Assembly (NCBI GenBank): GCA_048013815.1
Contig: CM106585.1
Span: 1,674,001-1,738,000, forward strand
Length of the DNA: 64,000 bases
Source: Setoptus koraiensis
Taxonomy: Eukaryota > Animalia > Arthropoda
Reading direction: 5' to 3'
Notes under the pieces: model-generated
Told to the model about the DNA's origin: nothing
Seen by the model: the letters and a program-made list of their open reading frames with translations, nothing else
Databases searched by the model: none
Translations under genes and position numbers: made by a program
Shown here: positions 1 through 64,000 of the stretch, one piece after another
How positions within the stretch are numbered: position 1 is the first letter of the stretch
How the letters are laid out: every line of letters begins with the position of its first letter

Positions 1-311
1 AGGAGGTTTATTTCCTTTTATGTGGCAATATATCCAATAAAGATACGCCTTGTGCTTGCATGATGCTTTTCGTTCATTCACACTAATGCACACGAGCATC
101 ATGCTGCTCATGTTTGAACATATGACTTTTGTTGGGCAAAACAAATCAACATTGCAAACAACACATTAGAATTGTCCTCATTTCATCATGATAGCCCATA
201 TATCATCATCGGTATATCATTGGACTCAGATTATTATGATGATGACAGGAAATTTCAATCTTATTTAGAATGGCTGATGTCTCTTCAGAAAACCTCCAAA
301 ATCATAAACAG

Positions 312-319
312 TATCGATA
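312..319. promoter_or_regulatory. DRE-like element (TATCGATA) upstream of LSm8
   Basis: Perfect TATCGATA palindrome 63 bp upstream of the LSm8 ATG. DRE/DREF marks housekeeping promoters in Drosophila; function here is inferred. Confidence 0.35.
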
Positions 320-381
320 ATTAGATTAATACGGATTGAATCAATTGGTCACTAAAAAATCATTAATACTATCAGTCAATC

Positions 382-699
382 ATGACCCAACCGAAGACTG
401 TGTCCCTAACTACTTCCGTCTTAGAAGCTTGTGCAGACCAGACAGTCTCCGTGATAACAGCCGACGGAAGAATACTAGTTGGATGCTTGAAAGGTTTTGA
501 CCATGCCACAAATGTCATATTAGATGATTGTCATGAGCGGGTCTACTCAATGGATCAGCCCGTGGAAAAACAGAGACTGGGTCTTTATATCATTCGAGGA
601 GAAAACATAGCTGTTATCAGTGAAATAGACACTAATATAGATAGAAACTTGGATCTAGAGAATTGTCGGGCGCCTCCTCTGAAACCCGTGAAGCATTGA
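382..699 (+). CDS. LSM8: U6 snRNA-associated Sm-like protein LSm8 (105 aa, intronless)
   Basis: Sm1/Sm2 motifs VSVITADGRILVGCLKGFDHATNVILDDCHERVY and LGLYIIRGENIAVISEID, plus C-terminal RAPPLKPVKH, align colinearly with metazoan LSm8. Confidence 0.95.
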   Translation: MTQPKTVSLTTSVLEACADQTVSVITADGRILVGCLKGFDHATNVILDDCHERVYSMDQPVEKQRLGLYIIRGENIAVISEIDTNIDRNLDLENCRAPPLKPVKH

Positions 700-1019
700 A
701 ATGTTCTATTGGTCATATCTACTAAAGCTGCGGCACCGACAAAACCTAGAGAATTCCAACAACCGACACACACTTAAACAACTGGCACTAAAAGAAGTTC
801 CAGAAATCAAAACATATATCACTTGTATATTATCAATCTAATAAAGTTTACATTAAAAACATCCTTGTATTATTAAGAAAATGTCACACCTATACAGATA
901 CAACATAGGTCCTTTAGAATCTACTCGATCTGTACTATTGTGCTCTAGTCAATCAGTGAAGTGTAAATGTTTGTTTTTTGGCCTTATGGTAAAATTGATT
1001 GTTGCATGGACGTTGATCT

Positions 1020-1175
1020 TCAAAAATCTGCATCAAGAGTAAATTTCATATCATCCGATGTGTTGGTCATAACGGCATTACTATTCTGATATGAGACTTT
1101 GGCGTCGTGCATGATTTTATCCTTGCTCTCAGAGGCATCGTCCAAGAAATCGAATGGATTTTCTTTATTGTAAAA
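1020..1175 (-). CDS. RRM2: RNR small-subunit homologue, exon 2 (FYNKENPFDF...KFTLDADF*)
   Basis: Acceptor cacag|TTT at 1175, phase 0. The 52 codons end in the canonical R1-binding heptapeptide FTLDADF and TGA (1022-1020). Not in the ORF track. Confidence 0.93.
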   Translation of the reverse strand, partial: FYNKENPFDFLDDASESKDKIMHDAKVSYQNSNAVMTNTSDDMKFTLDADF

Positions 1176-1284
1176 CTGTGAAATTGAATATAAATAGAAA
1201 GGATATTAGTTGAGGACTGACACACATTGCATCAATTATTTGTTTGGAAGAAATCATTAAAAGTTTCATAGTCTATTAGCTTAC

Positions 1285-2157
1285 CTTTGAGTAGCCGAGA
1301 TCAACGAGCAGACGATCGGCAGCAAATTCTATATATTGTCTCATGAGGACACAATTGATACCAATGATGCTTACTGGCAATGTTTTAGTCATGAACATAG
1401 AGGCCATACTGGTTATTTCTTGTACAATTTCATGTGCTCTATCCTCGCTAAGTTCGTCCTCCACATATTTATAGAGCAAACAAGAGAAACTACAATTCAA
1501 TTGCTCATCCCTACTAATGAGATCGTTGCTTGAGTATAGCCCTGGCATTAAGCCTTCACGCTTAACCTTGAGCCAACCAATAGTGGCAAATGGGCCAGCT
1601 AATAGAATCCCTTGGAGGCACGCGAAGGACAGCAGTCTTTCGGCAAATGTTTTGCTTTCCATAGTTGTAGATTTAATCGCCCATTTTAAGATATCCCTCA
1701 TGTTTGGCATGTTTAAAGTGTCAACAATAAGCTGATCCCTCTTTTGGACATTGTCCCCAAGTAGCTCGTCTATGACCATAGAGTACATCACTCTGTGTGT
1801 CTTTTTAACGTCTGCTTGCGATCCAAAGAAGTATGTGGCCTCTTTGATTTCAGTTTTGTTTATAAATTTCATAAATAATTCCTTGTTGATGACGGTCTGA
1901 TGATAAGTAAATAGAAAGCCCAGCAATTTCAATAGGAACTCTCTCTCATCTACAGTAAATTTACTTCCAAAATCCACGCTGTCCTTGGAAAGGTATACAT
2001 CATTAACTGTCCAAAATGAATCCAATGTTGCCTGATACATCAACCAAATATCCTCATATTCCACTGGCAATGTGACGTATTTTGAGGGGTCTGCAGACAG
2101 TAGCATGGATTCATCATTGACATGTGTCGGTTGTTCAGTCACTTTATCCGAAGCCAT
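1285..2157 (-). CDS. RRM2: RNR small-subunit (R2) homologue, exon 1; divergent, iron ligands substituted; spliced protein 342 aa
   Basis: R2 motifs PVEYEDIW, SFWT, LSKD, GLMPGL, SNDLISRDE, QYIEFAADRLL. Donor AAG|GTAAGC at 1285/1284; 109-nt intron. Confidence 0.92.
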
Positions 2158-2940
2158 TGAAGTGATTTAGTAATTTTTTTGAACAAGAGTAGCAATATTG
2201 ATATTATCAAAAACAGTATTTGTCTGTAGCCAACTAATGGTCAGGAAGGGTGAAACGATGTCTCAAATACGAATGTTGGCTTCGTGTTACATGAGACAGG
2301 CCCACGAGTTTGTCATGCACAAACAAACAAAAGGACAAATGCGCGCCTTTTTCTAACGCCATCTCGGAGTGCAAACTTTTACTATCGATTGGTTGGTTTC
2401 ATGCATCATGCTCAATAGATGGCTCTATATTTCGACTGTAGATTCAATGGATGTGCTATGCATTATGCCTGATAATTGATTATGTAATTATCTCGAAAGC
2501 TTATACACGATGTTGTGAGCGGGTCCTATCGTTTGTTCAATCAGAACGTCAAAAGCAAGAGCTCTGTGGATACTCTGAAATGCATCAAGATTTGAACTCA
2601 CCAAAAGTTCACAACAGCAACAAATTCAACCAAATTACAAACTCGAAAAGATATTTCTGGCGCTTACACTGCTGGAGTCAACCGGCGACACGGTCTCGGT
2701 AGAGAGTGGACAAAGGAATGACTGGGCAACATCTTTGATTGCAGGACTTGAATTTCAAACATTGATTGGTTGTTGGATCGTATCAGTCAGATAGTAAGAT
2801 ATCATTTTAATAATAATAATAATTATAATTTTGATAAAATTTTTTCAATCCTTGTGTGCATATCGTGCTACCTATAGCACGTAGCAACTCACAATTGAGG
2901 CTTGATTGTTTTCACAAACCCATAACATATATAACATACA

Positions 2941-2994
2941 TATCTATATATATATATATATATATATATATCTATTTATATATATATATATATA
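2941..2994. repeat. Interrupted (TA)n microsatellite in the SoxF 3' region
   Basis: Directly visible TA runs about 160-215 bp downstream of the SoxF stop. Confidence 0.9.
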
Positions 2995-3155
2995 AAATGC
3001 TTACCGCTCATTTCTTGTTCTCTTTCTACTTCTTTCTGTCTGTCCGTCCCTTAATATCTATCTATGGATCTATTTATGTTTACACAGGTATTTTCACCTA
3101 AATTTAATTTTAATAGTTTTAAAATAACGATAAGCAACAGTATTGATTCTATTTA

Positions 3156-5308
3156 TCAAACATGCCAAAGAGACTGTCCAACCGACAACGAAGCGCTACT
3201 AGTTGAAGTTGTGACAAAATTTTGTAATCCTGACAGTGCCGATTGATGTATCACTGATTGCCCAGTTGTTGTTGTATTGCCCGTATTCGACATAGTTAGA
3301 GCTGAAGAAGGAGTGGAAGAAGATGAGGATGACGACGCGGATGAAGAAGATGACAAAGGATGGTGATCACTGGGAAATATTATCGAAGAATTAGAGTACG
3401 ACGCATGTCCGCTGTGATGCGTTTGTTGCGCCTGGTGCTGGTGAGACAGCTGCTGAAGATGTTGTTGTTGCATATGAGCATGTAGATCATGACCATGTTG
3501 TTGCTGTTGTTGTTGCATGTGCAATCTTGACGGATCAGAATGATGGGCCAAATGTTGCGCTTGCTGCATATAATCGTGCCTAGATGCTTGTTGGTGTTGG
3601 TGATGGATATTAGGCTGTTGCATAACTTCGTTGCCTTCCTGTCCCCTGCTTGCAGCTCTGTCATGATGCATCGCACCATTGCCACTATTGCCACCGCTGC
3701 TGCCACTACCACCAGCACCGCTGTATTGATTTGATGTTAGTGGAGAGGGCTGGTACTGATTATGATGGTGGCCTTCTGCATTGATAGCCACATGAGCATT
3801 ATTGATGAGTGTAGCCGGATTTCGATCGTGATCCGCTGTTTGTTGTATGGCCACATAGCTACCAGTGCTTGTATTACTATTAGTATTATTATTACTACTA
3901 CTAGTTGTATCAGATGTTGCTGTCATATTAGAGGACAATGGTTGTGGTGCCGCAACTGTGGCAACTGTTGATCCGGATGATGATGCCGATGATGAAGAAG
4001 CCTGGTGGTTGGTTCGATTTTGCATATGAATTGAATCTTGGTGTAAATCTAATGCCTCTATAGGTGGCTGAAGTTGGTGCAAATTGGTGGTCGTGTGACC
4101 TGCAACTCCTTGATTTTGTTGCTGTTGTTGCTGCTGTTGGTTTGTTACATCAAGTTGATGCTGGTGGTAGTTGTGGTGATGTTGTTGCTGGTGATGGTTA
4201 TGCTGGTGAAGCTGTTGATGCTGTTGCTGTTGGACATAGGATGCAGGAGACGATGCCGAATATGATATCTCTAAATGATGCGGCTTCGATTGCATTTGAT
4301 AGGGATGATGTTGCCGCATGTGGTAATCATTGAAACCACCACTTGTTGTGTGATAGTGGTCATGAGTCATGTGCGCCTGCTGATATGTAACTAAATTTTG
4401 TTGGCAATACTGTTGCTGCTGATGATGCTGCTGCTGTTGCTGATGGTGTTGCATCTCCTGACTTATCGAAGTTGAATGGTCATGTTGGTTACTTAGGTGG
4501 TGTATGGTGTCAGTAGATATTGACGGCTGTTGCTGCAGCGACTTTAGACTATTTGTGGTTTGAATAACATTGTTCGAGAATTGATGATGTTGCGGATGAT
4601 GTGCGTGTGCCTGATGTTGATGCTGGTAGCGATCGTCGCTAATAGGTAAAGGTAGATGATGATGGTTATGATGGTGTTGCTGATGATTTAAATAGGGGAC
4701 CTCTTGATTATGATTGTTTCCACCTATTAATGTTGTTGTTGTTGGTCCAGGTGCTGGGGCTATAATATTATTTTCAGTATTATTAGCAGTGGCTGCGGTA
4801 TTTCCAGTATGTTGCTTATTGCTATTGTTTCCACCATATGGACTATTGTTTGGTGTAAGTTCTGGCGTTTGTATTCCACTTGAGGACATGATTAAATGAT
4901 TATTATAATTTGTAGATTGATTGATTTGTTTGTTACCATTACTTTGTTCCATAATTTGTTGTGCTTGGTGCTGTTCATCACAGTATTGGCTATTAGTTTC
5001 GCTATCACGACCATCACCATCGAGAAAGCCATCTTGGTTGTCTTGATCGTCGATCAGTTCTTCGTCATCCTCTTGATCCAAGGCCAACTGTTGATTGTTG
5101 TTCCCTTGATTTACCATAGGTATCTCTGTGATTCCAGACGTAGTTCGATCTACTCCGCTGGCCCCTTCACCCGTTATTGCACCCGGCCACACACTGGGAC
5201 TTTTGTTTCCTGAAACTCTGGTTCCGCCGATCGGTGGACGAGCACCCGGTGGTCCTGTAGTTCGTTTTCCATGCTTTCGCCTTCTGGGTCTGTACTTATA
5301 ATTAGGAT
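3156..5308 (-). CDS. SoxF: SoxF HMG-box transcription factor, exon 3 (HMG C-terminal tail plus Q/H/S/N-rich C-terminus)
   Basis: Acceptor aattag|AT CCT AAT TAT AAG TAC AGA CCC AGA AGG CGA AAG gives (Y)PNYKYRPRRRK and runs in frame into the 678-aa ORF 5192-3156. Confidence 0.93.
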
Positions 5309-7573
5309 CTAATTATTCATTGAACGTGATTTTTGGAATTATTTGGAAGTATTTAGATTATAATTAGAACTTTTTCAAACACGTGAGATATGACTAGAAC
5401 ATGAATGGCACAGTGAGATCTTTCTTTGGTTCGAATCATCGAGGTATTTTCTGTGATTCTCAAGCGAATTTATACCCTAAATATATTTTTGGTAGCTGAA
5501 ATCTGGTTATGGTTGCAGCCACATTTAGTTGTTAATTCCTTGATTGATAGCTAGTTCAGATTATAATATCCTCAACTTAAAAACCATCTTCTCCAAATCA
5601 AATTAGAAGAAGAAGAAGACTAGAACTTTTCTAGACGGTAGTTACTTTGATAATGGCACTAACACATTTGCAATCAAGTGGCAAATACCGAACAGTCTAG
5701 CTAAGTCACCAATGTGGCTCAGCTTTAGATAATTCTAGCGACCACCACGGGGAGTAGTAAACGTCGAGAGAAGTAATAATCGCATAATACAATCCAAACA
5801 CAACTACAAATAGTAGTTTACAATAATGATTATCATCTTCAGACTGCGTTAGCGGCTATAGTTAACGCGATAGCAAATGTTCAACTTCGAACTCATATAT
5901 TGATAACTTATTTTTGGTGGCTGCAAATATCATCGGTGGTCGCGGTTGACGATGGTGGTGATGACTGGTTCCTGGTGAAGCAAGCATGATGGGCTTTAAG
6001 CCAACATCAAAACCATAAAGTCGGTCCCAGTTCTGCAAACCTTAAATATCTTTCTTCTCTCTTTTTCTCTATTCCATCTAGATAAGGCGATTTTAAAGAT
6101 GGTTGAATCACTTCAATACAGAAGCTACTAGTTTTAGCTGGATGTAACGAAACAAATGCCATCATCTTGTTAGTGTATGCTGTGTATTTTGACTTCTACT
6201 AACCGAACCATAATCTCCTTTTGCAGCTATCAAATGTTTGTTTTACTACCTGCTGATAAATCTTCGAGTTTCGCCGATCGTTCTCTCCTTATTTCACTCT
6301 ATCCCTCTCAGTCTCAAATATATACAGCAATCAACAATGATGATGAAAATTCACACTGTATAGTTAACTTTCAATTGATTACAACTGAACTACGTTCAAG
6401 TAGCTAGAGTGGTGTTGTGCGTGTATTGATTAGTTGGCCACAAGACTGTGGCTTCAGTGCATCTAAAAAGTAGCTCTGTCCTCCTGTCCCAGTGGTTCTT
6501 TTTGGTTGTTGTTTTTGGCAAAAACCATACAACATGGACCGACTGTGATAAATCACAAGCTACACACTCATGTGATTCTGACATGAGTGTGCTATGCAAA
6601 TATTTGTGCTACACACAAAGAACCCTTCCTATTATTTACTATTATTCAATCAATATAGAGGCTCGTATCAAGTTAGATACAATCATTCGGTTTCGATAAT
6701 TAAAGTCACACTATGAAACATGGAAGATACGTTGGATATCCGAAAGTGAGCTCTATCGAAGTGCTGACAGGTTTTGCCGCCACCATGTAATCAATCAGCT
6801 CATACTAGAGAGTAAAGCTTAATAATTTGTTGAGGCGCATTGGCTGAAGACACTCGCTATCATCATCAATTAGTAACGAAGAATAGCCCAAGAGGTTGTA
6901 TCAAATTTACTTTTGCTCTCTTTTTCATCCACCCAATGAACATATACGCATACAGACACACAGGTATATATACGTATCCTATGGTAGAGCAATAGCAAAT
7001 TGTTGCCACGGTCATTTTGGTTTGTTTCTCTCTGAAGAATTGAGAAGGTCTCACCTGTGGCAACTAGGTGGTGACCGGGCACCATGTAGGTTTTTTCTGC
7101 TTCTTCGTTACACACAAACAAAAACACACAGGTATATACTAGCTTCAACGTACAAACACTAAACCATGTGTGTATATAATAGGCGGTTTGATTTCTAGAT
7201 AAGTTACTTTGCATTCTGTGTTGTTTTACTCGATAGATCAGTAGGTTACGGTTCCTTACGTTCTTCACCTTCTACTTCGAGTCATTGTTCTTCTTCATCT
7301 CTCGAGATTAAATTCATTCTGCCACCTCACCGTCTGGCTCGCCTCCAAACCTACATGCCTCTCTTTCTCTCAGTCTATCGCGATATCGAAATGTGTGTTT
7401 CTCTGAGTGTGTGTGTGTGGCTGCCAGTGATTATTTATATTAGCGCTGTTGTGCCGACTAAACTAAATTTAAAAAGCAGTTGAAGTGTAAGCTCTTCTGT
7501 GGACCAACATAACCGAAACAGATATATACAAAAGAGTATGATGCTGGTTAGTGAGATAACTAGAGGAACTTAC

Positions 7574-7660
7574 AATCTTGCATATGTTGAACTCGTAGGC
7601 GTTCAGCTTCCTCGACGAATGGCCTACGCTCCTGAAGTGTTAATCCTCGCCATCTTTTAC
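7574..7660 (-). CDS. SoxF: SoxF exon 2 (87-nt HMG-box mini-exon)
   Basis: caacag|GT AAA AGA TGG ... CAA GAT T|GTAAGT encodes (G)[28 protein letters not shown](Y). Phase 1/1, matching both neighbours. Confidence 0.95.
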
Positions 7661-10334
7661 CTGTTGTTTGTAGAATCCATACATTGCCATCCAATGATGA
7701 GCGAGCGAGCGAGAGAGAATACGATTAATTACGATTGATTTTTGTTTACATTTGGTTGTTACGCCAGTTTGTATATATTTGCGCAATCGGTTATTGGAAA
7801 TTGCGGCAGTTGCAGTGAGTTTGGATTTGTTGCAGTGATGAATGGTGAAAAAACGTAGCGTTGCAGCAACGGTCATCATAATAAAAAAATCATCATTATT
7901 TGTTTTGCATCATTAGGCATGTATGGATACGTATAAGTCCATATTGATGATGGTTGGAAAACGATTGATACGGTCCGCCGATTTGGTTGAGTGGCGATAT
8001 TATTTGTGGCATTTTTTTTTTGTATTTTGTTTGTTTGAATGTTTGTGCTCAATTCAATTATTGCCAGCCAGCCGATCGGTGTGTCATGACAATAGATGAA
8101 GTCAATTGATAAGCATGAAGTGGCGTGTCGTCAATTTGATTAATCATAGTGTAAGCCATTTTGTTTATTTTGTATCATCGTTATTGATTCAATTGAAGCC
8201 ATTGATTTGGATCCGTGCATTCGTAGTGGAAATAGTTTCGTCCAGTGATTTTTTTGGGATTGTTAATTTTTTAATATATTGATAGGATGATAAATAGGAG
8301 AGAGCGGTGAGTGATTGTATCAACGTAATAATGAAAACTACACATATCATGCAATATCGTGTGTGGTCTTGATAAAAAGTCCAAATAAATCGTTGATAAA
8401 TATTGATAAACAATGATAAATAATGATAAATAATATTTCTCTGATATAAGAAGAATCCTTCTCCTTATTATCATTAGAGCATTATTTTCGATACATGTAG
8501 CACGCCAGACATTCGATTATAGGATTACGCAGCTAGCGCAACTCATTATGCCCTGTGCGAGCATATAGAGTTATGTGATGCGCAATTGACATCGACGCAC
8601 AGTGAGTCGCGTGGCAGAGGCCAATCGAATTATTGATGGTGCCTCACATTCACAGTGAGACGGTTTTCCATCGGAGGCGCCAATTTTGAAACAAAAAAAA
8701 AATGTCGAAATTGTCGTTCATCATGCAATTTCTCAGGTGGAAGCTGGCTTGCCATGAGTGTGGCTCTGGCATTTCAGCATTAGATCTCTCGTTATTCCAG
8801 TCTGATCCACAACAGTTGCGTCTGCAAGAAGAGAGCTTGCTCATCGCAATTATATAGATTTACTTTTAGATCTACATCAGAGAGATTGTGAGGCAAGCAA
8901 TTGTGGAGATATCAAATAATTGATCATATAGAGTAAGAATAGGGTCAGCATGATGATAATGGCGAGATAAATATGACGATCGCGCGCCGGCCAAAGGTTG
9001 CAACTACTTGAGAGATGACTATAATTGGTGCACGCACGCTCTTTCTGTGCGAGTTGCCAGAGTGATCTCATGTGTTTCGTTCGTAGCTATGTATTTTCGA
9101 CTACACCACTTTTCTACTACCACTGTAACAGGTTGACTCGAACGATACATGGGCACACAGCAATGTAATCATATGAGATGATTGTGGATTTGCCCGATTA
9201 TCTGATGATAATTATCAAGTGTGTCTAGTGATAGACACACAACTCAATCTGTCGCATGCCACTAACCGCTTCTTGTGCTGCCTTTGCTGCCGCTGCTGCC
9301 GGTGATGATCTGGTGGACCGTGATTCCGGTGGTCCTAGCAGCAAGCCCAAGTGGCGGAGATAGAAACACGGTGAATGGGCACTGGCGATCGTGCACCTTA
9401 TCGTTTGATTAAGACTGTTGTTGCACTGTTTTACGCCGAGTTGCAGCTTGCAAGGCCGCCACAGGTGGACGATGCCACAGGACGGTGCCACAGGACGATG
9501 CCTCAGGATGATGCCACAGGATGATGCAAGCGTGTAAGAGGCTGTTGTGTCGGCCAGCAGAAACGCAACACAAGGTAACAATCGAAGATGAAGAAATAAC
9601 TCTATCTATCGGCAACTTGTTTATTGTTGAGCAACTAGAGTATTTGACCATTGCAACACTGGGCCGACTTTTCTATAAATAGTGCAACGGTAGCGAGTGC
9701 GTCCCTTATAGTTGATAAGTCAGAATGGCCAGAATTACGCAATTTGTTCATTTGTTGTTATCTGTTAGCCGGGTTTGTGTTGTGAGGCGAGCAACGAAGT
9801 AGCAGCAGCAGCAGCAGCGCCAGCACAAGAAGAAGATGATGATGATGAAGATGATGAAAAAGTGGCCCAACGTTACATACCAACCGTGTTGAGCTGACAA
9901 GTTTGGGCAACGACGAATTTTCAAGTTCAATTTATACAGCCGGCCAGCCAGTTGTGGTGTTGTGTGTAGCAACACTTTGTAGAGTGTTGCCACAGTGGGC
10001 TTACATTATCAGCTCGATGGCATCAGACATTATCAGAGGCTATCAGACACCATCTGACTATCTATCAGACACTATCTATCGGCAAATATACATTGTAGAG
10101 ACAAGCAATTCGTGATGATAAGCTTGAAATACTACAAATGTTGTGCAACAGTGTTCTCGGTTAGCTACTGACGAGACATAGAGACGGACGGACGGACGCT
10201 TTTGGGTCGCTGTTGGACGGTCCATCAAGAACAACAACAGCAACATGATTGTAGTAGCTCGGACTTTCTAATATATACACACACATGATTGATGGTAGAC
10301 TGTGACCAGCAGGTAAGACCAGGTAGCCACACAT

Positions 10335-10375
<41 letters not shown>

Positions 10376-12178
10376 GGCACAACGGACGCACACATAGACA
10401 CACGTTGACTGGCTGGGCTCTGGTGAGCTGGTGAATCTAGTATCACTTATAATTACATAATAATAGCAGCTGACGAGTTGCATATTTTCAGCGACTGTCT
10501 CTAGTGAAAGATTACTGCAAGTGGGCATAGTTTTACGTATATCGGTCGACCAATGCGCTTGCCATGATGACAATCATCTTTCAGTCTGTTGTAATCTTTG
10601 GTCGTCGCGTTGCAGATTTGTGCTCTCAGATGTGAGCTGTGTCTCAGGCCGTGTCAGCTACAGCTACAAAAGTGCCTCTAAACTCTATACTACACAGTCT
10701 GTAGCTATAGCTACGTATAGTATGGAGAGAGGCTTTCGCGAAAGCTTCGCAAAGCCGACAACAGTGACTCTTAGTGGCGATGTAATAGTCACGATTGTGC
10801 GGTTATAAACACACACACACACACAAAGTTATGTAAGATGATTCAATGGCACAGCCACCACACACCGACAGCAAACATGCGGCAGCAAGCGTAAGAGTTG
10901 CATAAGAGTTTTGACATTGCTGACGCTGATACTGCAATCAAATCGAACACGACGACAACGACCAACCGTATACCGACTGTACACCGACTGAAGTGTGGGC
11001 CACCGCCGACGAAGACACCGTCGCAACGCCACCATCGCCGGTCACCAGGTTGGTCGCAAGCGACTCGCAACTGCAATATCGGCAACTTATGCAACATAAA
11101 TTGCTAATACAACTTGGTGTGCATGTTGTATCATGCCAGGCGATGCTAGGTGGTCGGTGATGCAACGCAACGCATTGTGTAACGAGTCACTGGCCAGTTG
11201 ATAATGCTGTTGATAATGTTGCCGAGGAATGGCACAAAGAACAATGTGCTTGCCTCGAATGGCACACACAAACATTCCAGTAAACGAGATGAAAATTCCA
11301 ACCGCTACCGGACACAGACAGCGACAGCACAGACTCTATCAACCGGCCACTGGCTACGCAACAACATGGCATGGCGACATAATGAGTCGACTCACATGCC
11401 CGATGAGGATTAGCGGCGATTTTTCGCTGCGATTGGCATGCAAATACTCCTTGTATCATCATTTGGCCGCTCGCAAGCGATACGCTGCCGCCGCTGCTGC
11501 CGCCGTTGTTGCCGCTGTTGTTGCCGTTGCGCAATGTTGTTGTTGCTGTTGTTGTTGCTGTTATTGTTGCTGCAGTCGCAATTGCATCTGCCCGTAATCG
11601 TCGCTGGCCGATCAGCCGGCACTTGTTGTTGTTGCTGTTGTATCATTGGCAGTGGCGTTTGTTGTCTTGTGTGACCATATAACAACTAACAGATTTGTTA
11701 TAGCCGGTGCAATTGAGTTTGAGTGAATTAAGAAGCTGCTCGCTGGCTGGCTGGCTGGCAGTGCGAGCGGCCGAGAACAGATTAGTTTGGGTGCTACTGT
11801 GTTGCTGTTGCTTGGTCACACACAATCAATTACATATGATGATCAATTTGAATTTGCGTGTCTCTCCCTCGGAGTTTCTGGTTGCTGAGACTTGCGCAAA
11901 GTTCGAAAAGTTTGCACAAATTGAGAGTCCCAACTTCGAATTCCAACACACACACACACACACAACAGGGCTTAAAACAGAGACATGCCAATTCGAGACA
12001 CCGATAATATACACACACTCGCAAACACTCGTGGGTATATTTATATCCAGCAAACACACGCATCGTACGCACACCGGCCAAGCTGGCATGCAATGTTAAT
12101 GACCTTGATCACAATTTAATAGAGACACGATATTTTACAGTAGTTCGCACAGGTGATTTTTGTTTGCCTTCCGTTACA

Positions 12179-12181
<3 letters not shown>

Positions 12182-12252
<71 letters not shown>
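12182..12252. repeat. (CA)n microsatellite, about 35 units
   Basis: Uninterrupted CA run. Shorter (CA/TG)n tracts recur through the intron, e.g. near 10336, 13257, 22216, 22733, 37372. Confidence 0.95.
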
Positions 12253-12254
<2 letters not shown>

Positions 12255-15200
12255 CAATCGTCAGCGGCAACAACAATCAACGATGACGCCCACCTAATCG
12301 TGACCCGGCGCGCCACTGGTCGACATTGATATCGTATCGTCTGTTGATTCGTCGGCTGATTGGAAGCTCGATCCAATGAGCATGGGCTGTCGGCAGTAAG
12401 CGCAGTGTAACTGCTGCCGTTGGTGCTCATCGGCCGGTATCAACTTTCACCTGTTTGCCAGCAAATGAGTGGCTTGTTTGATTGACTAGTCACACGGCCC
12501 AGTCAATCAAGTGACGATTGCTTGTGCGCAGGTGATTCCCGAAACTCAATCCTTCTCCCAGACAATTCTCCCGAATAATTCTAGCAGATAATTCTGCCAG
12601 ATAATTCCTACGAATGATCCCTACGAATTCGGATTCTACGGATTCTGCCGGGCGAGTCTTCCTCCAAATAATGCTCGCTCATTCGCACACGCAAATACGA
12701 TTGGGGCAACGCAGGTCGACCAGATCTGTGGATATACCAGACGTATCAGATCTGTGGATATACCAGACGTATCAGATCTGTGGCTATATCAAATATAGCA
12801 GACGAGGATGAGCCATGGCGCGTCTCGTCGGCGACCGTGTCTCGATATTGGTGCGACGGGTCATCGATGCGGTTGTGTTGGTGCTTTACGGTGCCCGGCG
12901 GTGTCTGGCCGGCGCACATCGGAGCGGCTTCTCGACGGGCGGCCCGCGTATGTGTGTGCGTTCATTAGCTGTTACGATAGATTGATTTCTCATTTTTTGT
13001 TTGCTTGCGGGCAAAAAATGAGCCCGCTCCATGTCTGGCCCGTCCGGTGTGTGTGTGTTGCGCAACCATTTGCATTCCATGCTGAAACAATGGAATTACC
13101 ATGGATCGAAATGAAGCGAACGCTGACCAATGGACAGTGGTCGCTTAACACCTCATTGGCACCTCACCTTTGCCAGGCTCTGCCACTCACTCACACATCG
13201 TCCATCATCGTTAGTTTGTGTTTTTATGCCGACACAAACTGCCTACCAACACATATCACACACACACACACACACACAACGTAACGTAACATATAATCGT
13301 ATACGTTTACGTAACCAACATAACAAAATATCAATGAAACGCGAACCAGCCAGCAACACCTTCGATCATCATGATTATAATCTCTTGCGCAACACAGATC
13401 AGCTGGCCGTGTGTTGTGGTCATTGTATTCATACGCACTGAGTAAGCGTCAAATGATAAATGATCCCGTTTACGACACACTCGTTCGCAGAGACACACTC
13501 GTTGGCGCAGACCGGACAAAGCAAAAGTCAATGCCTTTGTTCTTGACCAGCGGCCAGCATCATTAGCGGAAGCCGGCGGCCGAAGGTGTCACGAAGTTAT
13601 TGTTACAATAGACGGTCGATATCAAATCTCACAAATGATGATGTCGTGTAATGAGCGCCCATTTTTCGCACATGCGGCCCCAAGCTGCCGCGCGAGCCGC
13701 TCACTGTGAACGAGTTTACCAACACTCAACAATATTACATTATCGAACAGATAAATCATTTTGTATTATCTGGCCAGTGACATACGCCGGTCGCCGGTCA
13801 GTTTCGGGTCACCCGTTGGTTCGTGGTGGCCACAAACCAAGTGCAAGGCGGAGAGCGGAGAAAAGTGCAAAGCGGAGAGCGGAGAAAAGTGAAAAAAGTG
13901 CAAAAGTTATTTAAAGTGGCCAGTTCCGTCGCTCAGGCCGGCCCGCAATCGCCAGCGTTGTCCATTGAACGGCACTGGCAATTGTGAGACAAGTGCCAGC
14001 TGAGGGGAGCCAGAGACACACGGAGAGCGACACGGAGAGCGACACGGAGAGACACACGGAGAGACGGTCTCGCTCGGTGGCGCCCATTGTGTGCCGCTCG
14101 ACAAGCTAGATGGTCAACGCTGATACAAGACGAACCGTCGGTTTGCCAACGGTGAGTTATGTATCATCAATATTATTCAACAGCACCGACGATAATGATG
14201 ATAATCGGCGCACTGTTGGCTTCTCTGTTTGTCCGACAGACGCACAAACAGAGAAAGTGGCGCCAATGATTGAAATTTTCACTATTTGCCGGCCCGATAA
14301 ATGTGCGCGATAAATTTGCGGCCGCGAGCAGCCGCAAGTCGCCACAGGAGGTAGCGCGCACTCCATCTCCGGCTCAGTTGGAGTGGCCTCAAATTGAATC
14401 AATTCGCTCTTATGGTTTTATCATCATTTTTCCATCAGCATCGTCAACGAATCGTCAGCGGCCTCTTGCGTTCATGCCCGGCGATGTCAAACGATCTAAC
14501 GGATCACGGTTGGTACGAGCATCATTTGGCATGTTGGGCGGATCATGTGACGACGAGCGCCAGCAGTTGAGCGCAGGGCGCCAACGAGACGGACCGCGCT
14601 AACGAGCGGTCGCTAGTGACCACTGTCCGTGCCCGATAATAATAATAACAAGTGAGCTACTTTCGCCGGTTGTTGTGCCGGGCCGGAAAAGAAGAAGAAG
14701 AAGCCGAGAAACCGATAAGAGGATAATCGTGTGTGTGTGTGTGTGTATGGAGCAGCATCGGTGAGAAGCCGGGCCAGTCGGGCTGCACTTGGCCGTCGCT
14801 GGCCGCACTCGGCCGTGGTGGCGCCAACAAGCACAACGGCAGCCACTAATCTCTGATTATCCAATCAGACAGATCTAGATGGAGCTAGGTAGCGCAAGAA
14901 CAAGTTCACGTCGAATCGAGCCGAGCGAACAGATAATCTCGACCGTACTCTTGCGTACTGAGTACACACACCCGACATACGCGAGTGTATACATGCGAGC
15001 GCAAGATAAATGTCAAGCCTCTTATTTATTCTTTTGCCAATTCTTTCGACAACTGACGAAAGTCTGGCCAGCCCAATTTGAGGTTATGTGTGGCTCGCAT
15101 GAGAGAGAGAGAGAGAGAGAGGCTTAATGAGTGTGAGTATGAGATGATTATTATTAGCATGATAACCACAACAGCGGCTAGTAACAGCAACAACAACAAC

Positions 15201-15602
15201 AACAACAATGATTATGACCATCAGTCAATACAAGTGCGATACACACTCGCGCTGCCACTAGTCACTAGTGACTAGTTACTAGTGGCTAGTTACTAGTGGC
15301 TAGTAGTGTTAGCCACTGTTGGCAGTTGCGAGCTTGCGCCAGCTTAGTAAGCGAAAATCTTATGCAATGTGATTACAATAATTAAATTTCTCGGTCGCCC
15401 TTGCCTCGATAAATCGCTGCTCGGGCGTAGTTTTCGAGTTGTTCCAGTTGCCGCGCTTGCCGCGGTTTTGTTCGACTTGTCGTCGTGTTCGCTTTGAAAA
15501 AACTGACCCTTTCCATTCTGTTGCCTGTCGGACGGTCGGCTTGTCGCTGGCCGTTCCACTGTGCTTACTATTGGCGCAAGGTCCACTTCGTATAGGTCAG
15601 TG

Positions 15603-17657
15603 TTAACGTTTCATTTCCACCCTGGGCTTTGCGTGCTGCGTCTTGTCGGCTTCTTGTCGGCCGTCTTGCTTGTGCGGATGTTGCTGCTGCTGCTGCTGAT
15701 TGGTTTTGAAAAAAGTGGCGGCCATAATCTGTGCGAGCTGCTTCAATTTAAAACTGGACAATTTACCATCATTGGCGCTGTGCCGCTCATTAGCGTTGGC
15801 GTGCCGGGCGCCACTTGAGCCGGGCCACTCGTAGCCGGTGCCTTCCAGCAATTGGCCTAGATCATCTTTGACATTCATGAGATGCTTAAATGATTCTAAT
15901 AATTGCGCGCCATTTATATAGGGGCTTATGTTTGCGAACAGATTCTCCATGAGCAACAAATCGCTACCGCTGGTTTGCTGGCCAGCGGTTTGCTCTTGCT
16001 GGCCGGCGGCCACTGAGCGTCGTCTACGGCGTCGCCGGCCCGTCACCGTTGTCGAGGTGGGATTTGTCAAAAAATTGAGACCCTGTCCGTTTTGGTTGTT
16101 AAACAGCATCAAGAACAACAAAAAGAACGGGCTACCTAACACCAGAATGCCCAGTATGACGGCCAGCGCAACGCAAGCAATTTCGCCAATTGTGATACCG
16201 TGATCCCATTTTGACAATTCCTCTTTGTGATGATGATTGTGCTCGTGGCTGTTGTCCGCCTGCATCAGCTGATGGTGATGTATGGCGGCGGCGTCTAGCG
16301 GCGAGCCAAGCCCAGCAGAGTGATAATTGTATTGCGATTGGGGCGCCAGGTCGCTGCTGACGTAACTGGGCAGGGCGGCCATGCTATGATATGAACTGGT
16401 GTGTGCACTGTTTGACAGAGCGGGCGAATCAAGGTAATTGTATTGTTTGTTTGACGACGATACTCGCTGGTGCTGGTGCTGCTGATGATTGTGATGATGA
16501 TTGTGATTGGCGTGATTGAGTAATTGATTGCCGACGCCGCTAGTGGCCGAAGTGACAGGCTGATAATTAGTGGCGATATAGTGGCCAGCGTCAATTGGCG
16601 CCGATGATTGATGGTTGTTGGCGGCCGCCGCCGGCTGATAACTGTAATGGTCTACGCTAGATGGCTGGCTGGGCCCGTAATAATGCTCGTTCGCATAGTC
16701 CAAACTGGAGTCCACAAGCGCCGAATCGGGCGTCTCCAGCGCCAACAGGTGAGCGTCTGACAGCAGCGTCTGTTGCGCTGCCGCCGAGCCAACAGGTGAC
16801 TTTGGCCGGGCCGACAAATCGCGTCGACTGGTGGCCGCTTGCAACTGCTTAGGGGCCACAAGAGAGGAATATTTCGATGTGAGCGAACCAGATAAAGCAG
16901 CGTTCGAGTTGTAGCTGGTGGGATATTGGCGCGCCAAGCGGGCCTCGGCCAATGCCGAGTTGCTGTTGGCCATTGAGGCGTAACTGTAACTGGGCACCTG
17001 AGCGTGCTGCTCGCCACTATAAGTTGACTTTAGCGAGCTAGACATTTGCTGGTATTTGTCGTGATTATATTTGTCGGACAACGACGACAGTGAACCTGAG
17101 CTTGTTGCGCCAGTGTTAATGGCGGTCGAGTTAATTGTTGTGACGCTGCTCATTGTGACGCTGGGTGTTGTGGCCTGTGTTGTTGGCGACTCGTTAGAGT
17201 AAAATAAGTCGTTGGCGATGGGCGCCGAATAGTATTGCGTGTCCGTTGGGCTGACGTAATTGATTGGCGCTGCAGTTGATTTGTTGTTTGCAGCAGCATC
17301 GCCAACGTTGCTGCTGCTGCCGGCCGGATTGTCGTCGCTGGCTTGATTGTCGCGCTTAGTGAGCTGCATCTGAGCTGATTGCTGCTGCTGCTGCTGCATT
17401 CTCACCTGGTTCTGTAGCGCCTCAATGGCCGACGTGAGATCGTGCACACTGGACGAGTGGCGCAACGCATCGGACTCGTAATCGGCCAGGCAACTCGTCA
17501 GCGAGCTTGCAATCAATATCCAGCTCAAAATGACGGCCAAGCGTCTCCAGATGGTTGTCGCATTGTTGTTGCTGTTGCTGTTGCTGTTGATGGGCTTGTT
17601 GGCCACTGGCTGCTTGTCGCCAATTGTGGCGCGATCTCTCGATTTGCACCCGTTCAT
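15603..17657 (-). CDS. Nested single-exon 684-aa predicted membrane/secretory-pathway protein of unknown family
   Basis: Long non-repeat ORF with an N-terminal hydrophobic signal-like segment (LAVILSWILIASSLTSCLA), S/Y/H/Q-rich middle, hydrophobic TM segment (IACVALAVILGILVLGSPFFLLFLMLF) and polybasic [14 protein letters not shown] on the minus strand at about 15025-15030. Confidence 0.85.
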   Translation of the reverse strand: MNGCKSRDRATIGDKQPVANKPINSNSNSNNNATTIWRRLAVILSWILIASSLTSCLADYESDALRHSSSVHDLTSAIEALQNQVRMQQQQQQSAQMQLTKRDNQASDDNPAGSSSNVGDAAANNKSTAAPINYVSPTDTQYYSAPIANDLFYSNESPTTQATTPSVTMSSVTTINSTAINTGATSSGSLSSLSDKYNHDKYQQMSSSLKSTYSGEQHAQVPSYSYASMANSNSALAEARLARQYPTSYNSNAALSGSLTSKYSSLVAPKQLQAATSRRDLSARPKSPVGSAAAQQTLLSDAHLLALETPDSALVDSSLDYANEHYYGPSQPSSVDHYSYQPAAAANNHQSSAPIDAGHYIATNYQPVTSATSGVGNQLLNHANHNHHHNHQQHQHQRVSSSNKQYNYLDSPALSNSAHTSSYHSMAALPSYVSSDLAPQSQYNYHSAGLGSPLDAAAIHHHQLMQADNSHEHNHHHKEELSKWDHGITIGEIACVALAVILGILVLGSPFFLLFLMLFNNQNGQGLNFLTNPTSTTVTGRRRRRRRSVAAGQQEQTAGQQTSGSDLLLMENLFANISPYINGAQLLESFKHLMNVKDDLGQLLEGTGYEWPGSSGARHANANERHSANDGKLSSFKLKQLAQIMAATFFKTNQQQQQQHPHKQDGRQEADKTQHAKPRVEMKR

Positions 17658-18456
17658 TTTGAACGTGTTGTTGTGGCTCTTAATTGGCGTCGATATTCTC
17701 TACGTCGCTACTGATATTATCTTCGCGTCGGTACTAGTATAACGCTATATGCAATATGTTTACTGTTTAATCTAATTTGTAATTGTAATTTGTTTGCGTT
17801 AGAGTCTAAATGTGAGTGTCTGTTGTCGATTGACTCTAATGACTTTGTTGGCAACTGCACTGTCCACTTGCACTGGCGGGCGATCAGGTGAAGATGATAC
17901 AAGTGGCGCGATCATGTGATCACTTCAAGGTCGAAACATAAAGTGAGCGATAAACGGCCAAATTGATATTGGTCAGCTTGCGTCAGCTTGTGAGTGTGTC
18001 GGCCGGAGTATAGGTAGAACGAGAGAGTGAACTTGCACTTGGTGCGATATGCGCGACAACACAATTTGACATTTAACAAGCCGTTTGACAGGCAAACAAA
18101 GGGCGCTTGTTTGCTCGTTTCGGGATCAGGGCCAAACGAGAGGCGAGTCCAGTTGACACTTTCTAATTTTAGCTTTCTTGCTAAAATCGCTCCCGCGCCT
18201 CTCACGCATATCAAGCGCCTCTCACGCATATCAAGCGCCTATCGAGCGCATATCAAGCCCATATCAAGCGCAGGCGACAAGACACACAAGAGTGGCGCCA
18301 CAAGTCGCCCATCACCTGTCAATCTATTGTATGTTGTTACTGTTTGTTTAGCGTGGCTGTTGTGTCGTCGCCGTTTTGTTGGGCCGGCATGCCGACACAA
18401 TGAGCGCCACAGGGTGGCCGCCCCAAGGCGTTCATTCTGTTTGTCACAGTGGTCCA

Positions 18457-18570
18457 ATAATGGTCTCGTAGTGATCTAATAATGGTCTTGCAGTGATCTC
18501 AAAGTGATCTAATAATGGTCTAATAATGGTCTAATAATGGTCTGATAATGTCTTGATAATGGTCTAATGG
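18457..18570. repeat. Degenerate 11-bp minisatellite (AATAATGGTCT)n
   Basis: Repeated AATAATGGTCT-like units visible by eye. Confidence 0.75.
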
Positions 18571-19301
18571 TGGTGCAACAGTGCTGCAAAAGTGGTCTGA
18601 TTGTGTGCCAATCTGAACCAGATCTCGCAAGATTGTTTGTCACGCATATGGGCGCACATCGGCGCACATCGGCGCGCATGGGCCACATCAATCATCGCAG
18701 ACACGGTGCGATATTGTGTGTCGCCTCCCAGGCGAACAATTGATACTGTGACCAGTTGTCATCGACACTGTTGGCCGCTGCTGACCGCTGCTGGCTGTGA
18801 CGCAACAAGTGGCCGGCCGAGTGTCACTCACTTTCGTCCGCTCGTTTCGCCGGCAAACTTTCGGCCAATTGTCGGCGAACCTTGGCCACTTTCGGCCAAC
18901 TTTGGGCCATGCTGCACAATTGTTGGTGGCACACTCAAAACTTGCAAATATATCTGACTGTTGCGCAACATCTCACTGTTGCGCAACATCTCACTGCCAG
19001 CAACGTCTGACAGTTGCCAGCGAGAGCGGCACAGTTTTGAGTTGGGCCAAACCCATGGCACGGCCATAATTAATCATCATTACACCATCATATCGTGTGT
19101 GTGTGTGTGTGTCCATTTTGATATCTTATTATCATCATGACGATTATTATTATTAGTAGTAATTATTATCCACCCATTTGGACGGTGCGCGCATTATGCA
19201 GTGTTATCACATTAGCCGCTTCACTCTCTGGCCACACTCTCATGCAGCCACACAGTGGTTGCGTCACACAGTTTTACTCATGACAGTCGCTCCGTTCTGC
19301 T

Positions 19302-19305
<4 letters not shown>

Positions 19306-19365
<60 letters not shown>
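19306..19365. repeat. (CT)n microsatellite, about 30 units
   Basis: Uninterrupted CT run. Confidence 0.95.
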
Positions 19366-19368
<3 letters not shown>

Positions 19369-22300
19369 CGATTGCTCGCTCTCTCGATGGCTCGATGGCT
19401 CGCTCTCTCCAGATACCGGGCATTTGTTTCATTTCGTTATTTCGAATCGTCCTACTTGCCTGTCGCTATTAGTTAGTTCATTACTGCCAACTCTGCCTGG
19501 TCCAATTACAGCCAGCAGCAGCGCAATTGCCAGGCGAATCCGCATCACTTTTTGTGAGCTACATTACACACAAGACAAAGTTACATAAGACAAAGCGTCG
19601 CACAACAAAGAGGCGCACGCAATCACTGCGTATCCACACAAATCTCTCTGTTACCTGTCGGCCTTTTGGCGTGTCTCTCGCTCTGTCTTGCTCTCGGCTC
19701 TCAGCTCTCAGCTCTCGGCTGTGTGATTAATTAATTAGCTGGCATCTTTGCGCATCACGTGACTTCATTTGAGTCTCATGGCTCGCTTTTGTTTCCTCTG
19801 TCTCAATTTGCGTTATATTAATCAAAACTAAATTGACTCGCAGCGGCGGCACCGGCATCAGTCGGCTGAGAATTAATCAAGGGAACACACTGACACACGA
19901 ACACTGACACACGAACACTGACACTGGCCAACACTCAATGGTGCGAATAATAATATTGCATTACATTGGGCGGTGATCGTCATACACACTATTATCCTTT
20001 TAATATTCACCTGTTGTTGTCGTTGTTGTCGTCGTTGCTGTTGTTGTCGAAGTTGCTCACCTGTTGGCGTCAGCACCGTTGCACTGATTGAGTCATCAGC
20101 GCGCACTCAGTGTGCAATCAAATCAAGTCAGCCAGCTCGCATCGGCGGACGCCTCACGCCAGATGTCGCTGCTTCTTGCATACTGGCAAGACACGCAACG
20201 ATTGCCGGATTGTAACTGTAGCTTGTTAGCTGCAGGCCTATATGTGTAGCCTACTGTACCTGACTGACATGTACAAACTGGCATAGAGAAACGCGCAGAC
20301 AAACAGTCGTAGAAACAGTCGTATTTGGGGTATTTGTTAGTATGTTGTTACATAACCCAAGATGGCGATGTGCGCTCGTTGGTGTGTCAGCTGAGCTGTG
20401 TCACACACACACTGTGTTCGTTTGTTGCTGCTGTCAAGTGACTAGCGAGCGATCAAGTCAACATGCTGAATATGTATTACGCAATCGCCGCTATATGTGT
20501 CGCCGTTTGTATGTGCGTATGTTTGCTTGCTTGCACATGACATGACAGGGGCCATTTGATAGCTCGCAAGCTCGCTGTCTAATTAATGGGCGTCGGCCGC
20601 CGATATGGCCCGATAGCCACTAGGAGGCGCCCCAATGTATGATTGATATTGGGCGATAGTGGCGAGTGTGTGCGGCTCGTCGTCGTCGTGGTTGTCGTCG
20701 TCTTGACGTGCCACAAAACGATGACATGTATTACACAACATGACAGTTGTTGTTGTTGCCAGTTGAGGCAAAACTGTCGCTGTCAAAAGTTTTGACTCAA
20801 AAAGCGGCGACGCTCGCTAGCGAACGCCAACTAAAAGCCGCCAACAGCAACTAAAGGAGCATGTGAACTTGGCTGCTGATATTGTTTGCGCCATCCATTC
20901 TGAGATTATTATAATTTAAGGCAACCACAAAATCTCGTCTTGCTGCGTCTCGGCGGCGACTTGAGCCACGGCTCGGCATGTTTGAGTTTGAATGCGAATG
21001 CGAATTTGAATTTGATTCATATGAGACAGATATACTCGAAATGCTGCGAAATGCTGCAGTTTGTCTCGATGGGCGAGGTAGACGTGCGACCAAGTGACAA
21101 TCAACGTTTGATATTATACATCTAATATGCGCACTATCTAATATGTATACCATCTAATAGATAGTATCGCTGCAATTGCCTCGCTCAATTTCGCTGCTCG
21201 TTTGCATTGTTTGTTGGCCGCAAAGTCAGGTTCATCTCGCAATCTCTGTCACATCCACCAAAACTACTCAATATACACACACACACACAATTATATTGCG
21301 CTAATATTATACAGCTAAACTGAATTTCAATTTCAATTTGAATTTAGTTTTTACAGCGCCGCAATTCGAGGCGCACACAACTCGACAATTCGAGCTCCAA
21401 TTGCACCAATTCACACAGCCAATTCAATTCACTTGGGCTCATCAGCCAAATCCAACTTGGACCGTCTTGTGCCGTGATGCAATGGTGCTGCGATTCAGCG
21501 GTGTTGTGATGCAACGATGCTGCCATCCAATGATGCTGTGGGTGACATGTGACAACCGACAAGCCACTGGCACTATACAACAATGCCGCAATCATGCGAC
21601 AACGAAATATATTCATACATTTGGATATATATTTATATATATCCAAATATATATTTGTATTGAATTATCTATAATGTATGGTATAAACATGACGCGAAAT
21701 AGCGCAATGATGATGATGATGCAAACAACTTAATGAGCACACATAGATATGCGCTGTTCGAAGTCGCAAAATCGGGCGAAAGTTTATCATTGAGAACACA
21801 CATCCTGTCTGGCATCACTCATTGCGACACACATATAGCACGCATAAGATTTAGCTGTATTTAGCCAGTGGAACAAGAGAGAGAGAGAGATAGACAAAGT
21901 TTGGCGTCTTCACACTTAATTAGACTAGATCATCGAGCACGTTCATTGGCAATGTTCATGATCGACTCGACAGCAGCAACAGCAACAACAACGACAACAA
22001 CAGCAACAACGACGACGCCTAATCCCAATTAAGACACACAGATGGTGTTGCGACAGCACCATATGTGTCACTGTGACAATCTGCGCTCACTCGCGTCACC
22101 ATGGCAACATTATACTTGATACAGAGACTGACATACAGAGACAGTTTGTAAAATGACAAAGCTCACAGCGATGGTCACTTACTGCGATGAACAAAGTAAT
22201 TGTAGCATTGGTATCGTGTGTGTGTGTGTGTGTGTGTGTGTTAGGCCTTGGTGTGCGCAAACATAACATGACGTAACACATGATTGTTGATCTAATTAAG

Positions 22301-25300
22301 ATATGTTTTAATTATCATTTTAATCGCAACAGTGACAGCTACATCTACATGCAGCATGTAATGCCATTGTAAGAGTGCCGATTGTCAGTGTTAATGGCTG
22401 TTCGTTGCTAATCATTATTGAGAGATGTCATGTGGTAATGAATTGATTGCCTCTGGCTCTGAAGTGTCGCCCCTGAACATGCACTCACTTAAATTCTGTT
22501 AGATACACCATTCTGTTAGATCAACAGCACACAGGCTGACAAGAGATGAGATGATGCCGTGAACGACATGGCACCCACACATAATTATTATTTGCACACT
22601 CGCACTGGCGAGAGTTAGTTGAACAAGTGATTACATAATATTAATAATAATAATGGCGCCGCTAAAGAATTAGTAATTAAGTGTTGATTAGGTGTTATTT
22701 ATTTTATTTGTTCTTGTCTTTGTAGGTTGCGAGTGTGTGTGTGTGTGTGTGTGTGCGTGTGTGTGTAACCACGAAAGTAGGAAAGTGCACACGACAAGCC
22801 ATCGAGACAGCAACATGAATTATATTGATAATTGTTGCATTTAATTGCCATTAACTGCCAATTGCACAACTGCCAATTGAATGCATCAATTGGGCTATCG
22901 CTTGGCCACTATCACTGGGCTATCATCACTGAGCAACCAGGTGAGTGATAATGGCTAACTTAACTGGTGATTGTGCAATTCATTTTGAGTGTGTGTGTGT
23001 GTACCTAATCTAATAATCGTGCCAACACATAAGACTTGCACACATTCGTTTTGCTGGAGTGGTTGCATCATCAACAGGCAGCAGTTTCAGCGGCTTTGTT
23101 GCGCCAAATTGAATTATTATACAGGTAAACGTTACAAGATGCAAGTTACCTGTGGGCCACAAATTGTGGCTCGGCAGCAGCTTGCGCGCTTGCTGCATTC
23201 AGCTGACTGGTGAGAGAGCAGTGATTTAAATGAGTGACCGTGGTCACATTTAAGCGGCCACTGTTACAACAAGCAATATTAAAGTATATATTATACCTTG
23301 CGTATACTGAAACTTGTAAACCTTTAACTGTCGTGAGCCACACAACTGACCGGCTGATCATCAGCTGACTCAGGTGAGTCAGCTGATTGGGAAAGGGATC
23401 GAGCGAGACAAGCCAAGTGACAGAACGCACTAGCTGACGAGGCTTGTGAGCGCTGTCAAATGGCAACACCGGTGCAATAGATGAAAAATCATTAGCGACA
23501 TCCGTTCGACTTTATTACTATTATTACCTGGCTCCAGGCTACTGTGCAGCGTAGTGGTCAGCAGACACTGTCCGACACTGTCCGACACTGTTAGTCGCGA
23601 TTGTGCGCTTGTGCAACTGTGCATTTGTGCGCTGTACCAGAGTGTACCAGAGTATTGTGACCAGAGTTCGCTGACCAGAGCCCGCCGAGCAGACAGGCGC
23701 GGGTGCGCAGTGTGCCAAGCGAGCGCCACAAGGGCACACCAAGCGTGCAACAGGTGAGTCGCAAGTGTTACAGTTGCAGCTCACCTGTTGCACGCTTGTG
23801 GCCGGCATGTCAAGTGACGTATCAAGTAACAAGTTACATAACGGATGACTACTTTGTATGCTACACCCACCAGCATAACCGGCGCAACCAGCGTAACCGG
23901 CCCGGCACGTTAATGGCGCCACACACTTAATTAGAGGTCTGTATTGTCTGTAGTGTCTGGCCATCATACACATACTATGCTATGTGTACATGTAAGCGAG
24001 CTTGTGTGTTGCCGGCCAGTGTCCATTTACAGCTAGATTCTTACAACGAATTTCACAGTTGGATTTGCAGTCGGATTCGCAGTTAGAGGATAACTATGAA
24101 TGCTGTCGGCCGATGTGAGCGAGCCGCCAATTGGGCAAGTCAGTCGGCGCGAGCTCGCCGGCCAATTTGCGACAGGCGACAGGCAACAACGCAGAAGCAG
24201 ACGCAGACCCAAACAGCGACTGTCACTGTTAAACTGTCGCTCTATCTATGGCATTCCTCACGACACAAACTCAATGATGCGGGTTACGTAACTCTTATCA
24301 TCTTCATCCGGTGCCGCCCATGAGATGACATCTCGGCCACTCACTACCTGTTGCCTGTACGTCATCGTTGGCGTCGTTGTTGTCGCTGCTGTCGCTGCTG
24401 TCGGTGTCGTCGTTGCTGTCGTTGTTGCTGTCGTTGTTGCTGTCGTTGCCGTTGCTGTTGGCCGGCCGACTGACTGACTGACTGACTATTATGCGATCGC
24501 CCACTCACGCCGAACGCACGGCCGCAGGTCTGGCCGCGTCGTGTGTGCAAACACTCGAGCTGCGATTCACAATTGTTGCTTCTTCACTGCTCACTTTGAA
24601 TTCTATTAGAATATAATGGAAGCGGCGGCGGTTTTGTTTGATTGGTCAGCGCGTCAGTCTGACTTGCAACATCCGAGTCCGAGTCTGAAGTTCAGACTCT
24701 GAACGTTCGAACTCAAACTCAAGCTCCACTGCGACTCCGAACGCGAACGAGAATGCGAATTCGAACGCGAATTCGAACGCGAACAAGAATTCCAAGTCGG
24801 ACTCGGACGAAGAATGCGAACGGCGGCGTCGTGCGCGCAACTGGGCCGGTCGCAACTTTCGTTTGCTCTGTTCGCGCAACAACCTGATCGGATAATGTTA
24901 ATTTGTTGCCGGGCGAGCAATTGCAGCCACGGAACAACAGCACGGCAGCGGCGAGCACAGAAATTAGAGTAGTTTGCCACCGCCGCCGCCGTTGCTGCTG
25001 CCAGACAGCACACATTTTGCACCATTTATGACGCCACTAAATCCAATGTTTACCCTGCCATTTATTTCCACTGTGTGCGGCACACTGTGCGCACCGATTG
25101 CGCAACGCGCTCATCAGCCAACTGTTGCGCTGACAAACAGTGGGCAACACCGACGGCACGGCCAACAACAACAACAACAACAATCTGTTGTTGGCCTAGC
25201 TTGCCAGCGAATTGTTGCTACAAGCTCGACAAGCTGCGGGGGCAACACACACACACACACACGCACCAATTATGGCGCGCCCCAATGGCGGACGGACGCT

Positions 25301-28300
25301 CATGGCTGCGTCTGCTGGACTGTGGCCAGACTGTGGCCGCCAGAGAGACACGCTTTTGGAGAGAAATCACGACCGAGCGGCGGTTGTTGTTTGCGCACAA
25401 CAACGGCACCACTTACGCCACCGGCGTGAGCCGGCCAACAGGCGCAACCAGCGCAACAAGCGCAACAAGTGCGACGAGTGCACCGACTGCCAAGACCCGA
25501 GAGCCAGCGCCGCCAACAAACTATTTAGAGCTGCTGTGAGCACCGAGTGGCTGACTCTGTTGTAAATTGCCCGAGCCAATGATTGACACCAGACGGACGG
25601 CTCTCTCGACCATGTGTGCCACTCGACGATGTGCGCCGCTCGACGATCTGTGCCTTACGATGTGCCGGCCGATGTGTGCGCTGGTCTGAGTGCGCCGGTC
25701 TGTGTGAGCCGGTCGACGATGCGGCCGGTCGACGATGTGGACGCTCGACAATGTGAACCGTCGGCGGGCAAGCCTCACGGCGCGTCCGCTGCGGGCCACA
25801 CCGTGCGCAACTCGAGCATCGCAACCTGTTGCCGAACCGAAATTGGGCGCGACTAACGCTCGTCTGCCGGCCGGCCAGTCCCCTGTCAATGTCCGACGGG
25901 CCGCAGACTGGCTGCGAACTGCGAATTGAGCGAACTGAGAGAACCGAGCGAACTGAGCGATTCGAGCGAGCCGAAAGAATCGAGCGAGCCGACCGACGCG
26001 ACCGAGTCCGACGTTCGCTGTGCGCCGAGCCGTCGTCGGCCGGCCGGCCACTGCGAACTGGACACACAAACAGCACAACGTAACAGACAGCGAGGGATGC
26101 AGGTGAGGTAATTTCGTCAATCACTGACACTTGCGAATCGCACACTCTCGAGCGAGCCGAGCGAGAATGTGTTTTAATTGGCTAAATGTTGCTCTTGTCT
26201 CTAGGCTGCTGCCGCTGCTGTCGGCCGGCACCACTGTCCATCGGCACCACTGTCCATCGGCAACACTGTCGGCCGGCGCACTCACTTCGATTGTGGCCCG
26301 AAATCGGCTCCAATCTCCATGGCAACGCACTGAATTCAATTGGCGCTCTATTGCCACCATTTGTGTCCGTTCGGCCGCAATCTCGGCTGTCGCTGTGGCT
26401 GTCGCTGTGCGTCGGCCGCCGCCGGTCGCCGCTGACCATCATGACGCAACAGCGGCGGCTAAGTGCTCATGCACTGTTGACCGCTTGTTGCAGCTTGTTG
26501 CCGGTCGCCGGTTGCTGGCCGCTCGTCGCTGGCCGCTGGTTGCTTGTTGCGCAACGCCGCACCGTCAGCCGCGGCCGGTGCAGAGTGCGCCACAGAGTGC
26601 GCTATAGAGCACACAGTGCGATGTAAACCAACAACAGCAACAACAACACCGACGGCAACAACGACAGCAATGGCAACAACAACACCGACGGCAGCGACAG
26701 CGACGGCAACAACGACAACAACGGCAACAACAACAGCGACGCCAACAACGCCGACAACTGCCGGCCTAAACTGATGAATCATGGCAGCGCGCAACCAATA
26801 ATTAACAACATTGCGTCATTGGTCTACATACTGCACATAGCGAGCGAGTGCGGGCACAGCCACAGTCAGTTAGTCAGTCATTTAGTTGCCTGTTGGTTGC
26901 TTGGGCCATTCAGGCGAGCCACTCAGGTGAGCCGCTCAGGCGAGCTGCTCAGGTGAGCGGCTCGGCGGAGAATCAATTGGGCACAAGTATTGGCGACGAG
27001 AAAATTGTTTTTACTTGTTGGCTCTGTGTTCGCGGCCACTTTTTATCCACTCGGCTGGTCGCTTGTTGGCTGTCGCAACAGGCTGGTCGCAAGTTGCGAC
27101 AGGCGGCCTGACAGTGGCCACTCGCCACTGTCAGCCGGCCACTTTTGGCCCATTGTGGCCACTTTGGCCACTGCCAGGCGACCATGACAGCGAGCGCTGC
27201 GGCATCGATCATATCACACACACACAACGGACATTTATTATTATCGTCGTGTCAGCTTGACGCGAATTCGCAGCAGCAGCAACAGCAGCAACAACAACAG
27301 CAGCGGCCGGCCCGATTGGCCGTGCTGCGGCCCGAGTGCGCTGTCCGCTCGCAACGCCGACCGCTCCGAACGCCGACCGCTCCGAACGCCGACCGCTCGC
27401 AACGCTGACCGCTCGCAACGCTGACCGCTGGTCAGTTTGACAGTGTCAGTGTTGGAATCTAAATAAAAGTGGGCGTCGTTTGTTTGTTTGTTTGCTTGTG
27501 GCCTGCACAACACACAAGACAGTCTTGTGACAGGAGACGCCGTTGTCAGCTGACTGGCCAACTGCGAGCGCATTGTTCCAACACACACACGATATAAATC
27601 ATATCCATCCGTCGTGTAAACACTGACTGCTCGACTTGACCGCTCCATCGATTTGCCTAGACGCTGACAATTTCAATTTCAGGCACTTACATAATGTGCG
27701 CGTATCGTCATCGTCATGGTCGGGCAAGGGTTGTGTTACGCAATACACACACACAACTATTCGCCAATTGTTTGGCTGCTGTTGATTTGGCCAAACAACG
27801 AGACGATTGTTGAATGTTGTTGAACACTGAAAAGTGTGGCTTGGGTGAGCCGTGGCCGCCAATCTGTTCAACAATGTCATGCGATAACTAGCTAATATGA
27901 TAATAATAGACTAACAACTGACTAGGCCGGCCAGCGCTAGCGCCGTCTAGCGTTGGATAGAGTTCGCGCAACGCGCCCAGCACAAGTCAGGGCCGATGTT
28001 TGTCGTGTGCCACTAATTCATTAGTTAGTTGCAATTATAATGGTTGCGCAACCAGTGACAAATAGTGGCCACTAAGCACGCTTAGCTTGCCCCAGCCTCG
28101 TTGCGTCATCATCAAGTGGTCATTGTTGTTTGCCATCACACACACACACACACTGGTCATCGTTTGAGTGGCCGCAGCGCTGTCCATGGTTCTGGCCACA
28201 GTGCCGGCCATAGTGCTGACCATGGTGCTGGCTGCGTGGCTAGTTGGCTGGTTGGCGCAATCATCTTTTAGTGCCAACCGGCCAACTGGCCAACCGGCCA

Positions 28301-31300
28301 ACCGGCCAACTGTCCAACTGGCCGCTCGGTCGGCCGGCCAACAAACTGGCGACACTTGGCCAGGTGAGCTGTGCCCGCACTGGCCAAAGCGGCCGAAGCG
28401 ACCGGCGACAGGCGACAGGTGCAGCCGGAGGAGCCCAGTGGCTCGAGCGCCGCCAGTGGCTCGAGCGCCGCCAGTGGCTTGTGTGCATCACAAATTATTA
28501 TTTTTATCAGGCGACTTTTATCTGACGTAAGTGTCCAGTTGAGAGCGAGCTTGACGCACTCGGCGCGCCGGACAGTCTCAGAGAGAGCAAACGAGAGATA
28601 CTAAAAGAGAGAGACGCCAAGAGACGCCGAGCGACGCAGAGCGAGAATAAAGGCGAAGGAAAGAAAAGGTCGAATAAAGAAGAATCATGCCGGCGTAATG
28701 ATGATGATGATAATAATTCTGGGCCAGCTATTTCTTTGTCATGTTGACTGTTGGCCGCGAGTTGCCATAATAATAATGACTTTAGCGCGCCACCGCGCCG
28801 ACTATCAACAAATTTTGCCAATTTCCAAATTGTCAGATTTAGAAATGAATTTGAATTGAAGCCTGCAGACAAAAATTATCGTCGCAACGAGACCCTCGGC
28901 CATCTGATGGCTGCCTGTTGGCCTGACGCCTCTTGCGGCCATTAACAAATTCTAATAACTTTAGCTGAGCAACTGGGCAGCTTCAGCACTCAATTCAACT
29001 GATGATATTCTAATAACTGTGGCTATATATTTTGATATAAGACACTGCGCACACTGCAAACGCAACACGAACACATGACAAGAGCCAACGCGAACGCATT
29101 TGCATCCTCACCTGTGCGCCCGACCACTGGGCGAGTTACGCAACAGCCACTGGCCGATGGCGCAACAGCCACTGGCCGATAGTGCTGCAACAGCTTATGT
29201 GCAGGTCTGGCCAGAGCGAGCCAGCGACCAGATACAGCCACCGGTGAGTGGTCAGTGGTCAGTGGCACATATCTAATAGACGAAAGGTGAGGGATATGAA
29301 GAATTGTTATAAAGAGAGAATATAATAAATTGAATATACCGACGTTAAGAGCTCAGCGCTGCCGATGTGGAGAACAAGTGCACCATTAGCATTATTACGT
29401 GATATTGATTTACTTCTCTGTGTCCATCTCTTGGCTCTTTGGCTCTCTCTGGCCGGTTGGCTCTCTCGGGCTGGTTGGCTCTCGCGCTGTTTGGCAGCAT
29501 CTCTTGCGTCAGTGTCTGTGGCTACCGTCATTTCCATTATTGGTTAGTCTAGTTTGGCCATTAGCAGCAGCGCCAGCATACGGCCAACTAATGATAGAAT
29601 GACTTCTTCGTTGCTTGTCAATCAAACAATATACGCCAAGAATATGTTCGAACACACTGCACACTGTCTGAGAGAACGACTGCAGCGATATCGCCGCCAT
29701 ACCAGCCGACTAACAACAGCAACAACGGCAGCAACAACAACAACGAAACAACCAACAAACAACACAAACTAACCAACTCTGAGAGCTGCAGCCGCTGTTG
29801 TTGCTGTTGCTGTTGGTGAATTTAAATGTAAATTTAAACTTATGTTGTGTCATGTAACAACAACATTTGTTGCTGTTAGCCATTGACCATTATTGTTGCA
29901 TCATTGCTCAGTTGTGGTGCAAATTAATTCATTTACTCCTACTGGCGACGCTCATGCATGCGCTCGCTCGATACACGCGTATAGGGGAGCCACGGAGGAG
30001 CCAGAGAACAGGCAGAGAACAGGCCGAGAACAGGCCGAGAAGGGGCAGAGAGCGGGCAGAGACAGAGTGACATTGGCACCCACAACTCTCATCCGACAAG
30101 TGCTACTTCTTTTGCGTGCCCATTATGCTCATTATTCTAATGAGCTACGTCAGCTACTCCCCTAAACGAGCTAACCATTCAATTGAGAGATTGAATAAAC
30201 GAGTCGCACAAAGAATGCGAGGCGAACGAAAGAAGATTAACAGTCGGCAAAGTATCGCTAATTTATACCGAGATGCCTGCTTAAATTGATTGCCGTTGAT
30301 TGGTTGTTGCTTTGTTGTTGTTCCGACAGCAACAGCGACGACACCAACAACAACGACAACACCAACAACAACAACGGCAACCACATTGTGCCCATCAACG
30401 ACAAGCCACCAAATGCAACAGCAACATGCGACACACACAAGCGAGCAAAATTAGCCAACGCGGTAGTTGCTGTTGTTGTTGTTGTTGTTGAGATACAATT
30501 TCAATTTCAATTCACAGACACACAGCAGAGATTTGTATTGTTGCAACAGGTGCATACGATGCAAATTAGCATGCTGTCGCATGCGATTGTCGGCGCGCTT
30601 GCCGGCTCACAATCTAGCCTGCTCAATCTAGCCAGAGTGAATGCGAAAAAGTGATAAGAAAGTGTCAATGGTTGCGCTGTCGTCATCACTGGCCAATAGC
30701 TAATCAACTAACACAATGGTGCCCACAAGCCAGCCGACGGTCAACAACAAACTCACACAAAATAGCGATTAGTGGACACTGGCAGCGAACTCTTTTCAAT
30801 TAGTCGCCAACTTTGTCCGCCGGCCGGCCGGCCCGACTGTCGCTGTGGTTGCCGCCGTTGTTGCCGCTGTCGCTGTTGTTGCCGCTGTCGCCGTTGTGAC
30901 AGTCGGGACTCGACTTTGCTCTTGCGGGCCGACTCACGGGCCGACTCACGGGCCGGCTAACAGGCCGACGGTGATATATCCGCTGTGGCGGGCAATTGAA
31001 TGGAGCGAGCAACAAGGGACAGTTAAACAATATTATCTTCATTTAATGCGCGCTGGCTTCTGGATAATTGTGGCCAGCGCTGGCCCATGCGAGCGCGATT
31101 GAGCCATTAGGTTTTTCTATTGCCTCCAGTCAATTGGTAATTCACCACTAAAAGTTGTTAATGAGTTTTTTGTCTCTCTCTAATAGAGAGTCTCTAATAG
31201 AGAGAGTTTGGCTGGCCTGTCTAGCCACCAATTTACCTGTGCTGCTGCTGCTCGCTGCACTGTGCCGGTGATTCTAAATCGGCTCTCTGGTGGCTGTGTA

Positions 31301-33942
31301 AGGCAACTGGATATTGCACGACCAGTTGCTGGCTGAATCACAGCGCACAAGACAGTTTGTGAGCAGAGTTTGATTGCGACCAGCTTATCACTCTTGTCAG
31401 TCGCACATATAGTCTCAAATATATATTATTATATAATTGTTCGCCGATTGGTTAGTTAGTGTCGAACAAGCTTGCGTTGCCAGTGCCAACAATATTGTGT
31501 ATGGCACCATAAACAAATTCTCGTAAGCCACAAATGGCACTGCTGTGGTTGTTGCTGTTGCTGTTGCTGTTGCTCTGGCTGTTGCTGTTGCTCTGGCTGT
31601 TGCTGTTGCTCTGGCTGTTGCTGTTCTGTGCACTTGCTGCTACCTGTTGTACCTGGCAACGGCTACAAACAACACAAAGCCGACGCAACGACGACCAAAG
31701 TTCTCGTTCGCTGGTTCGTTCTTCTCACTCCGTTCGCTTGCTCTTGTGCAATTTTGCGCAATAAACTGCGAATAGGCACCTGTCGTTGGCACACACAAAC
31801 ATCGAGTATAGGTGAGCTAACTTGCGCTCGTATGCCCACTGCAGACACAGCCGCCAAGAGCTTGCCAGTGTTGCTCGGCGTTTGCCGGCTCGCGAGTTGC
31901 GAGTTGCGAATGGAGAGTCGATAAAGGAGAGTCGATAAAGGAGAGCCGAGAGGCGGCCATTTGATACTGAATTGAAGCGGCTAACAAATAGATATTAAAC
32001 ACACATGTGTCTATAAAAATAATAATAATCATCAAGTCGTAATTATCATCGTGTATTATTATTATTATCATTATTATTAGTCGTTGTTATCATTATTTTA
32101 CAACAATAATCACGGGATAAGTTTTGTTTTATTTCGCTGGCTCGTTCGCCTGCTCGCCTCGGTCTCCTCAGTAGCCCCGACGTTGGTTTGGCCGGCAGTG
32201 TTGCCGCGCGGCTCTCGACGCGGCTCTCGATGCGGCTCTCGATGCGGCTCCCGATGCGGCTCTCGATGCGGCTCTCAGACTATCAAGGCGACTCGCGACT
32301 GGCGCATCGTCTGCTCGGTGCCGAGCTCCGCTGACGCTCGCCGAGAGTCGGGTGACCGCAGCGCACTCCAGTTGCCAGTTGCGTCTGGCCAGCGACCGGA
32401 GCGGAGAACAGGTGAAAAAGAAGAGTCGCCAACAGAGAGCGAAGCAAACAAATGACGGCGCTCAATTGGCACAATTGGGCCGCTGCCGAGTATTGCGCGC
32501 GCCGGCGCGCGCTCACAAACGAAGATTAATCTTTGTGATTTCGCTCGTTGGCTTTTGGATTTTGGTGCATGACGCAACCGCCGGCCGCTCGTCCGTCGCA
32601 ACAGCAACAGCAACAGCAACCACAGCAACGGCAACAACCACAGCGACGGCAACAGCGACGGCAACAGCGACGGCATGCAGACCGGCGACCAGATCGTGAC
32701 CGTAGCGATCGCAGATAAGGGGCGATCGTGTCGGCAAAGTCCGTTAAACAATATTTAGATCAGCTGAGTGTCTTGCGCACAAGCCAACAATAGCTCGTGC
32801 CAGTGCCAGCGATGTGCGCTATTGGTCGATATGGCTGGTGCGATATGGCCTCACTTGGCGAATCATGATGATACGCCAAGTGAGTCATGCCGAGTTATAG
32901 CTGTTGCATAACATTAGAGAGTTAGTGTTAGATGGCCGCTTGATAAATGGCGACGGCGGCGGCGCATGATAAATGGCCGCTCGGCAAATATCAGGCCGAA
33001 TCAGCTGAGATTTGCTGGGCCTAATGCTGTGATTTGGCTGGCCCAGCCGAATCTCAGCTGTGATTTTGGCCGGCGCTTGCTCTCGGCGAATGCTGTGTGA
33101 TTTGCTGGATAACAATCGCATAGACAGTTGGGCAGCAATGGAGCGCAAGCGCATCCTTGCCAACAATTAAACCGGATCAATATTGCCGGGCCGGCCCAAT
33201 TGCGTCATTGGTTGTTGTTGCTGTTGTTGTCGTCGTCGTTGTTTTGGCTGCTTCGCTGAACCAAATTAAGCCACTCAAGCGAACCGAGCCGCGTCAAAGC
33301 GAGCCAAAGCGCCTGTCGGCAGAGCGCGCAAATTGTGTGAACATAGCTGCCAGTTATTGCAAGCTTGCGCCCGATTTAAGTGGCTTGATTTTACAGGGAC
33401 ACAATCCGGGGTTAGTTAGCATGATGCGCCAATTGCCGATTGCGCAATGGGACCCGATAACGAGATGATGCGCTTGATGACGAGCCGTCTCTCTCTCTCA
33501 CTCTGCAGCTCGCTCTGTGGGCAATGGGCGCCGTTGCGACTCGCACTCGCAAACAGTCTAGTTATGGCAACAACAATGGATATTAAACTGATTATATAAC
33601 TCGAGTCGGACCTGGAGCAAGCAGGAAACTAACTTGTTGTTGTTGTTGCTGTTGTTGTTGCTGTTGCCGTTCTAAAAACTCAACTCTAGATTTACAAGTC
33701 TATCTAGTCTATGCCACATTATGTAATCGCTGGCTGTTTGTCTGATCGTCTGTTTGCTATTTGTTGCTTGCTGTTCATGTTTGTGGTGTGCTGTTGTGTG
33801 TGCCAACAACAACGACCGTTGAGACGGGCAAACACTTAGGAGACACACACATCGGATTAGCCATCATCATCATGCTATCCGGCCTCTATTTGCTGTTGTT
33901 GTTTCTGCGCCGGCTGTCGCTGTTGCTGCCGTCGTTGAGCCC

Positions 33943-33997
33943 TAGTCAGATAGTCAGATAGTCAGATAGTCAGATAGTCAGATAGTCAGACAGTCAG
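33943..33997. repeat. (TAGTCAGA)n 8-bp tandem repeat
   Basis: About six consecutive TAGTCAGA units. Confidence 0.85.
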
Positions 33998-34700
33998 TTA
34001 GTTAGGTAGTCGCCGCAACAGCAACAACGACATCCAACGCAACAGTGCAACGGCGCCAACAGAAGCCGGCCGATGAGAAGCCCGAGACGAAGCCCGAATG
34101 GAAGCCATGCGAGGGGCTTATACACGATTAAATGATTTATGCTGGCGTCATGACTTGGCCATCGGACAACAACCAACAAACAACCGACATTCGCTCGCTT
34201 AGTTTGCCCTCTCACTCGCACACCACACTAAATTGGGTCCAATCAATGAGCTGTCGCCAACACTGTCAGCCTGCCTCTATGGCCGGTTGTGTCCGGTTGT
34301 GTCCGGTTGTGTCCAGTGCTGGCCAGTTGTGTCCAGTGCTGGCCAGTTGCGGCCAGTTGTGGCGAGCAGTTGCAACAAACTGGACAAACAGCGCCAAGCT
34401 GCAACAGGACAAACTGATGTTACATGTCATTGAATTGTCCAGCCATGCAGTGGTTGCAGCCAGTTATCCGTTCGTCTATTTATCTATTAATCTATTTATC
34501 TGTCTTATCCATTTGGCTGCCTTGCAAGTTAGTTTGGCCATTGCATCGCTATCTATTCACTTACTTTGTATGCATAACTAGAGCTAAATATCGTTAATCG
34601 ACTAGACGGTGTGTGTGTGTGTGTTGGCCAATAAAGTTGTGCAAAGACGCAAGCATGCGATGACAAGCAGCCAATATCAGAGATAAGAGTCACTTACATG

Positions 34701-36830
34701 TTACGTAAGCTATGAGTGATGAACTGGCTAAATTGTGTGAAGTAGCGAACGCATAAACGGGAGCATCATCAATCTTAATCATGTCATCGATGCCATCTAT
34801 CATCATTACAACAGCAACAGCGTCACATGAGCGTTGTCGTTGTTGTGGTTGCTGTTGCTGATGTTGTTGTACATGTACATGTTGCATGATACTCGAATTG
34901 CATCATTGCAACTACTACCATTATTACATCATCACATGATGCTGGTAATGCACACTTTATATCTACGCCACAAACCGCTGGCTTGAATGTCTCACACAAA
35001 GGTGTTACACCAACTATTAGTTATGTAATCTTTATCATCATCATCATCATTATTATGTAATGTGTAATGTGTGCTATACACATTACACATTACATAATGA
35101 TGAAGAATTGGAATAATTACGCTCGCATCGCGGCCATAAATGGCTGACCTAAGGTAACTAACTTAAGGCTTGTGGCGGCTACTTGTGTTACCAGTGCCAC
35201 TCATCAATCACATGCCATGCGCACTAAATGTTTGTGTCACTTTAGTATCATAGGTCAGTAGTTATAACTTATATTGATATGTATGCATTACGCAACAATT
35301 TGTATGTTCAGTGTCAACTAACTGTATGTGTCATACACTCTGTGATACTGTGAAACTGTCAGTGATACTGTCAGTGATACTGTCAGTGATACTGTCATTG
35401 ATACTGTCATCAATTCAATTGTCGCTGTCAATTGACCGCCGGCCACTTTGGCCAACAACGACCCAACGGCTGACAGTTGAGCCGTTGTTGTGTGAGTCAA
35501 AGTGTAAATTGTTTGGCAAGCTAAAGTGTCAGCGGAGCAACAAAGAGCCGCCAGGCCAAGAGCACCCACCAACGATCAAATGCAGCCAAATGCACAATCG
35601 ACCGACCGACCCAACATCATGTAACCGAGCCAAAAAATGACCGCTGGTAGCCGGTAACACAACAGCATACATAAGAGCAGTAGTTACAACGCAACAGCAG
35701 TGGTTACATAACAGACTCATGACAGTGCCTCACTGGCGGTTGATGTTGCTGCCTAGACACAAAACATGTATGTGTACACAATATTAAATAGAGCAGCCAT
35801 CACAATGAGTCGCTCATTTCAGCATAACATGGCGGCCTTTTGCATCTTCGGGCAGCCCCCGAATGAAATGGTCAGTTCGCAATGGCCGGCAACTGTTATG
35901 TAACTGGCCATCACATGGCTACTTACGCAACAGTTGCTGCAATGAATAGCCGGCATTCATGAGCTGTTAACAAGGCTGCACATGCGGCCAGTCGGAGCAG
36001 CAACCTTCGAGCCACTATACACTGTGCACTGTCAGCATGCGCATGAGCCAACACTTTTTTCGAAACTATTCATAGTATCGCGTGTGCTCATGTTACCCAA
36101 CCTTACCTAATGTTACGCAATGTTACGTAATGTTACGTAATGTTACGTAAGTGGTAAATTGGTTTTGAATTTGCTTACTGATTCACTGCACACAAGCGAG
36201 CCTCTTGTAGCTTCTTCCTGTTGCGTGATTGGCTGGCTAGTGGCAGCACAAATTGTGCTTGTGTGTGTGCGTATATAGAAACTGCTGGCACACAAGCTGG
36301 CCAAAGATGAGAATTGTTGTTGTTGTTTGTTTTGTGGCTCGTGTGTTCGTGTTGCCGGCACAGTTGCCCCTCAATCACGACAGTGCTCACATTGAGACAG
36401 TGCTCACTATATAGTCTGGCCACTATAGGCACTATGCAAGGCTTGATTACGTAATGAGACAGGCCTATAACTCACACAAGAGTCTTGTCAGTTCTCGTTG
36501 GCTGTGAGCAGCCGATCGGCCAATCAATACTCACCGTTTCACTATATTGACCATCGTTATAGGCCAACAATCTGTGCAGTGTGTGTCATTTAGTGGGCTC
36601 ATTTAGTGGGCTCATTCAGTGGGCTCATTCGGTGAACTGAATGATTCTTTTAGTGAGCGAGTGAGCGAGTGAGCGAGAAAAACATTCGTACAACATATAT
36701 CAGATATATAAACGAGTCGCAAATTGGTCGCAATCCAAGTGCCAAAGGCGTGAGATTGGATAATTTGCTGGCAGCTTGTGTTTGCACTTGTCGTTGTTTG
36801 CGGGTGTGTGACATCTCTCATGTTATGTAA
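34701..36830. promoter_or_regulatory. Homotypic cluster of PAR-bZIP/Vrille (TTAYRTAA) and C/EBP-like (TTACGCAA) sites; candidate intronic enhancer
   Basis: 11 exact TTAYRTAA and 3 TTACGCAA in 2.1 kb, including three TGTTACGTAA units at 10-bp period (36121-36150). Confidence 0.55.
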
Positions 36831-36975
36831 CTCTCATGTCATATGACTCGCAACGAATAAGTTGCGCAATCATCTTTGCGATCTGCCCCCGGCAGCAAAT
36901 CTACGGCCCACGAATGCAGCCAGAGAAGCTTGTGTGTCGTTTATATTGGCCGTTGGTCGGTCGGTTGGTTCATCG

Positions 36976-37067
36976 GTTCGTTCGTCGTTCGTCGTTCGTC
37001 GTTCGTCGTTCGTCGTTCGTTCGTCGTTCGTCGTTCGTCGTTCGTCGTTCGTTCGTCGTTCGTTCGT
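36976..37067. repeat. (GTTCGTC/GTTC)n mixed microsatellite
   Basis: Tandem GTTCGTC and GTTC units. Confidence 0.9.
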
Positions 37068-37420
37068 TTATCGTTGCTCCTATTTTGCCACTTTTATCCA
37101 CTTTGACTCGTCGTGCGCTCGACTGTGATTCGCACAGGAGCTGCCAACAGTGAGAAGCCGCTGCCGAGCTAACCGACACAGGCGAGCATCCCGTAAGTGC
37201 AAGACAAAACCGAACGCCAGTGTCACAATGCTCGCTTTGTCACCGACGCCAGCCAACAAGCGAGCGAGCGAACGCGCAGTGACGCAACAACTCAATTAAC
37301 ATAGACAGACACTCACTGTGCCACCAGACAAACACAACCAACGACGCAACACAAGCAACGTCTCAATCTGAGTGTGTGTGTGTGTGTGTGTCGTACTCCA
37401 TCAGTGTGTGTGTGTGTGTG

Positions 37421-38033
37421 TGTGGGAATCTCGTCGCATCATCATCGTCATACTCTCATGGCTCATCGAGCGACGCTACACGGCAGACACAGCGAGCAGT
37501 TAGAGCGAGTTGCGTCAGTTAGTGAGTGTTGCAGCGGAATGGAGTCTCGTCTGGTCGAATCCAATCGAATTGAATCGAATCCGATCGAATCAAATCAATT
37601 CCAGCCGAACTGAACTGAACAGAGCCGAGCTCAGTCCGATCCGATTCAATTTGATCAGTTTCTTATCAGGCCAAAGAATCGACAGACGAGAGAGAATTTA
37701 CGAGCGACAGCGACGAACGTTCGAGCAAGGGCGCAGCATGTTCGCTGCGTCATGATGCAACACACCGCTGCAACACACTGCTGCAACAACAACAACGACA
37801 ACAGCAACAACAACAGCAACAACAACAGCGACAGCAACAACAGCGACAGCAACAACAGCGACAGCAACAACAGCGGTGCAGAAAAGTAGTGCAGAGGCTC
37901 AGCTGATCGGCTGGTCAGTCGGCCGCCGGTGGCCAGAACGCGCACACTCGCTGCGAGTGACTCGCAACAACTCGCCGGCGCGCCACCTTGACATGTGACA
38001 CACGACTTGTTGCTTGTGAGAAAAGTTCCCACG
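37421..38033. promoter_or_regulatory. Cluster of Su(H)/CSL consensus sites (YGTGRGAA)
   Basis: TGTGGGAA 37421-37428, TGTGAGAA 38015-38022, and TTCCCACG 38026-38033 (CGTGGGAA on the minus strand). Confidence 0.4.
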
Positions 38034-41000
38034 TTAATATACGCTCACTTCATACGGCCATCGGACGGAGCCAACGTTTTGGTTGTTTTCGGCTCACCTG
38101 TCGCCGAGGCGCAGCTCCCGATGTGCGACCGTATGCGACAGCTTCATGTCACACCGAACAGCTGATGGTCAGTTGGTGAGTGATGAAGCGTGAGGGGGCC
38201 TCTTTGTTGGCAGCGTCTCGTCGTGGTAACAAGTCGTAAAAACTCGTAACAACTGTCAAATGGTCAGACGTCGCTTAGATGCTATCAGTGTGTGTGTGTG
38301 TGTGCGGTTTTATAGGCCTGATACCAAGACCAGATAGACGATGTGTTAACGAGCGTCTAATGAAAACAAGCGACTCTGTCGTTTATGTCTTATCTCTCGA
38401 CCGCTGGCCGGCTGACCAAAATGGCCGACCAAACTGGCTGACCAAACTGACCAAACTGGCCAAAACGGCCAAAACGGCCAAAATGGCCAAACTGGCGAGC
38501 TTAACTCGACTAAAGTGCGAACTAAACTGTGAAGTAAACTGAAAAATTAACCAATTAATCAGCGACACACACAAATTGATGGTGTGTGTGCGTATAAAAC
38601 TATTTTGAGCAATTGTTATCTGCGAGTCGCATCTGCCGCTCGACGCTATTGGGCACAACGGTCTAACCAGCGTCATGACGAGCTTTGGGATATCACGGGA
38701 TCACAGGTGAGCATGCATGAATCCATCATGCGGCTTTTATTGTGCGATTATGCCATTATCACACATGTAATCACAACTTGTGATTCGCGTAATCGCAATA
38801 TCGCGGCCGCACTGGCTAGACGGGCCACTAACTAGCGACAGCGACACAGATGATAACCGGTGATTTACTTTTGGCTAATTGCTAATTATAAATCATGGCT
38901 CCAATCATTCCATTAGGCTGGCGCTGCAGTGAGGTCGTTAAGTCGCACTTGTTAACGACTCGAAAACCACTTGTTGTTGTTGTTGCCGCTGTTGTTGTTG
39001 TTGCTGTTGTTGGTGTGCTTGTCGCTGTTTGCGCCGCTTGACACCGAAAGCATGAGCCGAAACAAGCAACAACAACCATGATGATATGATGAACACAACA
39101 ACAACCGCTGTGGCTTGCTGTTTGTTGTTGCTGTTGTTGGCACTAATCTGGCGCTCATGATGAAGCGCCATCAATCTGCAGCGAACGCTTGCAACGCGCG
39201 ACGCACCGACACCGACACCGATATATGGGCGCCCATGGATAGTTGCGCTAATTAATTAGATCGGCTTGTTCGTTACGTCTACACGGCTACTTTTAACAGG
39301 TTCACCCAACAGGTGAACCAATGGTGTGTGGCCCACACATTTATTGCCCATGTTTCGGTGTGCACTTCGAGACGCATATTGCGCAACTGCTCACAATGAT
39401 GGCCGTAATAATGTTGAGACACACGCACACTGTCGGTTGTATTACATAACTTATATAAATATGCTGCACACTAAATATATACGATGCCACCAGCTGACTA
39501 ACAAGCCGGCCAGATAATGGCCAACGAGCGCTCGAATCGATCATTTGCATAAAATCATTAATAATCATCAACAAGCGCATTCATTGTCAGTCCACTCAAC
39601 ATATTATTACAACATATTACGTAATTTGTTGTTTGTTAGTTGATTTGTGTGTGTGTGTTTGCCTTTTGAGCATACACTCAACAATACAGCTATGACTTGC
39701 AATTTCTAGCTCACTATTCAACAGATTCAGCAGATTCAACAGATTCAGCAGATTCAACAGATTCAGCGGATTCAACAGATGGGCTCCCAATTGTAATGGG
39801 CGACCATTTAAACTGTTAGCTCGGCCGAACAGCTTCCAACGGGCATCGAGCTAGACTCATCATCATCTCTAGCAGCGCCAACAGCAGCCATTATTGACGA
39901 ATAAGAGAAGCGCTTCAGCTCGACTATTTCAATTCACTATCCAACTATTGAACCATTGAACCGTCGGTAGTCCAATCATTGAGCTATTGAACGAAATAGC
40001 TCAATATAGATGCGATGTGGAATGTTGCGCAAGTGCTGCACGATCTTAACTTCGCCATGACTTGGCATGCTGTTGTTGTTTATATTTGTATCTGTATAAA
40101 CTAGAATGGATGAAATGGCGCCAATCAATCAAGCGCCCACTAATCAAATCAAATCAAATTCAAATTAAGGTCACTCGTCATCGTGAATAGAAAGCGAGCT
40201 CTACTTGTGTGCCGGCCGAATGATATTGTTAGCCACTAGAGCAAATATATAAATCTAACATACATAATAGTTTATATTGTGGCCTAAACTAACTACAGGC
40301 CTCTTCTTAAAAATAAAAATGAATGAACCAAACACGGACACACAATCGATGAATTATCACGACCACAGCTAACACACACATATGATAATGATGATTTAAT
40401 GATATCACCGCCATTTAATGGCCACCACTCATTGCTATTATCGCAATAATAATAACGATAATAAGCAGGGTCAGGTCTTTTCATTCAGCTCGAATCAGGC
40501 CCTCGGGGCTCCTCTTGCTCGGGTAATTTGCATAGCTGCTAGCCCAAGAGATAATTCAACAACATCTCATTTAACTCGATTATTTACAAAATCACACATA
40601 CATTGCCGCCTATCTATATATTGCAACTGATTCTGCTGTCTCCACTGTGTCGTCACGAGGTGGCGCTGATCTCTTTTGGCAAGCTCATTCGCTGGGCTTG
40701 TCATTATTATAGGATAAGCGAAAACTTCATGTGCGATATGTCTATTATACTGTGTTTTGCACAAAGTGTGTTTCATCAAAAACACACTTTTGCATATATT
40801 GCGACAACTGGAATGGTTTTTATTTCATTCATTGACTCGGTAGTTGAGTCGATTGAAAACTAGACCAATTAATTAAGCATTAATCCCTACCCTTCATCCT
40901 ACTTTGAATGACGGGGATTTAATTTTGTTCATTATACGTGATTTATGTCTATAAGATCGAGATTCAATGTCATACCTCAAACAGTTCAGTTGTGTGCTCC

Positions 41001-41508
41001 AGTCGTAAGCTTAATTATCGTTTGCTTGACAATAATCATCATATATCAAGCTTATCAGTGAGTCAGCGATAGCCTGCTGATTGTGATGACAATTTTCACT
41101 TGGCGCCAATCACTAGACGGTGAGCGCTCAAAAGTTTTGCAAACAAACAAACAACTTGATCTATTGTTGATGGTAATCTTTATGACTGGCCGTACTGCCT
41201 GAATGTAAAAATTCATCCTATCAATAAAGATGACGATGTTCGAGATTGAGATAATGAACAACAACAAACAACTATCACCAGTTGCTTGCCACCCAGCGAC
41301 CGGCCAAGATATTTGCAACTAGGCCGCAGATTGTTTTCGTTTCTGTTTCTCTCTTTTGGCTTTCTATCCGAAATATTCTCTGTACATTCGCTGTGTTTTT
41401 GTTTCTCTCTAATTTGCGTCGACTTTACAAAACTCACAAAAGAATCGAGAGTCCAACAAAGAGAGAATATGAAGAGAAGAAGAAGAAGATATTCAGTGGT
41501 TCACTTAC

Positions 41509-42059
41509 CTAACATCTTGCTTAGATCGGCATTATGCAAATCTGGATTGGCATCTGCCAGCCTCTTTCGTTCCGCTTTGGCCCAGACCATAAACGCATTC
41601 ATTGGCCGCCTAATTCTTGAAGCGGCCGCTATGGCAGCCGTCGACTGAGCCACCGGAACATGATGATGATGATGATGGTGATGATGGAGTGGGTGTGGAA
41701 GTGGATGCTGATGCGGGCCAAGATGGTGCCCATGATGAGGAGCCATAGGATGATGATGAGCATGTTGGGCATGATGAGCATGATGGGCATGGTGAGGATT
41801 ATGATGATGGGACAGGTGAGGCGGCAACAGATGATGCGGCCCAGAATGATGTGCGGCCAACGAAAACGGCAAATGCGGATGTGGTTGTTGTTGTTGTTGT
41901 TGTTGGTTCGGATTTTGCGTCGGTGACTGCTGCTGGACATGTTGATTGTGCTGATTGGGTGCCGCCATCGAGGTCGCTTGATGATGAACTAGCTGTTGTT
42001 GTTGTTGCTGATTAGGGTTACTATTGCCAAATTGTTGCATCACAGGTATTTGCTGATGC

Positions 42060-42090
<31 letters not shown>

Positions 42091-43096
42091 GCTGTTGTTG
42101 TTGTTGCTGTTGTTGTTGTTGATGCTGCTGTTGAGCTTGGAACGATGATAATTGTTGCATTTGCATCTGCTGTTGAATTTGACGTTGCTGTTGCATGTCC
42201 GATTGTGACATTGCGTCACTTCCGATAGTTGGTGTTTCATCGGTGCCATTCAATTGTTGCTGTTGTTGTTGTTGCTGCTGTTGGGGTGCCTGAAGATGAT
42301 GAATTATGGGAGCCGGCGATAGTTCGGCCTGTTGTGATGCGCCGCATTCATACTGTTGCTGTTGGTACTGATTCATCAGCTGATCCTGGTGTTGCTGGTG
42401 CTGTTGATGTTGTTGGTGCTGATTTAAAGTAGGTGAATATTGCACTTGTTGTTCTGTTGCTTGCGGGCTAGACTGTTTGACTTCATTCGCTTGATTATTA
42501 TTATTATTATTATTGATTAGGGTAACTTGTTGCCAAATTGATTGCTGTTGTTGTTGCTCTATTAATGACTCCTTTTTCACTTGTGACCCTTGAGCCATTT
42601 TACCATTGTCAACTATTGCGTTGCCATTGATCAATGGCGATGATGATGTCGACGATGGTGACTCTTGAGTGCTTGATTGATTAGCATTAATTAGTTGATT
42701 ATCGCTATTGTTGTTTATGTTGTTGCTAATCATATTATTATTGTTGTTGTTATTTTGCTGTTGCTGTGGTTGCTGTTGTGGTTGCTGTTGTTGTTGTTGT
42801 TGCTGTTGTTGTTGCTGTTGTTGTTGCTGTTGTTGTGGCGCCGTTATGGACAATGCATGATCACCAATTGATGCTGTTGGCGATGCCGAACTATTCATAT
42901 CTATTTGTGACTGGCGTTGTTGTTCCTTTGTTACAATTGTTGATTTAGATTGCTCAACAACGAAATATTCCTTTGAAGATTGCGTTGGCGCCTGATGGTC
43001 AACAGTTGTTGTCTCGAGAGCTAGGCTATTTTCAAAAGTGACCAGATTGAAGGATAACGATGATGGCGACGAGGACAACGACAACGACGACGGCGG

Positions 43097-43132
<36 letters not shown>

Positions 43133-43384
43133 AGAAGCTGCAGAAGCAGAGGGAGACAACGACGATAATAATTGTCGTGATTTATTATATTGTAAGTGAC
43201 AATGAGATGAAGATGACACAGATAATGATGACAAGCCCGATGACGAGGATGGCGACGACGACGGCGACGGCAATGATGTAATCGGTGACGAAGATATAGG
43301 TTGCTGGTGACAATTATGCAAAAGTGATATGATGCCGTTGCTAGTTGATTGGCTTGTTGTAGCCAATGGTATTGACATGGTCAT
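41509..43384 (-). CDS. SoxF: SoxF exon 1 (S/Q/H-rich N-terminus plus first part of HMG box); spliced CDS 4116 nt, 1371 aa
   Basis: [37 protein letters not shown] is the SoxF (Sox7/17/18, Drosophila Sox15) type of HMG start. Donor G|GTAAGT. Exon lengths 1876+87+2153 sum to a multiple of 3. Confidence 0.93.
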
Positions 43385-43969
43385 TCATATGTAAGCTTGG
43401 ATTTGTTTCGCTATTGTTTGTTTGTTTGTCCGCTTGCTCGCTGGCCAGCTAGCTCGCTAGTTTGTTTGTATGTTTGCTGCTGCTAGTGCTAGTGCTAGTG
43501 CTAGTGCCGAGCTAGTGTCGAGCTAGTATCAGGCTAGTGTCGAGCTAGCGTCGAGCTTGCACCGGGCTAGTATTGAGTACAATCGACTGCCTGATTATAA
43601 TGATGGTAATCATATTTATTATTATCGCTTCGCTTGATTTATTTATTTTGCTAAATTTCGATACTCACTTTTCACTTATGTTTGCTGTCGTCTGACGATG
43701 ATCACTGACGCTCTCTAGTCGCCCTCTGTGTCTCTCTCCATCTCTCTGTCTCTCTATAACAACAACAACGACGACGACGACGACGACGACACACACACAC
43801 ATACTATTACATGATACTACTACGGCATACTATGGATACTTTTGATTTAATCAAGATGCGCATGCGCCTGCTCATAAGCTTGTAGCTTATAGTTACATAA
43901 CATACTACTGCCTCCACCTCTTTAAACACTGGCTTCTCTCCGCACTGGCTCCATCTGGCGCTCCCATTC

Positions 43970-45043
43970 TCATTCTCCCTCTGCCGGCAAGGTGTTTTCT
44001 TGGGCTGCGCCTGCCTTTGCCGAGGTACTAGCCTCCGGTCCAGCGTCTACCTCGTTTGGTCCAAACGCGGTGCCCGGAACTTGTGGCGCGTCCATAGGTA
44101 TGACAATTTCTCCCGGCGGCGGCGGTGGAGCATCGGGTGCCACCCAAGGATGCATTAGGGCGCTCTTAATGACTAAACGTTTAGACGGCTGATAAGTCAG
44201 CAAGCCCTTAATAAACTCTTGGGCAGGCTCACTTAGTTTTGACATGTAACTAAAACTACGTTCTAGCTGATTTGTCAATTTGTCTCTGTTCTTGTAGTCT
44301 AACGGATGCGAACGAACCACCATCCAAAACAAGGTGGCCCCCATTGACCAGATATCTGCACGACGAGGGTCGTACTCTTGACGTTTGGCCACCTCCGGTG
44401 GCTGATTCCAATGAATATGACGATTAAATTTATGCCACTTTTGTTTGAGCAACTTTCCCTCAGGTGTTGTATAGATACAAGCATCACTCAATCCGGACAA
44501 TCTGACATGCATGTCGTTACCTAACACCAAAACACTTGGCGCAATGTTACGATGACAAATAGCATGCGATTGCATCCATTCCACACCATTCAAAATATCT
44601 ATTGCCCAGGTACGAACCTGCGCCTCGTCCAACTTTAAACCGCCCGCTGCACCACGAAGCTTCAAATGGTGCACCAAATCGCCCTTGGTACTCCAATCTA
44701 CCATGACATAGATCCTTTCGGCCGTGTAACAAATATCAATAAAATGGATTATACTATGGCATTTGCTATCAACGAAGCGCATTATTTGGCATGTCTCCTC
44801 TTTCAGAGTGTGTCGCACTCTATCTTTGCCACCTTTGTACGGCTTCACAATACAATGCAAATCCGGCAATCCAAGTTTGTCGCATTTGAATATAAGCGAA
44901 TTCCTTCCGGCTGCCACTTGTTTACGAATAATCTTGTAGCCCAACACACGCTCTATGTAATCCTCAGAATTGGCGAATTTTGCATAATCGCATGCTTTTA
45001 TCTGAGCTACATTAGCTGCAATACTCGGATCGATTTCGCCCAT
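43970..45043 (-). CDS. Testis-specific serine/threonine kinase (TSSK)-like protein, predicted pseudokinase (357 aa, intronless)
   Basis: Kinase fold with TSSK-type PPEVAKRQEYDPRRADIWSMG. The catalytic loop reads HRNIAPSV and DFG reads GLS. Confidence 0.8.
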   Translation of the reverse strand: MGEIDPSIAANVAQIKACDYAKFANSEDYIERVLGYKIIRKQVAAGRNSLIFKCDKLGLPDLHCIVKPYKGGKDRVRHTLKEETCQIMRFVDSKCHSIIHFIDICYTAERIYVMVDWSTKGDLVHHLKLRGAAGGLKLDEAQVRTWAIDILNGVEWMQSHAICHRNIAPSVLVLGNDMHVRLSGLSDACIYTTPEGKLLKQKWHKFNRHIHWNQPPEVAKRQEYDPRRADIWSMGATLFWMVVRSHPLDYKNRDKLTNQLERSFSYMSKLSEPAQEFIKGLLTYQPSKRLVIKSALMHPWVAPDAPPPPPGEIVIPMDAPQVPGTAFGPNEVDAGPEASTSAKAGAAQENTLPAEGE

Positions 45044-45484
45044 TATGATCGGTAGCTAGGAACACCGGTACTTAGATTCCACAGAATTCGTTGATTAAAT
45101 TCAAGCTTCTTATAATTTTGATTGTAGTAACTATAATTATGTCGCCTCAATTAAATCATCGTGCCGACAGAAAAATAACTAAACTCTTTGCTGAATCTGC
45201 TATCAACGAAACTAGGTGCTCTCTCTCTCCACAGAGACTCTTTTGTCTGCTTATTACGTTTAGAAAAAAAGTCTCGTGATTTACATTGGCTAAAAAAATC
45301 AGAATCGCACGAGATGCAATTCATCAACTGGATAGGCTTTAGTTTCGCTATTCCTCATTGAGTGTGAAATAAGTACAACGTAGTAAGTTGACGATCAAAT
45401 CATCACGAGATTTCACAACAAAAGTCGGGTTTATTAAAGTTTTGTATGTATATTTGTTATGGACTAAAAGGCCTGCTTGCGAAC

Positions 45485-47755
45485 CTATAGAATGATATCG
45501 GAAAATATTGTCTTAACACTATCTTGTTGTTTGTTGGCACCATTGTCGTCCGTTTCTAACATTTCTATGGCATGTCGTCTAACATTCATCTTGTTCATAT
45601 CTTCTCGCATACTCAAAAGTGCGGCCAAATGATCCACGCTTATGTCCGGATATCGATGCTTCAATCCTTGCACTTCCAATGAGAGTAAACTTGAATCCTT
45701 CAGTCTAAGGAATTCAGCCAACGCCTTCAGAGCATCAAAGGGAGAATTCGCGTCAGAATTAGGGTCTAATTTGACCAAGGCATTCTTGAGAACGTCACCC
45801 TCGCGTATAAATCTATCACAAAGTTGTTCGCGTTGACTATAATCCCTAAGGGCCATCTTCTTTTGTAATATGGCTTTCATGTACCCTTTTGCTAGGGAGT
45901 TTTGCAATTTCTTACTCGCAAATATCTTTCTATTTTCCTGTTTTAAGTGACGATAATCTTGGAAATAGTCATCTAGTGTCAGGCAGATATTTTCTACACA
46001 ACTCACTTTACCTTCTAGCCATTCTTTTGTACCAATCTGACTGATCTCTTTATCTAAATCGAGGAATATTTCATGTATTAGATAATCCAAAGAATCATCG
46101 CGCAATTTTTCGAATGAGCTCAGAGCTAATTCGAACGCCTTGTCTGCCTCATTTTCGACATCAAGTTCTTGCATTGTAGTATTTGCTGTGGTTGATAGCT
46201 TGTAGTGCTGTCTAAATTCTTTTTCCATGTCCACGAAACTAGAGCAATTGTTTGTTATCGCTACCATGTAAGGGGTAAAAAATTTAATTTGACGTCTTTC
46301 ACTAAAATGTTTCCTAGCGTACTTATCAATTGTTTCTTTGTATTGTTGCGCGAATATGGCCATTCGATTCATACTTAAAGTTAGAACACGATTTACGAGG
46401 CTTTGGTTTACAGATTTTGCAACCTGTAAGTGTTGGTCGATCATCTTGAAAATAAATACTGGTGTTGCTGTCTGATAATGTCCAGAATGATCTTTTTCTG
46501 GTGGATCGGTTTGACTAGTCCAGTCTTTCATTTCCCTATTGATAGTATTGCTCATCCATTCTTTATAATTCTTCTCTATAGTTGATAGGTATTTTTCTGT
46601 CAATTCCTGCTTTTTGGCATCCGTCAATAATTGGTCCAAGCCTTCCTCTTTGGGATTGAAGTTGAGATCGGGATGACCCAAAAGCTTTGGACCAGTGTAT
46701 TGTTCAACCCAATTGATCAAGCAAACGTATTCGTTACCTACCAGATGAGTGGCTAGATCCAACAAATGAGTACGAAGGCTTTTATGATACATATGCAACA
46801 ATTCATTTAATATATTGAATGAAGGTGGGAAGCATTGTACTCCAGTCAATTTGAAGAGGCGCAAATCTTCCAAAATCATGATACGAGTGTCCTCTAGATG
46901 TTTAGCTAGCCATTGTGAGTTCTCGTCTTTCTTTTCGAATTGATTACCCATAATCCTATCCGATATAGTCTCCTCCAATATATCAAATAGTCTCTTTCTC
47001 CATTGCTTTGGTCTTCCTTGTGGCATGAAACCAGTGGCCTCGAAGCGTTTTATGGCCAAGGCGTCAGCTTTCTCCTCTCGCTCTATGATTCTCAAAGCAT
47101 TAACGATTGATGTTGGTTTAGTAACTATAGAACTCAATGTCAGCTGGACAATAATCCCTATTTGTTTACTCAATTCTTCATTCAATCTGTCCACGTCCGA
47201 AAAGTATTGTTTCAGTGTGAGTCTGTCATTTGGATTGCTAGATGGATGTCTATGCAGTTCGAATAGTAAAGCACATCGAGAATTTTCCAATTCGGTCAGA
47301 TGCTGATGAGCTAATAATAATTTTCCATTGGCAATATGCTCGCTTGTAATTGCAACGTTGACGGGCACGTCGAATATATGTTTGAAATTTTCTTTTGCTG
47401 TACACAATTGACTATAACATAGACTTTCGTCCCTGATACTTTTCAATTTCGTCAATAGGTTTGGTATCTCTGAGAATTGATTTTCTACTTCTATTAAACT
47501 CTCTTTAACATCCTTGATATCACCTATTGCCTTCTCCAAATTGGCCAATCCGTTCCGGACACTATTCAGATGTTCCGAATAGCTCTTGCGTAATTTACTC
47601 GTTGATGTGGTCATCTTATCCCTTAGGTTGTTCTCATTACCCTGACTTATGGCCTTGTTAACTTTAAGCCGGATCATGGTCTCTTGTTCTGCTTGTGGGT
47701 CCATGGCTGATATTCTTTTCGTCACAATATCCGGAATTGTTGAAAAATCATCCAA
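45485..47755 (-). CDS. EXOC3: Exocyst complex component 3 (Sec6); start codon uncertain
   Basis: Colinear with Sec6: LCTAKENFKHIFDVP, LLLAHQHLTELENSR, ALRIIEREEKAD, GFMPQGRPKQW, FPPSFNI, LTLDDYFQDY, YPDISVDHLAALLSMREDM. The track start at 47755 is TTG; the first in-frame ATG is at 47704. Confidence 0.93.
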   Translation of the reverse strand: MDDFSTIPDIVTKRISAMDPQAEQETMIRLKVNKAISQGNENNLRDKMTTSTSKLRKSYSEHLNSVRNGLANLEKAIGDIKDVKESLIEVENQFSEIPNLLTKLKSIRDESLCYSQLCTAKENFKHIFDVPVNVAITSEHIANGKLLLAHQHLTELENSRCALLFELHRHPSSNPNDRLTLKQYFSDVDRLNEELSKQIGIIVQLTLSSIVTKPTSIVNALRIIEREEKADALAIKRFEATGFMPQGRPKQWRKRLFDILEETISDRIMGNQFEKKDENSQWLAKHLEDTRIMILEDLRLFKLTGVQCFPPSFNILNELLHMYHKSLRTHLLDLATHLVGNEYVCLINWVEQYTGPKLLGHPDLNFNPKEEGLDQLLTDAKKQELTEKYLSTIEKNYKEWMSNTINREMKDWTSQTDPPEKDHSGHYQTATPVFIFKMIDQHLQVAKSVNQSLVNRVLTLSMNRMAIFAQQYKETIDKYARKHFSERRQIKFFTPYMVAITNNCSSFVDMEKEFRQHYKLSTTANTTMQELDVENEADKAFELALSSFEKLRDDSLDYLIHEIFLDLDKEISQIGTKEWLEGKVSCVENICLTLDDYFQDYRHLKQENRKIFASKKLQNSLAKGYMKAILQKKMALRDYSQREQLCDRFIREGDVLKNALVKLDPNSDANSPFDALKALAEFLRLKDSSLLSLEVQGLKHRYPDISVDHLAALLSMREDMNKMNVRRHAIEMLETDDNGANKQQDSVKTIFSDIIL

Positions 47756-48061
47756 TTAGACTCTTACAACACCAGTGTCATTAGAACATCCTATCGACAT
47801 GAAAATTGACAGAAGAAGAAAATGATTGGAATGAGTTTAGCAAAAGAGAATCAATACAATAAAAATGCGCTAATTTTAAATCACATTTTTCACATAGAGA
47901 TCGGGGGAGCCTCCCCCTCCCGCACCTCCTAGTTCAGTTCTAAGTTTTGTGAAGCAATACTCGACAAAGAGAAAGTCGCTTTTTCTCTACAAAACTTACA
48001 TAGAAACTAAACTGCCTCCTAGAAAAAAAAAATAATTATAGATCTTTCGATTGAAAATATT

Positions 48062-48406
48062 ACACCTCGCGCCTCCCCGGGGAGATACGGGAGGCGGGAG
48101 GTGTGCTCCACCCTGCAGTTCCTCTGATCACTATTTTCGTCGCGTAACGATTAGCGGAGGTTGTTGCTCAGCGCCCCGTTCGCAAACGGTCAGGCCAAAG
48201 TTTTGCCGCAAAACTCCCACAGTAGCCATCGAAATTCGATGGCGAGTTCGATTGACAAGCAAAGATTTCACCGAGCCCAGAGAGGAGGAAAATATTGACA
48301 AGTTCTAAACAAAAAGACTTCAGCACTTCCAATGCGCCCAAGGAGACCATCTCCCTTACTCCGGCTCACTACTTCGGAAAACGTGTAGTCGGGAAAATCC
48401 TCTTTT
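48062..48406 (+). ncRNA. Candidate structured non-coding RNA (hairpin-rich intergenic island)
   Basis: Stems: 48062-48104 (7+8 bp), 48176-48189, 48200-48214, 48225-48243 (8 bp). Ends in TTTT. Strand and expression not established. Confidence 0.3.
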
Positions 48407-48763
48407 GATACCTGTCTGTGTCTTACTGACTTGATGAAGCATAAAAAAAGTTACTTCTCTCACAAACAGCAATAAAAGTTTTGTGACTTTTTCACTGATT
48501 ATTGCAATGGATGTGATCTTTGGATGCTTTTATTTGGTGATCCTATTGAAAGCAAAACGTTTTTTCATTCATGATTCAGATGCAGCTTATATTTGTCCTT
48601 GGGCATATGGATCTAACCTGAAGGGGACATATGACAGAGACTCTATAACATTAAAACTTGTTTTGCACGAACAAATCTCTTTCGTAAAACTTGTCGAAAT
48701 CTAGTTCTACATCTTGGCAATGCCTCATTGATTCTAATGTAATACAGTCCGCGTAGTCCTAAA

Positions 48764-50083
48764 TTAGAAGGACTTGAATATAATGGCGGATGCAGCTCCA
48801 CTAGCAAAGAGTAGTATGCCAGATATAATCGGGCCAGGAAAATACGTTTTTCTCACTTTTCCAAGCGTTTCTATAACCCACTTATTAGAATCTTTATAAG
48901 GTGGATATCTTCTTGAACCAATCGCTTCCAAAATCGAGTTGTATCCACGTTTGATGACTGCCTTACTGTTGGAGAAAGTTTCAAACGAGTAAGACCCGTG
49001 ATACTTGCCTATTCCACTGTTGCCGACGCCCCCAAAAGGCAATGATGTCGAGTTGACTTGTAAAATTACATCATTTACTACTACAGATCCTGATGATGTA
49101 TAGTTCAAAAATCTGTCCACTACTTTGTTGGATTTTGAGAACACGTATAAAGACAATGGTTTTTCGCGTTCGTTTATAATATCTATGGCCTCCTGAACAG
49201 ACGTCACCGTGACAAATGGCAACAAAGGACCGAAAATCTCTTCCTTCATGATGGGATCATCTAGACTACAATCTGTAATAATGGCAGGACTAATATGAAG
49301 CTTTTCCGGATACAAATCACCGCCAATAACGAGTCTACTTTCTTTGATTAATTTCTTAAGACGATCGAAATGAGACTGATTCACAATCCGTCCAAAATCT
49401 GCACTCTTGTCCGTTGCATTATTATAGAATTGCTCAAGAACTTTGGGAAAATATTTTCTTGCCGAATCTTGAGTTTTCTCGCTACACAGCACATAGTCGG
49501 GCGCTATACAAGTCTGACCGGCATTTAGGAATTTTCCCCAAAATAAACGTAGCCAAACTGCCTCAATATCTCTGACATCGTCATCAATATAAACAGGGGA
49601 CTTGCCACCTAGTTCTAAAACGACTGGTGTTAGAGTTTTGCTCGCCTCCATGTAGACCGCTTTGGCCCCTTTCTCTCCTCCAGTATAAAAGATGTGATCA
49701 AATCTGTAGTTTTTAATCAGGTGTGATGTTGCATCCAGGTCACAATTTAATACTTGATAGCATTCACTATCCAAATATTTTGGTATCAATGACTCCAAGA
49801 CGCCCGAAGTACATGATGAGTTCTCTGGTAACTTTAAAATAACACAATTTCCTGCAGCTATCGCTCCAACCAATGGTCCCAAAGCTAGATTAATTGGATA
49901 ATTCCATGCTCCCAAAATCAAGCAGACACCCAACGGCTCTTTTTGAACATAAAGCGAGTCAAACATGGATAACATGGTAGTTGCTTTCTTCTCTGGCTTC
50001 ACAAACTCATCTATATGATAGAGCATATCGGCAATTTCGTTGGTTACGGTATTGATTTCGCATATATTAGACTCGTAGGTCGG
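48764..50083 (-). CDS. ALDH3: Aldehyde dehydrogenase family 3 (fatty-aldehyde dehydrogenase-like), exon 2; spliced protein 503 aa
   Basis: Acceptor tgtgtag|CCG. Motifs EPLGVCLILGAWNYP, FYTGG, LELGGKSP (general base E), GQTCIAPDY (catalytic C), EEIFGP, LPFGGVGNSGIGKYHG, and a hydrophobic C-terminal anchor. Confidence 0.95.
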   Translation of the reverse strand, partial: PTYESNICEINTVTNEIADMLYHIDEFVKPEKKATTMLSMFDSLYVQKEPLGVCLILGAWNYPINLALGPLVGAIAAGNCVILKLPENSSCTSGVLESLIPKYLDSECYQVLNCDLDATSHLIKNYRFDHIFYTGGEKGAKAVYMEASKTLTPVVLELGGKSPVYIDDDVRDIEAVWLRLFWGKFLNAGQTCIAPDYVLCSEKTQDSARKYFPKVLEQFYNNATDKSADFGRIVNQSHFDRLKKLIKESRLVIGGDLYPEKLHISPAIITDCSLDDPIMKEEIFGPLLPFVTVTSVQEAIDIINEREKPLSLYVFSKSNKVVDRFLNYTSSGSVVVNDVILQVNSTSLPFGGVGNSGIGKYHGSYSFETFSNSKAVIKRGYNSILEAIGSRRYPPYKDSNKWVIETLGKVRKTYFPGPIISGILLFASGAASAIIFKSF

Positions 50084-50192
50084 CTACACATTGCATGAAA
50101 GTTGAAAAGCAATTTACGATGAAATAAACAGAGAAGATTAATAATTATTGATTTCTCAGTGGTACACTAAGGATGATCACAAGATTACTTGC

Positions 50193-50384
50193 CTTGTTTA
50201 AGTCAGCGCGAAGCGCATCACAAAGAACATCTCTATTATCCTCGAGAAGTAAATTTAATTGTTTCAATTGTTTCTTTCTAAAACGAACATCTTTAGTTTT
50301 GTTGGATGCAAATGCTTTTCTAGCAGTATCCAAAAGCTGGTTTTGGTATTCATATATATTTTTTGTATTGTTCGTGATATCCAT
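50193..50384 (-). CDS. ALDH3: ALDH3 exon 1 (64 codons, MDIT...ADLNK)
   Basis: ARKAFASNKTKDVRFRKKQLKQL...DALRADLNK matches the ALDH3 N-terminus. Non-canonical GC donor AAG|GCAAGT; 109-nt intron, phase 0. Confidence 0.88.
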
Positions 50385-53041
50385 GTCGTTGTTGATGAAG
50401 TTGTGGTTGTTGGTATTGTGCCACAGTTGTAGTCGAGTAGCGTATAAATGAAATTGTTTGTCAGTTTATGGTGATGAAAATTAAATAAAACTGAGAGTTG
50501 TGAATGAAAGTGAAAATAATATGTTTCTACATGTATAGATAATATAAGATTTATTGTGTACAGTTGAGAAATCTCATTTTCTAATTATCAATGTAGGTTT
50601 GTTGATCCTACAAGATAAAAGATGAGACCGATGTAGCATGATGTCTTGAGAGAACAATCTAGTAAATCACTATCTATAAGGACAAACATAAACTTAGTGA
50701 CAATTAAATAGATCTCGACGATTGATAACTCGTGTTCGAGTTACCACATAAGCAGAGGTTTAGTAGGTGGATTCTCGGAGAACTATGAGACGCAAGTTAA
50801 GTTAGCCTAGTTCTGGGCAATAGGATTTATAATGAATAAAAAAAGAACATGGGCAATGGACTGGGCTTAAAATCTTGCTCAAGGTAGCAAATATGATCAA
50901 TAGCGCTCGGCTATGAACTCTGAGACTCAACTATGATCAACATGCTCGCACTTGTATTAGGTGGTGCCTGGAAAAGAAGTTTAGTTAATCAGGTTTACTA
51001 ATCTACTTGGTCTGATAGAGATCCTCGCAACGAACAAACGATGCATGGTTTGTTCGTTGCCATGATACATCAGAAAGTATACTCCAGTAATTTGTACTGT
51101 CTCATTGAACTTGAATCAAGATGCAAACACGTAAAAGTAGTATCAGCGAACAACAGCGATTGCCAAAGAATATTTGCTGTATGCTATTAATAGCAATACA
51201 ATAATGTATAAACGTGTTTCAGTTTTCGCTGAAGAAATACTCAGAACTCTGTCTGAGAGAATTGCAAATTTTCTTTCGTTGAGTGAGGGAGAACAACAGC
51301 AACAGAATTTAGCGAATTTAATCAGATTGTCATACTCGGTTTCCTCAGGATTTAGTTACGTACAGTATCGGATGGTGTTGAGCTGTTAGAAAGGAAACAA
51401 GGCATGTAATAAAAAGGGAATTGAGAGAGAATAAAAGAGGCACTCACCTGGTCGAAATCTACCATGTCGCGGGTTTTAATTCGGCATGAGCTCTTATATG
51501 ACATTGTTATTGTATGTAGGCCGTAGACAATCTTGAGATTTTTCAAAATTCTATGGCGTATTATTCGTTATGTATATTGATCGACTTTAGTCAATATTAA
51601 CAGGCTGTGTGAAATTAGTATGAATAGTGAAATTGAAAACTATCAACGATAAATCCTATCTCAAAATTGGGGTTTGCTACGGATGGATTGTAGTGACAAT
51701 GCAACTGTTTCTTTGTTTGTTTCCATCAGAACGTACTAACAATTTGTATTACAGGCGGCTTGCGATTGAAAATGTTTTATTTCTAACAAGATTCGTTCAT
51801 TGGTTGCTATTGTTGCTGATAGAAAAATAGAAAAAGAAAACAAAAATATAAAGATGATAAAACAAAGACCTTTGATTAACATCTCGTAGTCAGTGCTTAA
51901 CATTGAGAGCTTTGGATATACCATAGTCAACTATGATAGACCATTTGATAGCGAAGACGAGCCAAAACCTGTGTTAGCCAAATGAAGCATGTTAATTTAG
52001 ACACCTGCTAGGTAGTGAACCACTGAGTCAGTCATCATTAAACGAAACTTTCGCTTTTCGAGCGAGTGTTATGTTACTCTGTCGCACATGAACAAATTAG
52101 TCGATTGATAGCTCCATCAGAGGTCGCCTCTCAAATGATGCTATTAGTATTCTGCCATTATGTTTGATGTTGCTGATCTATTCGATGTGATAATGATGGC
52201 GGAATGAGAAAACACCAAACTTTATAAAATGTCAGACACTAACAAACCTGCCAGAGAATTGCAATCAACCTAAGAAGAGAATGAAAATAAATCGACAGAA
52301 CAGGTTGCATGTATTTCCAAGTATTAACTAATTGCTTCTTCAACAGTATAATCGCACGAATGATTCAAAAAACTTTCGCTAGGGCATCTCAATTGTTGCA
52401 GTAAACACTGGCGAAGTTTCCAATAATGAACGAGCAAGAGGCAATTACGCGACACTTGCTTCGCTTGTCTGTCTCGGTATAGCGCAAGTAGATAGGAGGA
52501 AATGAAACAAAAAGAAATAAAGAAGAAGAACGAGAAACATTCATCAAAACAATTTGCATCGTGTATTCTGGAGTGCTCAGCGCCTCACGCGATCATACTC
52601 GCCAAGATGCTCTCAACATAATTGGCATGCACACTGTCTAAAATATATACAATGTATTAAGCTTACATGAATGATTTTGTGTATTTATTTGCGTTGCACG
52701 TAGGATAAGACCACCAACATATTACAGCAAACCCCGTAGTATAGTAAATGCTTCCCAAGTTGGAGATACAACAGATCATTGTAAAACCATCCACATGAGT
52801 TACGATCGCTAACGAACAGATATACTACAGGCGTGCCATCTTGCACCTGACAACCTTGTGAGCACCTAAAGCTAGCAGTGCTGCGCAATATCTCTCTATC
52901 TAGTCACTGACTGAAACATAGATTGTGTTTGTTGTGTTGCTAATGCAAAATTGGAAAGCTCTCGGCTGACTAGAAACTTGCCGGACTCGATTGTTGCATG
53001 ACTATGGAAATGTGCAGTGTAAAAGTGGCGAGAGATAACTA

Positions 53042-53381
53042 GCTAGCGCACACCACATTAACTTGCCTCCGGAGTGTAGCCTAGGCTGGCGGTCTATCAG
53101 GTCTGGAATCCAGACTTGATAGACCGCGGCCTAGGCATCCATACACTATTACAGACAAAAAGATGCAAAAACAACAAACAACAAACAACAACAACACTAA
53201 CAATGTTGAAAACACAGCGGTTCCGAAAGGGCCGCTAAGCGGAGGGTAGTCTCGCCAATGTAGTCAGTTCATCCGGGGGTACTGACGAAACTGGTGGGCT
53301 GCCAATCCGCAACTTTTGTAACTGCCTCTTTTTGTCTCAGAATATCCCGAGAGGTCTGAGGCCAAGTCGGCGATGCTTTTT
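53042..53381 (+). ncRNA. Structured repeat RNA, copy 1 (340 nt; 5' domain is a long hairpin)
   Basis: Shares the upstream AAAGTGRYGAGAGA motif, GAAA hairpin, GCCAATGTAGTCAG...CTGACGAAACTGGTG core, AACTTTTGTAACTGCC and terminal TTTTT with the other copies. Confidence 0.55.
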
Positions 53382-53468
53382 GCTGGCAACCAGTGATCAA
53401 TGGATTGTAAACTAGTAAATTTTTTAAATTGAGCAACCGCTATAGTGCAAAGTGATGAGAGAACAGTA

Positions 53469-53850
53469 GCCGGCGCACACATCTAACAATCGCCTCCGGA
53501 GTGTAGCCTAGGCTGCTAGGCCGCTGGACTGACGAGTCCGGCGTCCCTGCGCAACCCGGGTGCACTGTTACCGACAACCTTCAATTTAAAAACCTAAAAA
53601 CAAGCTTTCATTTAAACATGTACCTAGAAACATATAATGGAAACTACAAAACAGCAGGGTTCCGAAAGGGTCGTCTGCTGGGCGGAGAGGGTAGTCTCAC
53701 CAATGTAGTCAGATCACCGGAGGTACTGACGAAACTGGTGCGGCGGCCGGATCCGTAACTTTTGTAACTGCCCTCTCCACACCCTCCTTTTGCCTCAGAA
53801 TACCCGAGGTGTCGCAGGTCAAGTCCTGGCGCAAGTTGGCAACGCTTTTT
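53469..53850 (+). ncRNA. Structured repeat RNA, copy 2 (382 nt)
   Basis: Terminal stem GCCGGC/GTTGGC, cloverleaf-like 5' domain 53500-53566, A-rich linker, GAAA hairpin, 12-bp stem GGAGAGGGTAGT/ACTGCCCTCTCC, TTTTT at 53846-53850. Confidence 0.6.
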
Positions 53851-53937
53851 GCTGGCAATCAGTGATCAATGGATTGTAAACTAGCAAATTTTTTAAATTG
53901 AGCAACCGCTATAGTGCAAAGTGATGAGAGAACAGTA

Positions 53938-54138
53938 GCCGGCGCACACATCTGACAATCGCCTCCGGAGTGTAGCCTAGGCTGCTAGGCCGCTGGACTG
54001 ACCGGTCCGGCCCGGCGTCCCTACGCATCCCGGGTGCACTGTTACCGACAACCTTCAATTTAAAAACCTAAAAACAAGCTTTCATATAAACATGTACCCT
54101 AGAAACAACTAGAGACATAAAATGGAAACTACAACACA
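53938..54138 (+). repeat. Structured repeat RNA, copy 3 (5' half only, truncated)
   Basis: Near-identical to the copy 2 5' half (period 469 bp), then runs into the upstream motif of copy 4. Confidence 0.7.
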
Positions 54139-54160
54139 GTAAAGTGGTGAGAGAACATTA

Positions 54161-54503
54161 GCCGGCGCACACACCTCGTCCTCGCCCCCGGAGTGTAGCC
54201 TAGGCTGCTGGGCTGCTGGACTGCCCTGTCCGGCATCCCTCCGCGACCCTGATGCACTGATACCGAAAAAACGCTAAAAATCTAAACAACAACAACACAA
54301 ACAACAACAGCAGGTTCCGAAAGGGCCACTGAGCGGAGAAGGTAGTCTCGCCAATGTAGTCAGTTAATCCGGGGGTACTGATGAAACTGGTGCGGCAGCC
54401 GGATCCGTAACTTTTGTAACTGCCCACTCCACGCCCTCTCTTTGCCTCAGAATACCCCGAGGTGTCGCAGGTCAAGTCCTGGCGCTAGTCGGCAACGCTT
54501 TTT
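54161..54503 (+). ncRNA. Structured repeat RNA, copy 4 (343 nt)
   Basis: GCCGGC/GTCGGC terminal stem. Compensatory change TGCTGGAC/GTCCGGCA versus CGCTGGAC/GTCCGGCG in copy 2. TTTTT at 54499-54503. Confidence 0.6.
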
Positions 54504-54706
54504 GCTGACAACCAATGATCAAAAGCGTTTCAACTCTGCTAGAGTGGGGCATTGTAAAAGAAGACTCACAAAACAGACAAGACAAAACAAAAGCTACCGA
54601 GGGAATTGAAAGAGCTGTTGATACACTCGAGGTGAGCTTTAGAGATCTCTATAGTTGAGTAATTTAATCATCATTGAAGCCTTAACTTAAAAAAAAAGAA
54701 TACAAG

Positions 54707-55756
54707 TCATACAATTTTCAACCCAAGCACTCTTTCAATCATGTCTGGTTTCAACCAGAGGACTAGGGGACTTGCGCCGGGCACGTAGGGACCTCGACAA
54801 TGAAAGAACAACAAACCATCCAGTTTGATGATATCGTCACCTATTGTAAGATTGCCTAGATCGCCTTTCAGTAACTTGATAATTTCTTCATCACTTGCAG
54901 AATAAGAATCAATCATCTGAAACTTGTTTTGATTTCTTTCGTTTATATTGGCCAATTTTGGTGCCAATTCTTCGTATTTTGATTTCAACCAGAAGAATCT
55001 GAACTGAGCTTCTGATTCGTATAAATTTAAACTGTTCCATGATATAATATCTAAAAGATAAAATGTCTTAATACTTTGCAAATATATACAATCAATTATG
55101 GTAGATTGCTTTTTGCATTGTTGAAGTGCATCATTTTTGGCGTAACCTGAAGGGGAACCACCAGGCAATTGTGAATAAAACGAGATTAAAAATTTTCCAG
55201 TTCTACTGTAAGCCACTGTTTGGCCTCTATTTGATATAACTAGACATCTCTTTCCCACAGGGACTGCCTTAAGTAACCAATCTGTCTCAAAATCCATTGG
55301 CCTGTCCAAAAGCCATTCCGAAAGCATCACCTTGTTTCGAAAACGTCTGAGATCATTAGAATAGATACTGGATGTTTGTTGCTTTTTAGATGTATTTTTA
55401 GACTCCTTTGAACAACTTGTGGAGGATGATTCATTGGATGTCTCGGGTTCATCTGAAATGATGCCAGTATTATCTGCATGATATTCAGTCCGCACAAACT
55501 CGTCATCCGTTTCATTAACTTCTGTCACAAATCTTCTTAATTTTGCCAACAATTGATCACGTTTTGATTTTTGATTTATCAATATTTCTGTGCGTCGCTG
55601 TTGTTGCTTCGATTTAAGTTTGTCACAATTTTTATACATGGATGCATAGTGAGGGTGGGCTCTATCTGAGGCCAGGTCGTTGAGAGTTTTCCGTATGCCA
55701 ACATTAGTATCAAACCGCTCCAAAAGATCATTGATATTAGAGTCCATGATGTGCAT
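54707..55756 (-). CDS. SNUPN: Snurportin-1 (m3G-cap snRNP import adaptor), intronless
   Basis: IBB-like HPHYASMYK...QQRRTEILINQKSKR, and cap-binding domain MLSEWL, PVGKRCLVIS, LPGG, TIIDCIY, YLLDIISW, FRFFWLKSK, DGLLFFH, Y.PG.SPLVLWLKP. First ATG at 55756 (alternative 55747); the track start at 55774 is TTG. Confidence 0.93.
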   Translation of the reverse strand: MHIMDSNINDLLERFDTNVGIRKTLNDLASDRAHPHYASMYKNCDKLKSKQQQRRTEILINQKSKRDQLLAKLRRFVTEVNETDDEFVRTEYHADNTGIISDEPETSNESSSTSCSKESKNTSKKQQTSSIYSNDLRRFRNKVMLSEWLLDRPMDFETDWLLKAVPVGKRCLVISNRGQTVAYSRTGKFLISFYSQLPGGSPSGYAKNDALQQCKKQSTIIDCIYLQSIKTFYLLDIISWNSLNLYESEAQFRFFWLKSKYEELAPKLANINERNQNKFQMIDSYSASDEEIIKLLKGDLGNLTIGDDIIKLDGLLFFHCRGPYVPGASPLVLWLKPDMIERVLGLKIV

Positions 55757-56078
55757 ATGTGTTGCCAGACTCAAATTGGGGTATCTTATTTAAGTAATCG
55801 TCGAAATAAAAATTTACAAGTCACAACATTGTAAAGTGATATCCAATCGAGAAGATACGAACATCTGTTCGTGGAGGCGTTAGCTGTTGAAGGCAACAAA
55901 CAAACACATGAGTCATGTGACATGACCCATGTGCTCCGCGCATAAACGTGGTGAGAAAATAAAATCCAAATGTCATTTTATGATTTGATCCAAGAACCGT
56001 CTTGATTTGGTAGACCACAACTGATAGGCATATGTATTTTCACGTTTATTTTCAAACAATATACTGACATAGAAAGAG

Positions 56079-56114
56079 ATGACGTCCTCCGAAGAGGAGA
56101 AATTAAGAATTCAG
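56079..56114 (+). CDS. RPAP3: RPAP3/Spaghetti-like protein, exon 1 (MTSSEEEKLRIQ)
   Basis: ATG at 56079, donor CAG|GTGAGT. The 96-nt intron joins in phase 0 to GNEAFKKG, completing TPR helix 1. Confidence 0.8.
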
Positions 56115-56210
56115 GTGAGTTGTCTTGATTGAATTATGCTGTTCCAAATTAGCAATAATTGCTCGCCTATGAAACTAACTATATCCTGTATCTATTCTAC
56201 ACATCAACAG

Positions 56211-56981
56211 GGTAACGAAGCCTTCAAGAAAGGGAATTTCGATGTGGCGATAGAAAAATACACTGAAGCCTTGACCATAAAAAGCGATTCGCCCGTCATA
56301 TTATCCAATAGAGCCCAATGTTTTCTCAACAAAAAACTTTATTTTCATGCCGAAGAAGATTGCTCTAAAGCACTTAAATTGGATTTGAACTCGGTCAAGT
56401 CTTACTACAGACGAGCACAAGCCAGAAAACATCTCTATAGGTACCCCGGCGCTATATCAGACTTGCGTGAGGTGTTGAGACTTGATAGTTCAAACAAACA
56501 GGCGAAAATCGAGTTAGACATAATCTCCAGTGACATAAAGAAGGACACACAGCATTCAATATCTCATGAATCGAAACCAGAGGAACTCAGAGATAACAAG
56601 GAGCTACTATCTTTAATTATAAACAATATTCCAAGTAGAAAGGCAAGGACAATCGCTAAATTTCCGAATAAATTGCCAACAAACTACATACAGTTTGACT
56701 GCTGTTGGCGAGACATTCGCGGATCCAACTCTAACGATATCAAATTTCAACTTTTGACAACTTTGGGTGAAAATTTGCAATCGATTCTTCAATCTAAAAG
56801 TATTGAGCCAGAGTTGCTTGAAGAAATCATCAATATCTGCCGCGAGTATCGTTGTCAGCATACCAAGGAAGTTAAACGTATTTTCGAAATTTTGCAATCA
56901 GCACCAAGATTTAATCTATCAATGTTACTGTTGAATGAAGAAGATAAAAAATTCTTTCGAGAAGTAGCAATTGTTTCATAA
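56211..56981 (+). CDS. RPAP3: RPAP3/Spaghetti-like TPR co-chaperone, exon 2; spliced protein 268 aa
   Basis: Acceptor tcaacag|GGT. Three TPRs with clamp residues (GNEAF, SNRAQC, KSYYRR). C-terminal RPAP3_C-like segment PTNYIQFDCCWR...IEPELLEEII...RFNLSMLLLNEEDK. Confidence 0.75.
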   Translation, partial: GNEAFKKGNFDVAIEKYTEALTIKSDSPVILSNRAQCFLNKKLYFHAEEDCSKALKLDLNSVKSYYRRAQARKHLYRYPGAISDLREVLRLDSSNKQAKIELDIISSDIKKDTQHSISHESKPEELRDNKELLSLIINNIPSRKARTIAKFPNKLPTNYIQFDCCWRDIRGSNSNDIKFQLLTTLGENLQSILQSKSIEPELLEEIINICREYRCQHTKEVKRIFEILQSAPRFNLSMLLLNEEDKKFFREVAIVS

Positions 56982-58413
56982 ATTATGTCAATTATAAGAA
57001 CACTCAAAATGATATAGAATCCGAGAGGAGTTTTGTTTTCTCATAACTATTACTATCTAACTACACTGAGGTATTTATATCTTATCTATAACTACTTCGA
57101 AAGTGTAAATCAAAAGCATAACGTCCGCAGACCCTTTGAAAACACGAAGCTTAGATTCAAATTTGGTAGGTTGCAAGCATTGGATCATTTAATTGTAGTG
57201 AATTTATCACTATGCAAACAGCCCAAGGAATGCATTATACGGTTCCTATCGACTTCTCCTTGGTTGAGCCTCATCAACTGTCTAGAATATCCGACTGTGC
57301 TTTCCCGGCCAAATCAACATCAGAGTTTGAAAGCAAAAACAAAGAAGAGGGTGATGATTGATTGTTTTAAATTTGATTGGGATTTTCCTTTAAACGATTC
57401 AACTTCCATAAGATATGATCCGCCCCTACTGCTTTCTCTGATACTTCTTTGGTCCACCGCAAAAGTTGCCAAACAATTGATGCCTGACATTACGCAATGT
57501 AAATATTGTAATTTGGTCAAATCTCTCGAGCTTCTGAGTTTCTAAAGAGAAAAGTGTAGATGTCCGTTCTACCTATGACCGATTCTCATGTTTTACGCTG
57601 CTATGAACAAAACTGAGCTCAAGTAAAAAAGCAAACACTGTAGTTCTACCATATATTACGTAAGCTGCTCATGTATTGATATTGCATCATCATATCTTTT
57701 ACTGAACTTCATCATTCTATTCTATGGTCGTCTCGCACAGTCGCCTTATATCATCGGTTTGAAAATAACAAACACTGTCCACTGTTGTTGTTGTCTTGGT
57801 GCAATTGTAAGTACGAAATATAATGAATGATAGTTGAACCAAGACAGACCTTTGTCGTTTGCTAGTATTATGTAACGTGACGAAACAACACCAACAGTAT
57901 TGGTCAATTGTTTGTAATCATCGCTTTTTATGCGCTTTGTTCGCTGTTAAATAGACATGAATAAGTGTTGATGCTCGGACATTTGTAGTGGACTTGGTAT
58001 TTATTTGTCTGGCCATCTAATGATTTACGCTCTTACGAGAGATTACATAACCATCCACAAATTGAAGACTCTTACTGAGCCACGGCAAATTATAACCACG
58101 AAGAATAAGCCAACTTCCTGCCTCGGTGAACGGCCATGTAGCAAAGAACTTTCTCTGGTTGCTGGAAAGTGAAACGTGTGTCTGTTAAAACTCGGATTCT
58201 CAATGTCCAGGGTTCTTTATAAAAACATTCTTTCTATGATTGATCCGCATGAAGCACAGACTTTTTTCATCATTCTCGGTATACCAATCATAAAAAAACA
58301 AGTAATAAAGAACAGTAATATTACATGTAAAATAAACAGAGTAAAGGGATATCAGACTGTGTTGAGTGATGTTAATTAATTACAATCATTAACTATTGAA
58401 GATAACGATAGAG

Positions 58414-59748
58414 ATGAAACAATCAGTAGCGAAACTTTCAATCAACATCTTTCGAAACATTATTTGCTGTGTATTTATTCAGTATGTCATTCTAACAAAC
58501 AATTCAATCATTCATACCCAATCGATTGGTAACTTTCCATCGTTAAATTTAGGCTTCAACCCGTATGCAAGTCCCATATTTGGCTACGGTCTAGGGTTGA
58601 AATATGGTGCGAATGGTTATTGGCCACCATGGACAGCGCCACCATTTCTATTACCACATCCGATCAACAAGTCACCATTATCGACCACAGCTGGTCATCT
58701 CTTGAAAGGCTCATCAACGATTGACAAAATTAAAACTCTCCAAGCCAGTAAGCTACCAGGTCATGTCACAAACCCATTCAAGAGCGTCTACGGCGATCAC
58801 TATGATCATGCTCATCATGATCACTTAGATGATCCGTCTATCTATCATGGTGAAAGAGCAAAGAAGATTGCTATATCTAAAAAGTTTGCGAAATGGTTGG
58901 CTCTCATGGCGATCAAACCTGCATTACAAGTGCTATTTCAGATATTAACAACGTCGAGCAGCAACGGGCTTCCTACAACAGGCCGTTCCTCGCATTGGAA
59001 TTGGAATGCTCGACCACCGGGCCAGGTGAACGCAGACCAGACTGGCCTAGATTCGGCAGAATCAATTCCAGAGGATAAAGGACAGACGGCAAGATTTCTA
59101 TTTAGAGAGCTTCTGAATAGACTTGCTGCAATAGAAAGCCAAGCGGTGCATACTGATCAACCAAACGAGTATCAAGATTTTCCATTGTGGTCAAGTAGCC
59201 GAATTAAGGGTCCAGATAATGAGCGCGAGCTAATGTTTCCTCCCTCATATACTCCTCTTCCTCTGAAGCCGATGAATGGCACTGAAATCACTGATCAACG
59301 TCCTCATATATCGTTTGGTCCATTCATGGTGGAGCATATTTGGCCAACTTACAAACCCATGATTGATAATCATCTTGAACAATGGGATCCTTATTCTAAC
59401 AATCAAAATAAGCAAGCAACTTCTAGAGTTAAATCATCATCAGCATTCATGAATACAGTTCATCATTTGGGCGACGGGGGCAGTAGCGGAAAATTATACA
59501 ACAGCAATGATAACGTTGCCAGTAGCTCTCGAGTTGTGCAAATCGGCGAGAAGGCGCCAAAGTTCATCAGTGGCACCTATCTAGATCAGGACGACCAGAC
59601 GAAACTAGCAACCACCAATCATGAAAATGCACCAATGAACAATTCTGGTAAGCTAATCTCTTCAATGGGTAGTCGTTTGAAATCTTGGTGGACGGCACGC
59701 AAGAAAACATGGTCAGACCAATTGAAACTAGCTGGTAGGCGAAAGTAG
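58414..59748 (+). CDS. Orphan 444-aa predicted secreted/membrane-associated protein
   Basis: Long single-exon ORF with a hydrophobic N-terminus, G/Y/P-rich and H/D-rich patches, and a basic-then-hydrophobic segment (KKIAISKKFAKWLALMAIKPALQVLF). No family recognised. First ATG at 58414; the track start is TTG. Confidence 0.7.
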   Translation: MKQSVAKLSINIFRNIICCVFIQYVILTNNSIIHTQSIGNFPSLNLGFNPYASPIFGYGLGLKYGANGYWPPWTAPPFLLPHPINKSPLSTTAGHLLKGSSTIDKIKTLQASKLPGHVTNPFKSVYGDHYDHAHHDHLDDPSIYHGERAKKIAISKKFAKWLALMAIKPALQVLFQILTTSSSNGLPTTGRSSHWNWNARPPGQVNADQTGLDSAESIPEDKGQTARFLFRELLNRLAAIESQAVHTDQPNEYQDFPLWSSSRIKGPDNERELMFPPSYTPLPLKPMNGTEITDQRPHISFGPFMVEHIWPTYKPMIDNHLEQWDPYSNNQNKQATSRVKSSSAFMNTVHHLGDGGSSGKLYNSNDNVASSSRVVQIGEKAPKFISGTYLDQDDQTKLATTNHENAPMNNSGKLISSMGSRLKSWWTARKKTWSDQLKLAGRRK

Positions 59749-59970
59749 ATGACCAAAGGAGATTACAGGTAAAAACTGAGGAAACTGTGATGGGTCAAAA
59801 TTCGATAAAAATAACTCCCAATTGCTGACAGCTTTGAAGATTCGCAAAGGGTGCCCTGATCTAACGGTATCGAGCCTGAGTCGCGACGAAAGTCAGTCGC
59901 GAAATTCATACCTGGCATACTAGCAGTGATAGTAAGAAAACTAAATGTTAAGTTTTAGATTCTAAAATGA

Positions 59971-60085
59971 ACACCAAGATTTAATCTATCATTGAGTGAA
60001 CAAGATGGAGAATTCTTTGGTGAATTAACAAACGTTGTTTCATAAATTATGTACATGGTCTAAATACTCAATATGATAAAGATTC
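59971..60085 (+). pseudogene. Degenerate duplicate of the RPAP3 3' end and proximal 3' UTR
   Basis: CACCAAGATTTAATCTATCA...TTCTTT...TTGTTTCATAAATTATGT...ACTCAA.ATGATA.AGA matches about 56902-57020. Confidence 0.75.
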
Positions 60086-60138
60086 TAAGATTTAGTGTCC
60101 CTTAGTTATTATTATTATAAAATATTTATATATCTAAT

Positions 60139-60821
60139 TTATAACGACATCTGGTCAGCCTTAAGCTGTTCGATTTTCCAATCTCCTTCACCGTCGAAAA
60201 CTAATATGTGAGTATGAAATTTCCACAAAGATGGTCTATGAGTGATAGTTATTAAAGAAGTTCCCATATCCTTGACAGCTTGATAGATCTGACTCTCCAC
60301 ATCGATTGAGACTGCACTCGTACACTCATCCAATAAGGCGAATTGAGGCTTATGGTACAGCACTCTAGCCATACCCATACGCTGCTTCTCACCACCACTG
60401 AGTATATCTTTCCAATCGCCCATAGCAGACCAGCCGCCTTCACGATTGACAACCTGGTTTAGATGAACTTTATCGAGTATTTTACCAAGATCATCATCTG
60501 TAAATCCTTTTTTGCGCATGACCTCCATCGAGTCGGGATAGATGACTTGATCTCGCAATGTTCCTAATGACATGTAAGGCCTCTGAGGAACATAGAACAA
60601 TTCTCTACTTGAGGGCCTTTCGATTCTTCCATTGAAAATAGGCCAGACTCCCGCCATGATCCTAAATAACGAACTCTTACCACAACCATTTGGTCCTGTT
60701 ATGAGTAGATGCATCTGCTGGGTGACCTCTAGTGTGAGACTAGGAACGACTACATCGTAATTTGGTGTTATCACTGGAACATCCTTGAGCCTGATATAGT
60801 TGCTAACCTCGATGACTTGGC
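60139..60821 (-). CDS. ABCD1: Peroxisomal ABC half-transporter ABCD1/2-like, exon 2 (NBD)
   Basis: Acceptor ttttcag|GC. Walker [10 protein letters not shown], signature LSGGEKQR, Walker B ALLDE, H-loop ITHRPSLW. Confidence 0.93.
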
Positions 60822-60911
60822 CTGAAAATTTGTTAAAGAAGATTTTGTTAGAAACACAGTTAAAGAATAAATGTTTCTTCAAACATAACTCATAGCATTG
60901 ATTAGGCTTAC

Positions 60912-62469
60912 CTTTTATCTGAGGCTGACCATCCTTGAAGGTGAGACCCGGCACGGGTTTTCTTGATTTCGCTGCAGCCACGGCAACATTTCTTCTGTAG
61001 ACACCTTTGTTAACCTGTTCAAAAACTGTGAACATTTTGGCCACTCTGTTTGAGTAGCCGGCAAGTTCATGAGCCTCTTTGTATGACGACAAGAGCCTCT
61101 CTAGAGCATCAGCGCCCGCTATAAGAATGTTCTTGGCTGTAGTCATGTATTGCGTTCTCTCAGATACATCATCGGTATCAATATCATCAGAACTGATGGA
61201 ATCGCTTACTGGAAGGGTGCCAGTCATCACTGGTATTGCTATTATGACCATACCTGTAGCGCTCCAGCAATATTTCATCAAGAACTGTTCTAACATAACA
61301 TACCAAAGCTTTGTATTTAATATCTTGTTGACTTGAACAGCTAATTGACGGTATGATTGTTGCAATAGATTGAGCTCAATTTCATGTCCCCCATAGAAGG
61401 CGATCTCTTCACTGTTGGTGACTATTCTGGAATGTAGTGAACGTAGGAAACCCTTCCTCCTTGCCTCTTCGGCCACCAATGTTCCGAATGGAGGCGAACT
61501 CCATCTGAGTATTCCGTGGGTGGCGAATCCAATGACTGCTGCCATGAGCGGACCATAAGATTGATATGAACCACCTAAACCTTTAGCCATCGACACTAAA
61601 GTGAATGATATAACTGTTAAATCTAGACAAGGTTTTGTAACTGAAGAATAGAGATGGGCGCAATGTTGAGAGAAGGTAGTAATATCGTCCGTCAATGAGT
61701 GGTCCGGATTTTCTAAGCGTCCATCAAGATTCGAGACAGCATAATAGGTATCATTTTTGAAATAAAGATCGTAAGCATAGCGGACCAAGCGAGTTCTGAA
61801 AGCTAACGCCATTTGACCCTCTAAAAATCTTATGAGTGAATTGATAAAAGTAGCTGGTAATGCCACCAGGAGCCATTTTGATAACATTAGTGAGAAATTA
61901 TAGACATCTCGTCTGACAATATATTTGACAACTTTTCCTTCTAAATTGGCAACATATATTGATAAGAATGTTCGCGATACCAACGATAAAGTGTGTGCTA
62001 ATAATATAAGTGATTCCGATGACCAAACACTGGGTATCATAATTCTAATTAGTTTGATCATTTGTACAATGAAATCCACATTGATCCCCGTGACATGTTG
62101 GAAGAAGTATAACAATTTGATCATGTAGTCTTCTATGGGGGCAATAATAATATTATCTCTAGGTGGACCAAAGTCAGTATAACTGTCTTTGGTGCCGTTG
62201 TGATTTCTAATATTGGCCTCCTTTCTTGCCGTGGCCAATAAATCGATGTGGCCATTGCTGGTGATATCATCATCCTCTATTGAGGTAGTTTTATCCTGAA
62301 ATCTGAGGGCCTGATTTTTGAGACCTTTCAGGCCCTTCTTAATAATGGGCGATCCTACATGACAAAAATAAATGCCAAATATTGTGACACAAGCGCCACG
62401 AGTCACATAATGAAATGGAACACCGTAGGAATCTGTGACTAGCCGAAGCTTAGATATCACGTTTGTCAT
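60912..62469 (-). CDS. ABCD1: ABCD1/2-like exon 1 (TMD); spliced protein 746 aa
   Basis: [45 protein letters not shown] motif [17 protein letters not shown]. Donor AAA G|GTAAGC. ABCD1 versus ABCD2 cannot be resolved by eye. Confidence 0.93.
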
Positions 62470-63853
62470 CGTCGTTATTAATAATGTTTTTGTTCGTTTT
62501 AAAATAAATTCTTAGAATAATGTAACTAATAAAGAAGCTTATTACGATGAAGCTAATAGAAGATGATATGTGAAAAAATTAAGTTTTCGTAATTTCTAGG
62601 GGAATTATTGTAGAAATTACTATTGCGATGATTATTATTATTCTTGTTTGTTATACGACGGTCATTGCATCAACACCTCTACTTGCTGCTCAGCTGGATC
62701 ATGGCTGTCAATTTCAGCTTGGTGTTGTTTGAAATTGTTTGTCACTAGTTAGACAAAGGCGTATCTCCCATTGAAATGAGGTTTACCTTGTGATAAAACG
62801 ACTATCTATATATCTAAAAGAAACTTGGCTACCTGATGATTTACACTATGTAATGTTTACCATGGACACTGTGAGCGGAGGCTTGCACCGCAACTGGGCT
62901 AGACATAAGCACACTAACTAACACAAACAAATTCATTCCCGTGAGATGGTCTAGGGTATGTAACGGCTAAGGTAAGATAAATCATACTGGCTTATTGTGG
63001 AGCACATCGTAGTGCAAATTGAATTCAACTGTGCCCATCAAGACGAACAACAGGTTTTTAAGGGTGTCAGACGCTAGGCGGCGCTTTACATTCAATCAAC
63101 TAATCGAAGTTGATCAAGATCATGCTAAGATAACACAGAATTGTGCCAACTCAATGCAAAAGTTATGCGTTCTGCCCTGAAGGATCTCTTATTAATGGTT
63201 CGTAAATTATCCCTGTCTACCAGCCCCACTTGTTGCTCGGTCAGCATTTTCCAGTGCGCATTTTTCTTCTTCTTTCTAGTTGGTATCGAGAAGGAGGCTC
63301 TTCTCTCTCGCTCTCTCTGCCTAGCTGCTTGTTTACTGCTGATGAAGCTAATAGTTAGATTCTTTACTACCATTAACAAGGGACGCTTACATAATCATTG
63401 GCGACGATATCCATGATAGAAGACAACTAAATAGATGGCCAGCTAGATGGAGGGGGAGGGATAGACAAAGAGAGACAGGACATTCACAACACCGCCAAAC
63501 TGGTTATAACCAAACTCAGACACTTAATACAAGTTTACCTCTCCTCTACGCCGTTGTAGCAGCTTGTATCCATCGTACAGTCATCTTGCTATGCATATTA
63601 GAAAAGTTTGGGCTTTGAAACTGCTCGCCTGCAAATGGCTATACACCGAGATACACAAGCTAGCCATACAGTCTGTTAGTCAGTCAGCTAATCCAAGCAG
63701 CGTCAATGAAGCGACCACAATGCTAAAAATGCCTGTAACATACATGTAACTTAACGAAAGGACATCAACAGCCTTATACAGTTGAAAACCACCAACGACA
63801 ATGAGAAGCTAGTATTGTCTGATGTTTGTATGTAATTGCTTTAGCATTAACAA

Positions 63854-63962
63854 TCAACCATGGGCGTTCGAGTTTCTATTCGAGGAGTCATTGCCATTGA
63901 TTTGCTGTGCGTAAGCTCGACCGAACAATTCTATTTGCATCAGCATATCGATGACTAGCTCA
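63854..63962 (-). CDS. Possible terminal exon of a gene continuing beyond the window
   Basis: gtttttcag|T GAG CTA GTC ATC GAT ATG... reads ELVIDMLMQIELFGRAYAQQINGNDSSNRNSNAHG*. Good acceptor, no recognised homology. Confidence 0.35.
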
Positions 63963-64000
63963 CTGAAAAACAACAATGTCTACCTAACTCATTTTACATT

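What the first reader, a model, noticed from the sequence alone, without database searches (positions are those of the whole stretch)
1020..2157. Rnr4-like, probably metal-deficient ribonucleotide reductase small subunit in an animal
Seen: against human RRM2, the six di-iron ligands D138/E169/H172/E232/E266/H269 read H86/K118/H121/Q182/E218/N221, so 4 of 6 are replaced (FAASDG to FTYHQ, MENIH to VKKTH, VEG to LQG, DEGLH to DEQLN). The radical Tyr (Y125), the SFW Trp, the C-terminal YQ Tyr and an intact FTLDADF R1-docking tail are kept, with an open frame and a normal intron. Known: S. cerevisiae Rnr4 lacks several iron ligands and works as the heterodimer partner of Rnr2; bacterial class Ie R2 is metal-free but has a different substitution pattern. 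Inference: a purifying-selected pseudoenzyme acting as scaffold or dominant-negative R1 regulator. I know of no described animal equivalent.
Basis: partly seen in the sequence, partly recalled or inferred. Interest (0 to 1): 0.8.

Follow-up and report, generated by a model that had tools for sequence, protein, structure and literature searches.

The report
Iron-site-deficient RNR small subunit in gall mites
This mite gene encodes a well-conserved copy of the ribonucleotide reductase small subunit that has lost four of its six iron-binding residues; the same altered site occurs in about 30 related gall- and rust-mite species, so it looks like an animal counterpart, evolved independently, of yeast's iron-free helper subunit Rnr4.

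Summary
A two-exon minus-strand gene (2157-1285, 1175-1020; 109-nt GT-AG intron) encodes a 342-aa eukaryotic R2. Four of its six di-iron ligands are replaced: D to Q87, E to K118, E to Q182, H to N221. H121, E218, the radical Tyr125, Trp49, Asp217 and the FTLDADF tail are kept.

It is not a one-off or an assembly error. 29 unnamed Logan/metagenome proteins plus one more (P0359) from an exhaustive search, 44-90% identical where measured (P0359 41%), share an invariant H86/K118/K119/H121/Y125/Q182/E218/N221 signature.

They form one clade (100/100 support) nested among acariform-mite canonical R2s, behind a very long stem. The host is a mite of the eriophyoid lineage.

dN/dS against a 91%-identical relative is 0.06-0.10. 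The intron position and an LSm-gene neighbour are conserved. The AF2 model is confident (pLDDT 90).

One eriophyoid sample set holds both this paralogue and a canonical, fully liganded R2. The C-terminal pathway Tyr survives in only about half of the eriophyoid members.

Best reading: an iron-free beta-prime pseudo-subunit that still docks R1 and probably pairs with canonical R2, like Rnr4 but of separate origin. A canonical R2 in this genome, expression and metal content were not tested. No paper describing it was found.

The parts
1285..2157 (-). Exon 1 of the R2-like gene (residues 1-291): the whole ferritin-like core with the altered metal site
   Evidence: ORF and splice donor GGCTACTCAAAG|GTAAGC. 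PF00268 at E 6e-60. AF2 pLDDT 90.2 and TM 0.85 to human RRM2.
1176..1284 (-). 109-nt GT..AG intron
   Evidence: Splicing restores the frame into the conserved ENPFDF...FTLDADF tail. A relative (L001) has an intron at the same position, while only 55 of 109 aligned intron columns are identical. No RNA read confirms the splice; contig X12 spans it unspliced.
1020..1175 (-). Exon 2 (residues 292-342 plus stop): C-terminal tail with Tyr320 ('SYQ') and the R1-docking heptapeptide FTLDADF (1023-1043)
   Evidence: The terminal F and the acidic motif are kept in 27 of 30 clade members.
1897..1902 (-). Codons H86-Q87. Q87 takes the place of the Asp ligand (variable in the clade: Y/H/Q/C/S/A). H86 replaces Ser and is invariant in the clade.
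1795..1806 (-). Codons K118-K119-T120-H121. The bridging Glu is replaced by an invariant Lys, the neighbouring Asn by an invariant Lys, and the His ligand is kept.
1783..1785 (-). Codon Tyr125, the position of the tyrosyl radical; invariant in 30 of 30
1612..1614 (-). Codon Q182, replacing a Glu ligand; invariant in the clade
1495..1509 (-). Codons D217-E218-Q-L-N221. Asp and the Glu ligand are kept, and the second His ligand is replaced by an invariant Asn.
382..699 (+). Intronless LSm-domain gene lying tail-to-tail with the R2-like gene; a conserved neighbour
   Evidence: PF01423 at E 1e-19. The same arrangement, with an orthologous LSm protein (55-61% identical), is seen beside the R2-like gene of two eriophyoids, L007 and L096.

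Best explanation
The gene encodes a beta-prime type pseudo-subunit of class Ia ribonucleotide reductase. It is an R2 paralogue that arose by duplication of the canonical R2 in the acariform-mite lineage leading to the eriophyoid mites. It went through a burst of change that removed the di-iron site, and it has been conserved since.

Shown here:
- The R2 fold is intact.
- Four of six ligands are replaced by residues that are themselves invariant.
- The R1-docking C-terminus is retained.
- Selection is strongly purifying.
- A canonical R2 is present in the same eriophyoid sample set.

Inferred:
- The invariant Lys118 ammonium fills the former metal site and pairs with the retained Glu218, so the protein folds stably without iron.
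- The protein cannot make its own di-iron tyrosyl radical.
- It stays part of the RNR machinery. The most likely form is a heterodimer with the canonical R2, as yeast Rnr4 pairs with Rnr2. A homodimer that occupies R1's tail-binding site is the alternative.
- Either way it stabilises or tunes RNR rather than catalysing radical initiation itself.
For: Fold and family.

Ligand loss with clade-wide invariant replacements (H86, K118, K119, Q182, N221).

Monophyly: support is 100/100, the clade is nested in the acariform canonical R2s (99/93), and the stem is very long.

Narrow range: an exhaustive profile search of 1.84 billion representatives finds only two representative clusters above the canonical background, with E-values falling from 1e-115 to 1e-67.

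Selection: dN/dS is 0.06-0.10 at dS 0.5-0.75, and the intron position is conserved.

R1-docking motif F-x-x-D-x-D-F is retained.

The C-terminal pathway Tyr is present in only 13 of 26 full-length eriophyoid members. This is expected for a subunit that does not deliver a radical.

Coexistence with canonical R2: the R2-like P0018 and the eriophyoid Sec6 P0121 share assembly ERZ761561 at 601x and 642x coverage, and run SRR4142433. The same Sec6 and a fully liganded R2 share JGI metagenome 3300003845.
Against: No canonical R2 was shown in this window's own genome. The tools give no genome-wide search, and the window holds only this copy.

Coexistence in the eriophyoid rests on shared samples and similar coverage, not on one contig.

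There is no expression evidence for this species. Two RNA runs held no reads of the organism at all, and the only contig across the intron is unspliced.

Neither heterodimer formation nor absence of metal was tested.

The strict invariance of Tyr125, Trp49, His121 and Asp217 (the short-range radical-transfer network) is more than a mere scaffold obviously needs.
Confidence: 0.55

Rival explanations
1. Negative regulator. The protein forms homodimers that occupy the R2-tail binding site of R1 without delivering a radical, and so damps dNTP synthesis as a built-in competitive inhibitor.
For: The R1-docking heptapeptide is identical to the mammalian FTLDADF in this species and conserved in type across the clade. 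The iron site is lost. The pathway Tyr is dispensable in half of the members.
Against: Nothing separates it from the heterodimer model. The many clade-specific invariant changes in the N-terminal arm and core (D23, Y27, Q42, L45, K92) suggest a specific new interface rather than plain competition. Constitutive inhibitors of an essential enzyme are rarely this conserved.
Confidence: 0.2
2. Autonomous radical subunit with a new cofactor. A metal-free or single-metal site built from K118, H86, H121, E218, Q182 and N221 supports a Tyr125-derived radical, in the manner of bacterial class Ie.
For: Tyr125, Trp49, His121 and Asp217 are invariant in 30 of 30, and the replacing residues are fixed rather than random. 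A Lys in the metal site is also the hallmark of class Ie, where its ammonium sits at metal site 1 (PMC6176560).
Against: The substitution pattern differs from class Ie. There the Asp and both His are kept and the Asp is essential. Here the Asp column is variable and the second His is lost. No NrdI-type activase is known in animals, and none was looked for genome-wide. The C-terminal pathway Tyr is missing in about half of the eriophyoid members. A canonical R2 coexists in one eriophyoid.
Confidence: 0.1
3. Repurposed ferritin-like protein working outside RNR, for example as a ligand-binding or structural protein.
For: The stem branch is very long and many invariant clade-specific residues are new. 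R2 homologues such as R2lox have left RNR before (PMC3824934).
Against: Retention of the extreme C-terminal R1-docking motif and of the ENPFD tail hinge over deep divergence is hard to explain outside RNR.
Confidence: 0.1
4. Decaying pseudogene or assembly artefact.
For: No transcript evidence in this species. No canonical AATAAA within 320 nt downstream of the stop.
Against: The frame is open and the splice conserved. dN/dS is 0.06-0.10. 53 columns are invariant across 27 members of 44-55% identity. Independent runs reproduce the sequence.
Confidence: 0.02

Closest known systems
Saccharomyces cerevisiae Rnr4 (Y4, beta-prime)
   Same: Both are eukaryotic class Ia R2 paralogues that lack residues needed for the di-iron centre. 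Both coexist with a canonical R2 and keep the R2 fold (1sms/1jk0_B match the model at TM 0.76-0.83). According to PMC3824934, Rnr4 cannot build the cofactor and acts as partner or chaperone of Rnr2.
   Different: The origin is independent. The mite clade nests among acariform canonical R2s, not with fungal Rnr4, and identity to Rnr4 is only 27-29%. The replacement set (x, K, Q, N plus an invariant neighbouring His and second Lys) is its own. Rnr4's exact substitutions were not aligned here because the papers are not held. Heterodimer formation is not shown for the mite protein.
Bacterial class Ie NrdF (metal-free, DOPA radical, NrdI-activated)
   Same: Both are R2 proteins lacking several carboxylate ligands, with a conserved Lys placed in the former metal site and the radical-position Tyr retained (PMC6176560).
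   Different: Class Ie keeps the Asp and both His, loses three Glu, and has its Lys at the last Glu. Here the Asp and the second His are lost, one Glu is kept, and the Lys sits at the first (bridging) Glu. Class Ie needs an adjacent NrdI; no such partner is known here. Identity to class Ie structures is only 14-15%.
Canonical animal R2 (RRM2 / p53R2) and the eriophyoid canonical R2 (P0070, L011 ORF)
   Same: Same fold and about 40% identity. The same Trp, His, Asp and Tyr network is present, together with the same C-terminal FTLDADF-type tail.
   Different: Four of six ligands are gone. The N-terminus is short. There is a 2-residue insertion after Trp195. About 25 positions that are invariant in canonical R2 have switched to other invariant residues.
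Apicomplexan R2_e2 clade
   Same: Both are lineage-restricted, non-canonical eukaryotic R2 clades (PMC3824934).
   Different: According to that paper R2_e2 keeps the iron-coordinating residues and lies outside the main eukaryotic R2 clade. The mite clade lies inside it and has lost the ligands.

Membership tests
Ribonucleotide reductase small chain (PF00268, ferritin-like R2 fold) | Significant match to the family profile and the R2 fold | tested here: met
   Pfam E 6e-60 against a 33.6-bit cut-off. PDB phmmer E 3e-68. AF2 model TM 0.85 to human RRM2.
Functional class Ia R2 (di-iron tyrosyl radical subunit) | Six metal ligands D/E/H/E/E/H | tested here: not met
   Only H121 and E218 remain. 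The other four positions read Q87, K118, Q182 and N221.
Functional class Ia R2 (di-iron tyrosyl radical subunit) | Radical Tyr and the Trp/Asp/His transfer network | tested here: met
   Y125, W49, D217 and H121 are invariant in 30 of 30.
Functional class Ia R2 (di-iron tyrosyl radical subunit) | Conserved C-terminal pathway Tyr (the 'EYQ' motif) | tested here: inconclusive
   It is present as SYQ in this protein and its near relative. It is Tyr in only 13 of 26 full-length eriophyoid members, and His, Phe or other residues in the rest.
Functional class Ia R2 (di-iron tyrosyl radical subunit) | C-terminal R1-docking peptide | tested here: met
   FTLDADF here; F-x-x-D/E-x-D/E-F in 27 of 30. This is sequence evidence only; binding was not tested.
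Rnr4-type beta-prime subunit | R2 paralogue unable to bind the di-iron cofactor | tested here: met
   Inferred from ligand loss. Metal content was not measured.
Rnr4-type beta-prime subunit | Coexists with a canonical R2 in the same organism | tested here: inconclusive
   Met by sample linkage for one eriophyoid. Not testable for this genome with the tools. The window holds only the R2-like copy.
Rnr4-type beta-prime subunit | Forms the active heterodimer with canonical R2 | not testable with these tools
   No complex prediction or biochemistry was available.
Rnr4-type beta-prime subunit | Orthology with fungal Rnr4 | tested here: not met
   The clade nests within acariform-mite canonical R2s (99/93 support), apart from the fungal sequences. 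It works like Rnr4 at most; it is not a member of that lineage.
Class Ie metal-free R2 | Asp and both His kept, three Glu replaced, Lys at the last Glu | tested here: not met
   The pattern here is x/K/H/Q/E/N, against the description in PMC6176560.
Class Ie metal-free R2 | NrdI activase partner | not tested
   None of the ten window ORFs scanned against Pfam matched a flavodoxin-like family. The genome could not be searched.

The most novel reading that the evidence does not exclude
The eriophyoid-lineage R2-like protein is not inert. It is a radical-bearing subunit with a metal-free or otherwise unprecedented cofactor site (Lys118/His86/His121/Glu218 around the invariant Tyr125). That would be the first metal-independent class I RNR chemistry in a eukaryote.
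Probability: 0.08. Interest if true: 0.92.

Novelty: new variant of a known kind. Interest (0 to 1): 0.66.

Why it matters
Iron-free partner subunits of RNR are known from budding yeast. Animals are thought to use only fully liganded R2 (RRM2, p53R2).

A deeply conserved ligand-deficient R2 across a whole superfamily of plant-parasitic mites would be a second, independent invention of a beta-prime subunit. Its metal site is rebuilt in a different way, with a fixed Lys reminiscent of bacterial class Ie.

It gives a natural experiment on three questions:
- What an R2 fold needs in order to stay stable without metal.
- How RNR is regulated in some of the smallest, most streamlined animal genomes.
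- Whether iron economy shapes dNTP synthesis.

Eriophyoid mites are crop pests and virus vectors, so a lineage-specific RNR component is also a possible selective target. The family has no named or annotated entry (NCBI, UniProt) among the proteins the searches returned, so ordinary annotation pipelines would label it simply as 'RRM2'.

Tried and rejected
RNA evidence. Read laying on 300-2700 with two raw RNA runs carrying the same species label gave no reads, not even on the LSm housekeeping gene. The organism is therefore absent from those runs, and the label is probably a host. Two 'RNA?' Logan contigs cover only parts of the locus, and one spans the intron unspliced. A second run search restricted to RNA found nothing better.

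Composition linkage. Tetranucleotide and GC comparison of the R2-like and canonical-R2 contigs was uninformative. The R2-like contig L002 is itself heterogeneous: 44-48% GC at the gene and 57-66% around it.

Metagenome scan. It did give L011, which allowed the link through metagenome 3300003845.

Contig listing. Trying to list all six contigs that carry the canonical R2 only collapsed them further.

P0002.

Earlier notes. The scan's notes on this genome hold nothing on RNR.

Literature. The primary Rnr4 papers are not held, so Rnr4's exact substitutions were not compared.

ESM Atlas. It gave only generic R2 clusters.

Rejected readings. Pseudogene, assembly error, and symbiont or viral origin are all rejected. 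The gene has a spliceosomal intron and animal neighbours, and it nests among mite R2s.

Full report
**Anatomy.** The finding lies on the minus strand.
- Exon 1 runs 2157-1285 and ends ...GGCTACTCAAAG|GTAAGC.
- A 109-nt intron (1284-1176) ends ...TTCACAG.
- Exon 2 runs 1175-1020 including the stop.
- The spliced product is 342 aa.
- Exon 1 alone matches Pfam PF00268 at E 6e-60 and human p53R2/RRM2 chains at E about 3e-68.
- An AlphaFold2 model built on a 40-sequence alignment has mean pLDDT 90.2. Only the first 26 residues are disordered. It superposes on human RRM2 at TM 0.85.
- tBLASTn finds no second R2 homologue in the window.

**The metal site.** The HMMER alignment to p53R2 reads as follows:
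- FAASDG aligns with FTYHQT.
- IENVH aligns with VKKTH.
- VEG aligns with LQG.
- DEGLH aligns with DEQLN.

So Asp becomes Q87, the first Glu becomes K118, the third ligand Glu becomes Q182 and the second His becomes N221. H121 and E218 remain. There is no gap between this motif and the conserved Asn four residues on, so the Asp column is Q87 and H86 replaces the preceding Ser.

In 134 canonical R2 sequences all six ligand columns are 100% conserved, so this is not ordinary variation. Tyr125, Trp49, Asp217, a tail 'SYQ' Tyr320 and the terminal FTLDADF are all present.

**Not an error, not a one-off.**
- Runs from five studies hold 68-100% of the sampled 31-mers of the locus.
- An independent 266-nt contig is identical over 1877-2142, which includes the H86/Q87 codons.
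- A search of 5.8 billion proteins returned 29 unnamed proteins (P0001-P0029), almost all from Logan assemblies, at 46-90% identity. Identity then steps down to canonical R2s at 38-45%.
- Every one of the 29 reads H / K / H / Y / Q / E / N at the positions of H86, K118, H121, Y125, Q182, E218 and N221. Only the Asp column varies: Y, H, Q, C, S or A.
- Within 27 members of 44-55% identity, 53 columns are invariant, including K118-K119-T120-H121.
- About 25 positions that are fixed in canonical R2 have switched to a different fixed residue. Examples are N to D23, F to Y27, K to Q42, E to L45, E to K92, C to Y109 and Y to F111.
- An exhaustive profile search of 1.84 billion cluster representatives found only two representatives above background, at E 6e-150 and 9e-115, with the next at 1e-67. 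The family is therefore narrow.
- One of the two, P0360, is a very long-branched member that still has the second His.

**Whose gene.** The neighbouring single-exon Sec6 gene (45485-47755) has acariform mites as its best named relatives, at 52-54% identity, against about 40% for ticks and insects.
- In a Sec6 tree the window is sister, with full support, to a 25-sequence clade that contains Aceria tosichella, an eriophyoid.
- The R2-like tree has the same shape: {window, P0001, P0002} against about 27 others.
- Sec6 P0121 from that clade and R2-like P0018 occur in the same ENA assembly at 642x and 601x coverage, and in the same SRA run. The larger subclade is therefore eriophyoid.
- The scan's notes say the genome lies on two pieces and mention gall-type features. 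Published eriophyoid genomes with two chromosomes exist: 47 Mb (PMC11920263) and 34.5 Mb (PMC11879100). The species itself was not identified.

**Origin.** In a careful ML tree the clade has 100/100 support. It sits inside a 99/93-supported group of acariform canonical R2s: Dinothrombium, astigmatid mites, and an eriophoid-type canonical pair formed by P0070 and the L011 ORF. The stem is very long. The exact sister group is unresolved, and long-branch effects are possible. The simplest reading is a duplication of the canonical gene in the ancestor of this lineage, followed by rapid remodelling and then constraint. It is not related to fungal Rnr4 by descent.

**Selection and gene structure.**
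- The locus of P0001 (L001) has the same intron position, with GT..AG ends. Its intron is poorly conserved: 55 of 109 aligned columns are identical.
- Its coding sequence is 87% identical at the DNA level and 91% at the protein level.
- dN/dS is 0.06 (NG86) to 0.10 (YN00), at dS 0.5-0.75.
- The eriophyoid members have no intron.
- An LSm-domain gene lies tail-to-tail with the R2-like gene in the window (382-699) and in two eriophyoids. The LSm proteins are 55-61% identical.

**Is there a normal R2 as well?** This is the crux, and it could not be tested on this genome. For one eriophyoid there is indirect evidence:
- The canonical, fully liganded 329-aa R2 of L011 is 81% identical to P0070, with FAASDG, IENIH, VEG and DEGLH intact.
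- It is encoded in JGI metagenome 3300003845, which also holds the exact Sec6 protein P0121.
- P0121 in turn shares assembly ERZ761561 and run SRR4142433 with R2-like P0018.
- Each of the three proteins is seen on five or six contigs.
- The canonical gene sits in a dense, intron-poor animal contig, next to BUD31 and a DDT/PHD gene. P0070 has the same neighbours.

This is sample-level linkage, not proof.

**The tail.**
- The last seven residues keep the F-x-x-acidic-x-acidic-F docking motif in 27 of 30 members. In the window protein they are identical to the vertebrate FTLDADF.
- The pathway Tyr of the canonical 'VGEYQ' motif is kept as SYQ here and in P0001.
- In the eriophyoid subclade the corresponding 'TYQS' Tyr is present in only 13 of 26 full-length members. 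It is His in about five, Phe in two and other residues in the rest.
- A subunit that had to pass a radical to R1 through its own tail would not tolerate this.

**Mechanism.**
- Shown: an intact R2 fold without a di-iron ligand set, fixed replacement residues, a retained R1-docking end, strong constraint, and probable coexistence with a canonical R2.
- Inferred: Lys118 occupies the vacated metal position and pairs with the retained Glu218. In class Ie, a Lys ammonium sits at metal site 1 (PMC6176560).
- Inferred: this gives a stable apo-like subunit that stays in the RNR system as partner of canonical R2, as Rnr4 partners Rnr2 (PMC3824934), or as an R1-occupying regulator.
- The class Ie analogy stops there. 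Class Ie keeps the Asp and both His and depends on NrdI.
- The invariance of Tyr125, Trp49, His121 and Asp217 remains incompletely explained. It keeps a small probability on a radical-bearing role.

**What is missing.**
- There is no transcript evidence for this species.
- In one eriophyoid, four assemblies from one run series all begin at the same base 61 nt upstream of the ATG. This would fit a transcript 5' end but is not proof.
- No canonical AATAAA lies within 320 nt downstream of the stop.
- Full-text searches found no paper linking RNR to eriophyoid mites, and the first eriophyoid genome paper does not mention RNR.

**Verdict.** It is a lineage-wide, independently evolved, iron-site-deficient R2 paralogue in an animal group. 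It most likely works like Rnr4 without being a member of that family.

Noticed in passing
P0360 (from; no window coordinates): A very long-branched member of the eriophyoid subclade reads H/H/K/H/Y/Q/E/H. It still has (or has regained) the second His ligand in a DEGIH motif, and it has lost several otherwise invariant residues. It may be a second paralogue, an intermediate state or a decaying copy.
   Followed up: partly
L002:9001-12000 (contig of P0018): The R2-like gene sits in a 44-48% GC island inside an eriophyoid contig that is otherwise 57-66% GC. This is strong compositional heterogeneity over a few kb in a streamlined genome.
   Followed up: no
window:3156-5192 (-), 15603-17657 (-), 41501-43384 (-): Three long single ORFs (627-684 aa) are very rich in Gln/His/Ser runs. 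The first two have no Pfam domain. The third ends in the first half of an HMG box (Sox-type), so it continues past an intron.
   Followed up: partly
window:43970-62469: A run of largely single-exon housekeeping genes: protein kinase, Sec6, aldehyde dehydrogenase, snurportin, an RPAP3-like TPR protein and a peroxisomal-type ABCD transporter. By contrast, 5-15 kb and 18-41 kb hold almost no long ORFs.
   Followed up: partly
window:24900-26700: A stretch with overlapping 150-206 aa ORFs on both strands, rich in Arg/Ala/Ser/Thr. It looks like a GC-rich or simple-sequence region rather than genes.
   Followed up: no
L010 and L094/L011 (canonical R2 loci): The eriophoid-type canonical R2 has a short N-terminus, without the long N-terminal region seen in the other mite canonical R2s aligned. 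It keeps the neighbours BUD31 and a DDT/PHD gene in two species. Its own branch is long for a canonical R2.
   Followed up: partly
runs X15-X31: Many RNA runs carry the same species label as DNA runs that hold this locus, yet they contain none of it. The two laid (X15, X18) had no reads even on the LSm gene, and eight Logan assemblies hold 0.00 of the sampled words. The label is probably that of a host plant or a mixed sample, so the mite DNA in those DNA runs is a passenger.
   Followed up: partly

Follow-up and report, generated by a model that had tools for sequence, protein, structure and literature searches.

The repeat array at 53022-54505 on the + strand of the window (the whole 64-kb stretch of DNA analyzed, from an eriophyoid or gall mite) reads, with a somewhat better than even chance in our view, as genes, three of them complete and a fourth truncated and fused, for a structured non-coding RNA that belongs to an unclassified, orphan eriophyoid family. 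The element is probably a working RNA, judging from the single copy, with matching base-pair changes, that a related mite has at the corresponding site; its transcription, polymerase, exact ends, protein binding and function we infer.

Repeat search, MAFFT alignment and motif searches confirm the three full copies and one half copy described in an earlier note on this DNA: the 5' module is present four times and the 3' module three times, and the upstream motif AAAGTGRYGAGAGA was found four times. The sequence GGAGTGTAGCCTAGGCTG occurs four times against 0.02 expected by chance and AACTTTTGTAACTGCC three times against 0.69 expected, and neither motif searches nor R1, a model built in this analysis, found further copies of the unit in the 64-kb window outside 53.0-54.5 kb. 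Copy 1 (53022-53383, +), a full unit reaching from the AAAGTG motif to the conserved T5, scores 192.7 bits with R1 on its 3' domain; 12 nt of its 3' block are missing and it has an internal T5 at 53329-53333. Copy 2 (53449-53852, +; 212.5 bits), likewise full, has a long linker, the terminal part of which is the promoter-like segment CTAGAAAC..ATGGAAAC. Copy 3 (53918-54140, +) is the half unit, comprising only the 5' leader, P1a, H1 and linker, and is fused directly, without a gap, at short ACAG repeats to the full copy 4 (54141-54505, +; 228.1 bits), which has a (CAA)n-type linker and is the copy nearest in layout to the orthologue at locus L001 of the related mite. The units measure about 360-400 nt from AAAGTG motif to T5, with a core of 191-272 nt from P1a to AACUUUU, and because large indels separate them the array was missed by TRF. 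The inter-unit spacers are near-identical (96%), as had been noticed before, and each unit carries its own flank of ~65 nt upstream and ~25 nt 3'. Own flanks and ACAG junction fit the amplification by unequal crossing-over suggested in the earlier note, and the array anatomy supports reading it as the product of such events. Exact look-ups of two ORFs of the window gave no match on record.

Upstream of copy 1, at 52988-53021 (+), alignment and direct reading show the motifs CTAGAAAC and TATGGAAA, which appear promoter-like; L001 has comparable motifs (CTACAATC and TATGAAC) at similar spacing to AAAGT, as does the flank of copy 4. Copies 2 and 3, like L001, also have a TATA-like stretch, 26-31 nt 5' of AAAGT, which copy 1 lacks. 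Within the unit GCCYCCGG pairs with CCGGRGGU, which lies in the 3'-arm apical loop; this 8-bp long-range helix, P1, had previously been missed and makes a covarying pseudoknot. Its 5' and 3' strands, P1a and P1b, lie on the + strand at 53065-53072 (GCCTCCGG) and 53273-53280 (CCGGGGGT, in the apical loop of H5; fourth pair U.G) in copy 1, at 53492-53499 (GCCTCCGG) and 53717-53724 (CCGGAGGT; fourth pair U-A) in copy 2, and at 54184-54191 (GCCCCCGG) and 54369-54376 (CCGGGGGT; fourth pair C-G, the same in L001) in copy 4. RNAalifold picks P1 independently (fourth pair CG twice, UG once, UA once), the complementarity of loop to 5' region extends over 8-13 bp at one common site in all four sequences, and the P1 complementarity of L001 was reached by none of 2000 shuffles.

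H1 (54192-54258 in copy 4, where AGTGTA..TGCACT closes a variable branched hairpin; equivalents at 53073-53147, 53500-53566 and 53969-54040; all +) corresponds to the AGTGTA/TRCACT stem already described, including the distinct long hairpin of copy 1, which is near-perfect over 75 nt, those of copies 2-4 being branched and 67-72 nt long; it contains the A-box-like TAGCCTAG. The A/C-rich linker is likewise present (54259-54307 in copy 4, equivalents at 53148-53215 and 53567-53651, +); it is predicted to be unstructured and differs in length and sequence among copies and species. The GAAA-capped hairpin, H2 (54308-54331 in copy 4, equivalents at 53216-53236 and 53652-53680, +), was recovered with its core GGTTCCGAAAGGG invariant across all four full sequences. 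The 3' arm (54333-54408 in copy 4, equivalents at 53239-53310 and 53682-53756, +) consists in copy 4 of H3 (GCGGA/TCCGT), H4, an internal loop, H5 (GTCAG/CTGAT) and the apical loop with P1b; the predicted CRCCA-ATGTA-GTCAG..CTGAY-GAAAC-TGGTG arm and the C-G to U-A swap of copy 4 are both found. Its purine-rich 5x5 internal loop, ATGTA/GAAAC in copy 4, was earlier taken as loop-E-like; the motif stands in the window copies, and the reading is weakened by GTGGA/GAAGC at this loop in L001. A K-turn was rejected because of excess unpaired bases on the 3' strand.

The long stem ends right after TGGTG, with GGTAG partnering CTGCC, CAGCC or CGGCC (in L001, GGGCGTCTGCA partners TGTAGACGCC), and therefore the invariant AACTTTTG (54409-54416; also 53311-53318 and 53757-53764, +; L001 11501-11494) is not part of the stem but single-stranded. 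It may be a U tract of Sm, Lsm or La type, or else a Pol III T4. The sequences AACTTTTGTA and the conserved GCTTTTTGC are present as described; L001 supports neither the outer stem thought to enclose AACTTTTGTA nor the terminal stem GCCGGC/GYYGGC, which is without counterpart there, and the T-run placed directly after ACTGCC varies (T5, T4, T3, none). The conserved 3' block (54445-54505 in copy 4; equivalents at 53335-53383, with the deletion, and 53793-53852; +) comprises a GCCTCAGAAT hairpin region, GAGGTCAAGTCCTGGCGC and then GCTTTTTGC. It is about 90% identical between copy 4 and L001; its sequence is kept, and structural conservation is not convincing. For the Pol III transcription suggested earlier, which would be tentative, the polymerase signals conflict: the conserved terminal T5 (GCTTTTTGC) is preceded by the invariant internal T4 (AACTTTTG) and, in copy 1, by the internal T5, and the TATA-like stretch is present in only some of the copies.

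The related mite, whose snurportin at L001 is 85% identical to that of the host, has a single copy of the element, about 70% identical, in the same syntenic place, the order ALDH / element / snurportin being common to both loci. The intergenic DNA around it in L001 is mostly without BLAST match, whereas the element matches at ~70%. When seven helices were compared by hand register between the window copies and L001, all listed changes preserve pairing: GC>AU in H3, CG>UA twice and CG>AU in H4, GC>UG, UG>GC and GC>CG in outer H4, and AU>GC in H5. In the RNAalifold model 94% of cells are paired; pairs changed on both sides number 5 versus 1.8 in shuffles (5/500 reach 5) and 0-2 in slid controls, and the covariation score is 0.248 versus at most 0.089, statistics that are thin because two species make effectively two independent lineages and the window copies may share changes by gene conversion. 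The helices thus appear to be maintained by compensatory substitutions between orthologues of the two species; of the stem covariation claimed earlier, this part is supported by L001 and that of the terminal and outer stems is not. The fold of L001 has z = -4.2 in sense and z = -1.8 in antisense, and window copy 4 on its own folds no better than shuffles (z = -0.34). The G.U pairs of P1, H1, H2 and H4 are compatible with the + strand only and, together with the folding asymmetry in L001, support the strand assigned previously.

In more distant eriophyoids the R1 model found no element at six loci; snurportin orthologue loci there have the order WASH-7 / snurportin / TAF2, and ALDH orthologue loci have different neighbourhoods, the element being found at neither. 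Metagenome contigs scanned with GGTTCCGAAAGGG..CCGGRGGTA gave just four chance bacterial matches, and a spurious ORF overlapping the L001 copy, searched as protein, matched only itself. As far as seen, the element would be an orphan family confined to the host and one close relative.

Rfam 15 gave no match at gathering thresholds for the window and L001, and at E up to 10 only chance hairpin-driven matches on 1.8 kb and 411 nt and none for single units; the diagnostic boxes of the named RNAs are absent as well, in keeping with the earlier by-eye finding of no match to known RNAs. Telomerase RNA and 7SK are known to evade homology searches, and an orthologue of a known essential RNA (such as 7SK, RNase MRP/P, telomerase RNA or a spliceosomal snRNA), diverged too far for Rfam models to recognise in a fast-evolving streamlined lineage, would be a fairly unlikely alternative. 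The size of ~230-400 nt, the compact promoter-like upstream region, the conserved terminal T-run and a pseudoknot-closed domain beside a single-stranded stretch all fit this class. RNase P and MRP RNAs carry CR-I (GNAANNUCNGNG; in MRP GAAAGUCCCC) and CR-V, which together form P4, and P1 recalls P4; a regex scan of the five units found neither box at the P1 strands, and a long-range strand inside a hairpin loop differs in topology from P4. Like these Pol III scaffolds of about 270-450 nt, the units have a compact promoter-like upstream region, which in some copies includes a TATA-like stretch, and a conserved terminal T5 after a small hairpin, but unlike them they have an invariant internal T4. 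That hairpin, which copies 2 and 4 share with L001, is not specific to 7SK, the conserved GAUC hairpin of which is absent: within the RNA body the copies have no GATC at a common position, and H1, their 5' hairpin, is hypervariable. Resemblances treated as chance, an 11-mer common to human U2, a 12-mer reverse-complementary to P3 of human RMRP and GGUCAAGUCC versus SRP helix 8, are neither colinear nor conserved across copies, and C/D boxes were not found in the units.

For telomerase RNA the likeness lies in overall layout. As in the ciliate, plant and Hymenoptera Pol III types and the yeast Sm type, a hairpin stands directly 5' of a long single strand, a long-range helix or pseudoknot closes the whole, the distal arm has an internal loop, the 3' signal is U-rich, and sequence evolves fast with expandable helices. 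The A/C-rich single strand resembles a telomere C strand in a lineage with T/G-rich telomeres, the eriophyoid telomere being unusual (TTTGG / TTTGGTGTTGG; PMC11879100; bioRxiv 10.64898/2026.08.24.746826). However, no unit has an exact match of at least 7 nt to (CCAAA)n or (CCAACACCAAA)n, and a template of at least ~1.4 repeats is absent, the repeat used being the eriophyoid one, which may not be the host's own. A template would have to be constant, yet the linker varies from one tandem copy to the next and from species to species; nor do the units have a U-rich/A-rich triple-helix pseudoknot, P1 being G/C-rich. Sm-class snRNA arrays (U1, U2, SL RNA, 5S-linked) share the single-stranded AAYUUUUG between helices, a 3' hairpin region and conserved downstream block after the U tract, and tandem amplification of short units with their own promoter. 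The orthologue-supported model leaves the invariant tract AACUUUUG(U/C) single-stranded; it is off the RAU(3-6)GR consensus at one position, with C at the third position of the U tract, and Sm binding would be a prediction. No spliceosomal functional box was found, and 360-400 nt exceeds metazoan snRNAs: the U2 motifs GUAGUA and GCUAAGAUC, the U1 5' end (ACUUACCUG) and the U6 ACAGAGA with AGC are all absent from the units, a U6-like TGAGAGAACAGTAGC, with four mismatches, is found neither in copy 1 nor in L001, and AUCGCCUCCGG..AGUGUAG resembles the U2 5' end in copies 2 and 3 only. A wider snRNA gene cluster was considered because 51432-51515 reads ACTCACCTGG.. on the + strand, like the U1 5' end; it gave no U1 match and is a minus-strand coding exon ending in a CAG|GTGAGT donor. 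For a spliced-leader RNA the AAA|GU donor is poor, unconserved and too near the promoter-like motifs.

It is quite unlikely that the unit is a tRNA-derived Pol III element, such as a domesticated or dying SINE-like or BC1-like RNA, with the conserved blocks serving as internal promoter boxes and not RNA function. The five 5' modules all conserve an A-box-like TRGCNNAG in tRNA-like 5' context (in L001 it falls within CGGAGTGTAGCTCAG, which reads like a tRNA 5' end), and on direct reading the hairpins GGTTCCGAAAGG and GGTCAAGTCC are, but for one indel each, similar to a B box or T arm, with T5 after them; yet neither holds a B box within two mismatches, and ARAGORN found no tRNA. Dispersed copies, target-site duplications and an A-rich or simple tail are all lacking, and the compensatory changes in H3-H5 and P1 fall outside the promoter boxes, in regions unrelated to tRNA. 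In three DNA runs the array is covered 2-3 times as deeply as its flanks, and in a fourth run at most ~7 times as deeply (all four judged to be DNA from contigs running evenly across genes and spacers; two further runs containing the region are labelled DNA). This array-level copy number and the single syntenic copy in L001 speak against an ordinary SINE. Somewhat less improbable, though still doubtful, is that the blocks belong, as structured segments, to some longer Pol II transcript (lncRNA or read-through) or are conserved regulatory sequence that acts at the DNA level between the ALDH-like gene and snurportin. Further conserved non-coding blocks do lie upstream of the array (50665-50772 and 51922-52128), and the 3' block is kept as sequence, not structure, but the duplicated unit is compact and brings its own flanks, conservation tracks base-pairing beyond sequence, and the strand asymmetry in G.U pairs and folding energy points to RNA. 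A satellite-type repeat with a self-cleaving ribozyme, its transcripts cut to monomers, is very improbable: head-to-tail units, a pseudoknot with a purine-rich internal loop and CTGATGA in copy 4 recall one, but CTGATGA occurs in just one copy and without stem II, Rfam gave no match to hammerhead, HDV, twister, pistol or hatchet, and the element is single-copy in the relative, with promoter-like flanks on the units.

For the structured non-coding RNA that we prefer, the fold would begin with the 5' leader, and P1 (8-10 bp, GCCYCCGG with the 3'-arm apical loop) would close the intervening RNA into one domain as a pseudoknot. Inside it would follow H1, with a constant base and an interior free to expand, a variable, unstructured A/C-rich tether, the invariant GAAA-capped H2, and then the arm of H3, H4, internal loop and H5; a single-stranded AACUUUUG tract and the sequence-conserved 3' block would come after the arm. 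Such a molecule would most likely act as a stable protein-binding scaffold of snRNA, 7SK or telomerase-RNA type, with the purine-rich internal loop, the U tract and the 3' block as putative protein sites, and unequal crossing-over would have built the array and raised dosage; ribozyme, guide RNA and mobile element readings are not favoured. A bolder and rather unlikely proposal is that it forms the core of an RNP not yet described in arthropods: a new, eriophyoid-specific Sm- or La-type particle, an unrecognisable replacement of an essential RNA (e.g. a 7SK analogue), or a telomerase RNA with non-standard templating by the A/C-rich loop for a TTTGG-type telomere.

Eriophyoid mites have the smallest arthropod genomes and have lost introns, repeats and many genes (PMC7738191, PMC11879100). 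That an element in so streamlined a genome is nevertheless syntenic, evolves by compensatory change and has been amplified makes it unlikely to be junk. To our knowledge, the non-coding RNAs of chelicerates are almost unexplored. If transcribed, the element would give chelicerates a new family of small RNAs with a pseudoknot, and the R1 model and the pseudoknot would offer a handle for scanning mite genomes, for mutational tests of the fold and for finding bound proteins. Should it instead turn out to be a known RNA that has diverged, it would illustrate the extent of drift that such RNAs can undergo in streamlined genomes.

The array of tandem units is a real feature of the window, spanning 53022-54505 on the + strand. 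Repeat search and alignment place four 5' modules there, starting at 53022, 53449, 53918 and 54141, and three 3' modules, at 53219-53413, 53658-53882 and 54313-54535. The repeated unit runs from ~65 nt upstream of its AAAGTG motif to GATCAA, ~25 nt past the conserved T5. Diagnostic 16-18-mers are confined to the array in a search of the 64 kb window, with 4 and 3 occurrences where 0.02 and 0.69 are expected by chance. Repeat search, alignment and k-mer counts bear out the motif inventory of the earlier note, and the spacers after copies 1 and 2 that it called near-identical share 96% identity. Tandem Repeats Finder gave no report at the array, because the units are set apart by large insertions, some in one hairpin and others in the linker.

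The window codes for long intron-poor genes (Sec6, an ABCD transporter, an ALDH3-like enzyme and snurportin), and the closest named snurportin to its own is that of the eriophyoid mite Aceria tosichella. The host genome is in two pieces, one of them >22 Mb, which fits the two-chromosome pattern described for eriophyoid genomes (PMC11879100). Snurportin, on the minus strand at 54707-55759, is convergent with the array. A Logan contig from a related eriophyoid mite, L001, has the same gene order and codes for a snurportin with 85% identity to that of the window, and most of its DNA between ALDH and snurportin is without BLAST match to the window. Within that interval lies one copy of the element (~11400-11741, minus strand, ~70% identity), which scores 183 bits with R1, a covariance model built from the 3' domain; R1 found no second copy in L001. 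The single copy suggests that the ancestral state was probably one gene and that the array is a recent amplification in the lineage of the window.

The predicted fold, drawn from RNAalifold runs for both the four full sequences and the 3' domain, together with hand registration, consists of a 5' leader, P1a (GCCYCCGG), H1 (base AGUGUA with URCACU), an A/C-rich linker, H2 containing the invariant GGUUCCGAAAGGG, H3 (GCGGA with UCCGY), H4, a 5x5 internal loop, H5 (GUCAG with CUGAY), an apical loop holding P1b (CCGGRGGU), a single-stranded AACUUUUG and a 3' block ending in GCUUUUUGC. In the P1 helix, absent from the earlier note, the 5' part is predicted to pair with the H5 apical loop to give a pseudoknot. 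This complementarity recurs at one site in all four sequences and extends to 13 bp in L001, a length attained by none of 2000 shuffles; individual copies from the window are only modestly exceptional in this respect (matched by 46 to 361 of 2000 shuffles). At the fourth position of P1, copy 1 has U.G and copy 2 U-A, and C-G is shared by copy 4 and L001.

The inner part of H1 varies, with a 19-nt hairpin in L001 and branched forms of 67-72 nt in copies 2-4, where the C-G to U-A swap reported earlier is present. The different long hairpin described within the same closing stem in copy 1 is a 75-nt near-perfect hairpin. It includes a 56-nt near-perfect palindrome (53080-53135), in which the two differences between the arms can be G.U pairs on the + strand only. 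Weak matches of the palindrome to miRNA precursors, on both strands and far below gathering scores, mean that it could be a Dicer substrate.

Comparison with L001 revises several other parts of the fold proposed in the earlier note. The long stem said to enclose AACUUUUG closes right after UGGUG in L001 and copy 1, and likewise in copies 2 and 4 with two mismatches, and AACUUUUG is therefore single-stranded and outside the stem. The enclosing pair GGUAGU/ACUGCC has no L001 counterpart, and the terminal stem GCCGGC/GYYGGC is missing there. The T-run recorded just past ACUGCC decays (T5, T4, T3, none), and the invariant GCUUUUUGC lies ~60-90 nt beyond it. The internal loop differs between the window (AUGUA/GAAAC) and L001 (GUGGA/GAAGC), so that no strict loop-E motif is common to both; a purine-rich 3x3 core, GNA/GAA, is conserved.

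The claim that stems are kept across copies held up against L001, with evidence that the structure is selected: by hand register, H3, H4 and H5 together have at least eight pairs changed on both sides with pairing kept, in a comparison of two species whose window copies are mutually non-independent and whose structure was derived from those very sequences. In a model-fitted alignment, with 94% of cells paired, there are 5 such pairs; shuffles have 1.8 (this number is equalled in 5 of 500) and slid controls 0-2, and the covariation score is 0.248 against a control maximum of 0.089. The folding energy of the L001 RNA strand gives z = -4.2 against shuffles and its complement z = -1.8; by itself, copy 4 has an ordinary folding energy (z = -0.34). 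The many G.U pairs fit the + strand only, in agreement with the orientation assigned earlier.

Copy 1 and L001 have upstream motifs in common (CTGACTAGAAAC vs. CTGACTACAATC, and TATGGAAA vs. TATGAAC), the second of which ends 11 nt ahead of AAAGT in both. The tail of the copy 3 linker (54109-54140) resembles this upstream flank of copy 1, and the motif pair CTAGAAAC, ATGGAAAC precedes copy 4, which therefore has a promoter-like flank, copy 3 being a unit truncated past the linker. The end of the copy 2 linker (53624-53654) also resembles the flank (CTAGAAAC..ATGGAAAC), thus placing a promoter-like segment inside the putative RNA, directly ahead of H2 and the 3' module. Short ACAG repeats in an arrangement like that of copies 3 and 4 would yield such a flank segment beside H2 if the DNA between them were deleted. 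The truncation and the deletion are a history as we read it from the sequence.

Six sequencing runs with the region look like DNA, two by label and four by even contigs, which reach 12.6 kb and span genes and spacers evenly without splice joints. Array depth, bearing on the copy number raised in the earlier note, is 2-3 times that of the flanks in three DNA runs and up to ~7 times in a fourth (X6); this equals the assembled copy number, perhaps with some copy-number variation. An ordinary SINE is excluded by read depth, because hundreds of dispersed copies are absent. In run X1 a 464-nt contig over 53374-53786 (depth 5.5, flanks 127) represents a diverged unit (19 and 10 mismatches) whose linker is different and shorter, and run X6 has many 95-99% contigs over the array. 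Individuals or strains seem to differ in the sequence and the copy number of the array.

Several observations concern the neighbouring DNA. A minus-strand exon at ~51.45-51.52 kb lies ~1.5 kb away from the array. A ~90-nt block at 51424-51515 (ORF 51352-51546, minus strand) is ~95% identical to L001, exceeding the conservation of neighbouring coding DNA. What resembles a U1 5' end there on the + strand (ACTCACCTGG..) is actually a minus-strand coding exon (MSYKSSCRIKTRDMVDFDQ) with a consensus CAG/GTGAGT donor at its end; it probably serves as a 5' exon, either in the ALDH-like gene or in one that is not annotated. Two more blocks, non-coding, are conserved with L001 between the ALDH-like gene and the array (50665-50772, 77%; 51922-52128, 75%), and neither has an Rfam match. 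A second ALDH3-like gene, 66% identical to that of the window, is on a separate contig (L012) from the same sequencing run as L001; it is a paralogue or comes from a second mite species in the sample. In more distant eriophyoids (L002, L004, L006; snurportin 43-50% identical) WASH-7 and TAF2 are the two neighbours of snurportin, and in the window (54.7-57 kb region) it is flanked by the RNA array on one side and an RPAP3_C-like gene on the other. Inside the superfamily the order of genes next to snurportin has been reshuffled.

No family in Rfam 15 matches the element at gathering thresholds, and at E up to 10 short stretches gave only hairpin-driven chance matches, such as miRNA models on both strands of the copy 1 palindrome. 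Regex searches with consensus strings were negative for P/MRP CR-I and CR-V, the 7SK GAUC hairpin, U1, U2 and U6 boxes, C/D boxes, the hammerhead core and the B box. The only conserved box-like motifs are an A-box-like TRGCNNAG (five of five 5' modules) and AAYUUUUG (four of four 3' modules). The closest architectural likeness is to the telomerase RNA core; however, the linker of the element varies between copies. The eriophyoid telomere is novel and T/G-rich (PMC11879100; bioRxiv 10.64898/2026.08.24.746826), and no unit has a C-strand match of even 7 nt. We therefore assign the element to no known family. The main rival readings, all unlikely, are a diverged known RNA, then, slightly less probable, a segment of some longer transcript or else DNA with a regulatory role, and last a tRNA-derived element.

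Two types of gene are candidates. A Pol III gene is suggested by a TATA-like stretch 26-31 nt ahead of AAAGT in copies 2, 3 and L001, by the A-box-like motif and by a small hairpin followed by the conserved T5. An snRNA-type Pol II gene is suggested by an invariant internal T4 inside an Sm-like tract that is single-stranded, by copy 1, which has an internal T5 and no TATA, and by a hairpin region with a highly conserved downstream block at the expected 3' box site. Termination of Pol III at AACUUUU would give a compact RNA (191-272 nt from P1a) and leave the conserved 3' block unexplained. The array is very probably a structured RNA gene family limited to an eriophyoid sub-lineage, and the function that we favour, by a modest degree, is that of a predicted RNP scaffold, which would be locked by the P1 pseudoknot.
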